A stretch of DNA of 64,000 bases from NCBI GenBank assembly GCA_965112635.1, contig OZ218778.1, positions 2,080,001-2,144,000 on the forward strand, in the 5' to 3' direction. The DNA is from an uncultured bacterium (GTDB taxonomy: Bacteria > Oederibacteriota > Oederibacteriia > Oederibacteriales > Oederibacteriaceae). Positions 1 through 64,000 of the stretch are shown piece by piece. Both the position numbers and the translations under genes were made by a program. Within the stretch, counting starts at the first letter, position 1, and each line of letters starts with the position of its first letter. The notes below the pieces were generated by a model. The model saw only the letters and a program-made list of their open reading frames with translations, was not told the DNA's origin and ran no database searches.

Positions 1-1
1 G

Positions 2-361
2 GCCTTAAAAAATGCTATTGCGCCATTAAGGGAGTTTATGCTGAAACAAACTAGGGAAAAAGACCTAGCTTTATTTATTCACTTGTCTAAATCAAAACGA
101 CCCGCAAACCCTGATGAAGTTGAAACACTAGTGTTGATCCCAGCATTTATCATCAGTGAATTAAAAACTGCTTTTACTATGGGTTTTGTTATTTATCTCC
201 CATTTCTTGTTGTTGATATGATTGTGGCAAGTACTTTGATGTCTATGGGCATGCTTATGTTACCTCCCGTTATGATTTCTTTGCCTTTTAAGCTTTTATT
301 GTTCGTGATGATAGATGGCTGGAACTTATTAATTAGTGCTTTAATTACAAGTTTCCGTTAA
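2..361 (+). CDS. fliP: Flagellar export gate protein FliP (5' truncated by window edge)
   Basis: [58 protein letters not shown] is the FliP C-terminal signature; frame is open from position 2. Confidence 0.96.
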
Positions 362-376
362 TTACAAGGGAATAAA

Positions 377-646
377 ATGACACCAGAAGTGGCTATAGAA
401 CTGGGCAATAGGTCGCTGATATTAGCGTTAATCATCTCGATGCCATTATTAGGTTTGGGCCTTGTTGTAGGGGTCATTATAAGTATTTTTCAATCAGTAA
501 CCCAAATACAAGAAATGACCTTAACCTTTGTCCCCAAGCTGCTTGTGACCCTTTTGGCTTTAATATTTATTGGTCCTTGGATGTTGTCTGTCCTAATAAA
601 CTTCACCGTGAATTTGTTCAATAATATTCCTGCTTATATAAAATAG
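377..646 (+). CDS. fliQ: Flagellar export protein FliQ
   Basis: 89 aa, QSVTQIQEMTLTFVPK motif, lies between fliP and fliR. Confidence 0.96.
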   Translation: MTPEVAIELGNRSLILALIISMPLLGLGLVVGVIISIFQSVTQIQEMTLTFVPKLLVTLLALIFIGPWMLSVLINFTVNLFNNIPAYIK

Positions 647-696
647 CGCTTGCCAATAAATCAATTCGATTGTTTTGGTTGATAGGAGAGGATGTA

Positions 697-1467
697 TTGA
701 ATTTATTATCTCTTTCTGTTGTCCAAATAGAAGTATTTTTTCTTATATTTATTAGAGTTACTACTTTATTTTTAGTTGCGCCAATTTTCAGCAGTAGGAA
801 TATCCCGCCTCAAGTGAAAATTTGGACCTCTTTTTTTATCGCCCTTATTCTATATCCGTTCGCAACAATAGGAATTCTTCCTGATACAACCTATGGATTT
901 ATACTTTTGATTGGAAGAGAGATTTTGCTTGGGCTTGTTATTGGGTCAATTATTTATTTACTCTTTGTTGGCGTTCAACTGGCCGGTCAGGTTGTTGATC
1001 TCCAAATCGGATTTGGTATAGCTAATGTTATTGACCCGTTAAATAGTATGCAAATATCCATTTTGGGGCAATTCTATTATATTGTGGCCTTGCTAATTTT
1101 TTTGTGTCTGAATGGACATTATATTTTAATAGAGGCCCTTGTAAAAAGTTTCACTTTGATTCCTCTTGGGAAATTCGTTCTTTCGGGAACATTAGTCCAT
1201 GTTTTAATTGATTTGGCTGGGAAGCTATTTATGGTAGCGCTGCAAATTGGCGGTCCGGTAATGATTGTTCTGCTCCTCACTAATATCGCTTTCGGTATTA
1301 TTGCTCGAACAATACCTCAACTAAATATTTTAATGACTGGTTTGCCAATTAATGCTCTTGTCGGAATAATTACAATATTGCTAACCATGGCTTTTTTCTT
1401 GCCTTTCTTTCAAAATATTATCAAAATGATGTGGGAGAATGTAAATTTTGTTTTGATAAAAAGCTGA
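697..1467 (+). CDS. fliR: Flagellar export protein FliR
   Basis: APIFS, AGQVVDLQIGFG, PQLNI motifs; polytopic; TTG start at 697 chosen from the GGAGAGG RBS. Confidence 0.94.
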   Translation: MNLLSLSVVQIEVFFLIFIRVTTLFLVAPIFSSRNIPPQVKIWTSFFIALILYPFATIGILPDTTYGFILLIGREILLGLVIGSIIYLLFVGVQLAGQVVDLQIGFGIANVIDPLNSMQISILGQFYYIVALLIFLCLNGHYILIEALVKSFTLIPLGKFVLSGTLVHVLIDLAGKLFMVALQIGGPVMIVLLLTNIAFGIIARTIPQLNILMTGLPINALVGIITILLTMAFFLPFFQNIIKMMWENVNFVLIKS

Positions 1468-1522
1468 CCAATTTAACTTATTGCAGTCGGTTAAATCAAA
1501 TCTGCATTGCAGGTGAAATCAA

Positions 1523-2656
1523 ATGGCTGATCCTGAAAGAACTGAACCGGCAACCCCTAGGCATAGGGAAGAAGTCAGAAAAAGAGGCCAGATTGCAAAA
1601 AGCGCCGAGGTCAATGCAGTTTTAGTATTAATCAGCGCTTTGGTTTATTTTAACATCGAAGGTAATGTTTTTTATGAACAAATAGCTTCTTTAATGAAAA
1701 AACATATTGGTCAAATTGCCAATGTTCAGATCTATCAGGATAATTTTGCAAATAATTTTCAGACGTTTATGGTCCATTTTGTTGTTTTGCTATTCCCCTT
1801 TTTGCTAATTGTTCTCCTGGCGGCGATATTTGCTAATGTAATTCAGTTTGGGTTTTTATTTTCCGTAACTCCTCTTACTCCCAAATGGGAGAATCTCAGT
1901 GCTGTAACAGGTTTCAAGAGGATATTTTCTTTAAGAACATTTGCTGAGCTGATAAAATCTTTATTGAAGATAGGAATTATTGTTGGCATAACTTTTGTTA
2001 CATTAAAAAAAGAAATCCCAACCATTTTATTGGCTGGAGGAACCGATAAGCAGGCATTCGCTTATTTTTTTGCATCGATCATTTTCAAGCTTTGTTTAAG
2101 GTTGTTATTGGCCCTACTTGTGATTGCTATATTAGATTTTATTTATCAAAAATGGCAATATGAGCAAAGTATTCGAATGACAAGGCAGGAAATTAGAGAC
2201 GAGATGAAGCAAACTGAGGGCGATCCTTATATAAAAAGCAGGATAAGATCTATTCAGCGGGAGATGGCGCGCAGAAGGATGATGGAAGATTTACCGAGCG
2301 CCGATGTTGTTATTACAAACCCAACCCATTTAGCTGTGGCACTAAGGTATAAAGATGACGAAAAGAAACACGGAGGCGCTCCAGTAGTGGTCGCCAAGGG
2401 TACTCGTTTAGTGGCCGAAAGGATTAAAATGGATGCTTTTAAATTTAGGATACCTGTGATAGAAAATAGAGTCCTTGCCAAATCGCTGTTTGACACAACA
2501 GAAATCGGGCAAAGAATCCCGGTTGATCTTTATAAAACGGTTGCTGAAATCATAGCGTTTATATACAGGCTGAGAGAACATGGGGATATGCATACTGTGA
2601 AATTAGAGGGGCCATCCTTGTTGATTAGTCCTTCGTTGTTACAAAAAGAGGTTTGA
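1523..2656 (+). CDS. flhB: Flagellar export switch protein FlhB
   Basis: RTEPATP N-terminus, EGDP, intact NPTH autocleavage motif, APVVVAKG. Confidence 0.96.
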   Translation: MADPERTEPATPRHREEVRKRGQIAKSAEVNAVLVLISALVYFNIEGNVFYEQIASLMKKHIGQIANVQIYQDNFANNFQTFMVHFVVLLFPFLLIVLLAAIFANVIQFGFLFSVTPLTPKWENLSAVTGFKRIFSLRTFAELIKSLLKIGIIVGITFVTLKKEIPTILLAGGTDKQAFAYFFASIIFKLCLRLLLALLVIAILDFIYQKWQYEQSIRMTRQEIRDEMKQTEGDPYIKSRIRSIQREMARRRMMEDLPSADVVITNPTHLAVALRYKDDEKKHGGAPVVVAKGTRLVAERIKMDAFKFRIPVIENRVLAKSLFDTTEIGQRIPVDLYKTVAEIIAFIYRLREHGDMHTVKLEGPSLLISPSLLQKEV

Positions 2657-2660
2657 TGTT

Positions 2661-4763
2661 ATGCCAGGTGAAAATTTAGCTCTACCTTCTATGAACAATT
2701 GGACCAAATATAGCGATGTTATTTTGTCGATTGCTGTTGTTGTGGTGGTTGTGATGATGATAGTGCCTCTGCCGCCTATCATGTTGGATCTTTTGCTGAC
2801 TTTGAATATAACGGCGGCTCTAACTATTTTATTGGTCACGATGTATACGCTTGAGCCCCTTCAATTCTCCGTATTTCCTTCGCTTCTTTTAATCGCAACT
2901 ATTTTCAGATTGGCCCTAAATGTTTCTGCCACACGTCTTGTCCTTGCCAATGCCTACGCAGGCGAAGTCATTAAGATTTTCGGAAGTTTCGTGGTTGGTG
3001 GTGGCGGTGATATCACAGCCGTGGTGGTTGGTGCGGTCATATTCCTGATCATCGTAGTTATTCAATTTGTTGTTATCACCAGCGGTGCTCAGCGTGTGGC
3101 TGAGGTTGCTGCGCGTTTTACCTTAGATGCTATGCCTGGCAAACAAATGGCAATTGACGCGGATCTAAATGCGGGATTGATCACGGACGATGAGGCTAGG
3201 GCGAGACGCCGGGGTATTGAAAAGGAGGCAGATTTTTATGGGGCCATGGATGGCGCGAGTAAATTCGTTCGTGGAGACGCCATCGCGGCAATTATTATTA
3301 CCATTATTAATATTATTGCCGGTCTGGCCATCGGTGTAACCTTAAAGGGTTTCGCGCCCAGTGTGGCTGTATTGACCTACACTATCCTGACAATTGGCGA
3401 AGGCCTGGTGACTCAGATTCCCGCCCTTTTGCTTTCCACAGCCACCGGTTTGATTGTCACAAGAGCGGCTTCTGAGTCCAATCTTGGGCAAGACCTTTCC
3501 AGGCAAATCATTCATCAGCCTAGGGTTTTCTATGTTGTTGCAGCGGTATTATTTGTCTTTGGTCTTATTTTTCCATCGTGGATCAAAGTGCCTTTTATTA
3601 TGATCGCAATTTTATGTGCCATTGGAGCATATCTTATGTCCAAAGCTTATAGCCAAGAAATTGTTTTAAAAGAGTCCAAGGCAAAAGAGCAAAAGGAGGC
3701 TGTTAAAACTCCAGAAGACATGGTTCCGTTGTTACAAGTGGATCCTTTAGAGATCGAGCTCGGATACGCGCTTATTCCTTTAGTTGAAGTGTCTCAAGGG
3801 GGCGATTTGTTAGATCGGATCACAAATATTAGAAAACAAATTGCGTTAGATTTGGGGCTGGTAGTCCCACCCATACGGGTGAGGGATAATGTCCAATTAA
3901 AGCCTACCTATTATCTTATCAAAATAAAAGGCGCTGAAGTTGCAAAGGGCGAAATCGTTTTGGGACATTATCTTGCCATTAACTCTGGCGCTGTTACTGA
4001 GAATATTTCTGGCATACCGACCAAAGAGCCGACCTTCGGTCTTCCTGCCCAATGGATCACAGAAGCTGAAAAAGAAAAGGCAGAACTTGCCGGCTATACT
4101 GTTGTCGACGCCACAGCAGTTATTGCCACACATCTTACAGAGGTAATCAGGTTCAATGCAGATTTATTATTAGGGCGCCAAGAAGTTCAAAAACTGATCG
4201 ATCATGTGAAACGGACAAATCCAGCAGTAGTAGAAGAGTTGACGCCTTCTTTGATGATGATAGGAGAGATCCAAAAGGTTTTAAAAAATTTATTAAAGGA
4301 GAAAGTTTCCATCAGAGATTTGGTGACTATTTTCGAAGCATTAGCCGACCAGGCCAGGAATACCAAGGATTTAGAAACATTAACGGAATATGCGCGGCAG
4401 GCATGCAATCGTTCTATCACAAAACAGTACCTCAATGAGGAGGGTAAATTGCCTGCGTTGACCCTTGATCCAAAACTAGAACAAATCATCCAGGAAAGTA
4501 TACAACAAACCGAGAGAGGTTATGTGCTGGCTATCGAACCAAAAGTCGGGAGGCAGATCTTCAGTAGTCTAGCCAGAGAAATTGAAAGGATTGCCAGGGA
4601 AGGTTTTTTGCCTGTATTATTGTGTGCTCCTGTTATTAGACCCTTTTTGAAAAGATTTGTTGAAAAAATATTGCCCAATCTAGTTATTTTATCGTTTAAT
4701 GATATATCTTCTAATGTCGAAGTCCAATCCTTGGGAATTGTAGGTATTCCAAATGAAAATTAA
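2661..4763 (+). CDS. flhA: Flagellar export protein FlhA
   Basis: RVAEVAARFTLDAMPGKQMAIDADL and FYGAMDGASKFVRGDA FHIPEP motifs, 700 aa. Confidence 0.97.
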   Translation: MPGENLALPSMNNWTKYSDVILSIAVVVVVVMMIVPLPPIMLDLLLTLNITAALTILLVTMYTLEPLQFSVFPSLLLIATIFRLALNVSATRLVLANAYAGEVIKIFGSFVVGGGGDITAVVVGAVIFLIIVVIQFVVITSGAQRVAEVAARFTLDAMPGKQMAIDADLNAGLITDDEARARRRGIEKEADFYGAMDGASKFVRGDAIAAIIITIINIIAGLAIGVTLKGFAPSVAVLTYTILTIGEGLVTQIPALLLSTATGLIVTRAASESNLGQDLSRQIIHQPRVFYVVAAVLFVFGLIFPSWIKVPFIMIAILCAIGAYLMSKAYSQEIVLKESKAKEQKEAVKTPEDMVPLLQVDPLEIELGYALIPLVEVSQGGDLLDRITNIRKQIALDLGLVVPPIRVRDNVQLKPTYYLIKIKGAEVAKGEIVLGHYLAINSGAVTENISGIPTKEPTFGLPAQWITEAEKEKAELAGYTVVDATAVIATHLTEVIRFNADLLLGRQEVQKLIDHVKRTNPAVVEELTPSLMMIGEIQKVLKNLLKEKVSIRDLVTIFEALADQARNTKDLETLTEYARQACNRSITKQYLNEEGKLPALTLDPKLEQIIQESIQQTERGYVLAIEPKVGRQIFSSLAREIERIAREGFLPVLLCAPVIRPFLKRFVEKILPNLVILSFNDISSNVEVQSLGIVGIPNEN

Positions 4764-5943
4764 AAGATTTACCGGCAATTCAATTCAGGAGGTTTTTGCC
4801 AAGGTTAAGATGGAAGTCGGCCCAGATGCAGTCATTTTAAACAATAGGCAAGTCAGGGAAGGTGGTATTTTTGGTCTTTTTAGCAAAAAGATCGTTGAGG
4901 TTACTGTTGATCTGGGTGTGGAAAAAAAGAAGGAAACTCCAGGAAGATTTGCTTTTTTCCCTTCGATAAAAAAAGTGTTTGGAAAGAAGGATGTTAACGT
5001 CTCGTCGCAGAAGGAGGATTTGAACCCCAAGTCTTCCAATGCTCTTGGAAATCCTCCTTCATGGCAAACCCCTATTTTACAAAGTGAATTGAATGAGATG
5101 AAAGTAATTTTGCGTCCTAAATTAAAAATCAAAGGCCATGAAGAAAATACCAATTTATCGTTACCCTTCCAGAAGATGTTCCAATCTCTTTTACATCGCG
5201 GAGTCCATGAAGATATAGCTAAATCGTTATTAAGGCAACTCGAAGCAGAATCCCCCCAATTTTTTTCAGATTCTCAATTGCAGGCTCAGAAAGCTTTTAG
5301 AGAATGGCTGATTCCTTATATAAAAACTTCAGGACCCATAAAAGTTGTTTCCGGAAAGAGTAAAATTGTCGCAGTGATAGGGCCAACCGGAGTGGGTAAA
5401 ACAACAACGCTAGCCAAGTTAGCCGCTCATTACTCTTTAAAAGAAAACCGGAAGATAGCGTTAGTTACTTTAGACACCTATAGAATTGCAGCCGTAGAGC
5501 AGCTAAGAACCTATGCAAAAATCTTAGATGTTGGCCTTGGTGTAGCTACGAAGCCACAAGAGCTGAGCATTATATTTAATAATTTTAAAGATAGAGATTT
5601 AATTCTTATGGATACAGCTGGAATGAGTCCTTACGGCTCTCGCCAACTGAAAGATTTGCAGGAGTTGTTCAGGGGTTGGAATGTCGAAATATATTTATTA
5701 ATTTCGGCAATAACAAATTTTAGCGATATGAAAACCATATATGATCATTTTTCTGTTCTCCCATTGAAAAGGGTAATCATTACAAAAGTTGACGAAACTA
5801 AAAACCACGGAGTTTTGCTTAATGCTGCAATCCAATTTCCCATCCCCATTTCCTATCTTACTATTGGCCAAAATGTTCCTCAGGATATAGAAATTGCTGA
5901 TCCAAGTCGAATAGCAAGATATATCATTGATAATCGCCCATAA
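4753..5943 (+). CDS. flhF: SRP-type GTPase FlhF
   Basis: MKIKRF...VGPDAVIL N-terminus, GPTGVGKTTT, DTYR, DTAG, TKVDE, GQNVP; overlaps the flhA stop. Confidence 0.94.
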   Translation: MKIKRFTGNSIQEVFAKVKMEVGPDAVILNNRQVREGGIFGLFSKKIVEVTVDLGVEKKKETPGRFAFFPSIKKVFGKKDVNVSSQKEDLNPKSSNALGNPPSWQTPILQSELNEMKVILRPKLKIKGHEENTNLSLPFQKMFQSLLHRGVHEDIAKSLLRQLEAESPQFFSDSQLQAQKAFREWLIPYIKTSGPIKVVSGKSKIVAVIGPTGVGKTTTLAKLAAHYSLKENRKIALVTLDTYRIAAVEQLRTYAKILDVGLGVATKPQELSIIFNNFKDRDLILMDTAGMSPYGSRQLKDLQELFRGWNVEIYLLISAITNFSDMKTIYDHFSVLPLKRVIITKVDETKNHGVLLNAAIQFPIPISYLTIGQNVPQDIEIADPSRIARYIIDNRP

Positions 5944-6070
5944 TAGACTCAACCCAATCTCAGGTGCCGCGTTGTACTGACAAAAAAATAAGACCTTTGT
6001 ATTTTTAGATGTACTCAAAATGATTTTCAATCCGAATTAATTATATTAAGAGATTTTGCTGAGGGAAAAT

Positions 6071-6514
6071 ATGAGCAATAAGTCTGTCCAAAAGATGCTT
6101 TTGTTGAAAGTGGGCATATATAGCGGAACAATTTCGGGCGCCTTGGTTGGATTAGCCTTTCTAGTTAATGGAAAAGATTTGAAGTACTTGCCGTTATGGT
6201 TGATTGTTTCTTTGTTATTTTTTGGTTTGTTAGGTTATCTATTCATAATAGCAATTGATGAATTTTGTGTTGATTTAGGGGTAAACCCAAGGGATTTTAT
6301 TTCAAAACAAAACAAGGATCAAGTTAAAAAAAATATCAATTATAACGATAACAAATATGCCGGAGTGCCTGTTGAAGGAATAGGCATAAATAATGGTGAG
6401 ACCTTTACAAAGCAAAAGCAAAACATTATTGGCTCAGAAAAACCCCAAGATGACATTAAACCATTTGATTTTGCTGAAATTACGGCAAGAAATGATAGCG
6501 GCTCGGAGGTTTGA
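6071..6514 (+). CDS. Hypothetical two-TM membrane protein in flagellar cluster
   Basis: Two hydrophobic helices then a polar tail; GAGGG RBS before ATG 6071. Confidence 0.7.
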   Translation: MSNKSVQKMLLLKVGIYSGTISGALVGLAFLVNGKDLKYLPLWLIVSLLFFGLLGYLFIIAIDEFCVDLGVNPRDFISKQNKDQVKKNINYNDNKYAGVPVEGIGINNGETFTKQKQNIIGSEKPQDDIKPFDFAEITARNDSGSEV

Positions 6515-6600
6515 TTTTTCATCAATGTTTGATATAGTTTGAATGGCATTTCTTGGAAATATTTAGTTATCTGTTTTCTTGATTTTAGTGAAGAAAGAGG

Positions 6601-8085
6601 ATGCTTGTGGAAAATAAACCTAGTATACCCGCCAACAATACCGACAGCCAGCAGAGACCCAAAGGCAAAATAGATTCACAAGTGTTTATTCAAGTTTCCA
6701 AAGATGAAAGTTCGGCTACCATTACAGTAATACCTCCTCAGCCGGGTGGAAAGTTAGTCGCTGAAGAGGATATTCGTTTGGCTCTAGCTACTGCGGGTGT
6801 TGTTTATGGAGTCAAGGAGGAAACCGTTGCGAATATTATTGCAAATCCCCCCAAAGATGATGTTCTTGAAACAGTCATTGCGACTGGAGAAAAGGGGGAG
6901 CCAGGGGTTGACGCTTCGATAGAATTTTTTATCGATATAAACAAGAAAGAAAAAGAGCTGAAGCCTGAAGAATTAGAAGACGGACGCATTGACTATTACA
7001 ATATCAGTTCGATCCAAAATGTAACCAAGGGGAAGCAGTTAGCCAGGAAGATCCCGGCTACCCCAGGAAAGCCTGGAAAGTCCGTCACCGGTAAAGAAAC
7101 ACCTCCTGTGCCCGGTAAAGATATTTCTGTTGTTGTGAGCAAGGGTGTTGAAAAATCGCCAGATGATGAGAATTTGTTCTTAGCGGCAATCGATGGCCAA
7201 GTCGCCTATAACGACAAGAAGTTGCAGGTTCTCTCCATCTATGAAGTAAAGGGTGATGTAGATTTTTCCATTGGCAATATTGATTTTGTAGGGAGCGTCA
7301 TTGTTCATGGAAATGTGAAGGATGATTTTAAAATTCAGGCGGGCGGTGATATTTTAGTTGACGGAGTCGTGGAGGGAGCGCAGGTCATTAGTAGCGGCAA
7401 GGTCACTTTAAAGGGTGGAGTGTTAGGTCACGACCATGCCATTATTAAAGCCAAGGGAGATATTGTTGCAAAATATTTGCGTAATTGCACCGCTGAGACA
7501 GAAAAAAATATCGTAGTCAATGAAGCCATCATGCATAGTAAAGTAACGGCTGGTGAGAAGATCGTTGTTTCCGGGAAAAAGGGGCTGATTGTGGGAGGGT
7601 TAACCATCGCTGGATCCGAAATCACAGCGAAAGTTTACGGCTCCAACTTCGCAACTTTAACTGAGCTTGAGGTGGGGACTAAACCCCAGACCCGCGAGGA
7701 AGTCCTAGAGCTGACTGCAAAAATTCAACATACCGAACAGGAGTTGGATAAAATCAAAAAAGGCCTGGCCTTTTTAAAGGAGTTGGCTACAAAGACCCCA
7801 GGGGGGCTTCCTGCGCCCCGCAAAGAAATGATGGCCAAGCTAACTCGAAATCAGTTCAGTTTGATCGCTGAGCTCAAGCCCCTCCAGGAACAGTTGGTAA
7901 CACTGGAGAGAGAGGAAGAAAAGATCCGGCTTACTAAAAAAGGCCGGATAATAGTCATGGGAATGATGAATACCGGTGTAAAGATCACCATTCAAAAGGC
8001 TTACAGACAGGTCAATGAAGAGCTTAAATATTGCACAATTCTTGAGGATAACGGTGAGATCAAAATAGGTCCCTACAAGGGATAA
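6601..8085 (+). CDS. FapA/DUF342 family flagellar assembly protein
   Basis: DGRIDYY, PATPGKPGKSVTG, VKGDVDFSIGNIDFVGSV beta-helix repeats, C-terminal coiled coil. Confidence 0.9.
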   Translation: MLVENKPSIPANNTDSQQRPKGKIDSQVFIQVSKDESSATITVIPPQPGGKLVAEEDIRLALATAGVVYGVKEETVANIIANPPKDDVLETVIATGEKGEPGVDASIEFFIDINKKEKELKPEELEDGRIDYYNISSIQNVTKGKQLARKIPATPGKPGKSVTGKETPPVPGKDISVVVSKGVEKSPDDENLFLAAIDGQVAYNDKKLQVLSIYEVKGDVDFSIGNIDFVGSVIVHGNVKDDFKIQAGGDILVDGVVEGAQVISSGKVTLKGGVLGHDHAIIKAKGDIVAKYLRNCTAETEKNIVVNEAIMHSKVTAGEKIVVSGKKGLIVGGLTIAGSEITAKVYGSNFATLTELEVGTKPQTREEVLELTAKIQHTEQELDKIKKGLAFLKELATKTPGGLPAPRKEMMAKLTRNQFSLIAELKPLQEQLVTLEREEEKIRLTKKGRIIVMGMMNTGVKITIQKAYRQVNEELKYCTILEDNGEIKIGPYKG

Positions 8086-8094
8086 AGGATCTTT

Positions 8095-8427
8095 ATGGTT
8101 AGACCGATCGATATCCAGAATATTTATTTTAGAACCGCCGATCTAGAAAAAATGCAGCAGAACCAACAGCAACAGATGAGTAACCAGCAGGTGGGCCTAG
8201 GTTCTGAGTTCCAGAAAAGGGTCGTCCAAAGGCAGGCCCAGGTCCGGCAAACTAACCCTTCAGGCAAAATTGAAGCAACAGAAGAAAAAAACGCCAACCC
8301 CTCAAGACGGAAGAGAAGCCAGCCTTATCGCAGGAATAAATCATTAAAACAAAACAGTGAGTCTGGCAGCGAAAGCGATTCTGCGTCTCCTGATGCTCAA
8401 CAGAGCGGTTTCAATTCGCTAGCATAG
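8095..8427 (+). CDS. Gln-rich hypothetical protein following DUF342
   Basis: MVRPIDIQ start, low-complexity Q/S body; typical position downstream of DUF342. Confidence 0.7.
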   Translation: MVRPIDIQNIYFRTADLEKMQQNQQQQMSNQQVGLGSEFQKRVVQRQAQVRQTNPSGKIEATEEKNANPSRRKRSQPYRRNKSLKQNSESGSESDSASPDAQQSGFNSLA

Positions 8428-8520
8428 TTAGGCGGGCCTAGGCGCTAGGGCTCAGGTTATTAGCGATGATTAGATTAGGAAAGCGCACGCATGGTTTAAA
8501 TACCTTGTGTACAATAAAAT

Positions 8521-8544
8521 AAGGAAGGGCAACCTTCCTTTTTT
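8521..8544 (+). terminator. Intrinsic terminator
   Basis: AAGGAAGG-GCAA-CCTTCCTT 8-bp stem with GNRA loop followed by a T run. Confidence 0.75.
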
Positions 8545-8561
8545 CTTTAGGGAGAATAATT

Positions 8562-9191
8562 ATGTATTATATTTTTGTAGTCCTTCAAATCACTATAGAT
8601 TGTTGTTTCGTGGGTTTACTTCTGCATTATATCTATCGTCTGGTCAAGCCGTCTGGAAGCTCCATAATCTATAAGGAATTTTTGGAAATGCAAGATAACA
8701 TCACCGAGCTTACCTTAGAACTTAACAAAATTAGCCAGCTGACATCTGGTGATATTGAAAAAAAACTTGGGCAATTAAAAAAATTTGTTGAAGCGGCTGA
8801 CCGCAGAATTGAAAAAATAAAGAAAGCAGCTTCACAGGGTCATCTTACATTAGAGAAAAATGAGAAAACCCATAAACAAACGGTCAACACGCAGCCCCCT
8901 TCGGTCCCTCAGGCTGAGCCGTTGGGCAGTTCTAGCCAGAATAAATTCCAGACACCGGAGCCTGCCAAATGGGCTTCTCGCTCTGGTGCGACAGGGCAGA
9001 ACAAAGTTGATTTGCAGAAAATAACAGAAAAAATCAATCCTCCCAAACCCAAACCATTAAAAAAGAAAAAGTATTTAATGGTTACTGAGTTATTTGCCAA
9101 AGGGAAAAATGCCAAACAGATTTCTGAGCTCCTTAGTATGAACGAAGGGGAAGTGCAGCTCATTCTAAATTTAAATAACAAAAACCTTTAG
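8562..9191 (+). CDS. Membrane-anchored coiled-coil protein with C-terminal HTH-like motif (DUF6115/DUF2802-like)
   Basis: N-terminal TM, coiled coil, GKNAKQISELLSMNEGEVQLILNL ending. Confidence 0.75.
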   Translation: MYYIFVVLQITIDCCFVGLLLHYIYRLVKPSGSSIIYKEFLEMQDNITELTLELNKISQLTSGDIEKKLGQLKKFVEAADRRIEKIKKAASQGHLTLEKNEKTHKQTVNTQPPSVPQAEPLGSSSQNKFQTPEPAKWASRSGATGQNKVDLQKITEKINPPKPKPLKKKKYLMVTELFAKGKNAKQISELLSMNEGEVQLILNLNNKNL

Positions 9192-9204
9192 TGGAGGAAT
9201 TGCC

Positions 9205-11802
9205 ATGGCTGTTGTAAACGCCACAGGTCAAACAGTTAATATTTATTTGGCGCCGAAGGATTGGCCTGATTTAAAGCAAAGCCTACAACCTGGCCAGCGT
9301 CTTACAGGAAGGGTCGTGGAGCTTTTTCCAGACAACAAGATGCTCTTAAATATTAAGGGCTTTAATGTTGTGGCCGAGTCGCCAAATCTTACTTTTCAAA
9401 AGGGAGACATTTTGAATGCCCAAGTGACGAGCCTTGGTGATAAAGCCATTCTGAGGGTACTGCTGCCTGAGTCTGCGGCTGCAGGTATGATTGAACAGTC
9501 AACTTCCCCGGATATCATGGGCATTGTCGGCAGTTTAAAAGTGCCTCTTAATGAGCAGAGCCTGACCATAGCAAGGCAGCTTATAAACAATAACATTCCT
9601 GTCACAAAGGATAATATTCTTGAGGTCCTCAATGGCGTGAGAGGTCTTTCGCAAAATACTGCTTCTGCAGGATCAAATGGGTTCAGTACCATCTCCCAAC
9701 TAGTAAACAATTTTGATGAGATCCAAAACAAGCTTTCAGAACTAGAAGCCAGATTGCAAACTATGCCCAATAGTTCTCCCATGCTCACATCTTTATCGGC
9801 CTTGAAGAATAATCTCAGGCAGCAGATGAATTTTATAAGCCAAATTCAAGATGAGGCGGACGGCAATCAACAATCTATAATTTTAGAAAATAATTCTGGA
9901 GAAAATATATTAGCTCAACTTCAAGGTGTTCCGCTTACTGATGGCGGGGGTGACAATTTTGCCAATTACATTAGTGGTTTTGAAAAGTTCTCCGAAAATT
10001 ACGCTGCGTTTACCGCGGGCGGCCAGGATCTGAATCCTTTAAGCTTGTCTAATTCTATCTTGGACCTCCAAAAGGCTGCCTTGGATGTTTTCAAGCAAGA
10101 CCGAATAGTCGCGCAAAATCCAGGATTTTTAAATAGTGTTGGATTATTTCTTGCAGGGCAGCGGCAATTCATCAATGCCCAGATCCAAAATTGGCAAAAC
10201 CAGTTGGCTTCTTGGCAGGCTGGTTTGACATCACAAAGCGGCAAAAGCCTGAACGGCCTTTTGCAGGATCTGAGCCGCAATATTGGCGCCAATTATCCAA
10301 CGAGCCAGATCCAGAATCAGGCTTTTCAGGGATTGTTCCTGAGAATGAGTAAAGTTGCGACAACTTCTGAGGAGGAAAGCGCTATCCAGACGCTCGGGAA
10401 AGATTTTCAGGAAGTTTCAGCGCAGCAGATTGGTAATATCACCAAGGGCTTCGAGCAGGTGTTTGGCAGCGTTCCATTCAAGCAAATGGAGCAGATGGCA
10501 TCAGGTTCAAGCGATGGAGCTCTAAAAAACATGGTGGGACTGTTAAAAGACCAAGCATCTCTATTGAAGGACGGAGTATTTATGTCCTCTTCCTTAGACG
10601 AGGCAGATTTGACGGCAGCCAGGGATATCTTGCTCCAAACCGCAGGGGACGATGCCGGGAAGCGTCTCGAAGTTAACAATTTTTTTATCGGTCTTTCAAA
10701 TCTTGAAGATAAAGTTTCCAGCTGGAATAACCATAGCGGGCTGGAAACACTCAGCAATATCGCTCTAGACCCTAAGCAGGCGAACCTACTGCAGAGAGTA
10801 ATGGGGCGCGTAAGTTCTCCCGAGGGTTCTGTCTGGGAGAAAAAGGCAGCGGCGGAGGTCCAGGATACCCTGAGCCGGTCCTCCGGGCCTTTTTCACGAG
10901 GAGGCATTACTCTAAACCAGGCCGTTGAAATAGCTGTTTTTTTAAAGGCCCATTCTTTACCCATCAATGGCGAATCGTTAAAAATAGCGAAATACTTTCT
11001 GACGACCAATCCAGCTCTTTCCCAGGAAATAGAGTCGATGAAGGCGGAGATTGCCAGTTTGCGCAATAGCGGAGCGCTCCCCAAGAGTTTAGAGACCGAA
11101 ATTGGAAATTTTATGCAAACCTATGCGGAAGTATCCCTAAAATTGAACCAGGAAAGAATTTCTTCTCAGCTGGAAAGCTATGTTGAAAACGGCGGGATCC
11201 AGTTAGAAAGCAAGTTGAGGAGCGCGCTGGGTGACCCTACCCTGCAGAATACCATTCAAAATGACCTGAAGGGGATCCTTGGGAAGATAAGCCATTCTTT
11301 AAATAGCAGCACCGATCCTCAAAATGAAACTTATAAGAACCTCCAGCAAAAAGTCGAGTCGGTCCTGCAGACCATCACGGGTCAGCAGATGATGAATAAT
11401 TTATCGCCTCAGATCCCCACCAGGACCATCTATCTCCAACTGCCTTTCTGGCTGAACCAGGGGATGCAGCATGGCGAGGTCATGATCCAATACCGCAATA
11501 AGAAGAAGCTGGCCCTCAAAGGGCCGGATCCGGTCAATTTGCTTTTTACCCTTCAAACGAGCAGGCTGGGCGAAGTAAAAATAAAAGCTCAGCTACAAAA
11601 TGACAGAGCAAATATAAAAATAAATTTTGCCAATGAGACCTTGGCCCGATGGGCTTCGCAATTTGAGCATGAGCTTAAATCATCCATGGGCCAATTTGAA
11701 CTTAATCTTGATCCGGTCCAGTGGGGGTCCGCTGACAGGGAAGATAGGGTTGAGGAACCCCCAGAGCAACCTTATCCTGGAAAAATCAATATTAAAGTCT
11801 GA
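9205..11802 (+). CDS. FliK-like hook-length control family protein
   Basis: N-terminal small beta domain, long helical middle, C-terminal LQLPF...TSRLGEVKI T3S4-like domain, INIKV end; paired with an FlhB-like gene. Confidence 0.75.
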   Translation: MAVVNATGQTVNIYLAPKDWPDLKQSLQPGQRLTGRVVELFPDNKMLLNIKGFNVVAESPNLTFQKGDILNAQVTSLGDKAILRVLLPESAAAGMIEQSTSPDIMGIVGSLKVPLNEQSLTIARQLINNNIPVTKDNILEVLNGVRGLSQNTASAGSNGFSTISQLVNNFDEIQNKLSELEARLQTMPNSSPMLTSLSALKNNLRQQMNFISQIQDEADGNQQSIILENNSGENILAQLQGVPLTDGGGDNFANYISGFEKFSENYAAFTAGGQDLNPLSLSNSILDLQKAALDVFKQDRIVAQNPGFLNSVGLFLAGQRQFINAQIQNWQNQLASWQAGLTSQSGKSLNGLLQDLSRNIGANYPTSQIQNQAFQGLFLRMSKVATTSEEESAIQTLGKDFQEVSAQQIGNITKGFEQVFGSVPFKQMEQMASGSSDGALKNMVGLLKDQASLLKDGVFMSSSLDEADLTAARDILLQTAGDDAGKRLEVNNFFIGLSNLEDKVSSWNNHSGLETLSNIALDPKQANLLQRVMGRVSSPEGSVWEKKAAAEVQDTLSRSSGPFSRGGITLNQAVEIAVFLKAHSLPINGESLKIAKYFLTTNPALSQEIESMKAEIASLRNSGALPKSLETEIGNFMQTYAEVSLKLNQERISSQLESYVENGGIQLESKLRSALGDPTLQNTIQNDLKGILGKISHSLNSSTDPQNETYKNLQQKVESVLQTITGQQMMNNLSPQIPTRTIYLQLPFWLNQGMQHGEVMIQYRNKKKLALKGPDPVNLLFTLQTSRLGEVKIKAQLQNDRANIKINFANETLARWASQFEHELKSSMGQFELNLDPVQWGSADREDRVEEPPEQPYPGKINIKV

Positions 11803-11810
11803 GGCGGGTT

Positions 11811-12098
11811 ATGGCCACTGAGCGCGAAAAAAGAAAATCCGTAGTTGCTATAAAATTTCAACCTGGCCAACAGAGCACTCCCGAAGTGGTGGCAAAGGGC
11901 CGCGGGGTCATTGCCGAGAAGATAATCGAAATAGCCAAACAGAACAATATTTTCATCCATGAAGACCCTGACCTGGTCGAGGTCCTTTCCAAGCTCGATA
12001 TAAAACAGGAGATCCCGCCTGACCTTTATAAAGTAGTCGCGGAAATTTTGCTTTTTGTTTATAAACTGAACAACCGTGGTAAAATCCAAAAGAGGTAA
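11811..12098 (+). CDS. FlhB C-terminal-like export switch protein (EscU/YscU/HrcU family, YlqH-like)
   Basis: PEVVAKGRGVIAEKIIEIA...EIPPDLYKVVAEIL. Confidence 0.9.
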   Translation: MATEREKRKSVVAIKFQPGQQSTPEVVAKGRGVIAEKIIEIAKQNNIFIHEDPDLVEVLSKLDIKQEIPPDLYKVVAEILLFVYKLNNRGKIQKR

Positions 12099-12130
12099 AG
12101 GCATTTTTTGTTTACTCCAGGAGGCTTCTT

Positions 12131-13291
12131 GTGGTTCGTAAAGCAGGGATAACCTTTTTATTGATCGCTGTTCTTGGGTTACTCTTTTTTGGCTCCACTG
12201 TTCTTGCCCGTTCAAATAACGCGGTAGCCTACAATAATGCCGGAGTTGAATACGACAACAGAGGCATGGTCGATGACGCGATTGACGCCTATAGAAAGGC
12301 CATTGAGATGGACAGCGATTATCCCGATCCCTATTACAACCTGGGCGTCCTTTATTATGAGCAGAAAAAATACGACTCCGCGGTGGAATATCTTAGCCAA
12401 GCGGTAAAACTAAAAAGTGATTATGCCGAAGCACATCTTTATTTGGGGTTTACCTTGATGAAAACGGACGTAATGGATAAAGCGCAAGCTGAATTTGAGG
12501 AGGCCCTTAAAATTAAACCCATGCTGGCAGAAGCCTATTATGGGCTAGGTCTTGTCTATAGCAAGCAGGGCGACTATGCCAAAGCCAGGGAGTTTGCTGA
12601 AAAAGCCCTAGCCATCAATGCTCAAGATGCTAAAATTTTGAATTTATTAGGTTTGACCCTTTACAAAACCGGGGCCTATCCGGATGCTCAGACGAAATTT
12701 GAGCAGGCATTGGATATTGATCCGGAAAACGCGGAAATCTATTATAACTACGGGAATTATTATTTTGAAATGAACCAGTGGGACAAAGCTCTTTCCAAAT
12801 ACGAGGAGATGAAAAGACGCAAACCTAACGGTTGGCCTGACGCTTTAGTCTCCATGGGGATTTGTTATTTGCGCAAAGGCGATCAGGGCAAAGCAGCTGA
12901 ATTTTTTAAAGAGGGCATGAAATATAAACTTTCCCAGCCTTTAGGGAGTTATTATTATGCTATTGTGTGTTTGAACAAGAACAATGCCGAGGATGCCATC
13001 AAATACTTGAACCAAGCGGTTTATTGGGACAATAGTTTGAGCGCCAAGGCTTACAGCGACGAAGAACTGGCGGGTTTGAAAAAGGACGCCCGGTTTTTCC
13101 TGATTGCCAAGCCGTTGCCGACGCCGACGGCAGTTCCGATCTCTCCCGCAAAAAAGTCCCAAGCCAAATCTGACAAAGTTGAAGCCAAATCAGAAACCCC
13201 AGGGCCTACTCCAGTGCTTACTGCGGTAAACACTCCCGTTCCGGCTGTGTCCAGCACCACTAGTACGCCGAGCGGCGGCGCTGCCCAATGA
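12131..13291 (+). CDS. Secreted tetratricopeptide repeat protein
   Basis: Signal peptide, multiple TPRs (YYNLGVLY, AYYGLGLVY), Pro/Thr-rich tail. Confidence 0.88.
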   Translation: MVRKAGITFLLIAVLGLLFFGSTVLARSNNAVAYNNAGVEYDNRGMVDDAIDAYRKAIEMDSDYPDPYYNLGVLYYEQKKYDSAVEYLSQAVKLKSDYAEAHLYLGFTLMKTDVMDKAQAEFEEALKIKPMLAEAYYGLGLVYSKQGDYAKAREFAEKALAINAQDAKILNLLGLTLYKTGAYPDAQTKFEQALDIDPENAEIYYNYGNYYFEMNQWDKALSKYEEMKRRKPNGWPDALVSMGICYLRKGDQGKAAEFFKEGMKYKLSQPLGSYYYAIVCLNKNNAEDAIKYLNQAVYWDNSLSAKAYSDEELAGLKKDARFFLIAKPLPTPTAVPISPAKKSQAKSDKVEAKSETPGPTPVLTAVNTPVPAVSSTTSTPSGGAAQ

Positions 13292-13782
13292 GGGCTAGCA
13301 GCAACCCCAGGACTACCCGTTTTTTCCCCACCTTCATCCTTTTTTTGATACCAACAATTTTAAGTATGGCGGGTTTTTTATATGGGGACCAAGAAAGCAA
13401 CTACTGGGGGCCCTGGGAGCCATCCCATTCGGAGGCTTCCAATGGTTCTATCGAAAGCCGCAAGCCTGAAATTTCTAGCGATGCAGGCGAAATCACCACG
13501 CCAAAACTGGTTTTTCAAGCTGTGATCAAGTTCTACCAGGTATTTATTTCCCCGGCCATTCCTTCCCGGTGTAATTTTAATCCTTCGTGTTCCCAATACG
13601 CTTTTCTGGCCGTTGACCGATGCGGCATTTTGCAGGGGTCCGTGATGGCCGCCGAGAGGCTGATGCGCGACCATCCGGGCATCACGGGGTTATATTATTA
13701 CAATCCCAGGCTTAAGCATTTTGAGGACAGGGTAGAGGATAATATTTATTTTAGAAACCTTTTTGTTTTGTTCCCAATTTGA
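13288..13782 (+). CDS. YidD-like (DUF37) protein with N-terminal extension
   Basis: IKFYQVFISPAIPSRCNFNPSCSQYA motif. Confidence 0.8.
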   Translation: MRASSNPRTTRFFPTFILFLIPTILSMAGFLYGDQESNYWGPWEPSHSEASNGSIESRKPEISSDAGEITTPKLVFQAVIKFYQVFISPAIPSRCNFNPSCSQYAFLAVDRCGILQGSVMAAERLMRDHPGITGLYYYNPRLKHFEDRVEDNIYFRNLFVLFPI

Positions 13783-13804
13783 GAATGAGGAAGGGGAGCT
13801 TGTT

Positions 13805-14701
13805 ATGAGAATAAAATTATCAGTCTGCTTTTTGATCTTTCTGGCGCTTTATAGCTGTCCCCGGATCATTTTTGGACAAGCCCCGATCTCTAACGAGGCC
13901 TCTTTAAAGTTTGCGGACAGCCTTTTCGAGGATAAAGATTATTACCGAGCCGTGGGGGAGTACAAAAGGTGCCTGTTCCTTAGCCCAGCCCGCGCTGATG
14001 CCCAGGAAATCACCTACAAGATTGGTGTTTGTTACCTGAGAGGGAAACAATTCACGGATGCACTTTCTTATTTTGATAAGGCCGTAGAACTGAAGGCCAA
14101 TGGCCCGTGGGCTGAAAAAGCCGAGGTCAAGAAGGGTGATGTTTACTATTATGAAAAAAATTACGCGGATGCCCAGTCGCACTGGGTTGAGTTTTTGAAA
14201 AATAACCCCGAGTCTCCTTTGGCGCCGCGGGCTTTATACCTGCAAGGATGGGCCAAGGTGTATCAGCTCGATTTTCAGGGCGCCCGGAGCGCATTCGAAG
14301 AAGCAAGTAAAAATCCGGGGGCCTGGATGGACATCAAGGTCATGTCCGAGAAGACCACTCAGCGACTTAGAGAAGCTTCAAATATCCCCAGCCGTTCTCC
14401 GGTGGTGTCAGGGCTCTGCTCGCTGGTGCTGCCCGGCCTGGGCCAGCTCTATTGTGGCAGGACGTCGGACGCCATTGCCAGTTTTCTGCTCAATGGGCTG
14501 TTCGGTTATCTGTGCGTCAACGCCGTCCAACGCGAGGACACGGGGGGCACCGCGGTTTGGGGGACCTGTTTTTTCCTTTTTTACAGCGGTAATATTTACG
14601 GGGCCGCAGCTGATGCTTTCAGGTTCAATAAAAGCGCCACGCAGGATTTTGTTTCTCGTCTGGAAACGCTTAAACTTGTGGATATTGAAGAATCCTTTTG
14701 A
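13805..14701 (+). CDS. TPR protein with C-terminal TM2-like membrane domain
   Basis: Signal peptide, BamD/YfiO-like TPRs, SPVVSGLCSLVLPGLGQLYCG motif. Confidence 0.8.
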   Translation: MRIKLSVCFLIFLALYSCPRIIFGQAPISNEASLKFADSLFEDKDYYRAVGEYKRCLFLSPARADAQEITYKIGVCYLRGKQFTDALSYFDKAVELKANGPWAEKAEVKKGDVYYYEKNYADAQSHWVEFLKNNPESPLAPRALYLQGWAKVYQLDFQGARSAFEEASKNPGAWMDIKVMSEKTTQRLREASNIPSRSPVVSGLCSLVLPGLGQLYCGRTSDAIASFLLNGLFGYLCVNAVQREDTGGTAVWGTCFFLFYSGNIYGAAADAFRFNKSATQDFVSRLETLKLVDIEESF

Positions 14702-14774
14702 TAATGAGGTTAAGAAAAGCTAATATATTAGTCTTGATATAAAAACTTTGCTAAAACAGAGAGCGAGGGGGATC

Positions 14775-15221
14775 ATGGAGCAAGTCCAACGGCGGCAGCT
14801 TACTTTGATGAGGGCCATCGTCACATTTGTCATTGCCTGGTTCGTCCTTGCCGCGGCCGTTTATGTCCTGCAGCTGGTCACCTGGCCCAAGGACGAACTG
14901 CAGTGCCGCATCAACCTGATGAAACTGGACAAAGCGGTCCAGGAGTACAACGCCTCTCACCCCAACGCGCCGCTGACCGAGGATATCCCCCAGGCTATGA
15001 TCGACCAGCTGGGCATACAGACCCATGATTCCAGCGGCAAGGAGATCCACTATTACTTTCTTGCGCCGAGTCCCCATGGGGGCGTTATGGCCAAATGCAA
15101 CGCCCATGAGATCAATCCCATCTCTTTGGAAATCCTAGGTGTAACCATCCTGGCGGTCATTGCCACCTTGTTGCTTCTTTCCTATCAAGGATTTTCAATA
15201 TTTGTCAAAGAGGGTTCTTAA
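14775..15221 (+). CDS. Hypothetical membrane protein, pilin-like core
   Basis: N-terminal TM, C-x2-NL...AVQEY...C-x2-H, second C-terminal TM. Confidence 0.65.
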   Translation: MEQVQRRQLTLMRAIVTFVIAWFVLAAAVYVLQLVTWPKDELQCRINLMKLDKAVQEYNASHPNAPLTEDIPQAMIDQLGIQTHDSSGKEIHYYFLAPSPHGGVMAKCNAHEINPISLEILGVTILAVIATLLLLSYQGFSIFVKEGS

Positions 15222-15228
15222 AGAACCC

Positions 15229-16113
15229 ATGCTGACCGGTAATCTCCCTGCCTGGCTCAAAAAACCTTCCTCGCCGGGCCGTGCTGTGCAGAAAATGCGC
15301 ACCCTGCTCAGGGAACATCGTTTACAGACCATCTGCGAGAACGCCCTTTGTCCCAACCGGGGCGAGTGCTATTCCAACGGCACTGTCACTTTTCTTATCC
15401 TCGGCAATCTTTGCACCAGAGCCTGCCGTTTTTGCAATGTGTCCCTGGGGAAGCCCCAGCCTCCGGATGCAGGGGAACCAGACCGCGTCGCTCAAGCAGT
15501 ACAAAGCCTGGGGCTGAATTACGCGGTCATCACATCTGTGACTCGGGATGACCTGGAAGACGGCGGGGCGGGCCACTTTGCCAGGGTTATCCGGGCTGTA
15601 CGCCAGGCTAGGCCCAAGGCGGTCGTAGAGGTCTTGACCCCGGATTTTCAGGCTAGGGAAGCTTCTTTGGCCACGGTATGCGAAGCAAGGCCTGATATTT
15701 TCAACCATAATCTGGAGGTTGTGGGCCGTCTTTACGGCAAGGTGAGGCCGCAGGCAATTTACGAGCGTTCCCTGGGAGTTTTGAGGGCCGTCAAAAGTAT
15801 GGCTCCCAATCTTTTGACCAAATCAGGCTTTATGCTGGGTTTGGGAGAGACCCAGGAGGAGGTTTGGGAAGTTTTTCGGCACCTAAAGGCGGTCAATTGT
15901 GATATTGTAACGGTTGGCCAATACCTCAATCCAAGGCCAGAATGCCTTCCGGTGGAGCGTTATGCCTCCCCTGAGGAATTTGAGTCCTACGGGGTTTTGG
16001 CCAAGGAAATGGGCCTTTCTTATGTCTTTTCCGGGCCTTTTGTCAGAAGTTCCTATCATGCCTCGCAGATTTTTGAGGCAGTCCAGGGAAAAAGGGAGGA
16101 CAGCCGGATATGA
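15229..16113 (+). CDS. lipA: Lipoyl synthase
   Basis: CENALCPNRGEC auxiliary-cluster motif, CTRACRFC radical SAM motif, VRSSY. Confidence 0.96.
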   Translation: MLTGNLPAWLKKPSSPGRAVQKMRTLLREHRLQTICENALCPNRGECYSNGTVTFLILGNLCTRACRFCNVSLGKPQPPDAGEPDRVAQAVQSLGLNYAVITSVTRDDLEDGGAGHFARVIRAVRQARPKAVVEVLTPDFQAREASLATVCEARPDIFNHNLEVVGRLYGKVRPQAIYERSLGVLRAVKSMAPNLLTKSGFMLGLGETQEEVWEVFRHLKAVNCDIVTVGQYLNPRPECLPVERYASPEEFESYGVLAKEMGLSYVFSGPFVRSSYHASQIFEAVQGKREDSRI

Positions 16114-17033
16114 GCGTTGTGGTCGTAGGTTCCGTGGCGTTGGACACAGTAGAAACGCCTTTTGGCAAGGTGGCGGATGTTTTAGGCGGGTCGGCCACTT
16201 ATTTTTCCGCGGCAGCCAGCTTTTTTACGCCGGTCAAGCTGGTCGCGGTGGTGGGCAAAGATTTTCCCAGGCCGCACATCAAGTTTTTAGAATCCCGCGG
16301 GGTCGATCTCAAGGGTTTAAAAGAAGAGAACGGTAAAACCTTCCGCTGGAGCGGCCGTTATCATGAAGACCTTAACCAGCGGGATACCCTGAGCCTCCAG
16401 CTGAACGTCTTTGAACAATTCAGCCCGGAACTCCCGGCCAGTTATACCAAGGAAAGCTGTGTTTTCCTGGCCAATATCGACCCGCTTTTGCAGGGAGAGG
16501 TGCTGCGTCAGGTCAAAAACCCCAAATTGGTGGTTTGCGATACCATGGACCATTGGATCACCCAAAAAAAGGACGCTTTGCTGCAGAATCTTCCCAAAGT
16601 CCATGTCTTTATTTTGAACGATAGTGAAGCCAAACTGCTCAGCGGCTGCTCCAATCTGATCAAAGCCGCCTCAGAGATCCTCAAGGCAGGCCCTAAGGTC
16701 GTAGTGGTCAAAAAAGGCGAACACGGCGCCCTGATGTTCCATCAGCTCGGTAAAAAGATGGAGCTCTTCGCGGTCCCCGCGTTCCCTCTGGATAACGCCA
16801 AAGACCCCACGGGAGCCGGGGACAGTTTTGCCGGAGGGTTTGTGGGCTACCTGTCTAAATTCCACGGCAAGTTAAATCCCATATTGTTGCGCCGGGCCAT
16901 GGTTTACGGCACTGTCATGGCCTCTTTCACAGTGGAGAAATTCGGAGTGGAAAGGTTCCAGGAGCTGACCTCGAACGATATCCATCAGCGATATAAAGAG
17001 TTCAGGAAGATCGTCAGTATCCCTGGAGAGTAA
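16110..17033 (+). CDS. PfkB family carbohydrate kinase
   Basis: GGSATY, DPTGAGDSFAGG. Confidence 0.92.
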   Translation: MSVVVVGSVALDTVETPFGKVADVLGGSATYFSAAASFFTPVKLVAVVGKDFPRPHIKFLESRGVDLKGLKEENGKTFRWSGRYHEDLNQRDTLSLQLNVFEQFSPELPASYTKESCVFLANIDPLLQGEVLRQVKNPKLVVCDTMDHWITQKKDALLQNLPKVHVFILNDSEAKLLSGCSNLIKAASEILKAGPKVVVVKKGEHGALMFHQLGKKMELFAVPAFPLDNAKDPTGAGDSFAGGFVGYLSKFHGKLNPILLRRAMVYGTVMASFTVEKFGVERFQELTSNDIHQRYKEFRKIVSIPGE

Positions 17034-17065
17034 AATTTATCGTTTCATTGATCTAGGGAGGTATC

Positions 17066-18235
17066 ATGGAAATTTCCAAGCGCGTTAAAACCTTGCCGCC
17101 CTATCTGTTCGCCCGTATCAACGCCGTAAAGGCCGAAAACCGGGCCAAAGGCGTGGATGTGATCGACCTGGGGATGGGCAACCCTGACAGGCCCACCCCG
17201 CCCCATATCGTCCGCAAACTCATCGAGGCGGTCCAGGACAGCAAGACGCACCGCTATTCCACCTCCCGCGGTATCCCGCATCTGCGCAAGGCTGTCACTC
17301 AAATGTACAGCGAGCGGTTCGGAGTGGACCTGGACCCAGAAAAAGAGGCTGTGGCCGTCATCGGGACCAAGGAAGGCATTTCGCACCTGGCTTTCGCTTT
17401 GCTCGACCCGGGCGACGTGGTGCTGGCGCCTTCGCCGACCTACCCGGTCCATTCGTTTTGCGTGACCCTGGCAGGCGGGAACCTCATCTCTTTTCCCGTG
17501 ACCGAAGAGACCCATTTCGTGCCCAACTTGAGCGATATTTTCCAGCATACTTGGCCGAAACCCAAACTGCTTATCTTCAGCTATCCCCATAACCCCACCA
17601 CGGCCACGGTGGACCTGCGTTTTTTTGAGGAAGTGGTGGGTTTCGCCAAAAAAGAGGACCTCATCGTGGTCCATGATTTTGCCTATGCCGACATAACCTT
17701 TGACGGCTATAAGGCTCCCAGCTTTTTGCAGGCCCGCGGGGCCAAAGAGGTCGGGGCGGAATTCTACAGCCTGACCAAGACCTACAACATGGCCGGCTGG
17801 AGGGTGGGTTTCCTGGTGGGCAACCGCGAGATGGTGCAGGCGCTGGCCAATCTAAAAAGCTATATCGATTACGGCATCTTCACGCCCATCCAGGTGGCGG
17901 CCATTGCCGCTCTCAAGGGGCCCCGGGACTGCATCGAGGAGAACGTCAGGCATTACCAGAGCCGGCGGGATGTCATGGTCAAGGGCCTGAACCAGATGGG
18001 CTGGCCCGTGGAAAAACCAAAAGCGACCATGTACCTGTGGGCGCGCATCCCGGAGAAGTTCAAGCACATGAATTCCATGGATTTCTCCATCATGCTCCTG
18101 GAAAAAGCCGAGGTCGCGGTCTCGCCCGGCATCGGGTTCGGGCCATGGGGCGAAGGTTATGTCAGGATGGCTTTGGTGGAGAACGAGGACCGCTTGAAGC
18201 AGGCCCTCAAAAACATGAAAAAAGTCTTTAAATAG
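17066..18235 (+). CDS. Class I/II PLP aminotransferase (AlaC / LL-DAP aminotransferase-like)
   Basis: DLGMGNPD, YPHNPT, DFAY, SLTKTYNMAGWRVG. Confidence 0.9.
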   Translation: MEISKRVKTLPPYLFARINAVKAENRAKGVDVIDLGMGNPDRPTPPHIVRKLIEAVQDSKTHRYSTSRGIPHLRKAVTQMYSERFGVDLDPEKEAVAVIGTKEGISHLAFALLDPGDVVLAPSPTYPVHSFCVTLAGGNLISFPVTEETHFVPNLSDIFQHTWPKPKLLIFSYPHNPTTATVDLRFFEEVVGFAKKEDLIVVHDFAYADITFDGYKAPSFLQARGAKEVGAEFYSLTKTYNMAGWRVGFLVGNREMVQALANLKSYIDYGIFTPIQVAAIAALKGPRDCIEENVRHYQSRRDVMVKGLNQMGWPVEKPKATMYLWARIPEKFKHMNSMDFSIMLLEKAEVAVSPGIGFGPWGEGYVRMALVENEDRLKQALKNMKKVFK

Positions 18236-18295
18236 GCCGCGTAGCCCCAAGCCCGCGGAGTTTGTGGTATATTAACAAAAAAACATGGAGGGAAT

Positions 18296-19488
18296 ATGTT
18301 AGGGATATCCAAGTTAGCCAGCCATATCCTGCCTTCGGCCACTTTGGCCATTGAAGCCAAGGCCAAACAGATGAAAAAAGACGGGGTGGATGTCATTTCA
18401 TTCTCGGCCGGGGAGCCGGACTTTGACACACCGGTCTACATCAAAAAAGCGGCTATTGACTCCATTGACCAGGGGTTCACCAAGTATACACCGGCCTCGG
18501 GAATACCGGAACTCAAACAGGCTGTGTGCGGTTCGCTCAAAAAACTCTACGGGCTTGATTACCAGCCGGCCCAGGTCCTCATCTCCTGCGGGGCCAAGCA
18601 CTCCATCTACAACGCGCTTTTGGCCATCTGCCAGGAAGGGGACGAGGCTGTCATTCCGGCGCCTTACTGGGTGTCGTATCCCGAGATGGTCAAAATGACC
18701 GGAGCCAAGCCGGTTATCCTGCAGACCTCGGAAAAGAACCAGTTCAAGTTCACGGCTCAGGACCTGCAAAAGGTCGTGACCCCCAAGACCAAGGTCCTTA
18801 TCCTGAACAGCCCGTCCAACCCCACGGGGCAGGCCTACAAAAAAGAGGCCCTGCTGGAGATCGCCCAGGTCGCGGTCAAGAACAAGTTCTATATCCTATC
18901 CGACGAAATTTATGACCAGCTTGTTTACGGCGGGTTCAAACATTACAGCATTGCCTCCCTTTCTGCGGAGGTTTTCCAGCAGACCATCCTGGTCAACGGC
19001 GTTTCCAAGACCTTTGCCATGACCGGATGGAGGATAGGGTATGCCTGCGGGCCGCAGGATGTCATCAGCGCCATGTCCAACATCCAGAGCCAGTCCACCT
19101 CTAACCCGACCTCTATTTCCCAAAAGGCGGCTTTGTCCGCTTTGGCGGGTGAGGCTTCGGTGGAACAAGCCGTCAAGACTATGGTGGCGGAGTTCGCTAA
19201 ACGCAGGGAGTTCATGGTCCAGTTCCTCAACAAGATCCCAGGAGTGACCTGCTCTTTGCCCGAAGGGGCTTTTTACGCGTTCCCCAATTTCTCGGCCTAT
19301 GTGGGCAAGTCCATCAAAGGCAAGGAGATCAAGAACGCCAAGGACCTGGCCGCCTATCTTTTGGAGAGCGCCCATGTGGCGCTCGTGCCGGGGGATGAGT
19401 TCGGGGCAGCCGGGTATCTGAGGCTTTCCTACGCGACCTCCATGGCCAATATTGAGAACGGTCTGGAAAGGATCAAGGTGGCTTTGTC

Positions 19489-19492
<4 letters not shown>
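18296..19492 (+). CDS. aspC: Aspartate aminotransferase-like PLP enzyme
   Basis: AGEPDFDTP, NSPSNPTG, SDEIY, NGVSKTFAMTGWRIGY. Confidence 0.88.
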
Positions 19493-20802
<1,310 letters not shown>

Positions 20803-20804
20803 CC

Positions 20805-21887
20805 GTGTCAGCTGCCTGGCCCGGTGTCATCCGCAAATACGCCCAATATCTGCCTGTCAGCTCCAAGACCCCGGTCGTGACCCTGCTGGAGGGCAACACT
20901 CCGCTCATCGAATGCGTGCGGCTCAATCACAAGGTCGGCCAGGGTGTCCGCTTGTTCCTCAAATACGAAGGGCTCAACCCCACAGGCTCTTTCAAGGATA
21001 GGGGCATGACCTTGGCCATTTCCAAGGCCAAGGAAGAGGGTTCCCAGATGGTCATGTGCGCTTCCACGGGTAATACTTCTGCTTCGGCGGCGGCCTATGC
21101 CAGCCGGGCGGACATGAAATGTTTTGTGCTCATCCCTTCCGGCAATATCGCCCTGGGCAAACTGGCCCAAGCCCTGGTCCATGGCGCCCAGGTTCTGGCC
21201 ATCAAGGGAAATTTTGACCAGGCCCTGGAAATGGTCAAAACTATCACCAAAAAGCATCCGGTGACCCTGGTCAATTCGCTGAACCCTTACCGCATCGAGG
21301 GCCAAAAAAGCGCCGCGTTTGAAATATGCGATGTGCTGGGGAAAGCTCCGGATTTTCACGCTTTGCCCGTGGGCAACGCGGGGAACATCACGGCGTATTG
21401 GAAAGGCTACAAAGAATACAAATCCCGCAAGGTCGTGTCCAACCTGCCGGTCATGCTCGGATTCCAGGCCGCCGGGTCCGCGCCCATTGTGCTGGGCCGG
21501 CCGGTCAAAGACCCCCATACCCTGGCCACAGCCATCAAAATAGGCAACCCAGCCAGCTGGAAAACAGCCGTGGCAGCCAGGGACGAGTCCAAAGGCCTCA
21601 TCAAGGCGGTCACAGACGAGGAAATCGTTCAGGCCTACAATATGCTGGCCTGCCTGGAAGGCGTGTTTTGCGAGCCGGCTTCCGCGGCGTCAGTGGCCGG
21701 TGTGCTCAAACTCAGCCAGGCCGGGTATTTCGACAAACCCACCCAAAAAGGCAAGAAGCCCGTCACCATCGTCTGCACCCTGACCGGGCACGGTCTCAAA
21801 GACCCTGACCGCGCCATCGCGGTCTCGCCAAAGCCCAAGGAAGTCAAAGCCGACCTCAAGTCGGTCCTTAATGTCCTGGGGTTTTAA
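20805..21887 (+). CDS. thrC: Threonine synthase
   Basis: EGLNPTGSFKDRG, CASTGNTS, PVGNAGN, LTGHGLKDP. Confidence 0.96.
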   Translation: MSAAWPGVIRKYAQYLPVSSKTPVVTLLEGNTPLIECVRLNHKVGQGVRLFLKYEGLNPTGSFKDRGMTLAISKAKEEGSQMVMCASTGNTSASAAAYASRADMKCFVLIPSGNIALGKLAQALVHGAQVLAIKGNFDQALEMVKTITKKHPVTLVNSLNPYRIEGQKSAAFEICDVLGKAPDFHALPVGNAGNITAYWKGYKEYKSRKVVSNLPVMLGFQAAGSAPIVLGRPVKDPHTLATAIKIGNPASWKTAVAARDESKGLIKAVTDEEIVQAYNMLACLEGVFCEPASAASVAGVLKLSQAGYFDKPTQKGKKPVTIVCTLTGHGLKDPDRAIAVSPKPKEVKADLKSVLNVLGF

Positions 21888-22029
21888 ACGTTATTAAAAG
21901 CTTCCATAGTAGGTCTTCACCATAAGCCATCAGCAATTCCACCAAAATCGTCCCCAAGAAGTTCATCGTGCTGCATTGACCACCATCATCAAAAAGCTGG
22001 CGATAGTCAGGTGAGCGTCAAGCTTCCCC

Positions 22030-22059
22030 AATTGGGACATGTCCCAATTAATGTCCCAA
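22030..22059. repeat. Perfect 20-bp palindrome plus an extra half-site (REP-like)
   Basis: AATTGGGACATGTCCCAATT at 22030-22049, followed by ATGTCCCAA. Confidence 0.75.
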
Positions 22060-22194
22060 ATAGAAGCTTTGGAACGGCGGGGGCAATCTTATAGGTGAGG
22101 ATCTGACCCTGGTTCAGTATCTGTCTGAGACTCAGAAGTGCGGATGAGAAGGAGGGACTTAAGATTTAGACCTGACACCCGCTGATTGGCAGCG

Positions 22195-22752
22195 CTACAA
22201 ATTAAAACTGCCTGTTGCTCCAATTCCCACGGTTGTGCAATTAATGCCGGGGAGCGTGCCGATTCCCACACCCCCTTTGTGCACATCAACGGGAGCGGAC
22301 GTTGGCTGACAAGACTGTGAGAGCGATATGAACATACCGGGGATAAGGTTAACGATAGCTTGTATTTCAAAACCCGGCATGGTAGTGCCTGCTAGGGAGC
22401 CGCTTAAAGCTGAAACGCCAAACACACCTCCCAGGGATATTCCCGGCCCCACCTCTGATCTTAGATCAATGCCTGTGGTAGTGATCAGCCCAAGATCGGC
22501 TTGCTGATTTCCTGCAACAGGCTGTACGAATTTATTGGACTCTACAATACCCAGGAAGATCCCTTTTGCTTGATAACCTATTTCCGTGACATCGCCCAGC
22601 ACACCGGTACTGCCGCTATTTCCGGTGACAACAGTGGAGGTAAAACTTCTAGAAAAGGAGATTTTACCGCTATCACTCTGACCCCGGGCTTGCATAAAAA
22701 ATAGAGTGGTTAAAAACAGCGTCACCACAGCCGAACGGATGATCTTTTTCAC
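22195..22752 (-). CDS. Hypothetical exported protein
   Basis: Signal peptide MKKIIRSAVV...QARG, Gly/Ser-rich beta-like body, a Cys pair; AAGGG RBS. Confidence 0.65.
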   Translation of the reverse strand: MKKIIRSAVVTLFLTTLFFMQARGQSDSGKISFSRSFTSTVVTGNSGSTGVLGDVTEIGYQAKGIFLGIVESNKFVQPVAGNQQADLGLITTTGIDLRSEVGPGISLGGVFGVSALSGSLAGTTMPGFEIQAIVNLIPGMFISLSQSCQPTSAPVDVHKGGVGIGTLPGINCTTVGIGATGSFNL

Positions 22753-23044
22753 TGTTTCCCCTTTCCCTTGGTAACTTTTGGGTTTATTATTTGGAATATT
22801 AGTGCGTTATTAGGAACATTGCAAGCCCAAAATGCTCTTGTAAATGGCGTTAGGTCTTGGATCTTGAATTTAACCATTGTTTTCCGGCTTGTTCCTTCCC
22901 GCAAATACCCTAGCCTCTTGGGCGGGGAAATACATGGGCAGGCGGCCCAGAACCTTTCATCCAAGGTGCCCCCTTTTAAACATGCGTCCTGTGGGGTATA
23001 GTAAAACTCAATGCTGTTTAATATTTTTTCCAAAGGGAGGGGTT

Positions 23045-23263
23045 ATGGTAAAAACGGCCTTTTTGACCGCTTTGTTGCTCGGTGTATCTCTTGTTGTATC
23101 TTTTGCTTTAATTGGCTGTGAAGGCTGCTACCAAGAAGAGAGATTCCACGATCAGCAGACCGAGACCGCTATCGCGGCGAAGGCGCAGGAGACCCCGGTT
23201 CCCACAGGTAACACCCACGCCCAAGCACCATACCTCAACCAAAAAAAGCGAGTCGCCCTTTAG
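23045..23263 (+). CDS. Small putative lipoprotein
   Basis: GGAGG RBS, hydrophobic signal with LIGC lipobox. Confidence 0.55.
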   Translation: MVKTAFLTALLLGVSLVVSFALIGCEGCYQEERFHDQQTETAIAAKAQETPVPTGNTHAQAPYLNQKKRVAL

Positions 23264-23690
23264 TTTCTCTCCGTTTGGACTGCCGGGAACCTCGGGGTTC
23301 CCTAATCCAACCTCGCCGAATACCAGCACCACCCCCGGTCATTAATACTGACCTGATAACTGGTAAAAGCAGGGGAATATGTTCAGGGCTGGAAAAAGAG
23401 ATAGACTAGGAACCTGAGGCAATAATTAGGTAGTGCTCCATTCAGGCCTCCTAGGAGTTCGCATGATCCAGACGTGATTCGCCGTCTAGGCGGGCCGGTC
23501 TCGGAGTGAACGGGGTCGCATTGACAATTGACATGCGGTAATTTTCCAGCCGCCTTCTCATGTTTACCGCTTTCCTTAAATTCAGGGGCCTCCAATTCTT
23601 GTTTTTTACCGAAAAGGAAACTCTTCCCTGTTCAACAAAAATTGGCCTAGAGAAGTTTGTAGTGCTAAAATGAGTATTTAAGGAGAAGGG

Positions 23691-24602
23691 ATGATAAAAA
23701 AGTTAGTCCTCATCATAATAATCCTTGCACTGCCCTGCCTGGGCCGGGCCCAATCCACGGTCCTTTCTTCGGCTTCCTATGCCATGCCTCTGGATGATGT
23801 TGGTATTTCCGCGAGGGCCAACGTGCTGGGCTCGTCTTTCGTGGGTTTGGCCAATGATTCTTCGGCCCTGTTCTGGAACCCGGCAGGGTTGGGCATGCTG
23901 GACAGCGGGCAGATATCCCTGCATCACAACAGCTGGCTGACCGACATCGACCAGGAGACCCTGGTCGTGGCTTTGCCCGTCGAGTACGGGACCTTTGGCG
24001 GAGCGTTGAATTACGTGAATTACGGGAGTTTCGAGGGAAGGGACATTGGAGGAGGCTTGACCTCTAACTACACGGCCAGCAATGTCGAAGTGGCTTTGGG
24101 TTTTGGGGCAGAAATAGTGGACAGGTATTATGGCGGGGGGACCGTGAAGTTCGCACAGCTGACCCTGGCTGGACAGGGTTCCACGGCCATTGCCTGCAAT
24201 GTCGGCGTGATGAAGCAGTTGACCAAGCAGATACGGTTAGGGTTGTCTTATTCCAATCTGGGGACAGCGGTGAACGGCGGCATGATGGACAGCGCACTGA
24301 GGCTGGGAGGCTCTTATATGGTCAGGCTTTCCCGGGTAAACCGCGTCTATCTTGCACTGGGCGGTCAGGTGGAGTCCAACAGCATGAACCAGGTCCAACT
24401 GGGAGCCGAAGATATCATTTATTCGGTGCTGGCGCTTAGAGCCGGATACCAGGTGAGCCTGACCAACATGGAGCTGGAAGGGCTGACCGGACTCAGGGCA
24501 GGGCTGGGGTTGATGTACCAGAATTTTGTGGTGGATTATGCATACCTTCCTTACGGCGACCTGGGCATTTCCAACCAGGTGAGCCTCAGTTACTTCTTTT
24601 AG
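23691..24602 (+). CDS. PorV/PorQ-like outer-membrane beta-barrel protein
   Basis: ARANVLG...SALFWNPAGL, ALRAGY, DYAYLPYGDLG, terminal aromatic residue. Confidence 0.85.
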   Translation: MIKKLVLIIIILALPCLGRAQSTVLSSASYAMPLDDVGISARANVLGSSFVGLANDSSALFWNPAGLGMLDSGQISLHHNSWLTDIDQETLVVALPVEYGTFGGALNYVNYGSFEGRDIGGGLTSNYTASNVEVALGFGAEIVDRYYGGGTVKFAQLTLAGQGSTAIACNVGVMKQLTKQIRLGLSYSNLGTAVNGGMMDSALRLGGSYMVRLSRVNRVYLALGGQVESNSMNQVQLGAEDIIYSVLALRAGYQVSLTNMELEGLTGLRAGLGLMYQNFVVDYAYLPYGDLGISNQVSLSYFF

Positions 24603-24717
24603 CAGAGCAAATCCATCCAAGACCACAGGGGTAGCTAATCGTCCGTTCCAAGGGTAAACTTGCCCTGGAAAAGGTAATTTTCAGTCTGAGACAAATCAGT
24701 TCCAAGAAAGGCAAGCC

Positions 24718-27700
24718 ATGAGACGAATCCTGTTTGTGCTGGTCCTATTATTATCGGGTCTTTCCCTCTGGGCCGGACCGGTCGCGGTTACCCATGACAA
24801 GCTCATGGTGGATGTGCCTGACCTGGATGGTTCGCTTTCCACCTGGCTCCCGGGCACCATGGGATATCCTTTGCCCCGCTATGAGCCCAGCCATCCCTTC
24901 CTGTCCAAACCCAAAGAGTTGGAGCTGGTCTGCCTGGAAAATGAGTATCTCAAGGTAAGGTTCATCCCGGATTTCGGGGCCAGGGTTTACGACCTGATAT
25001 GGAAAAAGAACGGAGCCAGCCCGGTTTTCCAGAAGAAAAAGGCTGATTTTGGAACCATGTACGGCGACGAGGGGCTGGGCTACATGGTGCATTTCGGTTC
25101 CATCAAATGGGGGTTCCCGTTCTTCGGGCATACGGCAACGGACCATATGCCCTGGCAGTATGAAGTCATCCGCCTGAAATCAGGAGGGGCTGTTTTCCAT
25201 GCCTGGCGGGTGGAGAATTATGTCACGGGCCTGCGGATGGACACAAGCATAACTCTGGAGCCGGGGGCCACGGCCCTGAAAACGGATTTCAAAATTTCCA
25301 ATCCCACGGACAGGACCAAGGTCTGGGACCTTTGGGTGGATATGTATGTGCCCTGCACCGAGTTCGTGGAACTGGCCCTGCCTACGGACCGGGTCATCAC
25401 CCACCAATCCGCCTGGAATTTTACCCGCAACATGATCATCCCCTGGCCGTTTTTAGGTAATGTGGACATGCGCTATCTGCGGGCGTGGCATGATTCCAAC
25501 GGCGTTTTTCCCCTGGCCCAGTCAGACCAGTTCAGCGGGTTTTATCTGCATGACCGCCAGCTGGGCATGTTCCGGACCTTTGAGCCGGGCAAGACCATAG
25601 GGACCAAGTTCTGGTTCACCAATCCCGAATGGTATTCGGATTTTGGCGAGATGTTCACGGGTGGGGAGCCGACCCATGACGAACGGGCGGAGCTCCTGCC
25701 CGGGGCAGCCGTGGAATGGAAGGAGCAGTGGATGGTCCTCCACGACCTCAAAGGGATAGATTGCGGGAATAGCGACCTGGCCTGCCACCTGGAATCCGAC
25801 GAGAATGGGACCAGTGTTTTCCTGGAGCCGGTAAGGCCGCTGGGGAAAGTCGACCTTACCGTGGAGACAGCGGGCGTGGGTAATGGGCGGACATCTGTAC
25901 TGGGCCAATGGCACGGTTCACTGGATACGATCGAACCCAGACAGGCGAAATTACCTGTCCTGCCTCCTTATGCAGGCTATGTCGTCTGCCGGATAAAATA
26001 CAGCGATAAGACCTATTCCTGGACCACCAGCGGAGAATTGGTCAAGAGACCGTTTGTCAGCGATAAGCTCAGCCAGGCGCGCTTGGATTACCAGAAATCC
26101 CTCAAGGGAAACGGGGCCAAAAACACAGTCGCGTCCAATCCGGATAGCGGTCAGGCCGCGATACCGGTCAAGACAGCCTATAAAAAGTCCAAGTTACTCA
26201 CAGCAGAAAAGACCAGTCGTCTATTTCGGCCTAATGCCGCCTGTAGGTTAGCCGATGGTTCCTTTGTTGTGGCGGATGCCAACCTTTTACTTCATTTTGA
26301 CGCTGATCTTAAATATTTGGGCAGATGGGGAGACAAGGAAAACCTTTTTAGTCCTTTAGGTTTGGCTTGTGACGGCCAGGGCCGGTTACTAGTAGCGGAC
26401 ACGGGTAACCGCAGGATTTTGAGGCTGACTCTCAGCGAAGAATGGAAGATAGACAAGTCCTGGGATGTGCAGGAAAGATGCGGAGAGGTTTGCTGGCACC
26501 AGGGAACTATCGCCTATACCTGTCCGCTTTCAGGAAAGGTCATGAGTTTTAGCGACGAGATGCCGGAGGGCAAAGTCGAGGCAAAATGTTTGGCCAAGGA
26601 CCTGCAGGGGCCCTTGGGAGTCTGTTTTGACGGTGATGAAGTAGTAGTCTGCGATACCCTCCATTCACGAGTGCTTAAACTGGCCAAGGACGGAAGCTTC
26701 CAAGTTTTAACTGGGCCCAAGGAAGGGTTGGTCAAACCTTCCAGGGTGTGTTCCAGGGACGGCGGTCTGCTGATCAGCGACGCGGGCAGGGCTTGTTTGC
26801 TCAGTTGGAAGGACGGCGTTTTAAAAACGGTGGTTGACGGCACCAATCTGAACAATATTTCCCTGAGCGTGCCCGGCGGATTAGCTGCAGCAGGCCAAAA
26901 CCTGTTTTTAACCATAGCAGACCCGGCCCGCCTGGTCCTTTTGGACCAGAATTACCAGTTGAGCAAGAGCTATGACGTCAATGATAACGGCGGGCCGTAT
27001 TACAGCATGCCCTCATCCGTGGCGGTCCTTCCGGACGGCCGCAAGATAGTTTTGGATAGCGGCGGAGGGCGAGTCAGGATATTTGACGCTAACGGCAAGC
27101 AGACCGGCCTTTTGGACAGCTGGGGCTGGGATGACGGGCAGTTATGGAAGCCGAGCTGTGTGCGGGCGGATTCCAAGGGTTATGTTTATATTTCCGATCT
27201 GCTCAACTTCCGGGTGCAAAGATTCGACCCTTCGCTGACCATGAGGGACGCCCTGGAGTTAAAAGGCGTCAGGACCGAGAGCGCGGTCAAAACCTCGACC
27301 TGGTATAGCCACGGGATCGCCGTGGGGCCCGATGACAAACTCTACGTGGCCGACCACGCCCACCAATGTGTCCATGTTTATTCGCCTGCCCCTGAAAACA
27401 AACCGCTTCAAACCATCCAGCTGGGCAGGGATGTTTACCCCCTCAGCGTGGCTGTGGACAACCAGGGAAGGGTCATTGTGGCCAATAGTTTCCGGTCAGA
27501 GGTCGTTATTTATGACCCGAACAGCCCGCTGACTTTGGACCACCGGGGCGTGGGGTTCGCGTTGCTCCAGCCTCTCCATGTGGCCTGGGACAAGGAAGGC
27601 GGATATTTCATCTCAGGCAGGAAGGCTCAGACCGACGCACTGCTGCATTTTAACAGCCGCCATACCTTGGCCCACTCTTTCACCCAAAACGAGGTTTATC

Positions 27701-28557
27701 AGGCTGAGGACATAGTCTGGCAGGGAGACGGTCTGGTCGTGGCCAGCCCGGGGGACCAGGGTTTTTATAAAGTTTCCCAGGACGACAAGGCCAGCCTCTG
27801 GTTCAGATATTCCGGCCAGCAAACTATCCCGGGAAAGGTCAGCTCGGTCAAAGCGGCGCTGTTGTTCAATGACGGGACCGGTGTGGCTGTGGATGACGAT
27901 ACCCCGGCGCTGCATTTTCTCGGGAAAGGGCTCGATGCCATGAACGACACCCAAGTCCTGGAAAAGATGCCGAACTGGGTGGAGCTTTTTGATGACGAGC
28001 TTATGCTGATGAGAAGAGGTAATCCGGTCCAGCAGATCCTGTCCCGGCACGACAGGACCGTCAAAAAAAGGTGGTTCAAAGGCGTCGCTCAACTTATGGG
28101 CGCTTTTTGTCTGGGAAACGACCTTTGGCTGGTCTCGGACGCAAGCAATGGATTACGGCTATTCCGGGGTACGGGAGATGAAGCCGTGGAAGCCAATGCG
28201 CCTGATTGGGCCAAAGGCCAGAAAATCCGTTTGATGGCCGGGGTTACCCTGCGGGATGGTTCTTACTGGTTTTCCGTAGGCATGAACGGAAGCCTGCAGT
28301 TCCTCCATGTCGATCACGACTTGAAACTCATGGCGTCTGTTCTTCAGCCCCGGGGAAGATTTTGCGACGCTCTTCTCAGGGACCCGGGGCAGGGCTTCGT
28401 TGCCTTTACCAGCCAGGGCGTCATCCGCTACGACCAGAACGGCGCCAATCCGGCCAATGTCCTCAGCGTACCCGCGATTTTCGGGGACATCACGCCTGAT
28501 AACAGGCTCTTGGTCGTGACAAGGGACGGAGAGCTGTGGTTGTGCGATCCCTTATAA
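24718..28557 (+). CDS. Secreted DUF5107-like (epimerase-fold) protein fused to NHL beta-propellers
   Basis: Signal peptide, LENEYLKVRFIPDFGARVY, repeated P.G.A.D..G.L.VAD NHL units. Confidence 0.8.
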   Translation: MRRILFVLVLLLSGLSLWAGPVAVTHDKLMVDVPDLDGSLSTWLPGTMGYPLPRYEPSHPFLSKPKELELVCLENEYLKVRFIPDFGARVYDLIWKKNGASPVFQKKKADFGTMYGDEGLGYMVHFGSIKWGFPFFGHTATDHMPWQYEVIRLKSGGAVFHAWRVENYVTGLRMDTSITLEPGATALKTDFKISNPTDRTKVWDLWVDMYVPCTEFVELALPTDRVITHQSAWNFTRNMIIPWPFLGNVDMRYLRAWHDSNGVFPLAQSDQFSGFYLHDRQLGMFRTFEPGKTIGTKFWFTNPEWYSDFGEMFTGGEPTHDERAELLPGAAVEWKEQWMVLHDLKGIDCGNSDLACHLESDENGTSVFLEPVRPLGKVDLTVETAGVGNGRTSVLGQWHGSLDTIEPRQAKLPVLPPYAGYVVCRIKYSDKTYSWTTSGELVKRPFVSDKLSQARLDYQKSLKGNGAKNTVASNPDSGQAAIPVKTAYKKSKLLTAEKTSRLFRPNAACRLADGSFVVADANLLLHFDADLKYLGRWGDKENLFSPLGLACDGQGRLLVADTGNRRILRLTLSEEWKIDKSWDVQERCGEVCWHQGTIAYTCPLSGKVMSFSDEMPEGKVEAKCLAKDLQGPLGVCFDGDEVVVCDTLHSRVLKLAKDGSFQVLTGPKEGLVKPSRVCSRDGGLLISDAGRACLLSWKDGVLKTVVDGTNLNNISLSVPGGLAAAGQNLFLTIADPARLVLLDQNYQLSKSYDVNDNGGPYYSMPSSVAVLPDGRKIVLDSGGGRVRIFDANGKQTGLLDSWGWDDGQLWKPSCVRADSKGYVYISDLLNFRVQRFDPSLTMRDALELKGVRTESAVKTSTWYSHGIAVGPDDKLYVADHAHQCVHVYSPAPENKPLQTIQLGRDVYPLSVAVDNQGRVIVANSFRSEVVIYDPNSPLTLDHRGVGFALLQPLHVAWDKEGGYFISGRKAQTDALLHFNSRHTLAHSFTQNEVYQAEDIVWQGDGLVVASPGDQGFYKVSQDDKASLWFRYSGQQTIPGKVSSVKAALLFNDGTGVAVDDDTPALHFLGKGLDAMNDTQVLEKMPNWVELFDDELMLMRRGNPVQQILSRHDRTVKKRWFKGVAQLMGAFCLGNDLWLVSDASNGLRLFRGTGDEAVEANAPDWAKGQKIRLMAGVTLRDGSYWFSVGMNGSLQFLHVDHDLKLMASVLQPRGRFCDALLRDPGQGFVAFTSQGVIRYDQNGANPANVLSVPAIFGDITPDNRLLVVTRDGELWLCDPL

Positions 28558-28577
28558 TTCTATATGGAGATTTTAAC

Positions 28578-28605
28578 TTGACTTATTAGTGCGGTGGGGT
28601 AGATT
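28578..28605 (+). promoter_or_regulatory. Putative sigma70 promoter
   Basis: TTGACT-16 nt-TAGATT upstream of the Bor-like gene. Confidence 0.5.
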
Positions 28606-28649
28606 TAGGGAGTTAATCGATTTCAAAACTAATCTGAGGAGGTGAATTT

Positions 28650-28946
28650 ATGAAGAAAAGTTTGATCCTGTTGTTTTGTCTGGTGGTGCTCGTATTGCCA
28701 ATGGCCGGATGCATGGCCCATACCCATATCGTCGGCAACGGCGGTAGTAGCGGAGAATCTGTAGAGCAATGGCAGTGGTATGCCATATGGGGATTAGTGC
28801 CGTTGAATAATGTGGATACGCGTGAGATGGCCGGTGGTGCCTCGGATTACACGATCAAGACACAGATGTCCATCGTGAACATTATCCTTAACATTTTCAC
28901 TGAATATATCACGGTTGAAAGCAGGACCGTAACGGTCACGAAATAG
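28650..28946 (+). CDS. Bor/Iss-like lipoprotein
   Basis: MAGC lipobox, QWYAIWGLVPL, SRTVTV ending. Confidence 0.78.
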   Translation: MKKSLILLFCLVVLVLPMAGCMAHTHIVGNGGSSGESVEQWQWYAIWGLVPLNNVDTREMAGGASDYTIKTQMSIVNIILNIFTEYITVESRTVTVTK

Positions 28947-28963
28947 TTGTTGGGTAGAAAAAT

Positions 28964-28997
28964 GAGGGAGGCCCTTAAAAGTCTCCCTTATTTTTTT
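28964..28997 (+). terminator. Intrinsic terminator
   Basis: GAGGGAGGC/GTCTCCCTT stem followed by ATTTTTTT. Confidence 0.7.
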
Positions 28998-29019
28998 GAA
29001 TTTTAAAAAGGAAATCTGA

Positions 29020-29667
29020 TTGAAAAACCAATTGCAGTTCGTCAAAAGGAACTCAATTTATTTACTTGCTATAGTTATTCCTTTTTTATGTTTGGTAGGG
29101 TGCCAGAGCAAGTCAGCGGAGATGGCCGCGTACGCGACCATTAAACAGATGTCCTTCAGGCCGGTTTCAAAAACAGATCCAATGCTTGGCACAAGATACA
29201 CGCATCCTAAAGTAGGATACTCCATCAGGCCGCCGGCCGGATGGCTGCTCCAGCCCAGCGTAGCCAAAGACGACCTCCACTACAGGTATCCCATAGCTTT
29301 CAAGGCCAGACTGCTCAGTGATTTCCTGGAAATAGGCTTGGTCGACAGCGGGATCAAGGATGTCAACGGCTACAGCCTCCATGTGCTGGCCAGTTCCTAT
29401 GCCAATGCCTTGAGCCGCGGCAATGTCATCAAAATATTAGGCACGGACGTTTTTCAGTACAACGGGATCAAGATCGTGCAGATCATGTCCGAAAGAGGGA
29501 ATGTGGTCATTTTGCAGCTGCTTATGTTCAAAGATTCCAGCCAATTTGTGCAGCTTACCTATGGTTTAGCCACGAGCCGCTATCAATTGATGGCCAGGGC
29601 TATTGAAGCGAGCATTGCTTCTTTTACATGGAATGAAAAATCAAAGGTTGTTACTCCCGCCAGGTAA
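29020..29667 (+). CDS. Putative lipoprotein (PsbP/Mog1-like fold suspected)
   Basis: LVGC lipobox, GYSIRPPAGW, IEASIASF. Confidence 0.65.
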   Translation: MKNQLQFVKRNSIYLLAIVIPFLCLVGCQSKSAEMAAYATIKQMSFRPVSKTDPMLGTRYTHPKVGYSIRPPAGWLLQPSVAKDDLHYRYPIAFKARLLSDFLEIGLVDSGIKDVNGYSLHVLASSYANALSRGNVIKILGTDVFQYNGIKIVQIMSERGNVVILQLLMFKDSSQFVQLTYGLATSRYQLMARAIEASIASFTWNEKSKVVTPAR

Positions 29668-29815
29668 ACCTCGCCCTTGCACCATTGTCTTCCCAAAGCG
29701 TCTTTAGGGGAGTATGGGGCTTGATAAAAAACAGGTGGTATTTTAAAAGGAACGGGATATTATTTTTACAATATTCAGACAAGGGGCGATCGGCTCCTTA
29801 AAACAAGGAGGAGTT

Positions 29816-30292
29816 ATGAGAAAGACTATATTTGTTTTTGGTTTGACGGTCCTATTATTTTGCACGGCTAGCCAGGCGCAGGAAAAGGGTCTGGGATTAG
29901 GCGGTTTTATCGGGGAGCCATCTGGGTTATGCGGTAAGTTGTGGGTCACGGATACTACGGCCATTGACGCGGCGGTTTCCTGGTCCTTTACGGGTAACTA
30001 CAGCACGGCCTATTTGCAAGGCGACTATCTGCTCCATGATTTCACCCTGGTCCAGGTGGAGAACGGCAAACTGCCTATATATTATGGACTGGGCGCCAGG
30101 ATATTGAGCGACACGTTATCCAATACAACGCAGGTCGGCCTGCGCATCCCGGTCGGTTTTTCATACCTGTTGGAAAAGGCGCCATTTGAAGTGTTCGTGG
30201 AGCTGGCGCCGGTGATCAATTTTTCTCCCAACGGCGGTTTTCTGTTCAACGGATTTATCGGCGGAAGGTATTACTTTAATACAAAAAAGTAG
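29816..30292 (+). CDS. Small outer-membrane beta-barrel protein (DUF3996-like)
   Basis: GLGLGGFIGEPSGL, GLRIPVG, EVFVELAP, GGRYYF. Confidence 0.8.
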   Translation: MRKTIFVFGLTVLLFCTASQAQEKGLGLGGFIGEPSGLCGKLWVTDTTAIDAAVSWSFTGNYSTAYLQGDYLLHDFTLVQVENGKLPIYYGLGARILSDTLSNTTQVGLRIPVGFSYLLEKAPFEVFVELAPVINFSPNGGFLFNGFIGGRYYFNTKK

Positions 30293-30300
30293 CCAGCGCT

Positions 30301-30822
30301 TTAGTCAGCGCTGGATTCGGCCATGCCTTTTTTCTTATTTTCTAATCTGGCCATAATGAAAAGGCAGTCGGATAAACGGTTGAGGTATTTGAGGGCCGTT
30401 GAGTCAACTTTTTCCTGACGGGAAAGGGAGACCAGGCGGCGTTCGGCCCGACGGCAGACCGTACGGGCTAGGTGCAATAACCCGGCTCCCTGAGTTCCTC
30501 CAGGCAAGATGAATTTTTTCAGAGGTTCCAAGTCAGCGCTCATTGTGTCTATTAGACCTTCTAGATTCTCTGCTTTTTTCTGGTCAGCCATATTTTTTTC
30601 ATTGCTGAGGTCCACAGAAAGAGCTATGAGATCGTCCTGCAGGGCCTTCAATGTTTTTTGGAGTTCAAGGTCCAAACCAAAAGAGGCCGCCGTGCCCAGC
30701 ATGGAATTGAGTTCGTCGAGCGTTCCCAGCACTTCTATCCGCAGGGAATCTTTGGGGACACGCCGGCCTTTAGGTAAACCTGTCGTGCCCTCATCGCCGG
30801 TATGGGTATAAATTTTTGACAT
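30301..30822 (-). CDS. PduO-type cob(I)alamin adenosyltransferase
   Basis: KIYTHTGDEGTT, GTLDELNS, FILPGG, ARTVCRRAER, YLNRLSD. Confidence 0.93.
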   Translation of the reverse strand: MSKIYTHTGDEGTTGLPKGRRVPKDSLRIEVLGTLDELNSMLGTAASFGLDLELQKTLKALQDDLIALSVDLSNEKNMADQKKAENLEGLIDTMSADLEPLKKFILPGGTQGAGLLHLARTVCRRAERRLVSLSRQEKVDSTALKYLNRLSDCLFIMARLENKKKGMAESSAD

Positions 30823-30944
30823 AAAGCCCTTTCTTTTTTTGTTAGCGACCTATTATATTATACCTGCTTGCTTTTGTGGTTAGCGGATTAGGCCTTAAAT
30901 GTGCGTGGTATAATGCATAACGATTTAATCCTGAAGGAGAGAAT

Positions 30945-32138
30945 ATGAAATATGTGTTACTGGTTCTGGATGGGGCGGCTGACCGGCCTATCCCGGAATT
31001 GGGGGATAAAACCCCTTTGCAAACAGCTAAAAAACCCCATTTGGACGAGCTGGCCAAACAGGGCCAAAGCGGGCTTTTAAAAACATGCCCCGATGACGTG
31101 GCGCCAGGCAGCGACACGGCCAATTTGAGCTTGCTGGGCTATGACCCCAAGAAGTATTTCTCCGGCAGGGCTCCTTTGGAAGCCGCCAATATTGGCATAG
31201 ATCTTAAACCTAACCAGGTGGCTTTTCGCTGCAACCTGGTGACGGTCAAGGACGAGAAAATGTTGGATTATAGTGCCGGCCATATTTCGACCGGAGAGGC
31301 CAAACTTTTGATCGAGATGCTGGAGAAGAGGCTTAGTACCAAAAAGATCCATTTTTACCCAGGCGTGGGATACAGGCATCTCATGGTGTGGGAGGGAGGC
31401 CCTGACCAGCTGAAATGCATGCCGCCCCATGACATCATGGGCCGACCCATTGAGGACAACCTGCCCCAGGGAACCGGCAAGAAATTCGTCTGCCAATTGA
31501 TGAAGGACTCCCAATTGCTTTTGGAGGGGCACGAGGTCAACTGGCGCAGACGCCGCGAAAAGCTGAACACCGCGAACATGATCTGGCTATGGGGCTCAGG
31601 CAAAAAGCCCACCCTCCCGCTTTTGACGGAAAAGTACAAGATCACGGGTTCGGTCATCTCGGCCGTGGACTTGGTCAAGGGTATTGGGATCTATGCCGGG
31701 CTTAAAGTCCTCAATGTTCCCGGTGCCACGGGATATCTGGATACAAACTATGCTGGCAAGTGCGAGTATGCGTTAAAGGCCTTGAAAAAGGAAGATTTTG
31801 TCTGGATCCACGTGGAAGCTCCTGACGAGGCGGGTCATAATGGCGATGCGGCTTCCAAGATCAAGGCAATAGAAGATATCGACGAGAAGATTGTGGGTCC
31901 GCTTGTGGAAGGCCTGAAAAAACTAGGCGATTACAGGATCGTAGCCTGCCCGGACCATCCCACACCCATTTCCACTCGCACGCACAATAACGACAAGGTG
32001 CCTTTTCTCATTGCCGGGGCGGGGGTCCAGCCCGACGGGGTGTCCGCATTCGACGAGCAGTCAGCTTTGGCCGGCTCATTGCAGTTTGACCAGGGCTGGA
32101 ACATGATGGATTATTTTATTTCTCTAACCAAAGATTAG
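30945..32138 (+). CDS. apgM: Cofactor-independent phosphoglycerate mutase family protein (ApgM type, proposed homoserine kinase subgroup)
   Basis: DGAAD, PGSDTANL, GRAPLEAA, HVEAPDEAGH, PDHPTP. Confidence 0.9.
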   Translation: MKYVLLVLDGAADRPIPELGDKTPLQTAKKPHLDELAKQGQSGLLKTCPDDVAPGSDTANLSLLGYDPKKYFSGRAPLEAANIGIDLKPNQVAFRCNLVTVKDEKMLDYSAGHISTGEAKLLIEMLEKRLSTKKIHFYPGVGYRHLMVWEGGPDQLKCMPPHDIMGRPIEDNLPQGTGKKFVCQLMKDSQLLLEGHEVNWRRRREKLNTANMIWLWGSGKKPTLPLLTEKYKITGSVISAVDLVKGIGIYAGLKVLNVPGATGYLDTNYAGKCEYALKALKKEDFVWIHVEAPDEAGHNGDAASKIKAIEDIDEKIVGPLVEGLKKLGDYRIVACPDHPTPISTRTHNNDKVPFLIAGAGVQPDGVSAFDEQSALAGSLQFDQGWNMMDYFISLTKD

Positions 32139-32275
32139 CTTCTCTTCGGCGCCCCCCTCCTCCAGCAGAAGCCAGCCTGTAAAGGTAATAACAACGGCTT
32201 GAATTGCTCCATTTTGGATTTACCTGGCCGTCATTTCGATGCTCTTTCCGGCCTCAATGTTCCCCGAAGGGCAGG

Positions 32276-32303
32276 TTGCAAACAAAGCTTTTAATTGTAT
32301 AAT
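32276..32303 (+). promoter_or_regulatory. Putative sigma70 promoter of lysC
   Basis: TTGCAA-16 nt-TATAAT upstream of an AGGAGG RBS. Confidence 0.55.
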
Positions 32304-32337
32304 ACTTGAAATTTGTCAACTTCAGGAGGGTGCTGGT

Positions 32338-33561
32338 TTGCCTATCGTTGTGCAAAAGTTCGGCGGAGCGGTCCTGGCCGATGTTGAAAAAATGAAGGAA
32401 GCGGCCCAAGTCATCCTTCGTACCAAAAGAAAAGGGAAAAGGCTGGTGGTCGTGGTTTCCGCTCCCGGGGACACGACCGACGACCTCATAACTCTGGCTA
32501 AAAAGATCACCGAGACGCCGGACAAAAGGGAAATGGATATGCTGCTGGCGACCGGAGAACAGCAATCCTGCGCCCTCCTGGCCATGATCCTAAAATCCAT
32601 GGGCCACAAAGCGGTCTCTTACACAGGACCGCAGGTCGATATTGTCACGGATAGCAGTCACACCAAGGCCAGGATCGTTAGGATAGGGAACCAGAGGATA
32701 AAAAAGTCCCTGCAGGAAGGCAAGATCGTCATCGTGGCTGGATTCCAGGGGCGCACCGTTAATGAAGATATCACCACCTTAGGCCGGGGCGGTTCGGACC
32801 TGACCGCCGTGGCTTTGGCGGCTTTTTTAAAGGCGGAGATCTGCGAGTTTTACAAAGATGTCAAAGGGGTCTTTACCGCCAATCCCCGCATCGTTCCGGA
32901 CGCGAGGAAGTTGGATTCTGTTTCGTACGACGAGATGCTGGAAATGGCGAGCATGGGCGCCCAGGTGCTTAACGCCCGTTCGGTGGAATACGCGAAAAAC
33001 TACAATGTCCCCCTATTGATCCGGTCCAACCAACCGGGCAGCGGGACCTATGTCACCAAGGAGGCTAAATCGATGGAAAAAGTGGTTGTCAGCGGCGTGG
33101 CTTATTCAACGGACGAGGCCAAGATCACGATCCGCGGGGTGCAGGACCGGCCCGGCCTCGCGGCGTTTGTGTTCAAAAAGATCGCCGAACAGGATATCAA
33201 CGTGGACATCATCGTCCAAAATACCAGCTTGCAGGGCAAGACGGATATCTCTTTCACGGTGCCTAGGAATGAATTAAAGGCCGCCCAGCAGATCACGGCC
33301 AAGGTCTGCAAGATCATCAAAGCCAAAGGCATGGTCGTGGACAACCGCGTGGCCAAGGTTTCCGTCATCGGGGTGGGGATGCGATCCCATAAAGGCGTGG
33401 CTGCGAAAATGTTCGAGGCTCTGGCGCAGGCAGCCATCAACATAGATATGATCAGCACCTCTGAGATCAAGATCTCTTGTGTTATAACTGAAAACCAGGT
33501 CAAAAAGGCTGTTCAGGTGATCCATAAAAAATTCCAGTTGAACAAGATAGGCAGGAGCTAA
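32338..33561 (+). CDS. lysC: Aspartate kinase
   Basis: VQKFGG, TTLGRGGSD, two ACT domains; TTG start after AGGAGG. Confidence 0.95.
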   Translation: MPIVVQKFGGAVLADVEKMKEAAQVILRTKRKGKRLVVVVSAPGDTTDDLITLAKKITETPDKREMDMLLATGEQQSCALLAMILKSMGHKAVSYTGPQVDIVTDSSHTKARIVRIGNQRIKKSLQEGKIVIVAGFQGRTVNEDITTLGRGGSDLTAVALAAFLKAEICEFYKDVKGVFTANPRIVPDARKLDSVSYDEMLEMASMGAQVLNARSVEYAKNYNVPLLIRSNQPGSGTYVTKEAKSMEKVVVSGVAYSTDEAKITIRGVQDRPGLAAFVFKKIAEQDINVDIIVQNTSLQGKTDISFTVPRNELKAAQQITAKVCKIIKAKGMVVDNRVAKVSVIGVGMRSHKGVAAKMFEALAQAAINIDMISTSEIKISCVITENQVKKAVQVIHKKFQLNKIGRS

Positions 33562-33583
33562 CTAAAGGATTGGAGGCGGAAAA

Positions 33584-35170
33584 GTGTCCAAAATAATAAA
33601 AGATGTTCTTCTTTATGATACGACCCTGAGAGACGGGGCCCAGGGACAGGGGGTCTCTTTTTCCATAGAAGATAAGATCATGATCAGCCGGCGGTTGGAC
33701 CAGTTCGGCATGGATTATATCGAAGGCGGCATGACCAATCCCCAGAACGTCAAGGACCTGTCTTTCTTTCATCGGATGCGTTCTGTTCATCTCAAGAACG
33801 CTAAACTCGTGGCTTTTGGCAGCACACGCAAGGCTAATAAGCCCGTAGGCCAAGACCCCAGCGTTAAAGGGCTTTTGAGCGCCCAGACCAAGGCGGTCAC
33901 GGTGATGGGCAAGAGTTGGCTCCTTCATGTCCTCAAGGTCCTGAGAACATCACCGCAAGAGAATCTGGCCATGATCTCCAGCACCATTGCATATCTCAAA
34001 AGCAAAGGCAAAGAGGTCATCTATGACGCCGAGCATTTTTTCGAAGGTTATCTGGCAGATCCGAAGTATGCTCTCAAGACGCTGGCTATGGCCGAAGCGG
34101 CCGGTGCCAGCTGGATCGTGCTTTGCGACACCAATGGCGGTTTGATCCCGGAACAGATCTATAAAATCACCAGGGAAGTCAAATCACGGATCAGGGCACG
34201 GTTAGGAATCCATACCCATAACGACTCGGATTGTGCAGTGGCCAATACCATAGAGGCAGTGCGGGCCGGCGCCACCCAGGTCCAGGGGACCATCAACGGA
34301 ATGGGTGAGCGTTGCGGCAATGCCAATCTCTGTTCGGTCATCCCGAATTTGGCCTTTAAAATGGGACTGGTTTGCCTTGATCCGCGGAATCTCAAAGACC
34401 TGAACAAGGTTTCCTGGTATGTCAGCGAATTGGCCAACATCGCCCATAAACCGGAGCAGCCTTTTGTGGGAAGCAGCGCGTTCTCGCACAAAGCGGGGAT
34501 GCATGTCCACGCCCTGCAGCAGGACCTGCAGACCTATGAGCATTTAAACCCAGCCAAAATAGGGAACAGGCGGACCTTCCTGATGTCCGGAGAGCAGTCT
34601 GGCGCCACCAGCGTGGTGGTCAAAGCCAATGAGCAGGGGATCAAGCTCGCCTTGGGCGACCCCCGTGTTCAGGAGATCGTCAGGCATCTCAAGGAACTCG
34701 AAAAAGAGGGTTATCACTTTGAGGGAGCGGAAGCCTCATTCGAGCTTTTGGTGAAAAAGACGCTCAAAAAGCACCGTAAATTCTTTGACCTTACGGGTTA
34801 TCGGGTCACCGTGGAAAAAGAAGGCAACCGCAAGCCGCTTTGCGAAGCCACGATAAAGCTTAAAGTCAACGGCATTGAAGAGCATACGGCGGCTTCCGGG
34901 GACGGACCCGTGGAAGCCCTTGACCACGCGCTCAGAAAGGCCCTGGAGCAGTTTTATCCCAATCTGAAAAAGGTCTCCCTGATCGACTTTAAAGTAAGGG
35001 TGCTGGACGCTTCCGCGGGCTCTGCGTCCAAGGTCCGCGTTTTGACCGAGTCCACGGACGGCAGAAGAATATGGGGGAACGTTGGTGTTTCAGAAAACAT
35101 CATTGAAGCCTCCTGGGATGCCCTCGTGGAAAGCATCGAATACAAACTTCTCAAAGACGGGCACAAGTAA
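33584..35170 (+). CDS. cimA: Citramalate synthase
   Basis: DTTLRDGAQG, YDAEHFF, LCDTNGG, GERCGNAN, SHKAGMH, FEGAEASFEL. Confidence 0.92.
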   Translation: MSKIIKDVLLYDTTLRDGAQGQGVSFSIEDKIMISRRLDQFGMDYIEGGMTNPQNVKDLSFFHRMRSVHLKNAKLVAFGSTRKANKPVGQDPSVKGLLSAQTKAVTVMGKSWLLHVLKVLRTSPQENLAMISSTIAYLKSKGKEVIYDAEHFFEGYLADPKYALKTLAMAEAAGASWIVLCDTNGGLIPEQIYKITREVKSRIRARLGIHTHNDSDCAVANTIEAVRAGATQVQGTINGMGERCGNANLCSVIPNLAFKMGLVCLDPRNLKDLNKVSWYVSELANIAHKPEQPFVGSSAFSHKAGMHVHALQQDLQTYEHLNPAKIGNRRTFLMSGEQSGATSVVVKANEQGIKLALGDPRVQEIVRHLKELEKEGYHFEGAEASFELLVKKTLKKHRKFFDLTGYRVTVEKEGNRKPLCEATIKLKVNGIEEHTAASGDGPVEALDHALRKALEQFYPNLKKVSLIDFKVRVLDASAGSASKVRVLTESTDGRRIWGNVGVSENIIEASWDALVESIEYKLLKDGHK

Positions 35171-35218
35171 TCCCCTCGAACAACTTTTCCGCCGGATCCC
35201 AAAGAAAGGGTCTGAACC

Positions 35219-37876
35219 TTGAGCGAACTGACATCAAAGTACGAACCGCATCAGGTGGAGGCGGCCTGGTCCGCTATTTGGGCCGAAAAGGGCTTTTTTA
35301 AGGCCAGTTCTGACGGAACAAAAAAACCATATTGCATCGTCATTCCTCCGCCCAATGTGACAGGAGCCCTTCATTTCGGCCATGCCCTGAACAATACCCT
35401 GCAGGACATCCTCATCCGTTTTAAGAGGATGCAGGGATGCGACGCCCTTTGGATCCCGGGTACAGACCATGCCGGTATCGCCACGCAAAATGTGGTGGAA
35501 CGCCAGCTGGCCAAGGAACACGTGACCCGGCAGCAGTTAGGCCGCGAGAAGTTCGTCGAAAGGGTCTGGAAGTGGAAAGAGCAGTATGGAGGCCAGATCC
35601 TGAACCAGCTCAGGCGTCTGGGAGCTTCCTGCGATTTTTCCAGGGAACGGTTCACGATGGACGAGGGCCTGTCTGCGGCCGTGGCCGAAGTTTTTGTGAA
35701 GTTATACGAGGAAGGCCTGATCTATAGGAGCGAATATATCGTTAACTGGTGCCCGCGCTGCGGCACCGCGCTTTCAGACCTGGAGGTGGAATACCAGGAA
35801 TCCCAAGGCGAGCTTTACCATATCCTCTACCCCTTTCCAGGCGCAAAAGACAAGGGGATCGTCGTGGCCACTACCAGGCCGGAGACCATGCTGGGCGATA
35901 CGGCAGTGGCCGTGAACCCGGAGGACGGCCGATACCAGGGGGTCGTCGGAAAGACCGTCATCCTGCCTTTGCTCAACCGGGAGATCCCGCTTATTGCCGA
36001 CCCCTACGTGGATAAAACCTTCGGGACCGGCGCGGTCAAGATCACGCCTTCCCATGATCCCAATGATTTTCAGATCGGTAAAAAACACGGTCTCGCTTTC
36101 ATCAAAGTGATCCACACGGACGGGAAGATGACCAAAGAGGCCGGGCCTTATGCCGGACTGGACCGCTTTAGCTGCAGGAAAAAAGTGCTCGAAGACCTGG
36201 GGCAACAGGGGTGGCTGGTCAAAACCGAGCCGCACCTGAACGCCGTGGGGCATTGCCAGCGCTGCAAGACCGTGGTCGAACCCATGGTTTCCCTGCAGTG
36301 GTTCGTCAAGACCAAGCCGCTGGCCGAACCAGCCATCAAAGCTGTCAAAGAAAAACAGATCCATATCGTCCCGGAGACTTGGAGCAAGACTTATTTTGAT
36401 TGGATGGAGAATATCAGGGACTGGTGCATTTCCCGCCAATTATGGTGGGGCCACCGCATTCCTGTCTGGTATTGCCAGGATTGCGGAGAGATCAACGTGG
36501 CCAAGTTGGCGCCGGTAAAGTGCAAGAAATGCGGTAAATCCAACCTCAAACAGGATGAGGACGTGCTGGACACCTGGTTCAGCTCCGGATTGTGGCCGTT
36601 TTCGACCTTGGGTTGGCCCAATCAAACAAAAGACCTACAGCGCTTTTATCCCACTGATTGCCTGGTCACTGCTTTTGACATCATCTTTTTCTGGGTGGCC
36701 CGGATGATCATGATGGGAATACACTTTACCGGCCAAGTGCCATTTAAAGACGTGTATATCCACGCCCTGGTGCGGGACGCCGAGGGCAAGAAAATGAGCA
36801 AATCCAGGGGCAATGTCGTGGATCCCTTGGAAATGATAGACAAGTACGGCTGCGACGCTTTGCGGTTCACCCTGGCGGCGCTGGCGGCGCAGGGCAGGGA
36901 CGTGGCCTTGGACGAGGACCGCATCAACGGCTATAGGAATTTTTGCAATAAACTGTGGAACGCCAACCGCTTCTTTTTTATGAACTGCGGAGAGATCGTG
37001 CCCAAGGGTATCGAGGAAATTAACAAGGCCGGTCTCAGCCTGTTCGACCGGTGGATATTGAGCAGGCTGGACCAGGTAGCGACCGATGTCAAAGAGGCCC
37101 TGGACGGTTACAGGTTCAATGACGCGGCACTGGCCATTTACGATTTTACCTGGCATGAGTACTGCGACTGGTATGTGGAGCTAACCAAACCCTCCTGCGC
37201 CAACCCAGGGCCGGATAAAGACCGGGTGCTGGCAGTCCATCTCTTTGTGCTGGACACGGTCCTCAGGCTGCTGCATCCTTTTATGCCGTTCATTACAGAA
37301 GAGATATGGAATAATCTTCCATTTGCCAGCAAGCCAGCGCAGAGTCTTTGCGTGGCAGATTGGCCCGAACTTAAGAATAAGTACCGTGACGTTCCTGCTG
37401 GAATGGATATGGATCTGATCATTCAGGCTGTGACCGCCGTAAGGAATCTGCGCAGCGGTTATCATGTTCCGCCCGGCTTAAAACTTAATATTTCCATCAA
37501 GGTAAAGACATTAGAGGAAGAGGCACTTTTGGAGAAGTACGAGCAACTGCTGACCGGTTTGTTCAAGGCAGAGAAGCTTGTTCTAGGTACAAAGATAGAG
37601 AAGCCGAAATTGTGCGCTGAGTCGTTCCTCGGCGATATCGAGGTCTATGTTCCCCTGGGCTCTTTTCTGGACATCGAACAGGAAAAGGCCAAGGTACTCA
37701 AGGAAAAGGAAAAGATGGGCCAGCTCATTGGACAACTGGAGCAGCGCTTGGCTGACAAGCACTTCCTGGCCAAAGCCCCGGAACACCTCATTCAGCAGGA
37801 AAAAGCCAAGGCCCAGGATTGGGCCGCCCAAAGGGATAAGCTGGATGAATATTTGCGCCGTCTCAAGGGAGAATAG
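35219..37876 (+). CDS. valS: Valine--tRNA ligase
   Basis: [31 protein letters not shown]-terminal coiled coil. Confidence 0.97.
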
Positions 37877-37882
37877 CAGTCA

Positions 37883-38734
37883 ATGAAAAAAGCCATGAGG
37901 GTCGATCCGGCTGAGGTCCGGGCCATTATCCAAAAGGCGTTAATGGAAGACAAGGTGCGGCGTGACATTACCACGCACGGCATCATTGATCCGCATATCC
38001 ACGGCCAGGGTTATTTCGTGGCCAAGCAGGAGGGCGTGCTCGCGGGCCTGGACGTGGCCCGGGAGGTTTTTAGAATAGTGGATAAGGACGTTAAATTCAA
38101 AAAGCTGCTTTCGGACGGGGCGAGGGTCAAAAAAGATGCGGTGCTGGCCAAGGTTGTAGGACGGGCCATCTCTTTGCTCCAAGCCGAAAGGACTTCCCTG
38201 AATTTTTTGCAGCATTTGAGCGGGGTAGCCACTCTGGCCTCCCGTTTTGTGGAAAAGGTCAAAGGGACCGGGGCGGTCATTTTGGACACGCGCAAGACCA
38301 TCCCCGGTTTCCGCTTATTACAGAAATACGCCGTGCGGAAAGGCGGCGCCACCAATCACCGCATGGACTTAGCTGAATCCGTCCTGGTCAAAAATAACCA
38401 TTTTGAGTTCGTGGATTTTGAAGAAGGGGTCAAGAGGGCGGTAAGGAAAGTAAGGGGTAAAAAACCTGTCATCGTAGAGGTCACCAAGGTCTCCCAAGTT
38501 TTGCCGGCCATACGGGGGGGAGCCACCCGGCTTTTGCTGGATAACATGACCATTCCCCATATGAAACAGATCGTTTCCCAGGTCAAGGGCAGGGTGGAAC
38601 TGGAAGCTTCCGGTGGAATTGACCTGCACAACGTGCGCCAAGTCGCTCAAACAGGGGTCGATTTTATTTCAGTCGGGGCTTTGACCCATTCTGTCCGAGC
38701 TATGGACATCAGCCTGGTCATCAAAGGTTCTTGA
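37883..38734 (+). CDS. nadC: Nicotinate-nucleotide pyrophosphorylase (carboxylating)
   Basis: DTRKT, NHR, LLDNM, EASGGI, SVGALTHS. Confidence 0.95.
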   Translation: MKKAMRVDPAEVRAIIQKALMEDKVRRDITTHGIIDPHIHGQGYFVAKQEGVLAGLDVAREVFRIVDKDVKFKKLLSDGARVKKDAVLAKVVGRAISLLQAERTSLNFLQHLSGVATLASRFVEKVKGTGAVILDTRKTIPGFRLLQKYAVRKGGATNHRMDLAESVLVKNNHFEFVDFEEGVKRAVRKVRGKKPVIVEVTKVSQVLPAIRGGATRLLLDNMTIPHMKQIVSQVKGRVELEASGGIDLHNVRQVAQTGVDFISVGALTHSVRAMDISLVIKGS

Positions 38735-38782
38735 GCCTTAACCCCATTGCCTTCAACCCTAACAAGATAGGTAGAAGCACCT

Positions 38783-39586
38783 ATGCCCAAACTTGAATCT
38801 CTTTTGCCCGAAAAGATCCAAAAACACCTCAAAACGAACTCGCTGGGCAAAGTGGTGTTGGTGTTCCGCACCATTGATTCCACCAACGGGTTCGCCCTGA
38901 AGCTGATTGACCCCAAACACGGGACTTTGGTCCTGGCGGAGACCCAGACCAGGGGAAGGGGGAGGCTTGGCCGCAAATGGCATTCTGCGGACCACAAGGG
39001 CATTTGGCTGACCCTTATCCTCAAGCCCTCAGCAGGTTTGGTGCAGCCCGCATCCCTCACTATGTTGATGGCTTTGAGCATCGTGGAAACCTTAAAGCGG
39101 GATTATAGCCTGGATTGCGCCATCAAATGGCCCAATGATATTTATCTGAACCACAAAAAGGTTTGCGGCATTCTGACCGAAGCAAAAACAACCTCGAACA
39201 GGGTTGAGTTTTACGCCCTTGGGGTAGGGTTGAATGTCAACCAGACAAACCGTAATTTTCCGGCGGAATTGCGCAGGCTTGCCTCATCGCTGAGAATTGA
39301 AACAGGCCGGAAGTTGTCCCGCCCTACGCTGATCCAAAAAATATTGCTCCGTTTTGAGGAGCATTTTAAAGAGTTTCAGGGCCAGGGTTTTGCCCGATTC
39401 CTACCCCAGTGGGAAGGGATGAGCGAAACCATCGGCAAGCAGGTCAAAATAGCGACCGGACGCCGGACTTTGGAGGGGCTGGCTGTGGGACTGGATACGG
39501 ACGGAAGCCTGTTGGTCAGATTGGACAGCGGGGTGGTCCATAAAGTCCATGCCGGAGATATCACCCATTTAACCTTAAAGACTTGA
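38783..39586 (+). CDS. birA: Biotin--protein ligase lacking the N-terminal HTH
   Basis: DSTN, QTRGRGRLGRKW, IKWPND, KVCGIL. Confidence 0.94.
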   Translation: MPKLESLLPEKIQKHLKTNSLGKVVLVFRTIDSTNGFALKLIDPKHGTLVLAETQTRGRGRLGRKWHSADHKGIWLTLILKPSAGLVQPASLTMLMALSIVETLKRDYSLDCAIKWPNDIYLNHKKVCGILTEAKTTSNRVEFYALGVGLNVNQTNRNFPAELRRLASSLRIETGRKLSRPTLIQKILLRFEEHFKEFQGQGFARFLPQWEGMSETIGKQVKIATGRRTLEGLAVGLDTDGSLLVRLDSGVVHKVHAGDITHLTLKT

Positions 39587-42204
39587 TGGAGAAGAGGGCA
39601 GCTATGGTTCAGGGTATTAGAGATCCAAAACTTTCCGGGCTGTCCGAACAGGAAGCCGCAGCCAGGCTAAAAAAGTACGGTTATAACGAGATCCAGGTCC
39701 TACAGGGGTACGGCCATTTGCAGTCTTCTGTGCCCCGGCACATCCTAAATATCCTCGCCAACACTTTGAAAGAACCCATGTTCCTGCTATTGATCGCCTG
39801 CACGGCCGTTTTTTTCTTGCTGGGGGAATACAAGGACGGCGCCGTTCTTCTGTGCTTTGTCGTTGTCATGATGACCATTAGCTTTTACCAGGAGCGCAAG
39901 ACTGAAAGGGCCCTGGAGGCCCTGAGGGACCTCTCGAGTCCCCGCGCTTTGGTGATCCGGCAGGGCGTGGAAAAACGTATCGCCGGACGGGAAGTGGTGC
40001 CGGGGGATATTTTGGTACTTGCCGAAGGAGACCGTGTGCCGGCGGACGGGCAGGTCCTTTTCAGCCAGAACCTTTCCGTGGATGAGTCCTTGTTAACCGG
40101 TGAATCCGTGCCTGTCCGCAAGACAGAGTGGAAGGAAGGTCTGGCGCCCACGGCCCAGCCCGGCGGCCAGGATACGCCCTATATCTACTCCAGCACTCTG
40201 GTCGTGCAGGGCTATGCCTATGCCGAAGTCCAAGCCACGGGCATGAAGACCGAAGTTGGGAAGATAGGCAAGGTTTTGCAAAGTATCAAGCCTGTTGAGA
40301 CCAGCTCCCAAAAACAGAACAAAAAGATGGTCGTGGTGCTGGCTGGTTTGGGCGGGTTGTTATGTATCCTGGTCATTGTGATCTATGGGTTGACCAGGGG
40401 TGACTGGATCCATGCCCTGCTGGCAGGTCTTACCTTGGCCATGGCTATGTTACCCGAAGAGTTCCCGGTCGTTCTCACGGTTTTTATGGCCCTCGGCGCC
40501 TGGCGAATGTCAAAGAAAAGGGTGCTGACGCGCAACCTTCCAGCCATCGAAACGCTCGGTTCGACCACAGTCTTATGCGTGGATAAGACCGGGACCTTAA
40601 CGATGAACCAGATGACCGTCACATCCCTTTGTGTCCAGGATGACCACTACGACATAAACTCATCCGTTAAAAATGTTTTGCCGGATAAGTACCACGAGTT
40701 GGTGGAATTCGGCATCCTGGCCAGTCAGTTGGAGGATTTTGACCCCATGGATCGGGCCATCAAGCGGCTTGGTGACCCCTTTATTCTGCCTTTTGAACAT
40801 CACCACCAGGATTGGGAGCATATCCGGGAATACTCTCTTTCCAAGACATTGATGGCGCTTTCCCATGTCTGGCGGTCCAGAGAAGGCAAGGACTACGTGA
40901 TCGCCGCTAAAGGGGCGCCTGAGGCCATCATGGAGCTGTGTCATTTGGACCAGGAAGCGAAGCAAAAGGTGATGCAGAACATCAACCGATTGGCCCGCAG
41001 GGGGTTCAGGATTTTGGCTGCCGCGAAAGGGTATTTTAAAAGCGATTTTTTACCTAAAGAACAACATGATTTTAATTTTGAATTTTTGGGTTTGCTCGGT
41101 CTGTCCGACCCTGTCAGGCCCCAGGTCCCTGAGGCCGTGAAGGAATGTTATGAGGCCGGCATCCGCGTCATCATGATCACAGGCGATTATCCTGAAACCG
41201 CCGTCAATGTGGCCATGGAAATAGGGCTGGAAAACCCGGATAAAGTGTTGACCGGTTCTGTCATCGAGGCGTTGGGTGACAGCGAACTGGCAGCCAGGCT
41301 CAAGGAAGTCAATGTATATGCCCGGATGGCCCCGGAACAGAAATTACGGCTGGTCAAAGCCCTCCAAGCCAATGCTGAGGTCGTGGCCATGACCGGTGAC
41401 GGGGTCAATGACGCAGCAGCGCTCAAGACCGCGGATATCGGTATCGCCATGGGTGAGCGCGGCTCCGATGTGGCCCGCGAATCCGCCGATCTGGTCCTTT
41501 TGAACGATGATTTTAACTCCATCGTCCAGGCGGTCAGGCTGGGAAGGCGTATTTTTGGTAACCTAAGAAAATCCATGGCTTACCTTTTTTCCGTCCATGC
41601 CCCGATAGCCTGTATTTCGCTGACCCCGGTGCTTTTACACTGGCCCCTGCTTTTACTGCCTGTCCATATTACTTTTTTGGAGTTTATCATTGACCCGGCC
41701 TGCTCGGTCATATTTGAAGCAGAGGCCGAAGAAAAGAACTCCATGAAGCAACCGCCCCGCAGGATCGACGCTCCTATTATCGATAAGCTTTCTATTTTTT
41801 TCAGTTTACTGCAGGGGATGTTCGTGTTTTTTATCATGCTTTGCGTGTTGCTCGTATCTAAATGGTTCGGCCAGAACGATAATGATATCAGGGCTATGAT
41901 ATTCAGTATCCTTGTGATCACTAACCTAAGTTTGATCTTTATCAACCGGTCTTGGACCAAGAACATCCTGGAAACCTTGCGCGAGCCCAATCACTTTCTT
42001 TGGCTCGTCACTTTAGGCACCTTGGTATTATTGTGCGTTATTCTGTATGTGCCGGCGTTACAAGACATATTTAAGTTTGGCAGGCTGCCTTGGCACGGAC
42101 TGCTAGTGTGTTTTGGCTCAGGATTACTCTGCATCCTTGTGAATGAAGCGGTCAAATTTACGTTCAGGAACCGTACGAAGTTAAACCCGGGATTGAAATT
42201 TTAA
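39583..42204 (+). CDS. Cation-translocating P-type ATPase (type II-like)
   Basis: LTGES, PEEFP, DKTGTLT, KGAPE, TGDGVND; exact start uncertain. Confidence 0.93.
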   Translation: MMEKRAAMVQGIRDPKLSGLSEQEAAARLKKYGYNEIQVLQGYGHLQSSVPRHILNILANTLKEPMFLLLIACTAVFFLLGEYKDGAVLLCFVVVMMTISFYQERKTERALEALRDLSSPRALVIRQGVEKRIAGREVVPGDILVLAEGDRVPADGQVLFSQNLSVDESLLTGESVPVRKTEWKEGLAPTAQPGGQDTPYIYSSTLVVQGYAYAEVQATGMKTEVGKIGKVLQSIKPVETSSQKQNKKMVVVLAGLGGLLCILVIVIYGLTRGDWIHALLAGLTLAMAMLPEEFPVVLTVFMALGAWRMSKKRVLTRNLPAIETLGSTTVLCVDKTGTLTMNQMTVTSLCVQDDHYDINSSVKNVLPDKYHELVEFGILASQLEDFDPMDRAIKRLGDPFILPFEHHHQDWEHIREYSLSKTLMALSHVWRSREGKDYVIAAKGAPEAIMELCHLDQEAKQKVMQNINRLARRGFRILAAAKGYFKSDFLPKEQHDFNFEFLGLLGLSDPVRPQVPEAVKECYEAGIRVIMITGDYPETAVNVAMEIGLENPDKVLTGSVIEALGDSELAARLKEVNVYARMAPEQKLRLVKALQANAEVVAMTGDGVNDAAALKTADIGIAMGERGSDVARESADLVLLNDDFNSIVQAVRLGRRIFGNLRKSMAYLFSVHAPIACISLTPVLLHWPLLLLPVHITFLEFIIDPACSVIFEAEAEEKNSMKQPPRRIDAPIIDKLSIFFSLLQGMFVFFIMLCVLLVSKWFGQNDNDIRAMIFSILVITNLSLIFINRSWTKNILETLREPNHFLWLVTLGTLVLLCVILYVPALQDIFKFGRLPWHGLLVCFGSGLLCILVNEAVKFTFRNRTKLNPGLKF

Positions 42205-42375
42205 GCTGTTCCAGGATAAAATCAAAGTAATTAAAGATCAATCCACACCCACTGCTTTTAATTATTGGAACAATAGCAGTGGGTGTGCCCCGCCAACTCG
42301 CTGGCGCGAGTTTCTGGGCTGGATTTTTATCCAGCCTAGCGGCGGATAAAAATCCAGGACTAGGAGGAAAGCTAA

Positions 42376-42948
42376 ATGGGGAAATCTTTGAGAGGAACCA
42401 AGACAGAGCAAAATCTTTTAAAGGCGTTTGCCGGAGAATCCCAGGCCAGGAACCGTTACACCTTTTTCGCGAGCGCTGCTAAAAAGGAAGGTTTTGAGCA
42501 TATCGCAAAGACCTTCCTGGAGACCGCGGACAATGAAAAAGAGCACGCCAAGCTGTTCTTTAAATATTTAGAAGGGGGAGAAGTGGAGATCACGGCTTCT
42601 TATCCGGCCGGCATGATCATGAGCACCCTGTCGAATCTAAAAGCCGCAGCAGATGGCGAGAACATGGAGTGGGGAACCCTATATCCTGACTTTGCCAAAG
42701 TGGCCAGCGAAGAGGGCTTTCCTGAAGTTGCCAATACTTTTGTGCAGATCGCCAAAGTTGAGAAGTTCCATGAGGAGCGGTATCGCAAGCTGGCGGATGA
42801 CGAGTCCAAGGGAACGGTATTTAAAAGAGCGATCAAAGTAAAGTGGCACTGCATGAACTGCGGGATGATTATCGAGAGCACCGAAGCGCCTAATATTTGC
42901 CCGGCTTGCAAGCATCCCCAGGCTTACTATGAGGTCCTTGGAGAATAG
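42376..42948 (+). CDS. rbr: Rubrerythrin
   Basis: [21 protein letters not shown]-terminal CxxC...CPAC rubredoxin-like domain. Confidence 0.95.
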
Positions 42949-42981
42949 AAAACATTTCTGCAATGCGGGCTGAAATGGAAA

Positions 42982-43398
42982 ATGGCTGATTATAACAAGA
43001 TAGGGGTATTGATCCTGAGGGACAAGAAAATCCTGATGTGCCGCAAGGACAACACCACTTCCAAATTGATCATGCCCGGCGGCTGCCTGGAGCAGGGAGA
43101 AGCGCCTTTGCAGTGCCTTCAGCGCGAGCTGAGGGAAGAGCTGGGTGAAGTCTCCCTTTCCAATCTTATTTACCTTGGCACTTATGCCGATAAGGCGGCT
43201 GTGGACGATCCGAAAGTGCATAAGACTTTGGAGATGGAGTTGTATCAGGGGGAGCTGACGGGCAGCCCCAGCCCCCATTCCGAGATCAAAGAACTAGTTT
43301 GGTACGGCAAGGAAGATGACCGCAGCTTCCTGACCCCCATCATGCTTAACAAGATACTACCTGACCTGATCAAACGCCGCATCTTGCCCTGGGAATAA
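42982..43398 (+). CDS. Nudix hydrolase
   Basis: PGGCLEQGEAPLQCLQRELREELG Nudix box. Confidence 0.9.
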   Translation: MADYNKIGVLILRDKKILMCRKDNTTSKLIMPGGCLEQGEAPLQCLQRELREELGEVSLSNLIYLGTYADKAAVDDPKVHKTLEMELYQGELTGSPSPHSEIKELVWYGKEDDRSFLTPIMLNKILPDLIKRRILPWE

Positions 43399-43430
43399 GG
43401 GCATTGACCTTCCTGAATGACTGACAAGAG

Positions 43431-45317
43431 GTGACCTTGAAAAAGATCGAGTTGCTGGCCCCGGCTAAAGATTTGGAGTGCGGGAAAACCGCAATCGATT
43501 GCGGGGCTGATGCTGTTTACATGGGAGGCCCCTATTTCGGCGCCCGCGAAGCCGCGGCCAACTCCATCGAAGATATTGCGGCCATGGTCAAATACGCCCA
43601 TCCTTATTGGGCCAATGTTTATGTCACGATAAATACTATCCTCAAAGATGAAGAAGTCCTCCGGGCGGTCAACCTCATCAAGGAGCTGTACCAGATTGGC
43701 GTGGACGGTGTCCTTATCCAGGATGTCGGCCTTTTAGAATGCGACCTCCCAGCCATCCCTCTTATCGCCAGCACCCAGATTCACAATGCCTCTCCACAAC
43801 AGGTCGCTTTTTTGCAAAAAGCGGGTTTTAAACGGGCTGTCTTGGCCAGGGAACTGGACCTGGGCCAGATCCGGGCCATCCGCCAGGCAGCGCCGGATAT
43901 TGAGCTGGAGTTTTTCGTGCACGGAGCCCTATGCGTGGGTTACAGCGGTCAATGCTACCTGAGCTATTGCATGGGAGGCCGCAGCGCCAACCGGGGTGTC
44001 TGCGCCCAGCCTTGCCGCAAACCCTACCATTTGGTGGACAAGCACGGCTTGGTCAGAATTGACGGAAAATATCTCTTATCTCTGGCTGACCTCAATCTTT
44101 CCAGCCACTTGGGGTTACTTTTGGATAATGGCATCACTTCATTTAAAATCGAAGGCCGTCTCAAAGATAAGAACTATGTAGCCAATACCACGGCATTTTA
44201 TAGGGCTGAGATAGACAAGATTCTTAAGCACAAAAAAATGGCCAGGTCCTCCAGCGGGAGCTCCAAAATTGGGTTTGTGCCGGACGTCAACAAGACTTTT
44301 AACCGGGGCTACACGACCAGTTATTTTCTTTTTGGCCGCCGGAAACCTGTAGGGCAGCCATTGACGCCGAAGATGACAGGGGAGGCCGTGGGCAAAGTCA
44401 AGGCGGTCACTCAGGACGGGCTGGTCCTGGAAACTGCAGCGCTTCTCAAGCCCGGTGACGGCATCAGTTTTTTTGACCAGCAGATGAGGCTTTGCGGCAC
44501 TTCCATTGAAACGGTCAAGGGCAAAGCCATCACGGTCACAAAAAAACAGGGCCTTTTCCCAGGAACCGTTATTTTCCGCAACCATGACCATGAATTTTTG
44601 AGCAGTTTGGCCCGCAGTCCCAAACAGCGGGCTATTGCAGTGAAATTTATTCTTCGGACAGTAGCGGGGGGGTTGGAGTTATCCGTCAGGGATGAGGACG
44701 GCAATGAAGCCATGGCTATATGGAAAGGCAAGCTCGAACCCGCTGAAAATGCCGATAAGGCCCTGGCCAATATTTCCAGCCAACTTAAAAGCACGGGCGG
44801 AACAATATTCCGATGCGATACCGTTGAGGCCCATTGTGAACCTGTGTGTTTTCTCCGTACCGCTGAGCTGAATAGCCTGCGCCGGGACGCCCTAAAAAAG
44901 CTGGCGGATGCCAGAGTTCTGAACCGCCCTAAAAAGGAATCACCGTTGATCCCCAACGCAGAGCCCTATTTCCAAAAGGACCTGACCTACCAGGGCAATG
45001 TCCTCAACCGCTGGGCGCGGGCTTTTTACCAGAGGCACGGAGTTTCCCGTATGGAACCGGCGGCAGAAGCAGGAAAGGACATGGCCGGGCACAAGGTGAT
45101 GATGACCCGTTATTGCCTTAAATACGATTTTGGCCTATGTCAAAAGATGGGGAGCAAAAAAATCCTGGCAGAGCCATTATTCCTCATCGACGAGGAAGGA
45201 CATAAGCTTCGGCTGGAGTTTGATTGCAAGCGCTGCGGTATGAATATTTTCCTGGAAAAACCAAGCCATACCGGGCATCCAGCAAACTCCGGGCAGGTTG
45301 TCAAAAACACCAAGTAA
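43431..45317 (+). CDS. Peptidase U32 family protein (RlhA-like RNA hydroxylation, DUF3656)
   Basis: ELLAPA, GADAVY, HGALCVGYSGQC, NRGVCAQPCR, FKIEGR. Confidence 0.9.
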   Translation: MTLKKIELLAPAKDLECGKTAIDCGADAVYMGGPYFGAREAAANSIEDIAAMVKYAHPYWANVYVTINTILKDEEVLRAVNLIKELYQIGVDGVLIQDVGLLECDLPAIPLIASTQIHNASPQQVAFLQKAGFKRAVLARELDLGQIRAIRQAAPDIELEFFVHGALCVGYSGQCYLSYCMGGRSANRGVCAQPCRKPYHLVDKHGLVRIDGKYLLSLADLNLSSHLGLLLDNGITSFKIEGRLKDKNYVANTTAFYRAEIDKILKHKKMARSSSGSSKIGFVPDVNKTFNRGYTTSYFLFGRRKPVGQPLTPKMTGEAVGKVKAVTQDGLVLETAALLKPGDGISFFDQQMRLCGTSIETVKGKAITVTKKQGLFPGTVIFRNHDHEFLSSLARSPKQRAIAVKFILRTVAGGLELSVRDEDGNEAMAIWKGKLEPAENADKALANISSQLKSTGGTIFRCDTVEAHCEPVCFLRTAELNSLRRDALKKLADARVLNRPKKESPLIPNAEPYFQKDLTYQGNVLNRWARAFYQRHGVSRMEPAAEAGKDMAGHKVMMTRYCLKYDFGLCQKMGSKKILAEPLFLIDEEGHKLRLEFDCKRCGMNIFLEKPSHTGHPANSGQVVKNTK

Positions 45318-45351
45318 ATATATGATGGCTGTATGAAAAGACGGAGGTTTT

Positions 45352-46104
45352 ATGTTCCTAGGCATTGATATAGGCAATACCAATATTGTCCTTGGTTTGT
45401 TCGACAAGGATAAGCTGCTGACCACCCTGCGTCTGCATTCCGATATCAACAAGACCTGGGATGAATATACCCTTTTCGTGGAAACCTACCTAAAAGACAG
45501 TGTTGAGGCTGTTCAGGGTATTGCCGGGGCAAGCGTGGTCCCGGTTTTGACGCCGATATGGACGAGGCTTTGCAAAAATGTTTTCAAGAAAGCGCCTTTA
45601 TGGGTTGACCCTAGCACCCGTTTGGGGATAAAGGTTAAATTAAAAAATCCCAGGGAGATCGGGGCCGACCGACTGGTCAACGCGGCAGCTGCCTGGAAAC
45701 TCTACGGCGGACCGGCTATTGTAGTGGATTTCGGCACGGCCACGACCTTTGACGTCATTTCCAGGAAAGGCGAGTATCTGGGCGGCGTGATCGCTCCGGG
45801 AGCAGGTATCTCGGCCGAGGCGTTGTTCCAGAGAACAGCCAAACTGCCCAAAGTGGAGATCCAAAAACCAGCCACAGCCATTGGCACTTATACTATCCAG
45901 TGCATAGAGTCCGGTCTTTATTATGGAAGCATTGGACAAATAAAAGAAATATTGAGCGTCATTAAGAAGGAGCTCAAGGGTAAGCCCAGGGTCATTGCCA
46001 CTGGCGGCTTGGCTCCTCTATTTAAGAAAACAGGGCTGTTTAACGCCATTGACCAGGACCTTACCTTAACTGGCCTGAAGATCGCCTATGAAAAACAACG
46101 GTAA
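45352..46104 (+). CDS. coaX: Type III pantothenate kinase
   Basis: IDIGNT, IGADR, VDFGTATT, GGVIAPG, ATGG. Confidence 0.95.
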   Translation: MFLGIDIGNTNIVLGLFDKDKLLTTLRLHSDINKTWDEYTLFVETYLKDSVEAVQGIAGASVVPVLTPIWTRLCKNVFKKAPLWVDPSTRLGIKVKLKNPREIGADRLVNAAAAWKLYGGPAIVVDFGTATTFDVISRKGEYLGGVIAPGAGISAEALFQRTAKLPKVEIQKPATAIGTYTIQCIESGLYYGSIGQIKEILSVIKKELKGKPRVIATGGLAPLFKKTGLFNAIDQDLTLTGLKIAYEKQR

Positions 46105-46813
46105 TCGCCGAGAGGTCCTCCAGCTATTAAAGGACCATATTAAAGAACGACAGCTCCACGATGAAAAGGTAGTGCTGGAATTAGGGACACCGCTCAGTAA
46201 AACCACAGATGCGGTTCAAAGTTCAAAATCAGTTGAAAATAACCCTTTTGAGTTGACTGATTTGGAGGATTTTAATAAAGCCATTTGCGATTGCCAAAAA
46301 TGCCCGTTGGGCAAGACGCGCAAGAAGTTCGTTTTTGGGGAAGGTCCGCAAACGGCTGAGCTTGTATTCGTGGGCGAGGCGCCCGGAGAAGAAGAAGACC
46401 TGCAGGGAAGGCCTTTTGTGGGCGAGGCCGGCAAGCTGCTGACCAAGATCATTGAGGCCATGGGGCTCAAAAGGGAAGATGTTTTTATCTGCAATGTCCT
46501 CAAGTGCCGGCCGCCCCAGAACCGCGAGCCCCAACCTTCCGAAATAGAACAATGCCAGCCGTATCTCAAGCACCAGCTAAAGATCATCCAGCCCAAAGCC
46601 ATCTGCGCATTGGGTTCTTTTGCCGCCAAAACCCTGCTCCAAAGCGAGCGCAGCATCGGACAGCTGAGAGGCAAGCTGTTCGAATATGAAGGAATTCCCC
46701 TTGTCCCCACCTACCATCCGGCAGCATGCCTGTATCATCCGGACAATAAGAAGTTCGTGTGGAAAGACGTGCAGGAAGTCATGAAAGTTCTGAAGGACAA
46801 AAAGGGGGTATAG
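46088..46813 (+). CDS. Family 4 uracil-DNA glycosylase (Fe-S)
   Basis: CQKCPL, GEAPG, GRPFVG, KCRPPQNR, TYHPAA. Confidence 0.93.
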   Translation: MKNNGNRREVLQLLKDHIKERQLHDEKVVLELGTPLSKTTDAVQSSKSVENNPFELTDLEDFNKAICDCQKCPLGKTRKKFVFGEGPQTAELVFVGEAPGEEEDLQGRPFVGEAGKLLTKIIEAMGLKREDVFICNVLKCRPPQNREPQPSEIEQCQPYLKHQLKIIQPKAICALGSFAAKTLLQSERSIGQLRGKLFEYEGIPLVPTYHPAACLYHPDNKKFVWKDVQEVMKVLKDKKGV

Positions 46814-46825
46814 TATAATTTGGTT

Positions 46826-47947
46826 ATGATGAACAAAAAAATCTTAGTCCTTTGTATCGCTCTTTTCGCCGTAGTCCTCTGCCAGTACGGAATTGGCCAG
46901 GAAAAGCCCCGCCCAATGATTTCCATCCCTATTTTGGCTTACCACCGTTTCAGCACTGACCTGACCGTGAAGAAAGAAAGCTCGGTCATCGATACCCAGC
47001 CCGAGAAGTTCGCCTCGGAAATGCAGTACCTAAAGGACAACGGCTATGAAGCTGTGAGCATGGATATTTTCCTGAAAGAAAACCTGAAGAAGCCCCTTCC
47101 TGCCAAGCCCGTGATCATTTGCTTTGACGACGGCTGGAAAAGCGCCTATAGCGTGGCTTTTCCCGTCCTAAAAAAGCTGGGGTTTACGGCCAACCTGTTC
47201 CTGGTCACCTCCTGCATCGGCGCGCCGGCTTTTTTAGACTGGCCCCAGTGCCGGGAAATGGCCGCGGCAGGGTTCACCATCTGTTCGCACTCGATCACGC
47301 ATGCCCATTTGACCCGTTTTCTGGACAAGGAAAAACCAGCTGACTACATCAAGCGTATCAGGTTCGAGCTGGAGGACTCCAAAAGAGTTTTGGAGAAACA
47401 GCTAGGCAATCCGGTAAGACATTTTGCCTATCCCTACGGAGATTACACCGAAGCTGTAGCGTTCCTAGCCAAGCAGGCAGGATATGAAACCCTGGACTTG
47501 GCCACGGACGGGGTTAATCCCTATCCAGCCGATCCCTCACGGATCTACCGTTTTATGGCCAGCAAACAAGAGGGGCCTAAAACCCTCAAAAGATGGCTGA
47601 ACTATCTTCCCCTGGCTATTAACTCGCCCCAGCCGGGAGACGGCAGCGTTATCCACAGCCGCGACCCCCATTTCAGCGCCGTGATTGATCCCCAGGCTTT
47701 TCCCGCCGATGTGACCATTGTCGGCCGCCTGGGAGAGGTATCGTATCCGTGTTCGTTTGATCCCCAAAAAGGTTTGGTGGCCTGGAGAGTGCCTTTTCAC
47801 CTGCGCATGGGTTTGCATGTGGCATCGGTCAATGTGACCGACCTGCAAACAGGGAAAATATACAGGGGGGCCTGGACTTTTGCGGTCAAATCCAGGGTTG
47901 ATTGCGACAAGTACCAGTTAGTCAAGAACCTTTTAAACCTACCCTGA
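46826..47947 (+). CDS. Exported polysaccharide deacetylase (CE4) with C-terminal Ig-like domain
   Basis: Signal peptide, PILAYH, CFDDG, HSITH, FAYPYG. Confidence 0.88.
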   Translation: MMNKKILVLCIALFAVVLCQYGIGQEKPRPMISIPILAYHRFSTDLTVKKESSVIDTQPEKFASEMQYLKDNGYEAVSMDIFLKENLKKPLPAKPVIICFDDGWKSAYSVAFPVLKKLGFTANLFLVTSCIGAPAFLDWPQCREMAAAGFTICSHSITHAHLTRFLDKEKPADYIKRIRFELEDSKRVLEKQLGNPVRHFAYPYGDYTEAVAFLAKQAGYETLDLATDGVNPYPADPSRIYRFMASKQEGPKTLKRWLNYLPLAINSPQPGDGSVIHSRDPHFSAVIDPQAFPADVTIVGRLGEVSYPCSFDPQKGLVAWRVPFHLRMGLHVASVNVTDLQTGKIYRGAWTFAVKSRVDCDKYQLVKNLLNLP

Positions 47948-47957
47948 GGATTAAAAA

Positions 47958-49064
47958 ATGGCCATGACTTCACGGGAACGAATGCTGACAGCTCTGTCCA
48001 ACGGCCGTCCCGACCGGCTTCCCTGCCAGGTGCACGGATGGATGTCGTATTACCTCGACCATTATCTGGGCGGTATGGATGAATGGCAGGCCTATGAGAA
48101 ATTCGGTATGGACTACGCCATCTATGTCAGCCCCCATTATATCTATGACCAGAAAGATTTGGCCAACTGGTCGGTCAAATACACGGACCTCGGCCGTGAC
48201 GCCAACGGCAACAGGGCCGGGCTGGAGACCATCACCACCCCCAAGGGAGTTCTGCGCAGAAAAGCCCTGCATACGGATATCACTGCTTTTGACACGGAAC
48301 ATCTGCTGAAAAATATCCAGGATTTTGAGATTTGGAACAAGTTTTGCCCCGTGCCCATCGCGGTTGATTTTGCTCCCATTCAGCAGGTCAAGGAGCGTCT
48401 GGGGGATAAAGGCATCGTTCGGTCCCATCCGTTCAGCCCGGGACAGGGGAGCCCGTGGCAGAGTTTTTGCACCCTGTTCGGCACCGAACCATCCATTGTC
48501 CTGGGGATGGATGAGCCCCAGACCCTGCACCATATCCTGGAGGCTATTGTCCTAAAAACCCTGCGGGTGACCGAGATGTGGAAGGGCACACCCGCGGACA
48601 TGGTCGAGGTCGGCGGAGGCGCGGGGTCCAGCACGGTCATCAGTCCAAAATTTTACAGAGAGTTCGGCCTGCCCTATGACCAGCGCCAGAACGTGCTTAT
48701 GCACGAGGCCGGGCTCAAGGTGGTCAACCACTTTTGCGGAGGCCTGATGCCCATGCTGGAACTGGTCGTGGAAAGCGGAGCTGACGGCCTGGAGACCATG
48801 ACCCCTCCGGCCAAGGGCGGGGACTGTAATCTGGCCGAGGCTTCCCGCAGGGTGGGAGACAAGCTGTTTTTTATCGGCGGGTTCGACCAGAACGCAGGCT
48901 TTGAGAACGGCACGCCCCAAAAGGCCCGTCAGCTGGTGCTGGAATGTTTTGAGGCCACCAAGGACCATGCGGGATATATCCTCTGCCCCTCGGACCACTT
49001 TTTCCAGGGCGATCCTGCCTGTCTCCAGGCTTTTGCGGACGCCGCCAAAGAATGCGTGTATTGA
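47958..49064 (+). CDS. Uroporphyrinogen decarboxylase/MtaA-like family protein
   Basis: MTSRERMLTAL...PDRLP N-terminus, ISPKFYREF, HFCG, GGFDQ. Confidence 0.85.
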   Translation: MAMTSRERMLTALSNGRPDRLPCQVHGWMSYYLDHYLGGMDEWQAYEKFGMDYAIYVSPHYIYDQKDLANWSVKYTDLGRDANGNRAGLETITTPKGVLRRKALHTDITAFDTEHLLKNIQDFEIWNKFCPVPIAVDFAPIQQVKERLGDKGIVRSHPFSPGQGSPWQSFCTLFGTEPSIVLGMDEPQTLHHILEAIVLKTLRVTEMWKGTPADMVEVGGGAGSSTVISPKFYREFGLPYDQRQNVLMHEAGLKVVNHFCGGLMPMLELVVESGADGLETMTPPAKGGDCNLAEASRRVGDKLFFIGGFDQNAGFENGTPQKARQLVLECFEATKDHAGYILCPSDHFFQGDPACLQAFADAAKECVY

Positions 49065-49133
49065 TGAAAACCAACCGGCCTTGGGTCGATCTTCAGATGG
49101 TCAGCCCTTGGGCAGGTAGTAGAATGGTGAGCT

Positions 49134-49943
49134 ATGAAAACAGGTAAAGAGCTTATTCAGGATATTGATTCTTACAAACCCGATGCTGATCATTGCGCGT
49201 TCTGGTGGCTGGGCCAGCACAGCTTCGTGCTGAAATCCAGGGAAGGGGTATGCTATTTGGATCCTTTCCTGACCCCCATCCAGGGACGCCAGGCCGCCCC
49301 GCCTCTGGCACCTTCTGACATCGCCAATGCGACGCTCATTCTGGGAAGCCATGACCACGCCGACCATATTGACCGGGATGCCTGGCCCATGCTGGCCAAG
49401 GCGTCTCCGCAGGCCAAGTTTGTGGTGCCGGATCTCCTCCGCGCGCGCGTCGCGGGAGAATTAAACCTGCCTTTGGAGCGTGTGGCCGGGGTTGATCAGT
49501 TCATCAACTTTGAACATAGCGGGATCAAGATTACCGGAGTCCCCGCGGCCCATGAGTTCCTTGACGCTGATCCCAACACCGGACTCCATCCCTACCTGGG
49601 ATTTGTCCTGGAATTATCCGGATTGACCGTTTACCATGCCGGGGATACATGCATGTATGAAGGCATGCAGGAAATATTGCGCTTCTGGAATTTGGACCTG
49701 GCCTTTTTGCCCATCAACGGCAGGGACGCGAAACGCCTTCGCTCAAACTGTATCGGTAACATGACCTACCAGGAGGCAGCAGACCTGGCTGGTGCGATCC
49801 AGCCCCGGCTGACGGTCCCGGCACATTTTGACATGTTCCAGGGGAACATGGAGAACCCGGCGCTTTTCGCGGACTACATGGCGGTGAAGTACCCGGACAT
49901 CAAGGTCTGCGTCCCGCAGTACGGCCAGAGGACCATCGTGTGA
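49134..49943 (+). CDS. MBL-fold metallo-hydrolase (UlaG-like)
   Basis: WWLGQ, SHDHADHID, YHAGDT, LPING, PAHFDMF. Confidence 0.88.
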   Translation: MKTGKELIQDIDSYKPDADHCAFWWLGQHSFVLKSREGVCYLDPFLTPIQGRQAAPPLAPSDIANATLILGSHDHADHIDRDAWPMLAKASPQAKFVVPDLLRARVAGELNLPLERVAGVDQFINFEHSGIKITGVPAAHEFLDADPNTGLHPYLGFVLELSGLTVYHAGDTCMYEGMQEILRFWNLDLAFLPINGRDAKRLRSNCIGNMTYQEAADLAGAIQPRLTVPAHFDMFQGNMENPALFADYMAVKYPDIKVCVPQYGQRTIV

Positions 49944-50992
49944 ATACCCTTCAAGACCTAGAATTCAAAAAAGACTTAGGACAGGCGCGGGATTTTTGGG
50001 ACGCATTTTGGAAAGGGCGGCAGTTGGGCCGTCCGGCGCTGTACATCGTTGTGCCGAAACTGGGATTTTCCGGAGTGGAAATGCCTTATCCGGTCCGGCC
50101 TGACCAGCCCCTGGAACCGCTGATCGCCGCGATCGAAGGATACGGACTAAGCCGCCATTTTCTCGCAGAGGCTATCCCGTTCTTCATGATGGAATTCGGG
50201 CCGGAACATTTTGCCAACTTTCTCGGGGCGGAAATGCGCTACGGGTCCAATACGGGCTGGATCGTGCCGTGCGTGGAAAATTGGGATGATTTCGAGATCC
50301 GCCTGCATGCCGAGTCGGCCCCCTGGCTTAAAACTATAGAAATTATCCGTACCTTAAGGGAACGCTTGGGCGGGAAACTCTTCATCAATATGCCGGTGCT
50401 TTCAGCCGGATTGGATGCGCTTTCGGCCCTCCGCGGGCCGGAAAAGTTATTGATGGATCTGGCTGATTGTCCGGAGAAGATCGCCGCGGCGCTGAAAAAG
50501 GTCTGCGCGGTTTATGATGAGGTCGTCAAGGGCATGGCCGAGGTCTGCGACTGGGACCGTACCGGCAGCCTTAATTGGAACGGCATGTACCACCCGGGAC
50601 GCATCAACACTATCCAGTGCGATTGTTCAGGCATGATCAGCCCGGATCTTTTCCGGGAACTGGCGATTCCCTGCCTGGTTCACGAGGCCAGCCACTATCA
50701 GGCGGTCACCTACCATCTGGACGGACCGCAGGCCCTCAAGCATCTGGAAGCGTTGTGCGCTCTTCCCGAGTTAGACGTGATCCAGTACATGCCCGGGCTC
50801 CAGGAAACCAAGGAAGCCATAGAGAACACTTACCATCGTATAGCCAGCCTGGGGAAGGGAGTTGTCGTTGTACGCGGCGCTGATCCGGAGATGGTGCGCC
50901 GGATCTGGAATGAATTTCCAGACCGCAAACTCGTGTTCCACATGACCTTTCCTACGGTTAAAGAGGCGGAAAAGTTCATCGCATCATTCTAA
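49940..50992 (+). CDS. URO-D/MtaA-like TIM-barrel protein
   Basis: LSALRGPEKLLMDL, QCDCSGMISPDLFRE, YHLDG. Confidence 0.78.
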   Translation: MNTLQDLEFKKDLGQARDFWDAFWKGRQLGRPALYIVVPKLGFSGVEMPYPVRPDQPLEPLIAAIEGYGLSRHFLAEAIPFFMMEFGPEHFANFLGAEMRYGSNTGWIVPCVENWDDFEIRLHAESAPWLKTIEIIRTLRERLGGKLFINMPVLSAGLDALSALRGPEKLLMDLADCPEKIAAALKKVCAVYDEVVKGMAEVCDWDRTGSLNWNGMYHPGRINTIQCDCSGMISPDLFRELAIPCLVHEASHYQAVTYHLDGPQALKHLEALCALPELDVIQYMPGLQETKEAIENTYHRIASLGKGVVVVRGADPEMVRRIWNEFPDRKLVFHMTFPTVKEAEKFIASF

Positions 50993-51020
50993 GGATTCCA
51001 AATTCCCAAAGAGGTACTTT

Positions 51021-52124
51021 GTGACCATAGACCAGTTGATGGACGAGCTCCAGAGCAAGATCGCCAGCCCTGCGCACCAGGCGAGGAAGAACGCGCTTGA
51101 GCCCCGCTTTTACACTTATTTGGAAAACCTGGGAGAGGTCCAGCTTTTCGGCTACAACCTGAACAAATACCTCACCAACGCGGTCTTTAACTGCGAGATG
51201 CAGCTCAGGCAGAAACTTTTCTGCCTCGAAAATTTCAGCGACGACAGCTTTTTCGGTATGGATGTGAGCGCGGCCGTGGGCATGTATTTTGAGTATACCC
51301 TGGTCGGTCTCGATGTCCGGCACCAGGACGACGGCGTTCCGCACATCCAGGACGACCATCCGCTGAGCGTCACTCCGGACCTGAAACTCCTGAAGCCCCA
51401 TGATTTCAAGACCAGCGGGTTTATGCCCAGGATCTTCCGGCTGTACGAAGACCTGAAAAAACTGGGCAAAGACCGGCTCAATGTTATTTTTCCTATCTGG
51501 CAGCGCGGTCCCCTGGACATGGCTATCCAGTTGCGCGGTTATGACCGCTTCATCATGGACACGGCAGAACGTCCGGAGTTCGTTCACGGCCTGATGAAAT
51601 ACCTGAACCAAGAGCGTATGCGCTGGTGGGAAGCCTACCGCCAATTTTCCGGCAGCAGGGAAGAGTCGGCCCAGATACACGATGACTGGATAAATGTTCC
51701 CTTCATATCCCCGGCTATGTTCGAGGAATTTGTCCTGCCGCGCTACCTGGAACTGGAGGCTTTTCACGGCAAGATCCCCTACATCCATTCCTGCGGCAAC
51801 AAGGTTCCGGTCCAGAAAATGCTGGAACAGATCAAGACTCTCGAGGTGCATGAGGTCAACCACTGGACCGACTTGGAAGCCACGCTGTCCAATGTGCCTG
51901 CAATAAAGTTTCTAAACATCAGCCTTCTTAATACCGAGGTGTTATTGGCGGACGAGGTCAAGATGCGCCGGGAACTGCAGCGCATTGTGCGGCTCTGTCA
52001 GGGCCGCCATTACAGCGTGTGCGCCCAGGCCATTGAAAAGGTACATGATGATATGGCCGAAGATATCGCCCAGGTCAAACGGTGGCTGGTTATTGCCCGG
52101 GAAGTATTGCGCCCCGCTAAATGA
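51021..52124 (+). CDS. URO-D/MtaA-like family protein
   Basis: RGPLDMAIQLRG, ISPAMFEEFVLP, YIHSCG. Confidence 0.8.
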   Translation: MTIDQLMDELQSKIASPAHQARKNALEPRFYTYLENLGEVQLFGYNLNKYLTNAVFNCEMQLRQKLFCLENFSDDSFFGMDVSAAVGMYFEYTLVGLDVRHQDDGVPHIQDDHPLSVTPDLKLLKPHDFKTSGFMPRIFRLYEDLKKLGKDRLNVIFPIWQRGPLDMAIQLRGYDRFIMDTAERPEFVHGLMKYLNQERMRWWEAYRQFSGSREESAQIHDDWINVPFISPAMFEEFVLPRYLELEAFHGKIPYIHSCGNKVPVQKMLEQIKTLEVHEVNHWTDLEATLSNVPAIKFLNISLLNTEVLLADEVKMRRELQRIVRLCQGRHYSVCAQAIEKVHDDMAEDIAQVKRWLVIAREVLRPAK

Positions 52125-52151
52125 TATCGAGGTAGGAGATAAAATAATACT

Positions 52152-53486
52152 GTGAAACCAAATATTGTGCGTGCTTTTCATGTGATGACCAAGCCCATCG
52201 GGCCGGTATGCAACCTGGATTGCCAATACTGCTTTTATACCGAGAAAACAAAATTTTACCCGCAAACCCAAGATTTCAAGATGTCCGATAAAGTATTAGA
52301 AAATTATATCCGCCAGTATATCGAGGCCCAGGATGTTCCGGAAATAAGCTTTGCCTGGCAGGGCGGGGAGCCGACCCTTTTGGGAATAGAATTTTTCCAG
52401 CACGCCGTAGACCTGCAAAAAAAGTATTTGCCGATGGGAAAACGGGTATTCAACGCCATCCAGACCAACGGGACCCTGTTAGATGATGCATGGTGCAAGT
52501 TCCTGCGGGACAATAAATTTTTGGTGGGGCTGAGCCTGGACGGGCCTGAACCTTTGCATGACCGCTATCGCCGGGATAAAGCAGGCCAGCCTACTTTTGA
52601 AATGGTGATGGAAGGACTGGAGCTTTTGAAAGAGCATCAGGTGGATTTCAATATCCTGACCGTGGTCAACCGCGCTAATTCCCAGAAGCCCCTGGAAGTC
52701 TACCGGTTTTTGAAACAAAGCGGGGCAACATTTCTGCAGTTCATACCTTTGGTGGAACGGGTCATCTCCGGCGGTACTCTGGCGGGTCCGCCATCCCAAA
52801 TAGATAGCGGGGAAGCTCCAAGGCTCAGTGAGGCGAGCCCGCTACTCAGCGAGGCAAGCGTGGAGCCTCTGGCTTTTGGTAAATTTCTTAACGAAATATT
52901 CCAGGAATGGGTGCACCATGATGTGGGAAAGGTTTTTGTCCAGCTTTTTGACGTGCAGCTGGGCATCCAGATGGGCCGTTCCTCCACGCTGTGCTATTTT
53001 TCCAAGACCTGCGGCCAGGCTCTGGCCCTGGAGCACAACGGCGACCTGTTTCCCTGCGACCATTACGTGTATCCGGAGTTAAAATTGGGGAATATGATGG
53101 AAGCCCCTTTGGCTGAAATGGCGCACTCGGAGAAACAGGTAAAATTTGGCCAGGACAAATCCGCTGGCCTGCCGGGTTATTGCCGAAAATGCCAGTTCCT
53201 GTATGCCTGTAACGGGGAGTGCCCCAAGCATCGCTTCCGGAAAACCGCGGATGGAGAGTTTGGGCTGAACTATTTGTGCGAAGGGTATAAAGCCTTTTTC
53301 GGTTTTGCCGGCCCTTATCTGGGAAGGCTTGCTGATATGCTCAGGGTGGGCAGGCCGGCCTCGGACATCATGACTCTCTTAGCGGGTAAGGACTATCTTT
53401 CCCAGCCCAAGTCCGTTGGCCGCAACGACCCCTGCCCCTGTGGCAGCCGCATAAAATACAAAAAATGCCACGGGGCCGCCACTTAG
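52152..53486 (+). CDS. Anaerobic sulfatase-maturating radical SAM/SPASM enzyme with SEC-C tail
   Basis: [25 protein letters not shown]...[24 protein letters not shown]. Confidence 0.93.
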
Positions 53487-53507
53487 CAATACTTATACCC
53501 CCATTGG

Positions 53508-54965
53508 CTATCTTGGTTGTTTAATTCCTACCCGTTTATACTGCTCTAGCGGGGCGTCATTGGCTTTCATCAACCCAACCATCAGCTTGATCATCCTGGC
53601 CTCTATTTTTTTATCCTGGAGTGGGTGCTCCTGATGAGGGTCAGTTTGGAGGTCAAACAATAGGGTGCCGAACCGATGGGCATTATACGGGGGCCAGGCT
53701 TTTATTTTCATGGTCCTGCAGCCTTTGGTGAATTTGAACGGTTTTTGCAAACGGATGTCTTTCAGCTCCCCGCAGCTGAAGAACTTGCTCATGTGGGTGG
53801 GAATATGGGTGTATTCGAACAGGGGAGTACTGCTTGCCCGCACTGGCGCCCGCATATACACATAACGGCCGTCCGTGCAGTTGATATGCCCGCCGTGGAT
53901 GCCGAACAGGCCCGCCTGGCGCACGGGCATATCCCGGGCGATAGTTTGGCGTAGGGGACGGCCCTGCATGTCCTTGGGTCGGGCGACGCCGAAATATTCC
54001 AGCAGGGTCGGGGCCAGGTCTATGGTCTGCACCAGGCTTTGACGGCGCTCGTTCTTTTTCCCGCTTCGCGGGTCCCAGATGAACAGGGGAGTATGGGCCA
54101 CCTCTTCATAAAAAGGCTGGGCTATTTTGGCCCACCAGTCGTGCTCACCGAGTAAAAAGCCGTGGTCCGTATTGACAATGAGCAGGGTGTCTTTCCAGAG
54201 TCCGTAGCGGTCCATGGCGTCCAGCACCCGGCCCAGGCTGTGGTCGCACATGCTGACCAGAGCGGCATTGAGCAGGCGTATATGGTTGACCTGCTCCGGA
54301 GTTTCCGTGACCATGCGGTAGTGCGGCCAGTCGAACAAGGGGCCTTTGTAGGAATGGGGATAGAGGTTTTGGTATTTTTTGGGCACATAAAAGGGTTCAT
54401 GCGGGTCAAAAGTCTCGATATGCAGGAACCAGTTGTCGCTTTGCCTGTTCGTCTTGATAAATTCCAGCCCTGCGGAAACGGTTTGGGTCTGGGGCCAGTC
54501 TTTTTCGGCAGTGATGTACTGCCGGTTCACCTGGTCCTGGCGCCGGGCCTGGCCGATGAATTTGGGGAGATAAGGGTCTTTAACCTCACCCTTCCAAGGG
54601 TCGCCTTCCTGGCCCCTGAAACATTCCCAGGAATTGTATCTATTGTGATAGGTCGCGCCTCCGTCTTCCCAGTAGTGGTAGTGGTCGCTGGCCAGATGGG
54701 TGTAGATACCGTTGTTCCTGAGTATTTGCGGCATGGAGTCGTCAAAAGGTTCCACAGGGCCCCAGGAACGGTGCAGGAAGTTATAGCGGCCGGTGTGGAT
54801 CTCCCGGCGGGCGGGCATGCAGGGCATGCTGGCGACATAGCATTTATCAAAGGTCACGGTTCTGGCGGCTAGGCGCTGGAAGTTGGGGGCATGGACCCAG
54901 TCACAGCCGTAAGGCGGTAGCATGTGGCGGTTCAGTGAGTCAAACATAAGCATGATAGCTTTCAA
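53508..54965 (-). CDS. Cys-type sulfatase (cytoplasmic)
   Basis: MFDSL, CMPARR (CxPxR), DPHEP, TDHG; no signal peptide. Confidence 0.92.
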   Translation of the reverse strand: MKAIMLMFDSLNRHMLPPYGCDWVHAPNFQRLAARTVTFDKCYVASMPCMPARREIHTGRYNFLHRSWGPVEPFDDSMPQILRNNGIYTHLASDHYHYWEDGGATYHNRYNSWECFRGQEGDPWKGEVKDPYLPKFIGQARRQDQVNRQYITAEKDWPQTQTVSAGLEFIKTNRQSDNWFLHIETFDPHEPFYVPKKYQNLYPHSYKGPLFDWPHYRMVTETPEQVNHIRLLNAALVSMCDHSLGRVLDAMDRYGLWKDTLLIVNTDHGFLLGEHDWWAKIAQPFYEEVAHTPLFIWDPRSGKKNERRQSLVQTIDLAPTLLEYFGVARPKDMQGRPLRQTIARDMPVRQAGLFGIHGGHINCTDGRYVYMRAPVRASSTPLFEYTHIPTHMSKFFSCGELKDIRLQKPFKFTKGCRTMKIKAWPPYNAHRFGTLLFDLQTDPHQEHPLQDKKIEARMIKLMVGLMKANDAPLEQYKRVGIKQPR

Positions 54966-55085
54966 AAGATAACCCTCCCTAATGTTTAATATAATACTGC
55001 AAAAGTTCCTTAATTGTACAATCGGGTGGGATTGCAGTAATATTTGAGCATATCAAGGCTATTTGCGGTCAGGAGAACTTCGGCA

Positions 55086-56561
55086 ATGAGAATACTGTAT
55101 CTTGATATAGACACTCTTAGGGCGGACCATTTGGGATGCTACGGCTATCCCAGAAACACCACGCCCAACATAGACGCGGTGGCCAGGGAGGGAGTGCGGT
55201 TTGACCAGTGCTTTGTGTCTGACGCGCCGTGCCTGCCTTCCCGCAGTGCCTGCTGGACCGGCAGATTCGGCATCCATACCGGTGTGGTCAATCATGGCGG
55301 TTTGGCGGCCGACCCTTTTCCCGAAGGCATTACCCGGGGATTCCATAATTCCGCCGAAAGAGACTCCTTTGTCACGGTCTTGAAAAAGAACGGCATGTAT
55401 ACGGCCTCGGTCAGCCCTTTTGCAGAGAGGCACAATTCCTGGTGGTTCTATGCCGGATTTTTGGAGATGCACAACACCGGCGACTTTGGCCATGAAAACG
55501 CGGATGTCATCTTTCCCAAGGCCCTCCAGTGGATACAAACCAACGGCCAAAAGGATAACTGGTTTCTGCACATCAACTGCTGGGACCCCCACAACCCCTA
55601 TGACCACACCGAGGATATAGGCCAGCCTTTTGCCCAAGACCCTCCGCCTTCTTGGATGAACGAGGATATCCTCAAAAATCAGTATCAAAGTTATGGGCCC
55701 AACAGCGCTCAAGACCTCTGGGGTTTTAGCAACCAGAAATGGGAGGGCGCTCTGGATGAATTGCCCGCAGAGATCAAGACCATGTCTGACTTTAAAAAGT
55801 GGATAGACGGCTATGATACTGAAATTTATTACGCGGATATTTATGTAGGCAGGGTAGTGGATTTGCTCAAAAAAATGGGGATATACGACGAGACCATCAT
55901 TGTTATCACCTCGGACCACGGCGAAAATCAGGGTGAGCTCAATATTTACGGCGACCACCACACGGCTGACTACATCACCTCGCGCGTTCCTTTTATTATC
56001 AAGTGGCCGGGAGTGACCAGCCCCCGCGTGGATGAAGGCCTGCATTACCAGACCGATATTGTGGCCACAATATTGGATGTTCTAGGTTTACAGGTCCCCA
56101 AGCTGTGGGACGGTAAAAGCTTTGCCTCTTATTTCAAGAAGAACAGGTCCTATTCCAGGGACTATGTGGTGGTCAGCCAATGCGCCTGGAGCTGTCAGCG
56201 GTCAGTGGTGTTCGACCACTGGATACTGATAAAGACCTATGATACCGGGCTCAAGGATTTCACCGAGCTTATGCTGTTCGATGTGGCCAAGGACCCGCAT
56301 GAAACCAATAACCTGGCCAAGGCCAAGCACCTGGTCGTGCGAAAGGGCCTAAAACTCCTGAGCCAGTGGCACCGGGATATGATGAAAACCTCGGCTAATA
56401 AAATTGACCCGATGGATATTGTGCTGAAAGAAGGCGGGCCGTTCCATACCCGGGATAAAGCGGAGCTGACTCAATACTTACAGCGTCTGGAAAAGACCGG
56501 CCGCGCCTATCACGCCAGGACCTTAAGGAAGTTCAAGGGAAAGCCGACGAGGAAGTATTAG
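55086..56561 (+). CDS. Cys-type sulfatase (cytoplasmic)
   Basis: DTLRADHLG, CLPSRS (CxPxR), DPHNP, TSDHGE; ATG 55086 after AGGAG. Confidence 0.92.
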   Translation: MRILYLDIDTLRADHLGCYGYPRNTTPNIDAVAREGVRFDQCFVSDAPCLPSRSACWTGRFGIHTGVVNHGGLAADPFPEGITRGFHNSAERDSFVTVLKKNGMYTASVSPFAERHNSWWFYAGFLEMHNTGDFGHENADVIFPKALQWIQTNGQKDNWFLHINCWDPHNPYDHTEDIGQPFAQDPPPSWMNEDILKNQYQSYGPNSAQDLWGFSNQKWEGALDELPAEIKTMSDFKKWIDGYDTEIYYADIYVGRVVDLLKKMGIYDETIIVITSDHGENQGELNIYGDHHTADYITSRVPFIIKWPGVTSPRVDEGLHYQTDIVATILDVLGLQVPKLWDGKSFASYFKKNRSYSRDYVVVSQCAWSCQRSVVFDHWILIKTYDTGLKDFTELMLFDVAKDPHETNNLAKAKHLVVRKGLKLLSQWHRDMMKTSANKIDPMDIVLKEGGPFHTRDKAELTQYLQRLEKTGRAYHARTLRKFKGKPTRKY

Positions 56562-56564
56562 AAC

Positions 56565-56655
56565 ATTTAACCGCCAAGATCTATCCGCCATAATTTAACC
56601 GCCAACTGGCCGTAAGAACTGGTGGCTAAACTGGCGGATAAAACTGGCGGATAAA
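56565..56655. repeat. Cluster of seven short direct and inverted repeats (TGGCGGWTA core)
   Basis: TAACCGCCA x2 and TATCCGCCA, then AACTGGCCGTA, AACTGGTGGCTA and AACTGGCGGATA x2. Confidence 0.8.
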
Positions 56656-56666
56656 AGCCAAGGGGA

Positions 56667-56675
56667 TGATATAAT
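56667..56675 (+). promoter_or_regulatory. Extended -10 element
   Basis: TGATATAAT, 9 nt before ATG 56685 (possibly a near-leaderless transcript). Confidence 0.5.
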
Positions 56676-56684
56676 GACTACCCT

Positions 56685-57671
56685 ATGGTGGACGCTTTAA
56701 AAACCCTCAAAACCCCAAAAAAGGACACCCAGGGTATCTTTGGCCTGCTGGTCTGGATATTCGGCTGGGTATTCTTTGTTCATGTGATTTACCGCCTGTT
56801 TATCACCCCTGTAGACGGCTATCTGACCACCCACCAAAAATGGGTCCATGTCAGCCTGGGAAGTAACCCCTATTTCTTGACCGATCTGGGCCAGTCCTGC
56901 GTTCCCTTTGTTTTCTACATCATTTTCCTATTCCTCTATCTCTTCCTGCAGGAGGCCCGCTGCTGGGTGCTTTACCGGGCTCTTCAGGACGATCCAGCCA
57001 GGAGTGTAGGTCAGATGACCTCTTTTCGCGCCCTAAGGGCCTGGTTCTGCCTGTGGCTCGTTTGCCACGGGATCGCCTTTTTAGGCGTGTACCGCATCTA
57101 TACCCCGGACGATAACCGGGTCTTTTTTCTCAACCTGACGGCGTGGTTGTGTATGTTGGCATTCCTGGTCCAGTGGGCCAGCCAGAGCATCCTAAACCAT
57201 CTGCGGGAGGTCAGGGATAGCGTGGCCCCTCAGTCGCTCCAAAAGGTCAGGGAGTCTTTTGGCAGTCTGTTCAAAGATGTATGGTTCAGCGTGTGGGCGG
57301 ACTCCATGCTCAAGCCGGAGCCTAAATTCAAGGAGCTTGACCAGACAAGGGTCATAGATGCGGAGGCCGGGCCGGTCCAGGAAAAGCCCCAGCCTGAGCC
57401 AGCGCCTGATCATCCGGTCCAAAAGTCCGCCCCAAAACCTCAGCAGGGAAAAAGAGAGGCTCAGGGACAGGCGGCCAAACAGCAGATCATGGACTGGGCC
57501 ATTAAAAGGGATGATTGGTTTACCCCCAATGAGTTGGAGGAGGCTTTAGACATGAAAACCAGGACACGGGAACGCTATACCAGCAAGCTTGTCAGCGAGG
57601 GATCGTTGGAAAAAGACGGCACGGGACGCCGCAATAGCCGGTACCGGGCGAAAAGAGGTCCTTTAAAATGA
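56685..57671 (+). CDS. Four-TM membrane protein with C-terminal winged HTH
   Basis: Four hydrophobic segments, Pro/Gln linker, FTPNELEEALDMKTRTRERYTSKLVSEGSLEKDG. Confidence 0.75.
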   Translation: MVDALKTLKTPKKDTQGIFGLLVWIFGWVFFVHVIYRLFITPVDGYLTTHQKWVHVSLGSNPYFLTDLGQSCVPFVFYIIFLFLYLFLQEARCWVLYRALQDDPARSVGQMTSFRALRAWFCLWLVCHGIAFLGVYRIYTPDDNRVFFLNLTAWLCMLAFLVQWASQSILNHLREVRDSVAPQSLQKVRESFGSLFKDVWFSVWADSMLKPEPKFKELDQTRVIDAEAGPVQEKPQPEPAPDHPVQKSAPKPQQGKREAQGQAAKQQIMDWAIKRDDWFTPNELEEALDMKTRTRERYTSKLVSEGSLEKDGTGRRNSRYRAKRGPLK

Positions 57672-58714
57672 AAAGAACCTGGCTCCTCTGTTTCTGCCTA
57701 GTGCTTGGCCTGGCTGTCCTGGCCAAGTCCCAGGATACCGACACCCTGACCCTGGGGAAAGGGCAAGGCAAAACTTACACGGTGGGCGACCCTTCCGGCT
57801 GTTTCGTGGACAACACCAGCATCCTGTCCCTGCGGACCACCGGAGACGACCAGATCAAGGTCACGGCTTTGCAACCAGGCCGATGCACCCTGACCCTGCC
57901 GGGCAAGGCGGGAAGGAACAGGTACATCGGGGTGACGGTGATAAACGCCGTCCAAGATCAGCAAGGGACAAATACGGTCCCAAGTCCAAAGTCTTCGACC
58001 GTGGACATTGGACAGGGGACATTGGACAGGATCACTATCCAGAGCCAAAGGAATCATCGTTCTACCAGAACTAACAATAATGGCGGCGTCCGGGCCAGGG
58101 TAAAAGTGGCCGGGGTCGATCTCTCCACCAACCTGGGTCTGGCCTCTGCTCCCACGCCGGTTTCGACCCCTGTTCAGACCATGCTGAGATACCAGATCCA
58201 ACTGGCCCAGATCGACCTCGGCAAGGTGGAAAATGCCGGGATGCCTTTGGAGCAGACCGGAGTTTTTGAGCCAGCGGCGTTCAGGGGCCGGATGGACCTG
58301 CTCATCAGGGACGGCTATGCCAGACAGTTGGACAACCCGGCTCTGCTGGTGGAGAACAGCGACCCTGCCGGACCGGACAAGCCCAGCAGTGCGACGCTCC
58401 TCAATGGCTCCAAACTGACCCTGCAGGCAACGCTCCTCACTGGGAATAGGATCGAGAACAAGATAGACCTGGAATTGCTGGCCCCTGAGCAGTTCAGCGG
58501 GGAGGCCACGGCCTACAAGGGCAGCGTGGTCTGCAAGCTGGGGGAAACGGTCGTCCTGACCAGCCATATTTACACCCGGCACAGGCCCAATGTGTGGGGA
58601 GTGCCCTATATCTCCTGGCTAAGCTGGGACTTCGGCCACGATGAGAAAAGCTACATCCTCGTGTATCTGACCCCGGCCCTGGCCGCCTACACGCCCCCAA
58701 CCAAAAAACCCTAG
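57668..58714 (+). CDS. Reduced secretin-like protein (RcpA/CpaC-like)
   Basis: Signal peptide, Ig-like pilus-assembly N domain, degenerate secretin motifs in the correct order. Confidence 0.6.
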   Translation: MKRTWLLCFCLVLGLAVLAKSQDTDTLTLGKGQGKTYTVGDPSGCFVDNTSILSLRTTGDDQIKVTALQPGRCTLTLPGKAGRNRYIGVTVINAVQDQQGTNTVPSPKSSTVDIGQGTLDRITIQSQRNHRSTRTNNNGGVRARVKVAGVDLSTNLGLASAPTPVSTPVQTMLRYQIQLAQIDLGKVENAGMPLEQTGVFEPAAFRGRMDLLIRDGYARQLDNPALLVENSDPAGPDKPSSATLLNGSKLTLQATLLTGNRIENKIDLELLAPEQFSGEATAYKGSVVCKLGETVVLTSHIYTRHRPNVWGVPYISWLSWDFGHDEKSYILVYLTPALAAYTPPTKKP

Positions 58715-58730
58715 CCCCGCGCCTGCCTCT

Positions 58731-58766
58731 CCTTCGGCGTTTCGTCATTCGCCGTAACGCCGAAAT
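58731..58766. repeat. Intergenic element A, copy 1
   Basis: CCTTCGGC...TCGCCGTAACGCCGAAAT, repeated at 59881-59916. Confidence 0.8.
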
Positions 58767-58891
58767 GGGTTGAAGGACCTGAACATGCTCAAGCATGCGT
58801 GCTTTAGCACGTGGTCCTTCAACGGGTATATTCCATAAATACTTAAGAAGATGTACCCTGGAAAGAGGAAAATCAGGTTATTGTTTTGGTG
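58767..58891 (+). repeat. Intergenic structured element B, copy 1
   Basis: Near-identical to 59437-59533 apart from a 28-nt insertion and a few substitutions. Confidence 0.9.
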
Positions 58892-58944
58892 AGCGGTCGG
58901 GATGACAAAGAAAGATAGAAGAATATTTTTTTGAAAGCGGATTT

Positions 58945-59400
58945 ATGCCAATCGTACATCTAACATTTAAAATGAGTAGATCAAAAGGCGCGACAGCATT
59001 GATTCGATCGTACCATAAGCCTCATGTTATGGATCAAGGCCATTCAGTTTTTCCTGAAATAGCTTTTGTTCGGCTAAAAAAACGCCAGGGCTGGAATGCT
59101 GTTTGGGCCGACGCCTACAAGGATCGCATCTGGAAATCAATGAAAATTCGTGGTGGCATTAATTTGTTGCCTGAATGGATTAAAGAAAAATTGCCATTAA
59201 GAAACAAAAATAAACCGCTATCAGGATGCTGGGATGTTGTGGCGTGGAAAGGCCGGAAAATAAGGTTTTATGAATTAAAACATAAGGGGTCGGACAAAAT
59301 GAGGCCCAATCAAATTTCCTGGAAAAGAACAGCTATGCGGAGAATGGGATTAACCTCCAAGAATTTTGTCCTTGTTGAATGGAATAAAACAGCGAAATAA
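58945..59400 (+). CDS. VRR-NUC-like PD-(D/E)xK nuclease
   Basis: SGCWDVVAW...FYELKHKGSDKMRPNQISW. Confidence 0.78.
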   Translation: MPIVHLTFKMSRSKGATALIRSYHKPHVMDQGHSVFPEIAFVRLKKRQGWNAVWADAYKDRIWKSMKIRGGINLLPEWIKEKLPLRNKNKPLSGCWDVVAWKGRKIRFYELKHKGSDKMRPNQISWKRTAMRRMGLTSKNFVLVEWNKTAK

Positions 59401-59436
59401 TCAATTGATTGGATGGGTGTTTGACGCGGGGGATGG

Positions 59437-59533
59437 GGGTTGAAGTACCTGAATGGTACTTCAACGGGTATATTCCATAAATACTTAAGAAGATGTGCCC
59501 TGGAAAGAGGAAAATCAACATATTGTTTTAGTG
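59437..59533 (+). repeat. Intergenic structured element B, copy 2
   Basis: GTTGAAGTACC-TGAAT-GGTACTTCAAC followed by GGGTATATTCCATAAATACTTAAGAAGATGTGCCCTGGAAAGAGGAAAATCA. Confidence 0.9.
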
Positions 59534-59548
59534 GAATAGGAGGAAAGT

Positions 59549-59866
59549 ATGGCTCTAAAGGAAAGCAGTTTCCGATGTTCCAGGCTGTGCCACATTTTGG
59601 GAAATCCGGTGACATACAAAATACTGGAAGCCCTGCTGGATAAACCCCGCTACACACCCTCAGAGTTAGCCAAAAAAACCCATAGAACGGTCTCTACCAT
59701 TTCAGGGCATTTGAAAAACATGAGGCTTGCGGACCTGGTCCGTTTTGAAGCCAGAGGCAATCAAATGATGTACAGGATTAAATATAGGAAACAAGCCAGA
59801 GCCATCGTTGAAACACTTAAGAAATATGTGGCAGTTGCAGGCCGTTCTTCATCTTCCCAGCCCTAA
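59549..59866 (+). CDS. ArsR/SmtB-type winged HTH regulator
   Basis: LGNPVTYKILEAL, TPSELA...STISGHLKNMRLADLV; AGGAGG RBS. Confidence 0.88.
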   Translation: MALKESSFRCSRLCHILGNPVTYKILEALLDKPRYTPSELAKKTHRTVSTISGHLKNMRLADLVRFEARGNQMMYRIKYRKQARAIVETLKKYVAVAGRSSSSQP

Positions 59867-59880
59867 ACCTCATCCAATCC

Positions 59881-59916
59881 CCTTCGGCCATTCGGCGATC
59901 GCCGTAACGCCGAAAT
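59881..59916. repeat. Intergenic element A, copy 2
   Basis: CCTTCGGCCATTCGGCGATCGCCGTAACGCCGAAAT. Confidence 0.8.
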
Positions 59917-60002
59917 AGAAAAAATGCGGAATTGTTTGACAAGGGGAGGGTGGGAGAGCAAAATTAGGATATTGTAATTTGTAATAAGGAGGAGTGATTT
60001 TA

Positions 60003-61295
60003 ATGACACAGCTAGCCCTGTTATCACCAAATATAGGCCGAAGTGTTGATGCAACATCATCAACATTTTCAAATAATATGTCATTGCCAATACATAGATG
60101 GTTCCGCTATTCAGCAGGTTTCTCTGGAATTTGGGTTAGAGAAACTATTGAGTCTCGTAGGATAAAAAATTCAAATTTGCATGTTTATGACCCTTTTGCT
60201 GGTTCTGGTACTGTTCTAATAGAAAGTCAGTTATGTGGGGTTGATGGCCTTGGCCTTGAGCCACATCCATTTGTACATAAAATTGCTGAAGCAAAGCTTC
60301 TTTGGCGGCGTGACGCAGAGAGTCTATTTAAGTTAGGATTAGCTCTTGTATCTAAAGCACGTGGTGTTAAAGGAAGTCTCTCTGGTTATCCTGTTTTGAT
60401 TCGGAAATGTTTTACAGATGACGTATTACTGGAGTTAGATTGTCTTAAAATTGTTTGGGACAAGATGGCCTCCAAAAAGATTTCCGACGATTTAAAGGTG
60501 TTATGGCTTTTATTAACGTCAATATTGAGGGAGTGTTCGCATGCCGGAACGGCACAATGGCAATATGTTCTGCCTAACAAACAAAAAGCAAAGGTCGGAA
60601 AACCTTTTATAGTTTTTCAAAAGAAGCTCGAAATGTTTTGTGACGATATAATGGCTGCTAAAAGTTATGACAATGGTGGAAAAGCAATAGTTATTAAGGG
60701 GGATGCTAGAAATTGTTCAGGGATTCCGTCAAATTGGGCAAACTTGGTCATTACATCTCCTCCATATGCAAATAATTATGATTATGCAGATGCCACTAGA
60801 CTGGAACTTTGTTTTTGGAAGGAAATTTCGGGGTGGTCTGATTTACAGGAAACAATAAGAAAACATCTTTTGAGATCCTGCACGCAACATGTTTCAGGTA
60901 TTAGCAACGACATTGATTTATTACTTAGTGACCCGCTCCTTGAACCAATTCGATCTGAGATTAGGTCTGTTTGCCAACAGTTGGCTTTAGAACGTGTGAA
61001 TCATGGTGGTAAAAAACAATACCATGTTATGATTGCTGCTTATTTCAAGGATTTAGCGGCTTGTTGGAAAGAATTGCGCCGTATAACGACTAAGAATGCG
61101 GAAGTTTGTTTTGTAATTGGTGATTCGGCTCCTTATGGCATTTATGTTCCTGTTGATATATGGTTAGGAAAATTAGCATTGTCAGTTGGTTTTCGTTCCT
61201 TCAATTTTGAACAGACCAGAGTTAGAAATTTAAAATGGAAAAATAGAAAGCACCGTGTTCCTCTAAAAGAGGGACGTCTTTGGGTGAAAGGATAA
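60003..61295 (+). CDS. DNA methyltransferase, probably N4-cytosine (alpha motif order)
   Basis: HRWFRYSAGFS, DPFAGSGT (motif I) preceding ITSPPY (motif IV). Confidence 0.9.
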   Translation: MTQLALLSPNIGRSVDATSSTFSNNMSLPIHRWFRYSAGFSGIWVRETIESRRIKNSNLHVYDPFAGSGTVLIESQLCGVDGLGLEPHPFVHKIAEAKLLWRRDAESLFKLGLALVSKARGVKGSLSGYPVLIRKCFTDDVLLELDCLKIVWDKMASKKISDDLKVLWLLLTSILRECSHAGTAQWQYVLPNKQKAKVGKPFIVFQKKLEMFCDDIMAAKSYDNGGKAIVIKGDARNCSGIPSNWANLVITSPPYANNYDYADATRLELCFWKEISGWSDLQETIRKHLLRSCTQHVSGISNDIDLLLSDPLLEPIRSEIRSVCQQLALERVNHGGKKQYHVMIAAYFKDLAACWKELRRITTKNAEVCFVIGDSAPYGIYVPVDIWLGKLALSVGFRSFNFEQTRVRNLKWKNRKHRVPLKEGRLWVKG

Positions 61296-61297
61296 CT

Positions 61298-62176
61298 GTG
61301 GCTGTATCACCTTCTCATAAATTTGGTCAGATTATAGGCGACGTTCTTGAGGCTGCAATCGAACCATTTCTAACTGAATTTGCAAAAAATAATGGTCTAT
61401 TTTTGGATAAGAAAGGATCTAGGCCAGCAAGGTCTGGAAAGAAAGTGGCATGGAGGGACCTAAACGGAAACTTGCATGACTTGGATTTTGTATTAGAAAG
61501 AGGTGGTACAGGAGAGAAAATTGGAATTCCAGTGGCTTTTATTGAATCGGCCTGGCGTAGATATACAAAACATTCTAGAAACAAAGCCCAGGAAATCCAA
61601 GGTGCCATTATTCCATTATCAGCAACATATAGGGCATCAGCTCCATTTTTGGGAGCTATTCTAGCTGGTGAATTTACTGGTGGAGCACTGAAGCAACTCA
61701 AATCTCTTGGGTTTGTGGTGCTTTACTTCTCCTATCCGGCAGTTGTTAAAGCATTCAGGTCAATGGGACTAGATGCTTCTTTTGATGAAAATACACCAGA
61801 TAAGGATTTCTCCAAAAAGATACAAAAATGGAATAGCCTTTCTATTACTAATCAACGGAAAATTGCTAATAGCCTTGTTGCGAAAAATATTAAATCTGTA
61901 AAAACATTTCTTGCCAGTTTAGAAAGAACTGTGGATAGAAAAATATTGGAATTTAGTATTTTGCCTCTCCACGGGAGGGCTTTTAATTTTCCTTCCGCAG
62001 ATAAGGCAATTGATTTTCTTGTCAAATATGACACTAGTAAAAATTTAGCCTCTATTCATAGGATTGAGATTTCTATTAAATACAGCAATGGTAATATCTT
62101 TGAGGCAAAATTTATTAACACGGATGAGGCTATTGATTTTCTACAGACATATAAAGGGATTAGACTTTCAAACTAA
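61298..62176 (+). CDS. Putative type II restriction endonuclease
   Basis: Coupled to the MTase; DLDFVLE...AFIESAWRRYTKH PD-(D/E)xK-like core; AT-rich; GTG start inferred. Confidence 0.7.
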   Translation: MAVSPSHKFGQIIGDVLEAAIEPFLTEFAKNNGLFLDKKGSRPARSGKKVAWRDLNGNLHDLDFVLERGGTGEKIGIPVAFIESAWRRYTKHSRNKAQEIQGAIIPLSATYRASAPFLGAILAGEFTGGALKQLKSLGFVVLYFSYPAVVKAFRSMGLDASFDENTPDKDFSKKIQKWNSLSITNQRKIANSLVAKNIKSVKTFLASLERTVDRKILEFSILPLHGRAFNFPSADKAIDFLVKYDTSKNLASIHRIEISIKYSNGNIFEAKFINTDEAIDFLQTYKGIRLSN

Positions 62177-62437
62177 TTGGAAGAAATTTAGGTAAGGTTT
62201 TCATAAACAATATTTTCCCCGCCTCCCCCCGACCCATTTTCAGCTTTTCAGGCCTTGCCTTTAGACCCCCGAAATCCTCAAACAATCAATGTTTCCATTT
62301 TCGCATTTTTCTTTGTGCATTACTGCGTAAAGTATTGTTTTAGTGAGAAAAGAGGCAGTAGTAGGTAAGAAAACTAATAGGTAGAGACCTAGTTCTAATT
62401 CATATCTTTAGGAATAGTTAAAAAATATCTTTATGCA

Positions 62438-62466
62438 TTGACAATATCCATCTTTTACGCTACAAT
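62438..62466 (+). promoter_or_regulatory. Near-consensus sigma70 promoter of the small-HTH operon
   Basis: TTGACA-17 nt-TACAAT. Confidence 0.7.
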
Positions 62467-62563
62467 AATAAATAAGATTCGGATATTAGTAATAGTAGAA
62501 ACCTTTTAAATTAAAGGATTATTTGAACATTGTATTACCATCATATATTATTGCATAGGTAAA

Positions 62564-62803
62564 ATGAGGCTAAATGATATGAAAAATAAAGGCAATTTAA
62601 CATTGGAGTCAACAAACAAGCTTTTGATGGTATTGATAGCTCTTCTCTTAAGACGGAAAGAAGAAAATATTGCTACTCTTAGACAGCAGGTTAAAACTTT
62701 AAGCGATTTAGGTCTAAAGCCATTGGTGATAGCAGAAATATTAGGAAGATCAAGTAACTATATAAATAAGGAAATTTATAGTCTAAAAAAGGAGGAAAAA
62801 TAA
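62564..62803 (+). CDS. Small helix + HTH protein, type A
   Basis: LESTNKLLMVLIALLL...LSDLGLKPLVIAEILGRSSNYI; start may be 62579. Confidence 0.75.
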   Translation: MRLNDMKNKGNLTLESTNKLLMVLIALLLRRKEENIATLRQQVKTLSDLGLKPLVIAEILGRSSNYINKEIYSLKKEEK

Positions 62804-62806
62804 ATT

Positions 62807-62995
62807 ATGGGAAAGCAGAATCAAATTAAAGAGAAAGTAGTTGAAAATCTATTGCGCGATCTACTAATTGTGCAGCTTGGTCTTGCCGGTCTGACACAGC
62901 ATCAGATTAGAGAAATTGTGCAGGTTGATATACATCAAGTAAATCGAATTGTAAAACATTTGAGAGGAGGAAAAAATGAAAAGATCAAAATCTAA
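62807..62995 (+). CDS. Small helix + HTH protein, type B
   Basis: AGGAGG RBS; LLRDLLIVQLGLAGLTQHQIREIVQVDIHQVNRIV. Confidence 0.75.
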   Translation: MGKQNQIKEKVVENLLRDLLIVQLGLAGLTQHQIREIVQVDIHQVNRIVKHLRGGKNEKIKI

Positions 62996-63155
62996 AACAA
63001 TTGATCAGAAATTGGACGTTGTTGTTGATCTTTTACGCCATTTACTTGTGTTGGAGTTGCATAAGGAAGGTGTAATTCAGGACAATATTTGCAGACAACT
63101 TCATATAACAAAGCAAACAGTTGTCGATATGTTGAAGGGAGTTAAACATGAGTGA
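62976..63155 (+). CDS. Small helix + HTH protein, type B' (59 aa, absent from the ORF track)
   Basis: Translated by hand: MKRSKSKTIDQKLDVVVDLLRHLLVLELHKEGVIQDNICRQLHITKQTVVDMLKGVKHE; AGGAGG RBS; paralogous to 62807. Confidence 0.78.
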   Translation: MKRSKSKTIDQKLDVVVDLLRHLLVLELHKEGVIQDNICRQLHITKQTVVDMLKGVKHE

Positions 63156-63384
63156 AAAAATACTCGAAGATATATCTAATAAGCTGAACATATTAATTTC
63201 ACTATCAATAAAACAATTAAATGGGGATAAGGATTTTAGTAATAAATCAACGCGGAAACGGGGTGTTGGTGATTATGCAAGATACCTGGCTAATTATGGA
63301 ATTGATGCAAAAGAAATATCAAGGATACTTAATGCTCCTTTACAAAGCATAAGAACACTTTTAACACCAAAGCGGAGTAAATGA
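63148..63384 (+). CDS. Small helix + HTH protein, type A'
   Basis: LEDISNKLNILISL...LANYGIDAKEISRILNAPLQSI; paralogous to 62564. Confidence 0.75.
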   Translation: MSEKILEDISNKLNILISLSIKQLNGDKDFSNKSTRKRGVGDYARYLANYGIDAKEISRILNAPLQSIRTLLTPKRSK

Positions 63385-63385
63385 A

Positions 63386-64000
63386 ATGTCGCGGCCCCGT
63401 TTTCTCGATTTAAAAATAATGACAAAAATTGCAAATAAAATTAGAAAAAGTGTAAAAAGAGTTAATAGTTTGGTGAGTAAAAAGGCTAGTAAGTATAGAA
63501 TTTCCACAAAAGCAGCTTTGGCGCTGGTGGCGAAAGATTATAATGTCCCAACAACAGTTTACCAGAATAAATTGGAACCATCCGAGCGCGAAGAGTTTCG
63601 TAGTACTCTATTATTAGCAAATAACATAAATGATCATGGAAGTAAAAAGAAAAAAGTTGTCTCTCAATATCGGCAGAAGCAACAAAAATTCAAAATACTT
63701 GATGCTCCCGGATTATTATCAAAAGATTTGCAGTCGATCGATGGGTTTTTTGGTATAGCAGTTCTATTTATTGATCTCGACGATTTTAAATTTCTCAATT
63801 CAAATTTTACTGAGACTGTTGTTGATAAAGAGATACTGCCATCGGTGCATAATTTGCTAAAACGTTGCGTAAATTATTATGGGTATGCTTATGCAATGGG
63901 TGGAGATGAGTTTGCATATCTACTTCCAAATTGCACACAAAAAATGGCGATTGAATTTGCAAAAGCAGTTCGTAAGGAGATTGAAAGACTACAATTTTCT
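63386..64000 (+). CDS. Basic helical N-terminal domain fused to a divergent GGDEF domain (3' truncated; absent from the ORF track)
   Basis: Frame open for 205 codons to the window end; AVLFIDLDDFKFLN...AYAMGGDEFAYLLP; GGAG RBS. Confidence 0.85.
   Translation, partial: MSRPRFLDLKIMTKIANKIRKSVKRVNSLVSKKASKYRISTKAALALVAKDYNVPTTVYQNKLEPSEREEFRSTLLLANNINDHGSKKKKVVSQYRQKQQKFKILDAPGLLSKDLQSIDGFFGIAVLFIDLDDFKFLNSNFTETVVDKEILPSVHNLLKRCVNYYGYAYAMGGDEFAYLLPNCTQKMAIEFAKAVRKEIERLQFS

Follow-up and report, generated by a model that had tools for sequence, protein, structure and literature searches.

A five-gene cassette with a diguanylate-cyclase-like payload beside a Type II restriction-modification pair: a candidate conflict module

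The window, the whole 64,000-nucleotide stretch of DNA analysed here, ends in an operon of five genes, O1 to O5, in which four small proteins precede a payload composed of a five-helix N-domain and a GGDEF module. Comparison with other loci shows, at the level of sequence, that the operon belongs to a recurrent cassette and that the payloads of this cassette are swapped. It is slightly more probable than the contrary that the locus represents an unnamed conflict cassette of wide distribution and lateral mobility, serving either defence or addiction, whose payload is here diguanylate-cyclase-like. The initial annotation had proposed a candidate new system, and the cassette indeed matches no named system in PADLOC, Pfam or NCBIfam; a search of the main texts of the accessible literature found no published description of the cassette.

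The operon, its leader and the island

The five open reading frames had been described as tightly coupled, with a 3-nt gap, a 20-nt overlap, an 8-nt overlap and a 1-nt gap between them, and this observation is confirmed by the coordinates in Table 1. All five frames are open, and each has a Shine-Dalgarno site. The ATG at 62579 is the likelier start of O1 because GAGG lies 8 nt upstream, because it fits the family alignment and because it is located downstream of promoter P2. O5 starts at 63386, 1 nt after O4, and runs past the window end; the sequence beyond 64000, the retrieval of which had been proposed, places its stop at 64174 (262 aa). In a profile search with O1–O4, only O1 (as 74 aa) and O3 were found on record from the 2.88-Mb contig, which fits the earlier remark that two of the five frames were absent from the ORF track. 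Since two of five genes are off record in gene calls, such cassettes are probably under-counted. An identical copy of the O4 protein is also recorded on a second contig of 14,247 bp.

Table 1. Features of the cassette and its island (window positions)
Feature	Position	Strand	Remarks
ArsR-like winged-HTH gene	59549..59866	+	Island head, context only; Pfam HTH_24 1.9e-8, HTH_5 3.1e-8
Type II DNA methyltransferase	59994..61295	+	Context; PADLOC MTase_II 1.6e-123, Pfam N6_N4_Mtase 3.6e-7
Type II restriction endonuclease	61280..62176	+	Context; PADLOC REase_II 7.1e-74
Promoter P1 (predicted)	62438..62466	+	TTGACA-17-TACAAT, 11/12 consensus
Operator-like arm 1	62488..62493	.	AGTAAT (family consensus GGTAAT; one mismatch)
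Promoter P2 (predicted)	62523..62551	+	TTGAAC-17-TATTAT, 9/12; arm 2 within spacer
Operator-like arm 2	62534..62539	.	ATTACC; 46 nt from arm 1
O1 (family A)	62564..62803	+	79 aa as first called; likelier start ATG 62579, 74 aa
O2 (family B)	62807..62995	+	62 aa; 3-nt gap after O1
O3 (family B', paralogue of O2, optional in family)	62976..63155	+	59 aa; 20-nt overlap with O2
O4 (family A', distant O1 paralogue)	63148..63384	+	78 aa; 8-nt overlap with O3
O5 residues 1–85, cassette-specific five-helix N-domain	63386..63640	+	Family HMM E 4e-32
O5 residues 94–262, GGDEF module	63665..64000	+	Continues to 64174; motif residues 172–176

The near-consensus promoter noted earlier in front of the operon corresponds to P1, and of the 46 distinct cassette leaders roughly 24 have a homologous promoter about 146–150 nt before O1. 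A conserved P2 is found about 64–66 nt before O1 in roughly 20 of the 46, and among 20 leaders that were aligned neither the TAC of ATTACC nor the TTATT of the -10 box varies. The inverted repeat GGTAAT...ATTACC with a spacing of 45–46 nt is exact in 17 of 46 leaders, as compared with a shuffle mean of 0.02, and is present with at most one mismatch per arm in 34 of 46. The window has the leader that characterizes the cassette, namely two sigma70-type promoters and the inverted repeat with its arms 45–46 nt apart. Changes in one arm are uncompensated in the other, a pattern that speaks for a DNA site rather than an RNA stem. An RNA element in the leader was also sought and rejected, since Rfam gave none there, a chance miRNA match (E 0.7) lying elsewhere. 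Over the region as a whole, promoter-like sites are not in excess (7 found versus 9.1 ± 3.6 in shuffles).

The cassette is located directly downstream of a Type II restriction-modification (RM) pair in M-R order. GC content is 0.32–0.35 over 61500–64000 and 0.50–0.58 upstream of 58500; this profile and the PADLOC matches of the methyltransferase and endonuclease bear out the claim that the operon adjoins an RM system and is AT-rich. O5 is the last island gene, being followed by opposite-strand host membrane protein ORFs and then by priA, def and fmt. No direct repeats were found flanking the whole island, nor was a tRNA in 40000–64000, and a search of the island DNA against 30 genomes of the same phylum matched only host genes at the query start. 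Among the sequencing runs listed, none was of RNA with the locus, and one DNA run contained 0.24 of the words. A second copy of the ArsR-like winged-HTH gene (G000, 2495791–2496105), 89% identical, heads another defence-like operon.

The cassette and its payloads in other loci

The cassette, defined from 80 metagenomic loci retrieved through the O4 family, has three or four small proteins of 55–80 aa ahead of its payload. Matches to the window ORFs are present in 68 of these loci for O1, 69 for O2, 52 for O3, 80 for O4 and 48 for the N-domain, and in none for the GGDEF part. The commonest order, O1-O2-O3-O4-N-domain protein, is seen in 22 of the 80 loci and is that of the window. A single nucleotide separates the O4 stop from the payload gene in 37 of 48 loci and likewise in the window, where the payload thus begins within 1–4 nt of O4 and has the five-helix N-domain first. 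The initial annotation had linked homologues of ORF1–4 to the N-domain of ORF5, and the recurrence of the same order in many unrelated contigs agrees with this.

The fifth ORF, present in 79 loci, combines the N-domain with a Ymh-type domain in 37, with a domain designated type iii in 8 and with other, truncated or cut sequences in 8, and is without the N-domain in 26; these ORFs were called by a simple longest-ORF rule that is noisy in GC-rich contigs, so that the rows labelled 'unk' or 'other' include doubtful ones. As 26 of 79 fifth genes are without it, linkage to the HTH array does not depend on the N-domain. Pfam analysis of 10 payload representatives identified Hypoth_Ymh (8e-15 and 1e-15), HEPN_Swt1 (3.6e-8) and SLFN_AlbA_2 (5e-17 and 9e-19). 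An assignment of the type iii C-domain to HEPN was rejected (hhalign probability of 0.2% against the Ymh C-domain). The O4 tree requires 26 payload changes, and sister pairs with different payloads include L069 with L081 and L091 with L102/L104. Payloads are truncated in L045, L055, L063 and L066, indicating that cassettes do decay. Because O5 carries GGDEF and not the majority HEPN C-domain, the window copy is a payload variant. The proposal of a swappable effector is thereby upheld, the N-domain being fused to Ymh HEPN, Swt1 HEPN, type iii and, here alone, GGDEF. Of the HEPN and TIR fusions mentioned in the initial annotation, those with HEPN were found but no TIR fusion to the N-domain was.

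Among 132 immediate neighbours, counted raw after leaving out the near-duplicate loci L039, L047, L049, L060, L087 and L105 and ORFs cut by contig ends, N6_N4_Mtase is the most frequent Pfam family (9), while PIN occurs 4 times and N6_Mtase, D12 MTase, Methylase_S, MutH, HNH and ResIII twice each. In L067 and L058 the gene immediately upstream encodes REase_II; L086 has an upstream TIR protein, as a separate gene only. Many neighbours are housekeeping genes such as those for URO-D, ferrochelatase and PPDK. The expected association with defence holds in part: RM and other defence genes abound among the neighbours, but of the 50 loci in which sufficient upstream DNA was available, only 12 have an MTase-like ORF with the xPPY motif within 2.6 kb.

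The AT content of cassettes usually exceeds that of the flanking DNA, and atlas and source names place them in Minisyncoccota/Parcubacteria, Verrucomicrobiota, Pseudomonadota and Burkholderiales. Of 99 genomes from the host phylum, that of the host alone carries O4. Viral contigs, phage records and plasmids yielded no copy of the cassette, so that its mobility is suggested by composition and patchy distribution only.

The small proteins and the fifth gene product

O1 is about 60% identical to 31 members of its family, O2 52–72% to 40 and O4 56–68% to 31. The family HMMs match the window genes at 3e-34 (O1), 7e-31 (O2), 3e-26 (O3) and 2e-40 (O4), each being single copy in the genome. The small ORFs are not orphans, O1-like and O4-like proteins being numerous in metagenomes. 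A joint O1–O4 profile matched 588 of 662 candidates at E<=1, and 120 listed matches comprise 61 O1-like and 58 O4-like proteins and 1 O3.

Comparison of profiles indicates that the small proteins form two pairs of paralogues, O1/O4 and O2/O3. O2 and O3, which had been reported to align, give a pairwise Smith-Waterman score of 53 versus 28.3 ± 5.6 in 2000 shuffles (p 0.0005), and their family profiles match with an hhalign probability of 94.7% (E 5.7e-8). The reported alignment of O1 with O4 is upheld by family profiles (96.7%, E 4.3e-10) but not by the two sequences alone, for which p is 0.27 and BLASTP gives no match. The O1 and O2 families are not demonstrably related (hhalign 9%), so that the array consists of two pairs and not of four equivalent paralogues. 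The N-domain was rejected as a relative of O1 or O4 (hhalign 1.4% each).

The assignment of an HTH to O1–O4 from single sequences is weak. Pfam HTH_23 matches, all below the curated cut-off, have E 0.003 for O2 and O3 and 0.075 for O1, so that the HTH claimed for each small ORF has a sub-threshold counterpart in O1–O3 but none in O4. The atlas offers a further lead, Sigma70_r4_2 on 31% of a neighbouring cluster, and the O1 family profile weakly matches a plasmid-maintenance antidote protein in the PDB (3cec, E 0.017). The match of the O4 profile to PDB 8vd6 'CAP REPEAT' (E 2.4e-10) was dismissed as an artefact, being the sum of five weak matches (i-Evalues 12–21) to an idealised repeat; the sole paper found with this code concerns, in its accessible part, de novo protein design (PMC12339374). 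PDB profile searches with the N-domain, O1, O2, type iii and the Ymh C-domain gave no match at E<0.008. Prediction of a complex of O1, O2 and O4 with the N-domain as partner gave a score of 0.00 in a run without controls, which speaks neither for nor against such a complex.

O5 had been described as a helical domain, a Lys-rich linker and GGDEF, and the Pfam GGDEF match (PF00990; 1.1e-19, 71.2 bits versus a cut-off of 23.8) agrees with this. Its N-domain aligns with 42 N-domains, all of which surfaced solely via O4-anchored loci, and is modelled by AF2 with a pLDDT of about 90 over residues 11–70. The domain has no Pfam family, and its PDB fold search gave 0 of 42 at E<=0.001. A word search for homologues of near length returned the query alone among 45 candidates, the ESM atlas gave no usable match to O5 residues 1–95, and tblastn against phage records found none.

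The payload of O5 is, in its predicted model, a diguanylate-cyclase fold with an intact active-site motif, and c-di-GMP synthesis is predicted. TIGR00254 scores 61.2 against a cut-off of 37.4, and the GGDEF sequence aligns to PA0861. O5 keeps D130, D132, N138, D147 and G172-G173-D174, which occupy columns invariant in 80 subfamily members; we take the four Asp/Asn residues to be those contacting metal and guanine, as assigned in work on PleD. The module is modelled with a pLDDT of about 97, and Foldseek finds 148 PDB matches at E<=0.001 (best 3e-11), the top ones all being diguanylate cyclases, with DgcZ, PleD, WspR and DosC closest. However, O5 is divergent, scoring 71 bits versus 95–172 for the other full-length GGDEF copies of the host. 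It matches the Pfam profile from position 33 on only, and TE stands in place of the usual GH ahead of the second Asp. An RxxD inhibitory site was not seen upstream of the GGDEF. The host genome has 11 GGDEF and 17 PilZ matches; no PilZ match and no gene for a c-di-GMP receptor or effector was found within the island.

The GC content of the GGDEF part (0.357) matches that of the rest of the cassette (0.30–0.35), which argues against a recent transfer of this part from a GC-rich donor. Of the 150 best GGDEF relatives, the window protein is the only one with the N-domain, and GGDEF is carried by 1 of the 20 N-domain proteins found among longer proteins; this search scored 8000 candidates, and the list of fusion partners is thus a lower bound. 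Neither O1–O4 (best E 0.044) nor any conserved partner gene was found near the GGDEF relatives in 24 loci. The fusion of the N-domain to GGDEF was found in this window alone and, as a singleton, could be a recent accident.

Competing explanations and known systems

The initial annotation had interpreted the operon as a DNA-sensing or antitoxin complex gating an effector, and this interpretation is partly supported. We infer that the cassette would act as a conflict module, either an abortive-infection-type defence or an addiction system, in which the small HTH proteins would repress the operon by binding to the two operator arms, and O1–O4 or the N-domain would keep the payload switched off until some trigger allows its molecules to pair. 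Both HEPN RNases and GGDEF cyclases must dimerise to be active, which would explain how one N-domain could serve both. In the window copy, activated O5 may convert GTP to c-di-GMP and so feed the PilZ network of the host, acting as a lifestyle or growth switch instead of cleaving RNA. A bolder version, which we regard as distinctly doubtful, is a new class of immune sensor, in which the mini-HTH pairs would sit as a DNA-bound hetero-oligomer on GGTAAT/ATTACC, hold the payload via the N-domain and, once the complex is perturbed by invading DNA or a phage protein, free the payload or let it pair, with the window copy driving a second-messenger synthase and not a suicide RNase. Were the sensor version true, the detection of invaders would be wired into the c-di-GMP network (biofilm, motility, dormancy) with a non-lethal output not described so far.

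Tight translational coupling, an operator-like inverted repeat over the cassette's own promoters and toxic-type payloads (HEPN, Schlafen) would also suit a toxin-antitoxin-like addiction module, in which the small HTH proteins would be both labile antitoxins and autorepressors and the payload a stable toxin, stabilising the island and its RM genes with no phage sensing. Many type II toxin-antitoxin loci have such a layout, RM genes, beside which the cassette often lies, are themselves addictive, and the weak match of O1 to an antidote protein points the same way. However, three or four distinct and strongly conserved small proteins (55–70% identity in hosts of very different GC) far exceed the need of a toxin-antitoxin pair, a GGDEF payload is no obvious toxin, and the cassette was not found on plasmids; pure addiction is possible though unlikely. 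Rather unlikely, too, is a portable regulatory unit, in which the HTH array and leader would be a mere expression switch with varied cargo, domesticated here for c-di-GMP lifestyle control. The leader and HTH genes do stay constant while the cargo varies, the host uses c-di-GMP widely, and the cyclase fold is normal with no linked receptor or effector. Against this, the assignable cargo besides GGDEF is of the conflict type (HEPN, HEPN_Swt1, Schlafen/AlbA_2), the remainder being without assignment or HTH-only, the conserved N-domain and fixed 1-nt junction suggest post-translational coupling and not transcriptional control only, and the unit occupies an AT-rich, RM-bearing island in a single phylum genome.

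The singleton status of the fusion and the decay of payloads elsewhere would be expected if recent recombination had put GGDEF in place of HEPN and left a chimera with no selected role. Such a chimera is improbable in view of five open frames with Shine-Dalgarno sites, the retention of subfamily-invariant residues, a confident AF2 model, a GGDEF part whose GC fits the cassette and an identical O4 on the second contig. GGDEF genes are common, with about ten in the host, and the operon might be an ordinary housekeeping GGDEF operon with small regulators and no conflict link; however, its small genes, leader and N-domain form a cassette with HEPN or Schlafen payloads elsewhere, GGDEF occurs in 0 of the 80 loci, and the GGDEF relatives have no O1–O4 nearby in 24 loci, so that this highly improbable reading is already contradicted.

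If the conflict-cassette reading is true, an unannotated cassette common in environmental bacteria becomes a candidate conflict system with a testable anatomy, and a context is provided for four small-protein families and an 85-residue domain that lack models in Pfam, NCBIfam and PADLOC. The window copy would then be a natural experiment in which a HEPN RNase has been swapped for a diguanylate-cyclase-type enzyme, and could show both whether such cassettes work through induced pairing of the payload and whether c-di-GMP can serve as a defence-type sensor output.

The majority payload belongs to the same family as the Ymh HEPN proteins (PF09509), an Rx4-6H HEPN family reported 'in operon with R-M' (Anantharaman et al. 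2013, PMC3710099), and has R-M neighbours likewise. The Ymh fusions in the accessible part of that paper are with pMORC, AbiJ-NTD1 and AbiTii, and a four-gene mini-HTH leader or such an N-domain is not mentioned there; the window copy differs from Ymh proteins in that O5 has no HEPN domain. The Swt1-HEPN payload of L104 matches component B of PDC-M34 (PDC-M34B, 3.4e-31), and Ymh payloads weakly match that of PD-Lambda-3 (PD-Lambda-3_B, about 2e-7), in both cases with the C-terminal domain only. In PADLOC-DB v2.0.0, O1–O3 have no match, and O4 and O5 have one each, neither better than chance (E 0.037 and 0.011, respectively); the likeness to PDC-M34 and PD-Lambda-3 is therefore limited to the exchangeable effector domain of relatives. 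The fifth gene encodes a wHTH plus Schlafen/AlbA_2 protein in 10 of 79 cassette loci, the same class of architecture as the HTH fusions that make up 8.8% of prokaryotic Schlafen (pSlfn) anti-phage effectors (PMC12330615). These cassette proteins are without the N-domain and start 25–180 nt after O4, or 1 nt in one locus; the accessible text of the pSlfn paper does not mention an upstream mini-HTH array.

O5 has the GGDEF motif, fold and sequence family in common with the diguanylate cyclases PleD, WspR, DgcZ and DosC, but it has no known sensor domain and lies in a conflict-type cassette. Its GGDEF subfamily is distinct, with a conserved '(R)xKQQKFxILDxPxLL' lead-in and a 'TExVVD' motif. The Cas10 palm, mCpol/Panoptes and CBASS likewise place a palm-domain nucleotide cyclase in a defence-like locus. 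The likeness of O5 to Cas10 palm2 (PF22335) is weak, its 26.0 bits falling short of the Pfam cut-off of 27, and its PADLOC match being the Cas10 one given above; 25 of 80 GGDEF subfamily members match Cas10 palm2 at E<=0.001, and Cas10 is absent from the listed top structural matches of O5. Systems of the CBASS, Pycsar and Thoeris type have a linked gene for a nucleotide-sensing effector, but no such gene follows O5. R-M controller (C) proteins and type II toxin-antitoxin autorepressors are also small HTH proteins with an inverted repeat over their own promoter, and C proteins adjoin R-M genes; in contrast, the cassette has three or four such proteins in two paralogous pairs, within an operon of its own that ends in an effector.

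A conserved cassette at the right end of the window

The operon at the right end of the window represents a complete copy of a conserved cassette, in which a leader and four genes for small putative HTH proteins (O1–O4) precede a payload gene. The leader, O1–O4, the junction to the payload gene and the five-helix N-terminal domain of the payload protein (the N-domain) are all present. In the window the payload protein, O5, carries a GGDEF domain behind the N-domain. The five genes lie head-to-tail on the + strand, and the gaps and overlaps between them claimed in the initial annotation agree exactly with the ORF coordinates.

Features of the operon and its leader, in window coordinates
Feature	Position	Strand	Remark
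P1 promoter	62438–62466	+	TTGACA-17-TACAAT; 11/12
Operator-like arm AGTAAT	62488		family form GGTAAT
P2 promoter	62523–62551	+	conserved leader promoter
Operator-like arm ATTACC	62534		inside P2 spacer
O1	62564–62803	+	ORF; likelier start ATG 62579
O2	62807–62995	+	ORF
O3	62976–63155	+	ORF
O4	63148–63384	+	ORF
O5	63386–64174	+	262 aa, read from host genome; end beyond window

Of 662 candidates in a joint search with the O1–O4 alignment, 588 scored E ≤ 1. The 120 matches listed comprise 61 O1-like proteins (~74 aa, roughly 60% identical), 58 O4-like proteins (~78 aa, 56–68% identical) and O3 itself, and the source names of the relatives include Parcubacteria, Burkholderiales, Verrucomicrobiae and Minisyncoccia. 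The locus set consists of 80 metagenomic loci fetched with the O4 alignment, the best 80 of 122 relatives, and none of them comes from a viral contig. Besides O4, which is present in all 80, O1 is matched in 68, O2 in 69, O3 in 52 and O5 residues 1–95 in 48 of these loci, and the GGDEF part of O5 (residues 96–262) is matched in none. The order O1-O2-O3-O4-N-domain protein is found in 22/80 loci, the same order without O3 in 14/80, and O1-O2-O3-O4 followed by another gene or the contig end in a further 14/80; the remainder are minor variants. The distance from the O4 stop to the payload start is 1 nt in 37 of 48 loci, as in the window, 2 nt in seven and 4 nt in four. The expected co-occurrence of O1–O4 homologues with the N-domain is borne out, and the order of the genes is fixed.

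Two further database proteins bear on the cassette (P0151 and P0154). One has the same sequence as O4 and comes from another contig, of 14,247 bp. Because this contig probably represents the same population in another assembly, it does not count as independent support. The other, 128 aa long and from an 818-bp contig, joins an O1-like sequence to an O2-like one within one reading frame; the O1–O2 adjacency thus recurs there.

The small proteins had been proposed to form an A-B-B'-A' array. With the window sequences alone, O2 and O3 are significantly similar (Smith-Waterman score 53 vs 28.3 ± 5.6 in 2000 shuffles, p 0.0005), the shuffle test for O1 and O4 gives p 0.27, and BLASTP finds no match between the latter two. 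Comparison of family profiles by hhalign pairs O1 with O4 (96.7%, E 4.3e-10) and O2 with O3 (94.7%, E 5.7e-8), and gives only 9% for the O1 and O2 families. The array therefore consists of two paralogous pairs, as proposed. An HTH had also been assigned to each small protein; this assignment turns out weaker than implied there, the HTH_23 matches of O1–O3 lying below the Pfam cut-off and O4 having none. An atlas lead on the HTH is a neighboring cluster, 31% of whose members have Sigma70_r4_2.

The leader is conserved as well. Of 46 distinct leaders, 37 have at least one match to TTGAC[AT]-N16-18-TANNNT in the 220 nt before O1, and the matches cluster at ~146–150 nt and 64–66 nt before the O1 start codon (roughly 24 and 20 leaders, respectively, by a hand count among the matches listed, up to two per leader). 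Invariant blocks in an alignment of 20 leaders are TTGAC of P1, AATAA, GTA-T, TAC of ATTACC within the P2 spacer, and, in the -10 box of P2, TTATT. The two arms, GGTAAT and the reverse-complementary ATTACC, are separated by 45–46 nt; 17/46 leaders have the exact pair (200 shuffles gave a mean of 0.02), and 34/46 have it when up to one mismatch per arm is allowed. Because one-arm changes (in the window, L099 and L067) are not compensated in the other arm and an Rfam search of the leader found no RNA family, the arms are better read as paired DNA sites than as an RNA stem. Since P2 lies very close to 62564, the ATG at 62579 is the likelier O1 start; it has GAGG 8 nt upstream and agrees with the family alignment.

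The C-terminal payload is exchangeable

Over its first ~85 residues, O5 can be aligned with 42 N-domains of fifth proteins at 25–42% identity (22% for the last two), with the motif MxRPRILDxKIMSKIAKK...ISAEAALIxLAKExGIGTSTYQRxLD. AlphaFold with the N-domain alignment predicts a five-helix unit (pLDDT ~90 for residues 11–70). None of the 42 PDB matches listed for this model reaches E ≤ 0.001, and no Pfam family matches the domain. By hhalign comparison of the families, the N-domain shows no kinship with O1 or O4.

A fifth ORF is present in 79 loci and was classified with local HMMs. The N-domain is joined to a Ymh-type C-domain in 37/79 loci, to a C-domain class without family name (type iii) in 8/79 and to another, truncated or cut C-terminal part in 8/79 (L102 and L104 among them); in 26/79 the fifth ORF lacks the N-domain. 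Among ten representative payloads, Pfam recognizes Hypoth_Ymh (two), HEPN_Swt1 (L104), SLFN_AlbA_2 behind a winged HTH (two) and an ArsR-like 164-aa protein, with no match for the type iii and truncated representatives. PADLOC matches are confined to the C-domains: PDC-M34B for L104 (3.4e-31) and PD-Lambda-3_B for the Ymh forms (~2e-7). Ymh has been placed among the Rx4-6H HEPN families and reported from R-M operons (PMC3710099), and prokaryotic Schlafens with HTH fusions have been reported as anti-phage effectors (PMC12330615).

The C-terminal payload of the cassette is thus exchangeable, as the initial annotation had inferred: several C-domain types follow the N-domain, and on an O4 protein tree of few columns and poor resolution the payload label requires 26 changes (minimum possible 7, shuffled mean 41). 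Well-supported sister pairs on this tree bear different payloads. Because the window O4 falls in a polytomy whose other cassettes mostly bear Ymh payloads, it is no more than plausible that GGDEF replaced HEPN in the window copy.

The type iii domain spans ~150 aa (payload residues ~100–248; L037, L038, L039, L058, L059, L060, L071 and L079), contains the conserved stretches ...LYFDT... and ...NNKTHSWYH... and has no Pfam or PDB match; its assignment to HEPN was not demonstrable. Five of these eight loci carry an extra O2/O3-like gene between O4 and the payload gene. Three short payloads of 139–156 aa (L045:2002-2472, L063:4922-5341 and L066:997-1416) keep the N-domain without a HEPN domain and share the tail ...LSWLTLNPNxYGIGFxIKKIK...; they are either decayed copies or carriers of a small alternative C-terminal module.

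O5 residues 94–262 belong to a distinct GGDEF subfamily. An exhaustive search with O5 gave 46 matches at E ≤ 1e-30, all aligning from about residue 90 onward. The lead-in (R/x)KQQKFxILDxPxLL and a TExVVD motif are conserved, and D130, D132, N138, D147, Y169 and GGD are invariant. Pfam finds GGDEF in all of 80 members, Cas10 palm2 weakly in 25, DUF2321 in two and TPR in one; the N-terminal parts vary widely and carry almost no annotation. The 24 subfamily loci in species genomes are by title about 18 of Myxococcota type, two from Elusimicrobia and one each from Scalindua, Acidobacteriaceae, Ruminiclostridium and Azospirillum, and neither a conserved neighbor gene nor O1–O4 homologues were found at them. 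The GGDEF version of the cassette is unique so far: the window protein alone has the N-domain among the 150 best GGDEF relatives, and alone has GGDEF among 20 N-domain proteins found in a crowded search of longer proteins, in which 8000 candidates were scored. The O5 palm domain is modeled at pLDDT ~97, and its nearest solved structures are the diguanylate cyclases DgcZ, PleD, WspR, DosC and PA0861. At 0.357, the GC content of the GGDEF part is the same as in the remaining cassette. The subfamily at large (P0002–P0150; loci L002–L023), mainly from Myxococcota and without a known sensor domain, gives the impression of an output domain combined with a variety of front ends.

Neighborhood and possible role

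Cassettes are usually AT-richer than their own flanks. Among 132 immediate neighbors (up to two per side, after removal of every cut ORF and of six near-duplicate loci), the commonest Pfam family is N6_N4_Mtase (nine), with four PIN and two each of N6_Mtase, D12 MTase, Methylase_S, MutH, HNH and ResIII; housekeeping genes occur likewise. PADLOC agrees with Pfam, MTase_II models matching nine neighbors and mad2 12. Ten upstream neighbors tested singly include REase_II (L067, L058), a TIR protein (L086), a Cas4-like nuclease (L062) and a DinG helicase (L038); the other five have no match. An ORF with an xPPY motif, a crude criterion, ends at most 2.6 kb upstream in 12/50 loci vs 16/245 of all neighbor ORFs of at least 150 aa, a comparison set that is not independent.

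The payload types and these neighbors suggest that the cassette is a conflict module, and the window copy is grouped with known effector modules that sit in defence islands under the control of small HTH proteins. O1–O4 would bind the paired leader arms and autoregulate the operon, and the N-domain would couple the payload to this control. HEPN RNases and GGDEF cyclases both require pairing for activity, so one module controlling pairing could drive either. The output of the window copy would be c-di-GMP, presumably fed into the host network because no dedicated receptor is linked; the host genome has 11 GGDEF matches, and 17 PilZ matches that all lie outside the island.

A conflict module has three rivals. 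The cassette may instead be an addiction module or a portable regulatory unit domesticated for ordinary signaling, or the window copy may be a dead chimera.

The cassette is a candidate new system. A match to an already named one did not emerge, O1–O4 and the N-domain having no model in Pfam, NCBIfam or PADLOC. A literature search found no published description; the supplements of PMC3710099 and PMC12330615, which lay outside it, might list such neighborhoods. The closest published statement, in PMC3710099, concerns Ymh HEPN genes in R-M operons.

The AT-rich island

The operon is the last unit of a ~5.4-kb AT-rich island (GC 0.32–0.42 vs 0.50–0.58 in the flanks), whose other genes are a 151-aa ORF, an ArsR-like winged-HTH gene, a Type II methyltransferase (PADLOC 1.6e-123) and a restriction enzyme (PADLOC 7.1e-74). 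The DNA 3' of O5 is GC-richer and carries host genes, two for membrane proteins on the other strand and then priA, def and fmt. Neither a tRNA nor a flanking direct repeat was found at the island ends. The O4 family occurs in one of 99 species genomes of the host phylum, the host itself; no counterpart of the island DNA was found in 30 relatives, and none of O4 in plasmid or phage records.

A second copy of the winged-HTH gene (59549–59866), which precedes the RM pair, lies at G000:C1:2495791-2496105 (- strand) in the host genome, where the window spans G000:C1:2080001-2144000; the two copies are 89% identical. The second copy heads another defence-like operon, which contains a 418-aa AAA+ ATPase, two ORFs of 153 and 67 aa, a DUF262/GmrSD-like protein of 801 aa and a nuclease-like protein of 483 aa; for the last four, the labels were assigned by eye from the sequences only. 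Several defence cassettes of this genome may thus share the winged-HTH protein as a regulator. Upstream of P1, a stretch of 23 nt (62333–62355) is 83% identical to 59521–59543, just before the winged-HTH gene start, and could be a remnant of an earlier unit led by such a gene at this position. In the left part of the island, a 39-nt hairpin-like element (58728–58766 and 59878–59916, 85% identical) and an 80-nt element (58812–58891 and 59454–59533, 93% identical) are duplicated and bracket the 151-aa ORF and the winged-HTH gene; pieces also match elsewhere in the host genome at 82–95% identity. Immediately left of the island, a 348-aa gene (57668–58714) with a weak match to a pilus N-terminal region is 80% identical to a paralogue at G000 2009197-2010759, and part of the gene preceding it recurs at 1452063-1452517 (87%).
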